From Candidatus Wukongarchaeum yapensis (GTDB taxonomy: Archaea; Asgardarchaeota; Wukongarchaeia; Wukongarchaeales; Wukongarchaeaceae), in the NCBI GenBank assembly GCA_016840425.1, contig JAEOSI010000073.1:1-9600 (forward strand): DNA of 9,600 nt. The letters are read 5' to 3'. Shown piece by piece: positions 1-9,600 of the stretch. The notes beneath the pieces were generated by a model that did not search any database, was not told where the DNA came from, and was given only the letters and a program-made list of their open reading frames with translations. Positions within the stretch are counted from its first letter, which is position 1. The number at the start of each line of letters is the position of its first letter. The translations under genes and the position numbers were made by a program.

Positions 1-263
1 GTTTTTTTACCGCCAGCATAAATAGACACGAAAACGCCCGGTCTCCCGTCTGGAGTCTTCTCCGGCCTCGGACCCTCGATTCCAGCTTCTACGGGGCACA
101 TTTATGCTTAGTAACCTCTATGGTTACTAATTATCATTGAGACCCCGAATCCGATGATGTTTTGCGCGGTTTCTAGGGCGGTTTCTTCTGTGTCGGCTGT
201 TATGAGTAATCTTATGGCTTGTGCGCCAAAGGCTTCTGCAAATGTTTCTTCGATTTCGACCAT
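1..263 (-). CDS. ftr: Formylmethanofuran:tetrahydromethanopterin formyltransferase, 5' part, split by a 30-nt insert (exon 1 263-132, exon 2 101->1; continues beyond the window)
   Basis: Manual translation: 263-132 gives MVEIEETFAEAFGAQAIRLLITADTEETALETAQNIIGFGVSMI and 101-3 gives MCPVEAGIEGPRPEKTPDGRPGVFVSIYAGGKK. These match the Ftr motifs E-x-TFAEAF, RxLITA, GFGxSxIMCPxEAGI and TPDGRPG. RBS-like AGGGGT lies 7 nt before the ATG. Functional only if the insert is spliced; otherwise a pseudogene. Confidence 0.9.
102..131 (-). other. Candidate BHB-type intron (30 nt) in ftr
   Basis: Insert ATTAGTAACCATAGAGGTTACTAAGCATAA reads I-S-N-H-R-G-Y-stop-A-stop in frame. It contains the perfect stem TTAGTAACC/GGTTACTAA with a 5-nt loop. 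Removing it yields TCA ATG ATA ATG TGC CCC (SMIMCP). Confidence 0.65.
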
Positions 264-270
264 TAATATA

Positions 271-276
271 ACCCCT
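271..276 (-). promoter_or_regulatory. Shine-Dalgarno-like site of ftr
   Basis: AGGGGT on the - strand, 7 nt upstream of the ATG at 263. Confidence 0.55.
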
Positions 277-309
277 ATTAAATATGGTTTGTTCTGTTTT
301 AAGAATTTG

Positions 310-510
310 GATTTTATATTTAATTTTTTCGTGTAATCTTTGAGGGTAGCTCTTTGAAAAAGTTCTAGTATTGTCTTTATATAATTGGGTTTTTAGGGTT
401 TATACCTTCATTTTAGGGGGTAGTTATTTTTCGTGTTATTAATCTAAAAGCTTCTATGAGTTATTAGAGTGGTTTTTTATTTTTTTTATGTTTATTAGGT
501 TTTAAAAGAA
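310..510. repeat. Copy 1 of a decayed ~250-bp direct repeat
   Basis: Collinear matches to copy 2: 310-328 vs 556-574 (18/19), 344-361 vs 596-613 (16/18), 374-399 vs 626-651 (23/26), 481-510 vs 732-761 (26/30). Confidence 0.8.
311..330 (-). promoter_or_regulatory. Possible BRE/TATA promoter for ftr
   Basis: The - strand reads GAAAAAATTAAATATAAAAT about 50-65 nt upstream of the ftr start. The AT-rich context weakens specificity. Confidence 0.35.
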
Positions 511-529
511 TGAAGAAAGAATGAAGAAA
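505..529 (+). repeat. 11-bp tandem duplication AAAGAATGAAG x2
   Basis: 505-515 and 516-526 are identical and followed by AAA. Confidence 0.7.
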
Positions 530-555
530 TAAACAAAAAAATTATCGAATGATTA

Positions 556-761
556 GATTTTATATTTGATTTTTAGCTCGAAAAGTGTGAGGGGGGGGTA
601 GCTTTATGAAAAATCCTGAGATGCATCTTTATAAAATCGGGTTTTTAAGGTCTTAAGTGCTGTTGGAGGGATGGTTTTTTTTGGGGGTTATTATTCTATA
701 ATCTTCGTATAAAAATTGTCTTTAATATTTGTTTTTTTAAGTTTATTTGGTTTTAAAAAAT
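556..761. repeat. Copy 2 of a decayed ~250-bp direct repeat
   Basis: Same four blocks as copy 1 at a near-constant offset of 246-252 bp. Confidence 0.8.
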
Positions 762-880
762 AGTTTTTTTTCTTGGTTTTGGCATTATGTTGTTTGTTTG
801 TCTTTTTATACAAAAAGAATAAAAATGGGGTGCGGATCTAAAACACTGATCGTTCTCTTAGAGTATAGGTATAATAAATG

Positions 881-888
881 TTTTATAT
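881..888 (+). promoter_or_regulatory. Possible TATA box for the fwd operon
   Basis: TTTTATAT preceded by A-rich AATAAATG, about 80 nt upstream of fwdD. Confidence 0.35.
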
Positions 889-968
889 GTAATATCGGCA
901 TTTTCTTTAGAGGGCGATCTTACGTAAATTTGTTAATGTGAAAGAATGTTGTCAAGGTGATTTCAAAA

Positions 969-1361
969 ATGGCTGGTAAAGAGTTTTACTTAATCTCTGG
1001 AAGAGATATCAAGCAGGGCACCTCGATGGAGAGGTATGGAAAGCTTTCAGAACAGTATGCTGAAGTAGTTTCGAGGCTGGAGATTAATCCTGAGGATCTT
1101 AAGGCTCTTGGTGTTAATGATGGTGATCCTATAAGGGTCACAAGTGATGAAGGGTCGGTTATTGCTACAGCGAAGTCAAGCACTGATGTTGAGATTGGAA
1201 TGGTCTTTATAGCTTATGGTCCATGGGCTAATGTGCTTAGTGGTACTTATACCCACGGTACTGGGATGCCTGACTTTAAATCGGTTAGGGTGACCATGGA
1301 AAAAGCAGAAGGTGAAAAGGTTCCTACTGTCAAAGAAGTTGTTAAACTGATGTTAAAATAG
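969..1361 (+). CDS. fwdD: Formylmethanofuran dehydrogenase subunit D
   Basis: Molybdopterin dinucleotide-binding domain signatures (INPEDL..LG...GD.IRVTS..GSV; GMVFIAYGPWAN; GMPDFKS). Start placed at ATG 969 because GGTGA (956-960) is RBS-like; the track's GTG 957 lies inside it. Confidence 0.92.
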   Translation: MAGKEFYLISGRDIKQGTSMERYGKLSEQYAEVVSRLEINPEDLKALGVNDGDPIRVTSDEGSVIATAKSSTDVEIGMVFIAYGPWANVLSGTYTHGTGMPDFKSVRVTMEKAEGEKVPTVKEVVKLMLK

Positions 1362-1426
1362 GTTAAAGAGGTGTTAAAAACAAAATAATTCTTTAATATT
1401 TTTGAAAAGTAAGAGGTTTGATAAAA

Positions 1427-2713
1427 ATGGTGGAAGTATATAAAGACGTTGTTTGCACTTTTTGTGGATGCCTTTGCGACGATATCGAAATACACGTTGA
1501 GGATAACAAGATCGTGAAAGCGGTAAACAGTTGTGCTATTAGTCGTGCAAAGTTTTTAGGGCATGAATCTAATGGTGAAAGACAGGTTCTCATAGACGGC
1601 AAAGAAGCTTCTCTTGATGAAGCCATAAAAAAGGCTGCGGAAATACTTGTAAACGCTGAAAACCCGTTGATCTATGGTCTTGCTTCTACGAGTAATGAAG
1701 CCATTAGAAAGTCTATGGAACTGGCTGAAAAAGTTGGGGCAAAGATTGATAACACTTCTTCAGTCTGTCACGCACCAACACTGCTGGCCACACAGTTTGT
1801 TGGCGATCCAAAATGTACTCTTGGAGTCATAAAAAACAGGGCTGATTTAATCATATTCTGGGGTTGTAATCCTACACAAGCTCATCCACGGCACTTTGAA
1901 CGCTACTCTTCAAATGTTAAAGGGTATTTCACTCAAAATGGTAGAGAGGATAAAAAGGTTGTCTTTATTGATGTTCGAGAAACTAGATCTACTAGCAAAG
2001 GAGACCTTTTCTTAAAGATAGAACCTGGTCGTGATTTTGAGTTAATGCTTGCTTTAAGGGCTTTGCTTCGCGGTAAAAAGTTGCAAAAAGACGTTGTTGC
2101 AGGCGTAAAAGTTGAAGATTTAGAAAAAATCATAGACATGTGTAAAAACGCAAAGTTTGGAGTTATATTTTTCGGCTTAGGTCTTACTATGAGCCGTGGA
2201 AAATATCTTAACATTGAATGTGCTATCAGCTTTACAAGAGAGCTTAATAATCACACTAGCTTTCTTATCATACCTATGAGAGGCCACTATAACGTCACAG
2301 GGGCAAATTCCGTGATGACGTGGATCTCTGGTTACGGCTATGCTGTAGACTATAGCAGAGGATATCCCCGCTATAGCCCGGGAGAATTCAGCGCTGTAGA
2401 TGCCCTTGCAGAATACTGTGATGCTGCTCTGATAATTGCTTCTGATCCTGTAGCTCACTTTCCAAAAAATGCTGTAAAAAGAATGGGTGATATGCCCGTA
2501 GTTTTGATTGATCCAAAGCCTAATTGCACTTCTATCGTGGCAAATGTTTATATTCCGAGTTTAAGCGTCGGCATAGAGACTGAAGGTACTGCCTATAGAA
2601 TGGATGGTGTTCCATTATATACGCGAAAAGTCGTCAATGGCCCTGATGGCGTCTTGTCTGATGAAGAAATACTTGAACGCATAATGGAAGAGGTGGATAA
2701 GCTTCAGAGGTGA
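1427..2713 (+). CDS. fwdB: Formylmethanofuran dehydrogenase subunit B (Mo/W-bisPGD catalytic subunit, Cys form)
   Basis: CTFCGCLCDD plus a distal Cys (one [4Fe-4S]); SSVCH metal ligand; RADLIIFWGCNP..AHPRH; PMRGHYNV; GIETEGTAYRMDGVP. ATG 1427 follows GAGGT. W versus Mo cannot be told from the sequence. Confidence 0.95.
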   Translation: MVEVYKDVVCTFCGCLCDDIEIHVEDNKIVKAVNSCAISRAKFLGHESNGERQVLIDGKEASLDEAIKKAAEILVNAENPLIYGLASTSNEAIRKSMELAEKVGAKIDNTSSVCHAPTLLATQFVGDPKCTLGVIKNRADLIIFWGCNPTQAHPRHFERYSSNVKGYFTQNGREDKKVVFIDVRETRSTSKGDLFLKIEPGRDFELMLALRALLRGKKLQKDVVAGVKVEDLEKIIDMCKNAKFGVIFFGLGLTMSRGKYLNIECAISFTRELNNHTSFLIIPMRGHYNVTGANSVMTWISGYGYAVDYSRGYPRYSPGEFSAVDALAEYCDAALIIASDPVAHFPKNAVKRMGDMPVVLIDPKPNCTSIVANVYIPSLSVGIETEGTAYRMDGVPLYTRKVVNGPDGVLSDEEILERIMEEVDKLQR

Positions 2714-2716
2714 ATT

Positions 2717-4435
2717 ATGATGGCTGAAAGTATGATTATTAAAGGCGGCATCGTCTATGATCCCCTTAACGGGGTTAAAGGCGAAAAAACGGATATTATG
2801 ATAAAAGATGGCGTAATAGTTAGCGAAGTACCATCAGATGCTAAAGAAGTGGATGCAAGTGGCAAGATTGTTGCACCAGGCGGCGTCGAAATGCATGCTC
2901 ATGTGGCAGGTCCCAAAGTTAACGCGGGTAGAACTCTTCTTCCTGGAGACTTTAGGAGATACTATGTGCCAAAAACAGACTCCTTAAGGGCCCTTGTAGG
3001 TTATGCTGTACCCACAAACTATACTACAGGGGTCAAGTATACTGAACTGGGATTCACCACAGTTTTTGAGCCTGCAATGGCTCCTCTTGATGCAAGACAT
3101 ACCTTTGAAGAGCTTGAGGACATGCCGAATGCAGATAAAGCTGTTTTTCCTGTTTTCGGCAATAACTGGTTTGTCTTCGATTGCGTGAAAGACAATGATA
3201 TAGAGAAGTTGAAAGCCTTTATCGCATGGATGATGACTGAAACAAAAGGCTATGGTATTAAAATCGTTAATCCTTGTGGAGCCTACATGTGGGCCCATCA
3301 TCACTCAAATGTTACGAGCGTTGATGACGTAGTTCCAGAATATGATGTAACCCCGCGCCAAGTATTAAGAGGCTTAGCCCAAGCCAACGAAGAACTTGGA
3401 TTACCTCACACGATCCATGTACATGCGAACATGCTTGGTAGGGTAGGAAATGTATCAACAACCTTAGATACCCTAAAATGTGTGGAAGATATTAAACCTC
3501 ACCCGAGCAGGGAGCAAGTGATACACCTTACACATCTGCAGTTCAACTGTTTTGGTGAAGACGAGAATCATAGAATTTGTAGTGGCGCAGAAGATTTGGC
3601 AGAATATATAAACAGTCATCCTCAGGTGTCCGCTGACTTAGGACAGGTTATAGTTGATGTTCCCACATGCACAATGACTAGTGATGGTCCGGCAGAGTTT
3701 TTCATTCACAAAGCTCTGGGGCCAAAAGCAAAATGGATTAATGGTGATGTTGAAGCTGAGTGTGGTGGAGGAATAGTTCCTATAACCTATAGAAGCAACA
3801 ATCCTTTCAACGCGATCCAGTGGGCTATAGGCATTGAAACCTGTCTCCTTGTTAAGGATCCGTGGCGAGTAGTAATTACCACAGACCATCCTAACGGTGG
3901 TCCCGCATGGTATTACCCACGCGTTATTTCATGGCTCATGAGTAAGAAAGCACGGGATAAGATGATAGAAACCGTTCACAAATCTGTGCAGGATAAAACC
4001 AGTCTAGTAAACCTAGAACGTGAGTATACTTGGGAAGAAATATTGATCTGTACAAGGGCTGGTCCCGCCAAGCTTCTTGGGTTAAAGTCGAAAGGTCATT
4101 TAGGCGAAGGCGCCCATGCTGATGTTGCAATATATCCAATAGATCCAGAAAAAGTGGACATGGCAAACCAACCAGAAGAGATTGAAAAGAAATTATGGGC
4201 AGACATGGTGATAAAAGACGGAAAGTTCCTAGTAAAGAATGGTAAAACCATCACAACTGAAAGAGGAAGAACATACCTAATAAATCAGTATTACAAGGAC
4301 GAAGAACACAAAAGGATGCTTAAAGATCTTAAAGAGCACTTCCAGAAGTGGTACAGTATAACGTTTAACAATTACCGCATACAAGATGTCTTTGCTCCAA
4401 GGCCTCAAACTGTATCAATAAACCCTATTAGTTAA
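2717..4435 (+). CDS. fwdA: Formylmethanofuran dehydrogenase subunit A (binuclear amidohydrolase)
   Basis: EMHAHVAGPKVN, GIKIVNP (carbamylated Lys position), IHVHAN, HLTHLQF, TTDHPNGGP, GHLGEGAHADVAIY. RBS GAGGTG at 2707-2712. Start could be 2720. Confidence 0.95.
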   Translation: MMAESMIIKGGIVYDPLNGVKGEKTDIMIKDGVIVSEVPSDAKEVDASGKIVAPGGVEMHAHVAGPKVNAGRTLLPGDFRRYYVPKTDSLRALVGYAVPTNYTTGVKYTELGFTTVFEPAMAPLDARHTFEELEDMPNADKAVFPVFGNNWFVFDCVKDNDIEKLKAFIAWMMTETKGYGIKIVNPCGAYMWAHHHSNVTSVDDVVPEYDVTPRQVLRGLAQANEELGLPHTIHVHANMLGRVGNVSTTLDTLKCVEDIKPHPSREQVIHLTHLQFNCFGEDENHRICSGAEDLAEYINSHPQVSADLGQVIVDVPTCTMTSDGPAEFFIHKALGPKAKWINGDVEAECGGGIVPITYRSNNPFNAIQWAIGIETCLLVKDPWRVVITTDHPNGGPAWYYPRVISWLMSKKARDKMIETVHKSVQDKTSLVNLEREYTWEEILICTRAGPAKLLGLKSKGHLGEGAHADVAIYPIDPEKVDMANQPEEIEKKLWADMVIKDGKFLVKNGKTITTERGRTYLINQYYKDEEHKRMLKDLKEHFQKWYSITFNNYRIQDVFAPRPQTVSINPIS

Positions 4436-4452
4436 AGTGGAGGTTAATAATT

Positions 4453-5232
4453 ATGTATCAAGTTTCTTTTAAACTCAAGAAAGAAGCTCCAAGGCTTGAA
4501 ATTGATACGCTTACCCCCGATTGTCTGTGTCTTTGTTCTGCTGAGGAACTTAAAAGCGTGAAAATCTGGCGTGGTAAAAAAGAAGTGCCTGCATCAGAAC
4601 ATTTTGAAGTTAAAGGAGAACCCGGTCCAACGCCAGAAGAAACAATGGTGGTCATAGAAAACTGTAAACCTTTTGTCCACTATGCTGGTATGTTCATGAG
4701 CGGCGGTATCCTTAAAATTAAAGGTTCTTGCGGAAACTACATCGGCTCAAGGATGACTGGCGGCCTAATAGAGGTTGAAGGAAATGTCGGCGACATGGTA
4801 GGCGAAGAAATGAAAGCTGGAAAAATAGTAGTAAAAGGCAATGCAGGCAACTATTTGGGTTCTGCCTGGTGGGGTGATACAACTGGTATGACTGGAGGAC
4901 AAATAGTGGTTGAAGGAAATGTTGGTGAGATGTGTGGACAGTGGATGGAAGGCGGCTACATAAGGGTTAAAGGTAACGCTGGTGACTTCCTTGGCGTAAA
5001 GCAGGTAAGAGGAATAATCCTTGTCGAAGGCGATGCAGGCTACTGTTGTGGAGCAGGAATGACTTATGGTCGCATTTTAGTTTTAGGTAATGTGGAAATC
5101 CTCCCAACATATGAACCAGACGGCACCTACGAACAACTTGACATTTTAGACGAGATATTCAAAGGGCCCTTCCAGCTTTACAAGGGTGACGGTGCAGAGG
5201 ACGGAAAAGGAGACCTTTATGTAAGAAAATAG
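4453..5232 (+). CDS. fwdC: Formylmethanofuran dehydrogenase subunit C
   Basis: Repeated G-x-x-G-x-x-x-G-x-x-M-x-G-G-x-I-x-V-x-G beta-helix units and C-terminal GDGAEDGKGDLY. RBS GGAGGT at 4439-4444. Confidence 0.93.
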   Translation: MYQVSFKLKKEAPRLEIDTLTPDCLCLCSAEELKSVKIWRGKKEVPASEHFEVKGEPGPTPEETMVVIENCKPFVHYAGMFMSGGILKIKGSCGNYIGSRMTGGLIEVEGNVGDMVGEEMKAGKIVVKGNAGNYLGSAWWGDTTGMTGGQIVVEGNVGEMCGQWMEGGYIRVKGNAGDFLGVKQVRGIILVEGDAGYCCGAGMTYGRILVLGNVEILPTYEPDGTYEQLDILDEIFKGPFQLYKGDGAEDGKGDLYVRK

Positions 5233-5259
5233 GATTATTATAAAGGCGGTTTGATAAAA

Positions 5260-6111
5260 ATGGCAGAAGCAAAAGTTGTTCCCGTGAGCGCAAGTTATTG
5301 TGAAGCAATAACTTCTTGGTGCACGAGATTATTAATCACAGCAAAATCCTATGAATGGGCAGAAAATTCAGCTGTCGAGCTGTGCGGTTTTAGCGAAAGC
5401 GCTATCGAAAGACGTGCAAGTGAAACTGAAACCCCTGACGGAAGACCGGGGGTTTTCGTGCAACTCCATAACTATACGAGGGCTGCTTTGAAAGGTATGA
5501 TGTTGGCAAGGGCAAGTCAAACTGTGCTAACTTGCCCGACAACAAGGCTTTTCAACGCTATTTCCGAGGACTCAGAAAAACGATATAAACTCGGTAAAGG
5601 TTTCTCAATGTTCGGAGAAGGCTATCAGAAGCTGGAGAAAAAATGGGACAGAGATATGTACAGTGTGCCAGTAATGGAAGGTTTGTTCTGGCTTGAAGAA
5701 AAATATGGTTTACGTAGAGGCGTTGTAGGCGTTGGTCTCATATTTACAGGAAAAGAACAAAAAGACCTTGTTCAATTCGCTGCAAAAGCCACTGAAAAAT
5801 TGAAGGCAGAGCCTCTGAAAATAATCTTACCCCACCCAGGGAAAAGTGTCAGATTTGGAGAAGCTTTAGCAGCTACACGTCTCAGCAACCTTGGCGTAAG
5901 CGCTAAATTCGATCCGTTGAAAGAACCTAATGCAGAAATAGTTTTCAACGCTATATCGCCAGTCCAAGCAGCATGCGCAATAAGCACAGTTAAGGACATG
6001 GCAAAAGGAGCAGGTGTTAAACTTCTTGGAAGAACCTACGGCAACTGTCTCCGAGGAATGTACGACGACGAAGGCTACGCTTTACGCGAACTAATCTACC
6101 TAGAAAGTTGA
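5260..6111 (+). CDS. Divergent Ftr-family (FhcD-like) protein
   Basis: Keeps RLLITA, TPDGRPG, T-C-PT, FGEGYQ, PVMEG and EIV, but lacks several canonical Ftr motifs. Last gene of the fwd operon. Confidence 0.85.
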   Translation: MAEAKVVPVSASYCEAITSWCTRLLITAKSYEWAENSAVELCGFSESAIERRASETETPDGRPGVFVQLHNYTRAALKGMMLARASQTVLTCPTTRLFNAISEDSEKRYKLGKGFSMFGEGYQKLEKKWDRDMYSVPVMEGLFWLEEKYGLRRGVVGVGLIFTGKEQKDLVQFAAKATEKLKAEPLKIILPHPGKSVRFGEALAATRLSNLGVSAKFDPLKEPNAEIVFNAISPVQAACAISTVKDMAKGAGVKLLGRTYGNCLRGMYDDEGYALRELIYLES

Positions 6112-6130
6112 AACAGTAATAAAAAACCAA

Positions 6131-6144
6131 TTTTCCTTTTTTTT
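6131..6144 (+). terminator. Oligo-T archaeal terminator candidate after the fwd/ftr-like operon
   Basis: TTTTCCTTTTTTTT about 20 nt after the stop codon. Confidence 0.5.
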
Positions 6145-6179
6145 AATATTTCCTAAAATCTTTTCAATATAAACTAAAA

Positions 6180-6614
6180 TTGGGAGAACAATTCTTGAAT
6201 TTAGAAAAGAAAAATAAAAAAAGATTAAAATATTCGAGATTATGTCCTGTCACTGAGGTTGATAAGGATTCAGGGGCTAAAGTTTTTTTAAATTTAGACA
6301 AACTTGAAAGAGAAGAGCTCCGTGATAAGTTATGGTTATGCACTTCCTGCTTTCTTTGTGAAGAAGATATCCTAAATAAATCCACCAATTCTAGCCCTAG
6401 AAAGTTAAGCATTGAAAAACGGAGGGGACAAAAGCCTGAGGATAAGCCGTTGCTCTTCCGAAATTTCTTGAAAAGAATCCTTGATACAGGGTATGTTTTT
6501 AAGATGACGGAAGTTCAAAAAGAGGCTAGAAAATCCTTAGGATTACCACCATTACCAAAAACAGGTAAAGAAGAACTAAAATCTCTAATAAAACGTTTAA
6601 AAGAATGTAAATAA
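6180..6614 (+). CDS. HdrC-like Fe-S protein, degenerate (one predicted [4Fe-4S])
   Basis: LWLCTSCFLC and the C-terminal ILDTGY...ARKSLGLP resemble HdrC (LWxCxxCxxC ... xTGH ... RKxLGLP). Start is uncertain (TTG 6180 or TTG 6195). Confidence 0.6.
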   Translation: MGEQFLNLEKKNKKRLKYSRLCPVTEVDKDSGAKVFLNLDKLEREELRDKLWLCTSCFLCEEDILNKSTNSSPRKLSIEKRRGQKPEDKPLLFRNFLKRILDTGYVFKMTEVQKEARKSLGLPPLPKTGKEELKSLIKRLKECK

Positions 6615-6642
6615 GTGATATCAGGCTTTGTTTTTTGAAAAG

Positions 6643-8487
6643 TTAGTGGCTAGCACATAAAACACAGGGATCAAAACTCCTCACAATTCTCGAGAGTTCT
6701 ACCGCATGTAACAATCCATGTAAAGGTATACTCAATGATGGATTATCTGTATTAATATACTCAATCAAGATGTTTGAAGCAGTAGCTTGGTTAGTTAAAG
6801 CTTGTTCCATAGCCCCTCCTTTATCTTCCTCATCCCTTGGACTAGCATTCCAGTTTGTGGGTGTAATAACCTGATAATTTGTAACACTCTTATCTTTTAT
6901 CTTTATCCAGTGACCTAAAGCACCTCTTGGGGACTCTATAAGGCCACCTCCCTCAAACTCTCCTTTTTCAGGCAACTTAAACTGGTTATAAACATCTTTA
7001 TTACCCTTAATTTTCACTTCCTTTTCCAGCTCATCAATACACCATAAAGCTAAAAGGCAGAAAAGTTGCGTCTCTAAAACTTTAGCATGAATTCTATCCA
7101 TAACCGAACTACTCCACAAATCTCCTTTTAAAATACCCTCATCAGAGGGCTTATACCAGCCGTTTATAATCATTCTAGCCAAGGAACCAACTTCAACTAC
7201 ATAACCATCATACCTTGGCGCTTTTATCCAAGAATATTTATCATTCCAAAGCGTTAGAGGAGTAGTTTGAGGTTCACAAACCTCCCAAGAACTGATATCT
7301 CCGGGCCCTCCTTCTCCCTTATCATACCACGAACTTCCTATTTTTTCAACGATTTTAGAACTTTCAAAGTCGACCAAACTACCATTTATCGAAAATCCTC
7401 CCCGATGAAGCATGCCCCTATTAGGATCACCCCCCTCACTAGCATCAGGATCGGCTAAACAGCCAAAGGATAAGTATCTACTGACTCCTATACCTATGTC
7501 ATACATAGAATACCGATTACCCACGTAATCTGTAAGCTCACCTATTAGATCAAAAGCGTTGCTATTTGTCTCCACATCAATTCTTCCCAAATCGTTGCTA
7601 AGCGTACCCGAAACCCACTCTAAACCGTACTTATTAGCCATGCTTATAACGATCTCTCTCGCTCTAGAATAAGGATTAATACCAGAAGGCAGATTCAAGG
7701 CTCTATCATAAATTAAGTCAGTTCCCACAAAGCGCGCCATCTCTAAAATAAGACTTTTCACATGGCTTATACCCGTAATAGATGGAACCGAGGTCACACC
7801 CCCAGGAACTACAAAATGAGAATGAGGCGATCTTCCTCCAAAAATAGCCAAAGCTTCCCCCATCTTCTCCCTAATGTTTAAAGCTTGCATATAAGAAGAC
7901 CAAGGTGCAAAAGGATCAAACATACTTATCTTCTGAACTTCTGATAAAAAATCTCCTGGATCAGGATTAGCCTCGTAAATGCCTTGTAAAGCACCATAAA
8001 CAATCCCGCTAACCTGCTTATCTTCCCAAGGACTGTAAACCTCGCTATCACCTTCAAATCCTAAGTTAAAAGCGGAAGATCCTTTACTTATCAGGTGTAA
8101 AAGGAGGCCTGAATAGTCAGGAAACATTTTTACATACAAAGTGTAAAGATGGTTTATTATGAAACTAAGCCCTGTAGCAATGTTCCTTATCAATAACGCG
8201 TTTCTTGGAAAGTCATCTTGAGCCAATTCTAAAGCATTTTCTAAAGCTAAAGTTGAAGCGCTCATGTGCTCCATAGAACAGGCACCGCAAATTCTTTGAG
8301 CAATGATGGGAGCATCAAGGGGGTTCCTTTCCTGAACTATCCTTTCAATTCCCCGCCACACCATGCCTGCAACTTTTGCTTCTTGGGTTACGCCTAAATC
8401 TGAACCATCCCCTTGCCAATCGAGGGCTACACCCAATCCTCCCTCACTTCTAGAGAAAGGATTTACAATGATCCTTACTGAACTCAT
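6643..8487 (-). CDS. [NiFe]-hydrogenase large subunit, group 1-like
   Basis: L1 RICGAC (8278-8295), L2 RSFDPCVLCASH, plus RGIE, GGRSPH, KYSWIKAPRY, SPRGALGHW, NYQVITPTNWNASPRD. Start overlaps the small-subunit stop (ATGA 8487-8484). The Glu-codon run GAGGAG could serve as RBS. Confidence 0.95.
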   Translation of the reverse strand: MSSVRIIVNPFSRSEGGLGVALDWQGDGSDLGVTQEAKVAGMVWRGIERIVQERNPLDAPIIAQRICGACSMEHMSASTLALENALELAQDDFPRNALLIRNIATGLSFIINHLYTLYVKMFPDYSGLLLHLISKGSSAFNLGFEGDSEVYSPWEDKQVSGIVYGALQGIYEANPDPGDFLSEVQKISMFDPFAPWSSYMQALNIREKMGEALAIFGGRSPHSHFVVPGGVTSVPSITGISHVKSLILEMARFVGTDLIYDRALNLPSGINPYSRAREIVISMANKYGLEWVSGTLSNDLGRIDVETNSNAFDLIGELTDYVGNRYSMYDIGIGVSRYLSFGCLADPDASEGGDPNRGMLHRGGFSINGSLVDFESSKIVEKIGSSWYDKGEGGPGDISSWEVCEPQTTPLTLWNDKYSWIKAPRYDGYVVEVGSLARMIINGWYKPSDEGILKGDLWSSSVMDRIHAKVLETQLFCLLALWCIDELEKEVKIKGNKDVYNQFKLPEKGEFEGGGLIESPRGALGHWIKIKDKSVTNYQVITPTNWNASPRDEEDKGGAMEQALTNQATASNILIEYINTDNPSLSIPLHGLLHAVELSRIVRSFDPCVLCASH

Positions 8488-9600
8488 GTTTCTGAAAACT
8501 CCTCCTCTTCTTCCTCTATCTCCTTCTTTTCTCTTTCTTTCAACATTTTTCTCCTAATGGCGTGAGCCGCGATCCCTGTCGCTGTTGCAGCGCCTACAAC
8601 TTTACCTGCTGTAACCGCTTTTAATCCACGAATAGGAGATTCTTTCTCAATCTCTTCAAAAAAAGGTCCAAAAAGGTCAGGAAAACCCTTCCCAACACAA
8701 TTAATACAAGGCGCTCCAGCTTGGGGGCACATATTAACTCTATTGTTCCATTTCCTCAAAGAACAGTCAGCATAAGCTACCTGACCCTTACAACCAAGCT
8801 TCCAAGAACATTTAAGTTCTTCCTCTCCAAAACTTGTGGCAAAATTCCCTTGGTCATAGCTGCTCCTCAAAGGACAATTTTCATGAACGGGCTTCTCATA
8901 AATGAATTTCGGCCTATTATCCTCGTCCAAAAAGTCCCTTAAAGCGCTATTAGTATTCCTTATTGTGTATCTCAAATCGCCCCTCGAAGGAGATAAAATA
9001 TCGTTATAATAGTAATAATGTAGATCGAGAACCGTTGTAAGCGTTAAAAAAAACCAGTCAGGGTGTGGAGGACAACCGGGTATATTAACGATTAGCCTTT
9101 TAACCCCGTTTTCCTCAAGAAACTCGCCTAGACTTTTTGCAAGAGTTGGGTTTGGATTCCCGCTCGGAACACCGCCAAAAGAAGAGCAGGTACCAATGGC
9201 AAAAACATAAGCTGCTTCTTCCGCAAACTTAAGAACTAAATCCTGAAAAGTTTTAGGGGTGTTTGGCGGATCCTCCCCAATAATGCAGTAATTTCCATCA
9301 AAACCTGTAGGAATTGAACCTTCTACAAAAAGGATGAATGGACTTAAATCGTCTTCAACCCAATCTTCATACGTTTTTTGCAACCTACCCATCAAACTAA
9401 AAAAGAGGTAATCATCAGACATTGAAGGCGATCTCCCTCCAGTTTTTAACCCCAGTGTTTGGTGGAAATTTAAAGCATCAAAAATAAACTCTAAGTCCTG
9501 TTCTGTAGAAGATACAGAACGATTAGCGTTTACCAGTCTTTGTAATACTTTAAGAAGGTTTAAAGAACCGTTAAGAACACTCAAAGAACAACCAGAACAA
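8484..9600 (-). CDS. [NiFe]-hydrogenase small subunit with C-terminal membrane anchor (5' end outside the window)
   Basis: The frame stays open to the window edge and reads CSGCSLSVLN (9599-9570), so the track start at 9584 is not the real start. Motifs: VEGSIP, IGTCSSFGG, PGCPPHP, HENC, KLGCKG, CPQAGAPCINC, and a hydrophobic tail ending GIAAHAIRR. Confidence 0.95.
   Translation of the reverse strand, partial: CSGCSLSVLNGSLNLLKVLQRLVNANRSVSSTEQDLEFIFDALNFHQTLGLKTGGRSPSMSDDYLFFSLMGRLQKTYEDWVEDDLSPFILFVEGSIPTGFDGNYCIIGEDPPNTPKTFQDLVLKFAEEAAYVFAIGTCSSFGGVPSGNPNPTLAKSLGEFLEENGVKRLIVNIPGCPPHPDWFFLTLTTVLDLHYYYYNDILSPSRGDLRYTIRNTNSALRDFLDEDNRPKFIYEKPVHENCPLRSSYDQGNFATSFGEEELKCSWKLGCKGQVAYADCSLRKWNNRVNMCPQAGAPCINCVGKGFPDLFGPFFEEIEKESPIRGLKAVTAGKVVGAATATGIAAHAIRRKMLKEREKKEIEEEEEEFSET

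What the first reader, a model, noticed from the sequence alone, without database searches (positions are those of the whole stretch)
1..263. Hidden ftr gene interrupted by a 30-nt stop-containing insert at a conserved motif: candidate intron in an archaeal metabolic mRNA
Seen: both flanks encode well-conserved Ftr sequence in the same frame with no other lesions in the 231 visible coding nt. The insert adds two stops (TAA GCA TAA). Exact removal of 30 nt restores GFGVSMIMCPVEAGI. Established: archaeal protein-gene introns are very rare; the classic case is cbf5 in crenarchaea, removed by the tRNA splicing endonuclease. Inference: this is a spliced intron in a methyl-branch Wood-Ljungdahl enzyme, so C1 flux could depend on splicing. 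ORF callers would mis-annotate it as truncated or absent.
Basis: partly seen in the sequence, partly recalled or inferred. Interest (0 to 1): 0.92.

Follow-up and report, generated by a model that had tools for sequence, protein, structure and literature searches.

The report
tRNA-type mini-intron inside Asgard ftr gene
A 30-base, stop-containing insert in the formyltransferase gene (ftr) of an Asgard archaeon has the fold and cut sites of an archaeal tRNA-type intron. It is conserved in a gene that stays intact under purifying selection, so the mRNA is very probably spliced, something published so far for only one archaeal coding sequence (cbf5).

Summary
On the minus strand, ftr (263..1, cut by the contig end) is interrupted at 131..102 by 30 nt carrying two in-frame TAA codons. 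Removing them gives GFGVSMIMCPVEAGI, exactly as in the intact 297-aa ortholog of the same-genus MAG.

The insert is real DNA. It is in assembled contigs (Logan) of three sequencing runs and in five independent metagenome contigs.

In those contigs the rest of ftr is complete and open. Intron-bearing lineages differ by dS 0.4-1.0 with dN/dS about 0.1, also for exon 2 alone. The insert itself is 29-30/30 identical, and its only change turns a stem G-C into G.U.

The RNA fits an hBHBh' motif:
- exon helix CA/UG, followed by a further 6 bp;
- central helix AUGA/GCAU (three Watson-Crick pairs and one A.G);
- bulges UA|A and AA|A;
- a 9-bp intron stem.

The canonical cuts remove exactly the 30 nt.

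Five other genes of this genome (aIF2-alpha, dnaG, pcm, a radical SAM gene, Alba) carry inserts with the same geometry. EndA and RtcB are present.

No RNA data could be obtained, so splicing is inferred (about 0.85). This scan has already noted the same kind of intron in other Asgard genomes. In the searchable literature only cbf5 has one within its coding sequence.

The parts
132..263 (-). ftr exon 1 (codons 1-44, MVEIEE...GFGVSMI)
   Evidence: identical to the start of the intron-less 297-aa protein P0001
102..131 (-). 30-nt BHB intron with two in-frame TAA codons (110-108, 104-102)
   Evidence: absent from G001, L071 and the X6 contig; present in L066-L070
1..101 (-). ftr exon 2, first 33 codons (MCPVEAGIEGPRPE...), cut by the contig end
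   Evidence: continues intact for about 250 codons in L066 and L067
134..137 (-). central helix H, 5' strand (AUGA, last exon-1 bases before the bulge)
   Evidence: pairs with 107-104 (GCAU): A-U, U-A, G-C, A.G
131..133 (-). 5' bulge UA|A, cut after the 2nd base (between 132 and 131)
   Evidence: cut rule from PMC2738675
108..130 (-). intron hairpin h': 9-bp stem (130-122 with 116-108) and loop AUAGA (121-117)
   Evidence: in L067 and L068 one C->U change turns a G-C pair into G.U
104..107 (-). central helix H, 3' strand (GCAU, intron)
101..103 (-). 3' bulge AA|A, cut between 102 and 101
138..147 (-). exon-1 strand of the exon-exon helix (CA at 139-138; CGGGGU at 147-142)
   Evidence: all 8 pairs kept in both intron-bearing lineages, 4 of 8 broken or weakened in each intron-less allele
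92..100 (-). exon-2 strand of the exon-exon helix (UG at 100-99; GCCCCG at 97-92)

Best explanation
The 30 nt at window 131..102 (minus strand) are a bulge-helix-bulge (BHB) intron in the ftr pre-mRNA of an Asgard archaeon. The transcript folds so that the last exon-1 bases pair with the intron's 3' part (central helix). An exon-exon helix and a 9-bp intron hairpin flank this helix. Two 3-nt bulges lie on opposite strands. The tRNA-splicing endonuclease EndA cuts after the second base of each bulge, and RtcB joins the exons. The result is ...UCA AUG AUA|AUG UGC CCC..., which encodes a full-length Ftr. Shown here: the DNA, the fold geometry, conservation of the insert, intactness of the gene and selection on it, parallel cases in the same genome, and presence of the enzymes. 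Inferred: the cleavage and ligation themselves.
For: (1) Geometry. The structure is h CA/UG plus 6 bp, H AUGA/GCAU, bulges UA|A and AA|A, and h' of 9 bp. It scores -19.2 kcal/mol against an MFE of -21.7. The cut rule 'between 2nd and 3rd bulge residue' comes from PMC2738675. These cuts remove exactly the 30 nt that restore the frame.
(2) The same insert is in five metagenome contigs from five samples. There ftr is otherwise open over its full length, with FTR and FTR_C domains intact.
(3) Between intron-bearing lineages dS is 0.43-0.98 and dN/dS 0.09-0.13. For exon 2 alone, downstream of the stops, dN/dS is 0.09-0.12.
(4) The intron is 29-30/30 identical, against 22% differences at synonymous third positions (binomial P about 0.005). 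The single change keeps the stem (G-C to G.U).
(5) All 8 exon-exon pairs are kept in both intron-bearing lineages. In the intron-less alleles L071 and G001, 4 of 8 are broken or weakened. The four differences nearest the junction all lie on helix positions.
(6) Five other genes of the same genome have ORF-breaking inserts with the same geometry, and excision restores conserved motifs:
- aIF2-alpha, 30 nt, single copy;
- dnaG, 32 nt, pcm, 30 nt, and radical SAM, 41 nt;
- Alba, 36 nt.
Several are not multiples of 3 or have no restart codon.
(7) One EndA gene and one RtcB gene are present, and 16 of the 18 tRNAs that aragorn can find have introns.
Against: - No RNA evidence: no RNA run was listed.
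- The central helix has one non-Watson-Crick position (A.G).
- The exon helix next to it is only 2 bp before a small internal loop.
- The BHB fold is 2.5 kcal/mol above the MFE.
- Only one EndA subunit gene was detected in this 92%-complete MAG. The broad-specificity (alpha-beta)2 architecture is therefore not shown.
- An ATG follows the second TAA directly, so a restart is conceivable.
- Covariation support is thin: one G-C to G.U change and only two distinct intron sequences.
Confidence: 0.85

Rival explanations
1. Split gene: the insert is not removed. Translation stops at the first TAA, giving a 51-aa N-terminal piece, and restarts at the ATG right after the second TAA. The two polypeptides then assemble into an active Ftr.
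For: An ATG follows the second TAA directly, and an SD-like AGAGGU lies 12 nt upstream inside the insert. Purifying selection on both exons and conservation of the insert would also fit. Gene callers already predict the 253-aa exon-2 protein (P0002).
Against: That ATG belongs to the conserved MIMCP motif and is also there in intron-less alleles, so it was not created for a restart. The exact BHB geometry and the maintained exon-exon helix have no role in a restart. Sister inserts in aIF2-alpha, dnaG and the radical SAM gene have no start codon after them or shift the frame, so they cannot work this way.
Confidence: 0.07
2. Plain insertion that has inactivated ftr. The gene would be a pseudogene, perhaps tolerated because of the Ftr-like paralog in the neighbouring fwd operon (5251..6111).
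For: There are two in-frame stops. A second FTR-family gene lies on the same contig. L067 has an additional 22-nt deletion near the start codon.
Against: About 250 codons downstream are open in every full-length copy. dN/dS is 0.09-0.13 at dS up to about 1 between three intron-bearing lineages. L068 is 99% identical to L067 and lacks the 22-nt deletion. The paralog has only a weak FTR_C match (22 bits).
Confidence: 0.03
3. Programmed translational bypass (ribosome hopping over the 30 nt, as in phage T4 gene 60) or stop-codon read-through.
For: The gap is short, contains stops and has a stable hairpin at the take-off side.
Against: No matching take-off and landing codons give the right frame. 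AUA...AUA lands out of frame, and AUG...AUG would delete two conserved residues (sequence). Read-through would need two TAA codons decoded and would add 10 residues inside a conserved motif. Sister inserts of 32 and 41 nt shift the frame.
Confidence: 0.03
4. Assembly or sequencing artefact.
For: The contig ends 101 nt from the insert, and the MAG is fragmented (277 contigs).
Against: The insert is identical in Logan contigs of three runs at full depth and in five JGI contigs of other samples, one lineage with a single base change. The contig end is explained by strain mosaicism: L069 is identical for about 230 nt and then about 75% identical.
Confidence: 0.01

Closest known systems
BHB intron in the cbf5 (pseudouridine synthase) pre-mRNA of Crenarchaeota (Watanabe 2002; Yokobori 2009, PMC2738675)
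   Same: The intron lies inside a protein-coding sequence and is bounded by a (partly relaxed) bulge-helix-bulge motif, with cuts between the 2nd and 3rd bulge residues. It is removed by the tRNA-splicing endonuclease. It is present or absent among close relatives ('gain and loss').
   Different: The gene is a C1-metabolism enzyme, not an RNA-modification enzyme. The host is Asgard, not Crenarchaeota (Thermoproteota in GTDB). The intron is only 30 nt, a simple 9-bp hairpin. It is one of at least six such introns in one genome. Splicing is not yet shown experimentally here.
BHB intron in the 5' UTR of Haloferax volcanii HVO_1309 mRNA (PMC7714728)
   Same: An mRNA substrate of the archaeal splicing endonuclease outside tRNA and rRNA.
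   Different: That intron lies in the untranslated leader and does not interrupt the reading frame. The ftr intron carries stops inside a conserved motif, so splicing would be obligatory.
Archaeal tRNA introns, especially the many non-canonical ones of Asgard archaea (PMC11291895; preprint 10.64898/2026.10.13.758758)
   Same: The same hBHBh' motif and the same enzymes. Gains are repeated and lineage-specific, and the route of arrival is unknown. This genome's tRNA genes are also heavily interrupted.
   Different: The host RNA is an mRNA. Neither paper mentions introns in protein-coding genes.
Unconventional cytoplasmic splicing of HAC1/XBP1 mRNA in eukaryotes (own knowledge; PMC8718801 abstract for RtcB and XBP-1)
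   Same: A short intron is cut out of an mRNA by an endonuclease acting on stem-loops, and the exons are joined by the tRNA ligase (RtcB in metazoa). No spliceosome is involved.
   Different: The cutting enzyme is IRE1, not the tRNA endonuclease. That splicing is regulated by stress. No homology of the introns is implied.

Membership tests
Archaeal BHB (EndA-dependent) intron | [quoted passage not shown] | tested here: met
   Bulges UA|A (133-131) and AA|A (103-101). The helix AUGA/GCAU has 3 Watson-Crick pairs and one A.G, so this is a slightly relaxed form.
Archaeal BHB (EndA-dependent) intron | Flanking helices h (exon-exon) and h' (intron-intron) | tested here: met
   h' is a perfect 9-bp stem. 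h is 2 bp, then a small loop, then 6 bp. The exon pairs are kept only in intron-bearing alleles.
Archaeal BHB (EndA-dependent) intron | Cuts after the 2nd bulge base yield the functional mature RNA | tested here: met
   The cuts remove exactly 131..102 and restore ...SMIMCPVEAG..., identical to intron-less orthologs. A 3-nt repeat at the junctions means four adjacent registers give the same product.
Archaeal BHB (EndA-dependent) intron | The host encodes the splicing endonuclease and the RtcB ligase | tested here: met
   EndA N- and C-terminal domains at G000:C113:807-1319 and RtcB at C137:14480-15787. A second EndA subunit was not found.
Archaeal BHB (EndA-dependent) intron | Structure conserved in evolution (compensatory or structure-neutral changes) | tested here: inconclusive
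   There are only two distinct intron sequences. The single change is G-C to G.U in h'. The intron is more conserved than synonymous sites (P about 0.005). No double compensatory change is available.
Archaeal BHB (EndA-dependent) intron | Spliced RNA, or a circular or linear excised intron, observed | not testable with these tools
   No RNA run was listed for this stretch.
Formylmethanofuran:H4MPT formyltransferase (Ftr) | FTR and FTR_C domains over the whole protein | tested here: met
   The window part matches FTR positions 5-78. The full-length intron-bearing copy L066 scores FTR 86.9 bits and FTR_C 178 bits.
Programmed translational bypass (T4 gene 60 type) | Matching take-off and landing codons that restore the frame | tested here: not met
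   No such pair flanks the 30 nt in the required frame (sequence).

The most novel reading that the evidence does not exclude
This Asgard lineage may carry a whole population of EndA-spliced mini-introns in protein-coding genes, including central metabolism and essential genes such as aIF2-alpha and dnaG. Many share a stereotyped 30-nt build (1+9+5+9+4+2). They are gained, lost or exchanged between congeneric genomes. If so, intron gain into mRNAs is an ongoing process in close prokaryotic relatives of eukaryotes, and gene expression there depends genome-wide on tRNA-type splicing.
Probability: 0.6. Interest if true: 0.9.

Novelty: new member of a known kind. Interest (0 to 1): 0.72.

Why it matters
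In the literature that could be searched, the only BHB intron inside an archaeal coding sequence is that of cbf5 in Crenarchaeota (PMC7714728 states this).

An obligatory tRNA-type intron in a Wood-Ljungdahl enzyme of an Asgard archaeon, alongside similar introns in aIF2-alpha, dnaG and other genes of the same genome, would have three consequences:
- EndA/RtcB splicing of mRNAs would be a regular part of gene expression in the prokaryotes closest to eukaryotes.
- It would offer a natural system for studying how introns arrive, because filled and empty sites exist between near-identical alleles.
- Current annotations miss or truncate such genes. Here ftr is called as a 253-aa fragment or as a hypothetical protein, and this biases metabolic reconstructions of Asgard archaea.

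Tried and rejected
- RNA evidence: no RNA holder was listed for window 1-1400 or 1-300, so expression and splicing could not be examined.
- Copies of the insert elsewhere in the genome: none, exact or approximate. It is not a multi-copy MITE.
- My first hand check used a mirrored BHB geometry and found no motif. I corrected this using the tRNA case and PMC2738675.
- De novo genome-wide scans for the BHB motif combined with ORF joining, with a mirror-motif control and a codon-usage filter, gave real counts equal to control counts. They were swamped by gene-boundary and non-coding-frame hits, so they yield no total intron count.
- Comparison with 400 kb of the same-genus genome was the productive route.
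- The 253-aa Ftr proteins P0092 and P0104 (45% identical, starting at the same residue) looked like further intron cases. They are simply cut by contig ends.
- A second EndA subunit was not found with PF01974 or PF02778.
- A Pfam call on the EndA ORF failed because of wrong coordinates.
- The rest of ftr is not on any other contig of this MAG.

Full report
**What is in the sequence**

The window is one whole 9600-bp contig (G000:C47) of a fragmented MAG: 2.16 Mb, 277 contigs, 38% G+C, 92% complete.

On the minus strand an ftr gene starts at 263 and runs off the contig at position 1. Its translation reads 44 Ftr residues, then ISNHRGY*A*, then 33 more Ftr residues in the same frame. The extra 30 nt are window 131..102, with TAA codons at 110-108 and 104-102.

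The only other genome of the genus (G001) carries the syntenic ftr as an uninterrupted 297-aa ORF with GFGVSMIMCPTEAGI. Its record is titled 'Candidatus Hodarchaeota archaeon'. A near-identical Ftr fragment elsewhere is labelled Wukongarchaeota. The pairwise DNA alignment has a single clean 30-nt gap.

The gene sits head to head with an fwdDBAC-like operon. That operon ends in an Ftr-like paralog and is followed by a [NiFe] hydrogenase.

**Is it real DNA?**

Logan contigs of three runs (marine sediment and 'seawater' metagenomes) contain the insert without a mismatch, at the same depth as the flanks. X1 and X2 look like one data set. X3 is a different strain.

A mangrove run (X6) holds a relative about 93% identical that lacks exactly these 30 nt.

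A scan of JGI metagenomes with the G001 protein returned five contigs from five samples (L066-L070). All five carry the insert at the same place. An artefact is excluded.

The contig end at window position 1 is explained by strain mosaicism. L069 is identical to the window for about 230 nt and then drops to about 75% identity.

**Is the interrupted gene alive?**

- In L066 and L067 the gene continues for about 250 codons to its normal stop, without any further lesion. The FTR and FTR_C domains score as well as in G001.
- Three intron-bearing lineages differ by dS 0.43-0.98 with dN/dS 0.09-0.13. For exon 2 alone, the part downstream of the two stops, dN/dS is 0.09-0.12. A pseudogene would not behave like this.
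- The insert itself is 29-30/30 identical between these lineages, although 22% of synonymous third positions differ (binomial P about 0.005).
- The one substitution (C to U in L067 and L068) changes a stem G-C pair into G.U.

**What is the insert?**

It is unique in the genome, so it is not a repeated mobile element.

The RNA folds as follows, using the geometry of archaeal BHB introns: the central helix is made of the last exon bases before a 3-nt bulge and of intron bases n-5 to n-2, and the cuts fall between the 2nd and 3rd bulge residues (PMC2738675).
- Exon-exon helix: CGGGGU/GCCCCG, then a small loop, then CA/UG.
- Central helix: AUGA/GCAU (A-U, U-A, G-C, A.G).
- 5' bulge: UA|A.
- Intron hairpin: a perfect 9-bp stem with loop AUAGA.
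- 3' bulge: AA|A.

The two cuts remove exactly 131..102. This structure scores -19.2 kcal/mol, against -21.7 for the unconstrained optimum.

All eight exon-exon pairs are intact in both intron-bearing lineages. In the two intron-less alleles four of the eight are broken or weakened. Those alleles are L071, whose exon 1 is otherwise identical to the window for 119 nt, and G001. The four differences nearest the junction between the window and L071 all lie on helix positions. This is suggestive, not statistically strong.

**Parallel cases in the same genome**

Notes of this scan pointed to other candidate introns. I checked them in the sequence.
- aIF2-alpha: the single-copy gene has a 30-nt in-frame insert with a TGA (HISE[KI*FPVISPK]IASTW). 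G001 lacks it. The motif is UCGG/CCGA with AA|A bulges and a 9-bp stem.
- dnaG: 32 nt. Joining restores GALFGQTEGLLG.
- pcm: 30 nt. Joining restores TISAPHMV.
- A radical SAM gene: 41 nt, absent in G001.
- An Alba paralog: 36 nt. G001 has a 41-nt BHB intron at the same site plus a second 30-nt one 12 nt downstream.

I also aligned the genome with 400 kb of G001. Among about 142 indels of 12 nt or more, only two break long ORFs (ftr and radical SAM), and these two have the top BHB scores.

Four introns share the same build, 1+9+5+9+4+2 = 30 nt: ftr, aIF2-alpha, pcm and the second G001 Alba intron.

The genome encodes EndA and RtcB. Only one EndA subunit gene was detected. Aragorn recognises only 18 tRNAs, 16 of them with introns. 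This fits the heavy tRNA interruption reported for some Asgard lineages (PMC11291895; preprint 10.64898/2026.10.13.758758).

**Rivals**

- Split protein: a restart at the ATG after the second TAA cannot be excluded by sequence. However, that ATG is part of the conserved motif in intron-less alleles too. A restart would not need a BHB or an exon-exon helix. The sister inserts have no restart codon or shift the frame.
- Bypass: this lacks matching take-off and landing codons.
- Pseudogene and artefact: both are contradicted by the selection data and the independent assemblies.

**Known and new**

The library search found only the cbf5 intron of Crenarchaeota inside a coding sequence, plus a 5'-UTR intron in Haloferax (PMC2738675, PMC7714728). 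It found nothing on protein-gene introns in Asgard archaea.

This scan has already flagged the same kind of mini-intron in other Asgard genomes, for example in radA, rpoA1, dnaG, uppS and fbp, and in this genome. The ftr case is therefore one more member of a class that appears to be unpublished but recurrent.

**Verdict**

A BHB intron that EndA and RtcB must remove to make Ftr: probability about 0.85. The missing piece is RNA evidence.

Noticed in passing
G000:C70 (minus strand) near position 1480; G001 ortholog in L057: The 3' 15 nt of the aIF2-alpha intron (GTCATATCTCCGAAA) nearly duplicate the last 15 nt of exon 1 plus one base (GTCATATCTCGGAAA). The intron's 5' stem strand is their inverted copy. 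This hints that such introns may arise by a local inverted-plus-direct duplication. The ftr and radical SAM introns show only a weak version of this.
   Followed up: partly
ftr (window 102-131), G000:C70, G000:C126, L048 (G001:C14, minus strand, about 3250-3300): Four unrelated introns share one architecture: 1 nt, a 9-bp stem with a 5-nt loop, a 4-nt helix strand and 2 nt, totalling 30 nt. Their bulges are A-rich.
   Followed up: partly
G000:C201:429-464 (+) and L048 3100-3460 (-): The Alba paralog has an intron after KPV in both genomes of the genus, but with different length and sequence (36 against 41 nt). G001 has a second 30-nt intron 12 nt downstream.
   Followed up: partly
window 307-507 and 553-758: There is a degenerate tandem duplication of about 250 nt in the AT-rich ftr-fwd intergenic region. 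The mangrove relative's contig skips 252 nt here (479 to 732), so the copy number varies.
   Followed up: partly
window 5251-6111 (+): An Ftr-like gene (FTR 118 bits, weak FTR_C) closes the fwdD-B-A-C-like operon. This arrangement recalls the FhcD subunit of formyltransferase/hydrolase complexes (own knowledge). It is also present in G001.
   Followed up: no
L067 (SMTZ1_10001273), about 20 nt after the ftr start codon: A 22-nt deletion shifts the frame after MVEIEET. The 99%-identical L068 lacks it. It is either an assembly error or a broken allele.
   Followed up: no
ftr in L069, L071, G001 and L068: The gene is a recombination mosaic. L071 (no intron) is identical to the window for 119 nt and then about 14% different, starting 13 nt before the intron site. 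G001 is 94-96% identical to L068 in the 3' half but 72-82% around the intron site.
   Followed up: partly
whole genome G000: Aragorn finds only 18 tRNA genes, 16 with introns. Most tRNA genes are probably missed because of multiple or non-canonical introns.
   Followed up: no
P0002 and P0003: Public gene calls for intron-bearing ftr are truncated: a 253-aa exon-2 protein, and a 151-aa 'hypothetical protein' labelled Wukongarchaeota. The same-genus MAG is labelled Hodarchaeota, so the taxonomic labels of this lineage disagree.
   Followed up: no

What the first reader, a model, noticed from the sequence alone, without database searches (positions are those of the whole stretch)
92..147. BHB-like RNA geometry whose predicted cut sites coincide with the frame-restoring boundaries
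Seen on the - strand: exon-exon stem CGGGG(147-143)/CCCCG(96-92), continued by C141-G97, C139-G99 and A138-U100. The central 4-nt helix AUGA(137-134)/GCAU(107-104) has 3 Watson-Crick pairs and one A.G. The 3-nt bulges are UAA(133-131) and AAA(103-101). The intron stem UUAGUAACC(130-122)/GGUUACUAA(116-108) closes loop AUAGA. Established: EndA cuts after the 2nd nucleotide of each bulge. That gives UA|A and AA|A, excising exactly 131-102, one of only four equivalent registers that restore the protein. Inference: the A.G pair makes it a relaxed BHB, which would suggest a broad-specificity endonuclease such as the (alpha-beta)2 or epsilon2 types.
Basis: partly seen in the sequence, partly recalled or inferred. 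Interest (0 to 1): 0.85.

Follow-up and report, generated by a model that had tools for sequence, protein, structure and literature searches.

The report
Spliced mini-intron in Asgard ftr gene
The gene for a core carbon-pathway enzyme (Ftr) of an uncultured Asgard archaeon is interrupted by a 30-base hairpin with the shape that the tRNA-splicing enzyme cuts. Strain comparisons indicate a real messenger-RNA intron, a kind published for only about two archaeal genes, but no RNA data could be obtained.

Summary
On the minus strand, ftr (start at 263, running off the contig at 1) carries an in-frame 30-nt insert (131-102) with two TAA stops. Removing it gives SMIMCP, the sequence found in 13 insert-less orthologue loci. 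The two exons abut exactly in the Ftr family profiles.

- **Real DNA:** the insert is present in contigs from four sequencing runs and in five other metagenome contigs.
- **Not a repeat:** it is single-copy in this genome and not repeated in 400 Asgard genomes.
- **Two haplotypes:** they are identical across exactly the proposed motif (147-91), apart from one change that turns a G-C pair into G-U. They differ at the bases just outside (148 and 90).
- **Linked to its exon flanks:** an insert-bearing and an insert-less allele about 1% apart differ by 16 synonymous changes clustered around the insert site. The four that fall in the exon-exon helix all strengthen it in the insert-bearing allele.
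- **Machinery and precedent:** the genome encodes EndA and RtcB, and nearly all detected tRNAs have introns. I verified similar inserts in Alba and dnaG; the congener keeps the dnaG one.

Weak points: there is no RNA evidence, the central helix is 3 pairs plus A.G and is not thermodynamically favoured, and a second EndA subunit was not found. This scan has noted such mini-introns before in other Asgard genomes. I rate the intron reading at about 0.75.

The parts
132..263 (-). ftr exon 1 (codons 1-44, MVEIEE...GFGVSMI)
   Evidence: The ORF starts at ATG 263. It matches NF002554 profile positions 6-48 and is identical to exon 1 of L039 and L045.
102..131 (-). 30-nt mini-intron: 1 bulge nt, a 23-nt hairpin, 4 nt of central helix and 2 bulge nt; carries two in-frame TAA stops
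   Evidence: Absent as an exact 30-nt gap from G001 and 12 other orthologue loci. Present in 7 sequences, with a single G-C to G-U change in L040/L041.
1..101 (-). ftr exon 2, partial (MCPVEAGIE...), cut by the contig end
   Evidence: Matches NF002554 from profile position 49. The full-length continuation is seen in L039 and L045, 297 codons after excision.
92..147 (-). whole proposed hBHBh' motif
   Evidence: The two insert-bearing haplotypes are identical over 147-91 apart from C111U. They differ at 148 and 90.
138..147 (-). outer (exon-exon) helix, 5' strand; pairs with 92-100
   Evidence: Pair probabilities are 0.70-0.98 for 147-143/92-96 and 0.78-0.84 for 139-138/99-100. Insert-less allele L044 has weakening synonymous changes at 144, 138, 96 and 93.
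92..100 (-). outer (exon-exon) helix, 3' strand
   Evidence: As above.
134..137 (-). central 4-nt helix, exon strand AUGA (Met codon plus the first base of Ile)
   Evidence: Pairs with GCAU 107-104 as 3 Watson-Crick pairs plus A.G. About 2% in the thermodynamic ensemble.
104..107 (-). central helix, intron strand GCAU
131..133 (-). 5' bulge UA|A; predicted cut between 132 and 131
   Evidence: Same bulge sequence and cut rule as tRNA-Thr(CGU) and tRNA-Arg(UCU) of this genome.
101..103 (-). 3' bulge AA|A; predicted cut between 102 and 101
   Evidence: This cut gives the junction AUA|AUG, the same as in insert-less allele L044.
108..130 (-). intron hairpin h' (9 bp, loop AUAGA)
   Evidence: Pair probabilities 0.96-1.0. 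Single copy in the genome.

Best explanation
Bases 131-102 (minus strand) are an archaeal bulge-helix-bulge mini-intron in the ftr pre-mRNA. ftr encodes formylmethanofuran:H4MPT formyltransferase. The host is an Asgard archaeon whose nearest relatives' public records are labelled Hodarchaeota or Wukongarchaeota.

**Inferred folding.** In the transcript the intron hairpin (130-108) forms. The exon sequences CGGGGUCUCA and UGUGCCCCG pair around it. The exon's AUGA pairs with the intron's GCAU. This leaves two 3-nt bulges on opposite strands.

**Mechanism, from established knowledge of the pathway (not shown here).** The splicing endonuclease EndA cuts after the second base of each bulge (132|131 and 102|101). 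The cuts leave a 2',3'-cyclic phosphate and a 5'-OH. RtcB joins the exons and probably circularises the 30-mer.

**Product.** The spliced mRNA reads AUG AUA|AUG UGC and encodes a normal 297-aa Ftr.

**Population level.** The intron is polymorphic among close strains and travels with about 110 nt of flanking exon sequence by homologous recombination.
For: 1. **Precise 30-nt presence or absence.** Seven insert-bearing sequences stand against 13 insert-less orthologue loci that encode the same SMIMCP junction. The exons abut in NF002554 (48|49) and TIGR03119 (41|42).
2. **Matching geometry.** The insert consists of 1 nt, the hairpin and 6 nt. This places both predicted cuts on a frame-restoring register.
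3. **Real and stable DNA.** Contigs from 4 runs (marine sediment 2017, a run labelled seawater metagenome 2021, marsh 2025) carry it with 0 gaps. So do 5 JGI metagenome contigs.
4. **Not a repeat.** There is 1 copy in the genome. One 2-mismatch hit in 400 Asgard genomes equals the control level.
5. **Conservation footprint.**
   - Window-type and L040/L041 alleles differ at 110 of 843 exon positions (13%).
   - They are identical over 147-91 apart from C111U, which keeps the pair with G127 as G.U.
   - The nearest differences sit at 148 and 90, just outside the outermost pair C147-G92.
6. **Linked exon flanks.**
   - L045 (insert) and L044 (no insert) differ by 24 nt.
   - 16 of these lie in nt 120-228 around the junction, and all 16 are synonymous.
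   - The four in the outer helix (144, 138, 96, 93) all pair better in the insert allele.
7. **The downstream frame stays functional.**
   - All insert alleles that reach the natural stop (L039, L040, L045) are open to it; the partial ones have no stop in what is held (L041 only up to its chimeric 3' end).
   - L040 vs L041 show 6 synonymous and 0 nonsynonymous changes.
   - L041 vs L042 give omega 0.12.
8. **Machinery is present.** The genome has EndA and RtcB. 16 of 18 aragorn tRNAs have introns. The tRNA BHBs in this genome often have 3/4 central pairs and UA|A / AA|A bulges.
9. **Same architecture in other genes of this genome.**
   - Alba carries a 36-nt insert with an in-frame TAG. The spliced product aligns without gaps to its paralogue.
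   - dnaG carries a 32-nt frameshifting insert. Its exons abut at NF003108 positions 26|27.
   - The congener G001 lacks the ftr insert but keeps the dnaG insert. Its three changes are one G.U to A-U in the stem and two at positions I read as unpaired.
Against: - No RNA evidence is available.
- The central helix has an A.G mismatch. Its BHB register has only about 2% ensemble probability, and the MFE prefers a different 2-bp register.
- Only one EndA subunit was found.
- There are only two independent insert haplotypes, so part of the identity could reflect recent common descent or co-transfer rather than constraint. My rough Poisson estimates for the footprint give P of about 0.006-0.03.
- Many close strains lack the insert, so it could be a young, mildly deleterious insertion.
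- The motif alone is not discriminating genome-wide.
- An ATG directly follows the insert, and a GAGG lies 14 nt upstream of it, so expression in two pieces cannot be excluded.
Confidence: 0.75

Rival explanations
1. The insert is not spliced. It is a DNA-level hairpin insertion that either inactivates ftr (a young pseudogene allele) or splits it into two polypeptides. These would be a 51-aa N-piece ending ..SMIISNHRGY and a 253-aa C-piece. The C-piece would start at ATG 101-99 by termination-reinitiation at TAA-GCA-TAA-ATG.
For: - The stops are followed directly by a native ATG, and a GAGG lies 14 nt upstream.
- Gene callers already predict the 51-aa and 253-aa pieces.
- An ftr-like paralogue lies in the same window (5251-6111) and might buffer a loss.
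- The insert is polymorphic among strains.
- Frequent recombination with intact alleles could keep the downstream frame clean.
Against: - It does not explain why the insert has exactly the 1 + hairpin + 6 layout.
- It does not explain why synonymous exon sites in the helix co-vary with insert presence, or why the identity footprint matches 147-92.
- L040 and L041 both carry the insert, yet differ by 6 synonymous and 0 nonsynonymous changes.
- The same block sits in at least three genetic backgrounds and several habitats, which is unlikely for a null allele.
- The dnaG insert of the same architecture is frameshifting, has no ATG at exon 2, and is kept in the congener.
- G001 keeps both ftr and the paralogue intact.
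Confidence: 0.17
2. Ribosomes bypass the insert during translation, as in phage T4 gene 60 or yeast mitochondrial 'byp' elements. A hop over a hairpin between matched take-off and landing codons would do this.
For: A hairpin sits at the start of the gap, stops lie inside it, and AUG (137-135) and AUG (101-99) could serve as matched codons.
Against: - An AUG-to-AUG hop would delete the conserved Ile-Met of SMIMCP, which every insert-less orthologue has.
- The AUA at 105-103 lands out of frame.
- No stop follows the take-off codon.
- The frameshifting dnaG insert and the Alba insert have no matched codon pairs that I could see.
- I know of no precedent in archaea (own knowledge).
Confidence: 0.03
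3. The insert is an assembly artefact near a contig end, or a copy of a dispersed repeat (MITE or REP-like).
For: The insert lies about 100 nt from the contig end.
Against: - The identical sequence appears in independent assemblies from several studies.
- It is single-copy in the genome and not repeated in 400 Asgard genomes.
- The only flanking direct repeat is 3 nt (AAT), which the two A-rich bulges explain.
- The contig end coincides with a recombination breakpoint at codon 77/78, where co-occurring strains diverge.
Confidence: 0.01

Closest known systems
cbf5 pre-mRNA intron of Crenarchaeota (Aeropyrum, Sulfolobus, Desulfurococcales; PMC2738675, reviewed in PMC10485636)
   Same: [quoted passage not shown] It is cut by the tRNA splicing endonuclease and the exons are ligated. 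It shows lineage-specific presence or absence, and its hosts have (alpha-beta)2-type EndA.
   Different: Here the host gene is a metabolic enzyme rather than an RNA-modifying one, and the phylum is Asgard. The intron is only 30 nt and is polymorphic among strains about 1% apart, with a co-transferred exon tract. cbf5 splicing was shown experimentally; this one was not.
BHB introns of Asgard tRNA genes (PMC11291895; bioRxiv 10.64898/2026.10.13.758758)
   Same: The motif is the same, the machinery is presumably the same, and this genome's own tRNAs have the same UA|A / AA|A bulges. The preprint reports repeated gains.
   Different: The insert lies in an mRNA. Half of the motif is therefore built from codons, and splicing must restore a reading frame. 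Those papers report tRNA introns only.
HVO_1309 mRNA of Haloferax volcanii (PMC7714728, discussed in PMC10485636)
   Same: It is another mRNA that the review reports as cut by EndA and spliced.
   Different: It comes from a euryarchaeon with a different EndA type, and the gene is different. I did not check the position or size of that intron.
Translational bypass elements (T4 gene 60; mitochondrial byps), from own knowledge
   Same: Short, stop-containing, hairpin-bearing inserts in coding sequence that still allow a full-length protein.
   Different: They act at the ribosome and need matched take-off and landing codons. Here such codons would delete two conserved residues.

Membership tests
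Archaeal BHB (EndA/RtcB-spliced) intron | Two 3-nt bulges on opposite strands, each 3' of its strand of a 4-bp central helix | tested here: inconclusive
   The topology is correct and the bulges are UAA and AAA. The central helix is 3 Watson-Crick pairs plus A.G, with about 2% ensemble probability. Real tRNA introns of this genome also show 3/4 central pairs.
Archaeal BHB (EndA/RtcB-spliced) intron | Flanking helices h (exon-exon) and h' (intron) | tested here: met
   There is a 9-bp perfect h'. The outer helix has 5 GC pairs plus 3 further pairs, with P 0.7-0.98 for most of them (C141-G97 only 0.25).
Archaeal BHB (EndA/RtcB-spliced) intron | Cuts after the 2nd nucleotide of each bulge yield the functional mature RNA | tested here: met
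   The junction AUA|AUG equals that of insert-less alleles. The exons abut in the family profiles. The rule was calibrated on the 37/38 junction of tRNA-Thr(CGU).
Archaeal BHB (EndA/RtcB-spliced) intron | The genome encodes a splicing endonuclease and an RtcB ligase | tested here: met
   EndA is at C113:735-1346 with both domains. RtcB is at C137.
Archaeal BHB (EndA/RtcB-spliced) intron | Structure conserved among homologues (compensatory or neutral changes only) | tested here: met
   There is one change in 56 nt between the two haplotypes, G-C to G.U. The sample is small, with two haplotypes.
Archaeal BHB (EndA/RtcB-spliced) intron | Spliced RNA, a circular intron, or in vitro cleavage observed | not testable with these tools
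   No RNA holder was listed.
Broad-specificity (alpha-beta)2 EndA host | A catalytic alpha subunit plus a structural beta paralogue | tested here: inconclusive
   An alpha-like subunit was found, and it is closest to 3p1z_B, 3ajv_B and 2zyz_B. No second paralogue turned up by phmmer or Pfam in a 92%-complete MAG.
MITE / REP-like dispersed hairpin repeat | Many copies at unrelated sites | tested here: not met
   There is 1 copy in the genome, and the count over 400 Asgard genomes is at control level.
Programmed translational bypass | Matched take-off and landing codons that restore the orthologous protein | tested here: not met
   AUA...AUA lands out of frame, and AUG...AUG would delete the conserved Ile-Met.
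Self-splicing (group I/II) intron or other curated RNA family | A match to a ribozyme or RNA family model | tested here: not met
   There is no Rfam match at the insert, and 30 nt is too short.

The most novel reading that the evidence does not exclude
BHB mini-introns in protein genes are an active, horizontally spreading population-level feature of Asgard archaea. On this reading, the ftr intron moves between strains as a block together with the exon bases it needs for its own splicing motif. That is a homing-like co-conversion tract without a homing endonuclease. mRNA introns would then be gained and lost on the timescale of strain divergence in the closest prokaryotic relatives of eukaryotes.
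Probability: 0.3. Interest if true: 0.8.

Novelty: new member of a known kind. Interest (0 to 1): 0.65.

Why it matters
**Rarity in the literature.** In the papers I could search, endonuclease-spliced mRNA introns in archaea rest on cbf5 and HVO_1309. A 2023 review says more probably remain to be found (PMC10485636). The Asgard papers I found describe only tRNA introns.

**What this case adds.**
- It is a spliced intron in a central Wood-Ljungdahl enzyme of a lineage near the Hodarchaeales.
- I verified companion inserts in Alba and dnaG.
- If splicing is confirmed, protein-mediated mRNA splicing would be routine in relatives of the eukaryotic ancestor.

**Practical consequence.** Gene callers split or drop such genes, here into 51-aa and 253-aa fragments. 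Metabolic reconstructions and pseudogene counts for Asgard MAGs are therefore biased.

**Intron dynamics.** The strain-level polymorphism with a co-converted exon tract makes it possible to study how such introns are gained or lost.

Tried and rejected
- **RNA evidence.** No RNA holder was listed for the window, so splicing could not be observed.
- **Insert-less DNA form.** Read laying showed no insert-less joint in the four DNA runs. That says nothing about RNA.
- **MFE folding.** It does not reproduce the central BHB helix. I did not count this as refutation, because the tRNA BHBs of this genome are equally relaxed. I did not fold those.
- **Genome-wide motif census.**
  - The first script timed out.
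  - The loose vectorised scan gave about 1.0 million motif hits and 33,474 ORF-fusing candidates.
  - Even with inner stem >=6 there were 5,260.
  - The motif alone cannot find mRNA introns without homology, so I abandoned the census.
  - The scan also missed the Alba and dnaG inserts, because their outer helices have only 1 and 0 pairs.
- **Second EndA subunit.** A phmmer search of all ORFs and a Pfam search at E <= 10 found nothing.
- **First dN/dS table.** My ungapped table is invalid for pairs involving L039 or L043, which have a one-codon indel. I used only the pairs without an indel and the realigned counts.
- **Missing DNA.** DNA for P0002 could not be fetched.
- **Target-site duplication.** Only a 3-nt AAT repeat is present, and the bulges explain it.
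- **Rfam.** Nothing matched at the insert.
- **Contig flaws.** L040 has a 22-nt gap near its start and L041 is chimeric at its 3' end. I treated both as flaws in the contigs and masked them.

Full report
**What is there.** The window is the first 9.6 kb of contig C47 of a 2.16-Mb MAG (277 contigs, 92% complete).

On the minus strand an ORF starts at ATG 263 and reads MVEIEE...GFGVSMI. It then runs into ISNHRGY-stop-A-stop and resumes in the same frame as MCPVEAGIEGPRPEKTPDGRPG... until the contig ends at base 1.

Pfam FTR (PF01913) matches 263-15 with '2 TAA inside'. The gene is formylmethanofuran:H4MPT formyltransferase. It is transcribed divergently from a cluster of formylmethanofuran-dehydrogenase-type genes (my reading; Pfam checked only for 957-1361) that ends in an ftr-like paralogue.

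The congener G001 has the same synteny and an intact 297-aa ftr. Its public record is titled 'Candidatus Hodarchaeota archaeon'. Aligned to the window it lacks exactly 30 nt. A close protein fragment is labelled Wukongarchaeota. The organism is therefore an Asgard archaeon, and the runs that hold this stretch are labelled marine sediment, seawater and marsh metagenomes.

**Check of the observation.**
- The 9-bp hairpin and the GC-rich exon-exon stem dominate the ensemble (P 0.96-1.0 and about 0.98). The fold is better than shuffles (z = -3.2).
- The central helix in the BHB register (A137-U104, U136-A105, G135-C106, A134.G107) has only about 2% probability. The full BHB structure scores -19.3 kcal/mol against an MFE of -23.9.
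- The geometry is canonical. Each bulge lies 3' of its central-helix strand. The insert is exactly 1 nt + hairpin + 4 nt + 2 nt. Cuts after the second bulge base therefore remove 131-102.
- Exon 1 ends at position 48 and exon 2 starts at position 49 of NF002554. In TIGR03119 the split is 41|42.
- Applying the same cut rule to this genome's tRNA-Thr(CGU) gives the canonical 37/38 junction. Its bulges are also UA|A and AA|A. Several tRNA introns here have only 3 of 4 central pairs.

**Is it real DNA, and is it a repeat?**
- Logan contigs of four runs cover the insert with 0 gaps and 0-1 mismatches. The runs are marine sediment 2017, a 'seawater' run from 2021 and marsh 2025. No insert-less joint was seen.
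- Five JGI metagenome contigs carry it.
- The hairpin occurs once in the genome.
- In 400 Asgard genomes there is only one 2-mismatch hit, which is the level of the reversed-pattern control.
- No Rfam family matches.

This rules out an assembly artefact and a MITE-like repeat.

**Comparative evidence.** The Ftr clade is small; the next relatives are at 48% identity. It contains both forms:
- 297-aa insert-less genes: G001, L044, L046-L056.
- Insert-bearing genes that gene callers split into 51-aa and 252/253-aa pieces: window, L039, L042, L043, L045, L040, L041.

All insert-less genes encode S-M-I-M-C-P at the site. L044 even has the nucleotide junction ATGATA|ATG.

The gene is a recombination mosaic. 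L039 and L045 are identical over nt 1-233 including the insert, 21% different over 234-565, and nearly identical again after that.

L045 (insert) and L044 (no insert) differ by only 24 nt.
- 16 of these lie between nt 120 and 228, straddling the insert site at 132|133.
- All 16 are synonymous.
- The four that fall in the outer helix (window 144, 138, 96, 93) are G, A, C, C in the insert allele, and all of these pair. In the insert-less allele they are A, U, U, U, giving two mismatches and two wobbles.

The second insert haplotype (L040/L041) differs from the window type at 13% of exon positions.
- It is identical from 147 to 91 apart from C111U, which keeps the pair with G127 as G.U. That change is tolerated in RNA of this strand only.
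- The nearest differences are at 148 and 90, immediately outside the outermost pair C147-G92.
- My rough Poisson estimates for so few changes are P of about 0.006-0.03.
- With only two haplotypes, recent co-transfer is an alternative to constraint. Both would fit an intron that needs these exon bases.

Downstream reading frames stay open in all insert alleles: those that reach the natural stop (L039, L040, L045) are open to it, and the partial ones have no stop in what is held. L040 vs L041 show 6 synonymous and 0 nonsynonymous changes. L041 vs L042 give omega 0.12.

The contig end at window base 1 coincides with the codon-77/78 breakpoint. There, two different continuations are seen in one run, which explains why the MAG's ftr is truncated.

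**Machinery and genomic context.** The genome encodes one EndA with both domains (203 aa) and RtcB.

EndA is much closer to 3p1z_B, 3ajv_B, 2cv8 and 2zyz_B than to 1a79. From memory, the first group are catalytic subunits of crenarchaeal (alpha-beta)2 enzymes and 1a79 is the alpha4 enzyme. No beta subunit was found.

Sixteen of 18 tRNAs that aragorn detects have introns.

Following leads from earlier notes of this scan, I verified two more mRNA inserts of the same architecture.
- **Alba (C201).** It has a 36-nt insert with an in-frame TAG. BHB cuts restore ..GNKPVMNYV.., which aligns without gaps to the intact paralogue on C254.
- **dnaG (C87).** It has a 32-nt frameshifting insert (GGCC aa|a ... 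GGUU aa|a). Its exons abut at positions 26|27 of NF003108.
- **Congener.** G001 lacks the ftr insert but keeps the dnaG insert. It has three changes: one G.U to A-U in the stem and two at positions I read as unpaired.

If these genes must be expressed, messenger splicing by EndA is needed in this genus. That raises the prior for ftr.

**Mechanism.** The following is established for the pathway and inferred here. EndA recognises the relaxed hBHBh' motif and cuts 132|131 and 102|101. RtcB ligates the 2',3'-cyclic phosphate and 5'-OH ends. The mRNA then encodes full-length Ftr, and the 30-mer is probably released as a circle.

What is shown here: the DNA facts, the fit of the geometry, the conservation pattern and the presence of the enzymes. 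What is not shown: cleavage, ligation, and the spliced RNA or protein.

**Rivals.**
- **Unspliced insertion (0.17).** This would be a null allele, or a two-piece protein made by reinitiation at TAA-GCA-TAA-ATG with a GAGG 14 nt upstream. It remains possible. It does not explain the layout, the helix-specific synonymous differences, the footprint or the frameshifting dnaG case.
- **Translational bypass (0.03).** It would delete two conserved residues or land out of frame.
- **Artefact or repeat (0.01).** This is excluded by the evidence above.

**Comparison with the known.** The closest published case is the cbf5 pre-mRNA intron of Crenarchaeota, including its lineage-specific loss (PMC2738675). 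A 2023 review counts cbf5 and HVO_1309 as the archaeal mRNAs spliced by the endonuclease and expects more (PMC10485636). Asgard papers in the searchable library report abundant tRNA introns but no mRNA introns (PMC11291895; bioRxiv 10.64898/2026.10.13.758758).

This scan has repeatedly noted similar mini-introns in other Asgard genomes. Those notes are AI leads, none of the summaries I saw reports RNA evidence, and I did not use them as support.

I file the ftr insert as a new member of a known kind. Its particular interest is the strain-level presence or absence together with a co-converted exon tract.

**Verdict.** Confidence that this is an EndA/RtcB-spliced mRNA intron is about 0.75. Interest is 0.65.

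Noticed in passing
window 957-6111 (+): A gene cluster of formylmethanofuran-dehydrogenase type (my reading). It comprises a 134-aa molybdopterin-binding D-like subunit (957-1361), ORFs of 431, 572 and 259 aa, and a 286-aa ftr-like paralogue (5251-6111). The paralogue has a strong FTR N-lobe but only a weak FTR_C match. The order recalls the Fhc (formyltransferase/hydrolase) arrangement, with the true ftr divergently transcribed next to it.
   Followed up: partly
window 6643-9584 (-): [NiFe]-hydrogenase large subunit (613 aa) and small subunit (366 aa) genes lie downstream of the cluster. A 144-aa ORF at 6180-6614 has no Pfam match.
   Followed up: partly
window 1 (contig end) and codon 77/78 of ftr: The contig ends exactly where the alleles that share the insert-bearing 5' block start to diverge (21% over nt 234-565 between L039 and L045). 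One run shows two different continuations beyond base 1. Strain mosaicism probably broke the assembly.
   Followed up: partly
G000 C201:423-465 (+): The Alba gene carries a 36-nt in-frame insert with TAG. Its central helix is CGGU/GCCG and its bulges are AA|A and UA|U. Excision restores KPVMNYV, which is co-linear with the intact Alba paralogue on C254.
   Followed up: yes
G000 C87:7479-7510 (-); L061; L062 in G001: dnaG carries a 32-nt frameshifting insert with AA|A bulges. Its exons abut at NF003108 positions 26|27. The congener keeps the insert with structure-preserving changes.
   Followed up: yes
window 264-330 (-) versus L035: The 70 nt upstream of the ftr start are almost identical between the window and the congener, although synonymous sites in the gene have diverged. 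This is probably a conserved promoter or leader.
   Followed up: no
L040:1459-1500 and the 3' end of L041: L040 lacks 22 nt near the ftr start, which breaks its frame there. L041 switches to unrelated sequence after codon 281. These are probably assembly flaws in those public contigs.
   Followed up: no
G000 C113:735-1346: EndA has a 25-residue Lys/Glu-rich N-terminal extension. No second EndA paralogue was detected in the MAG.
   Followed up: partly
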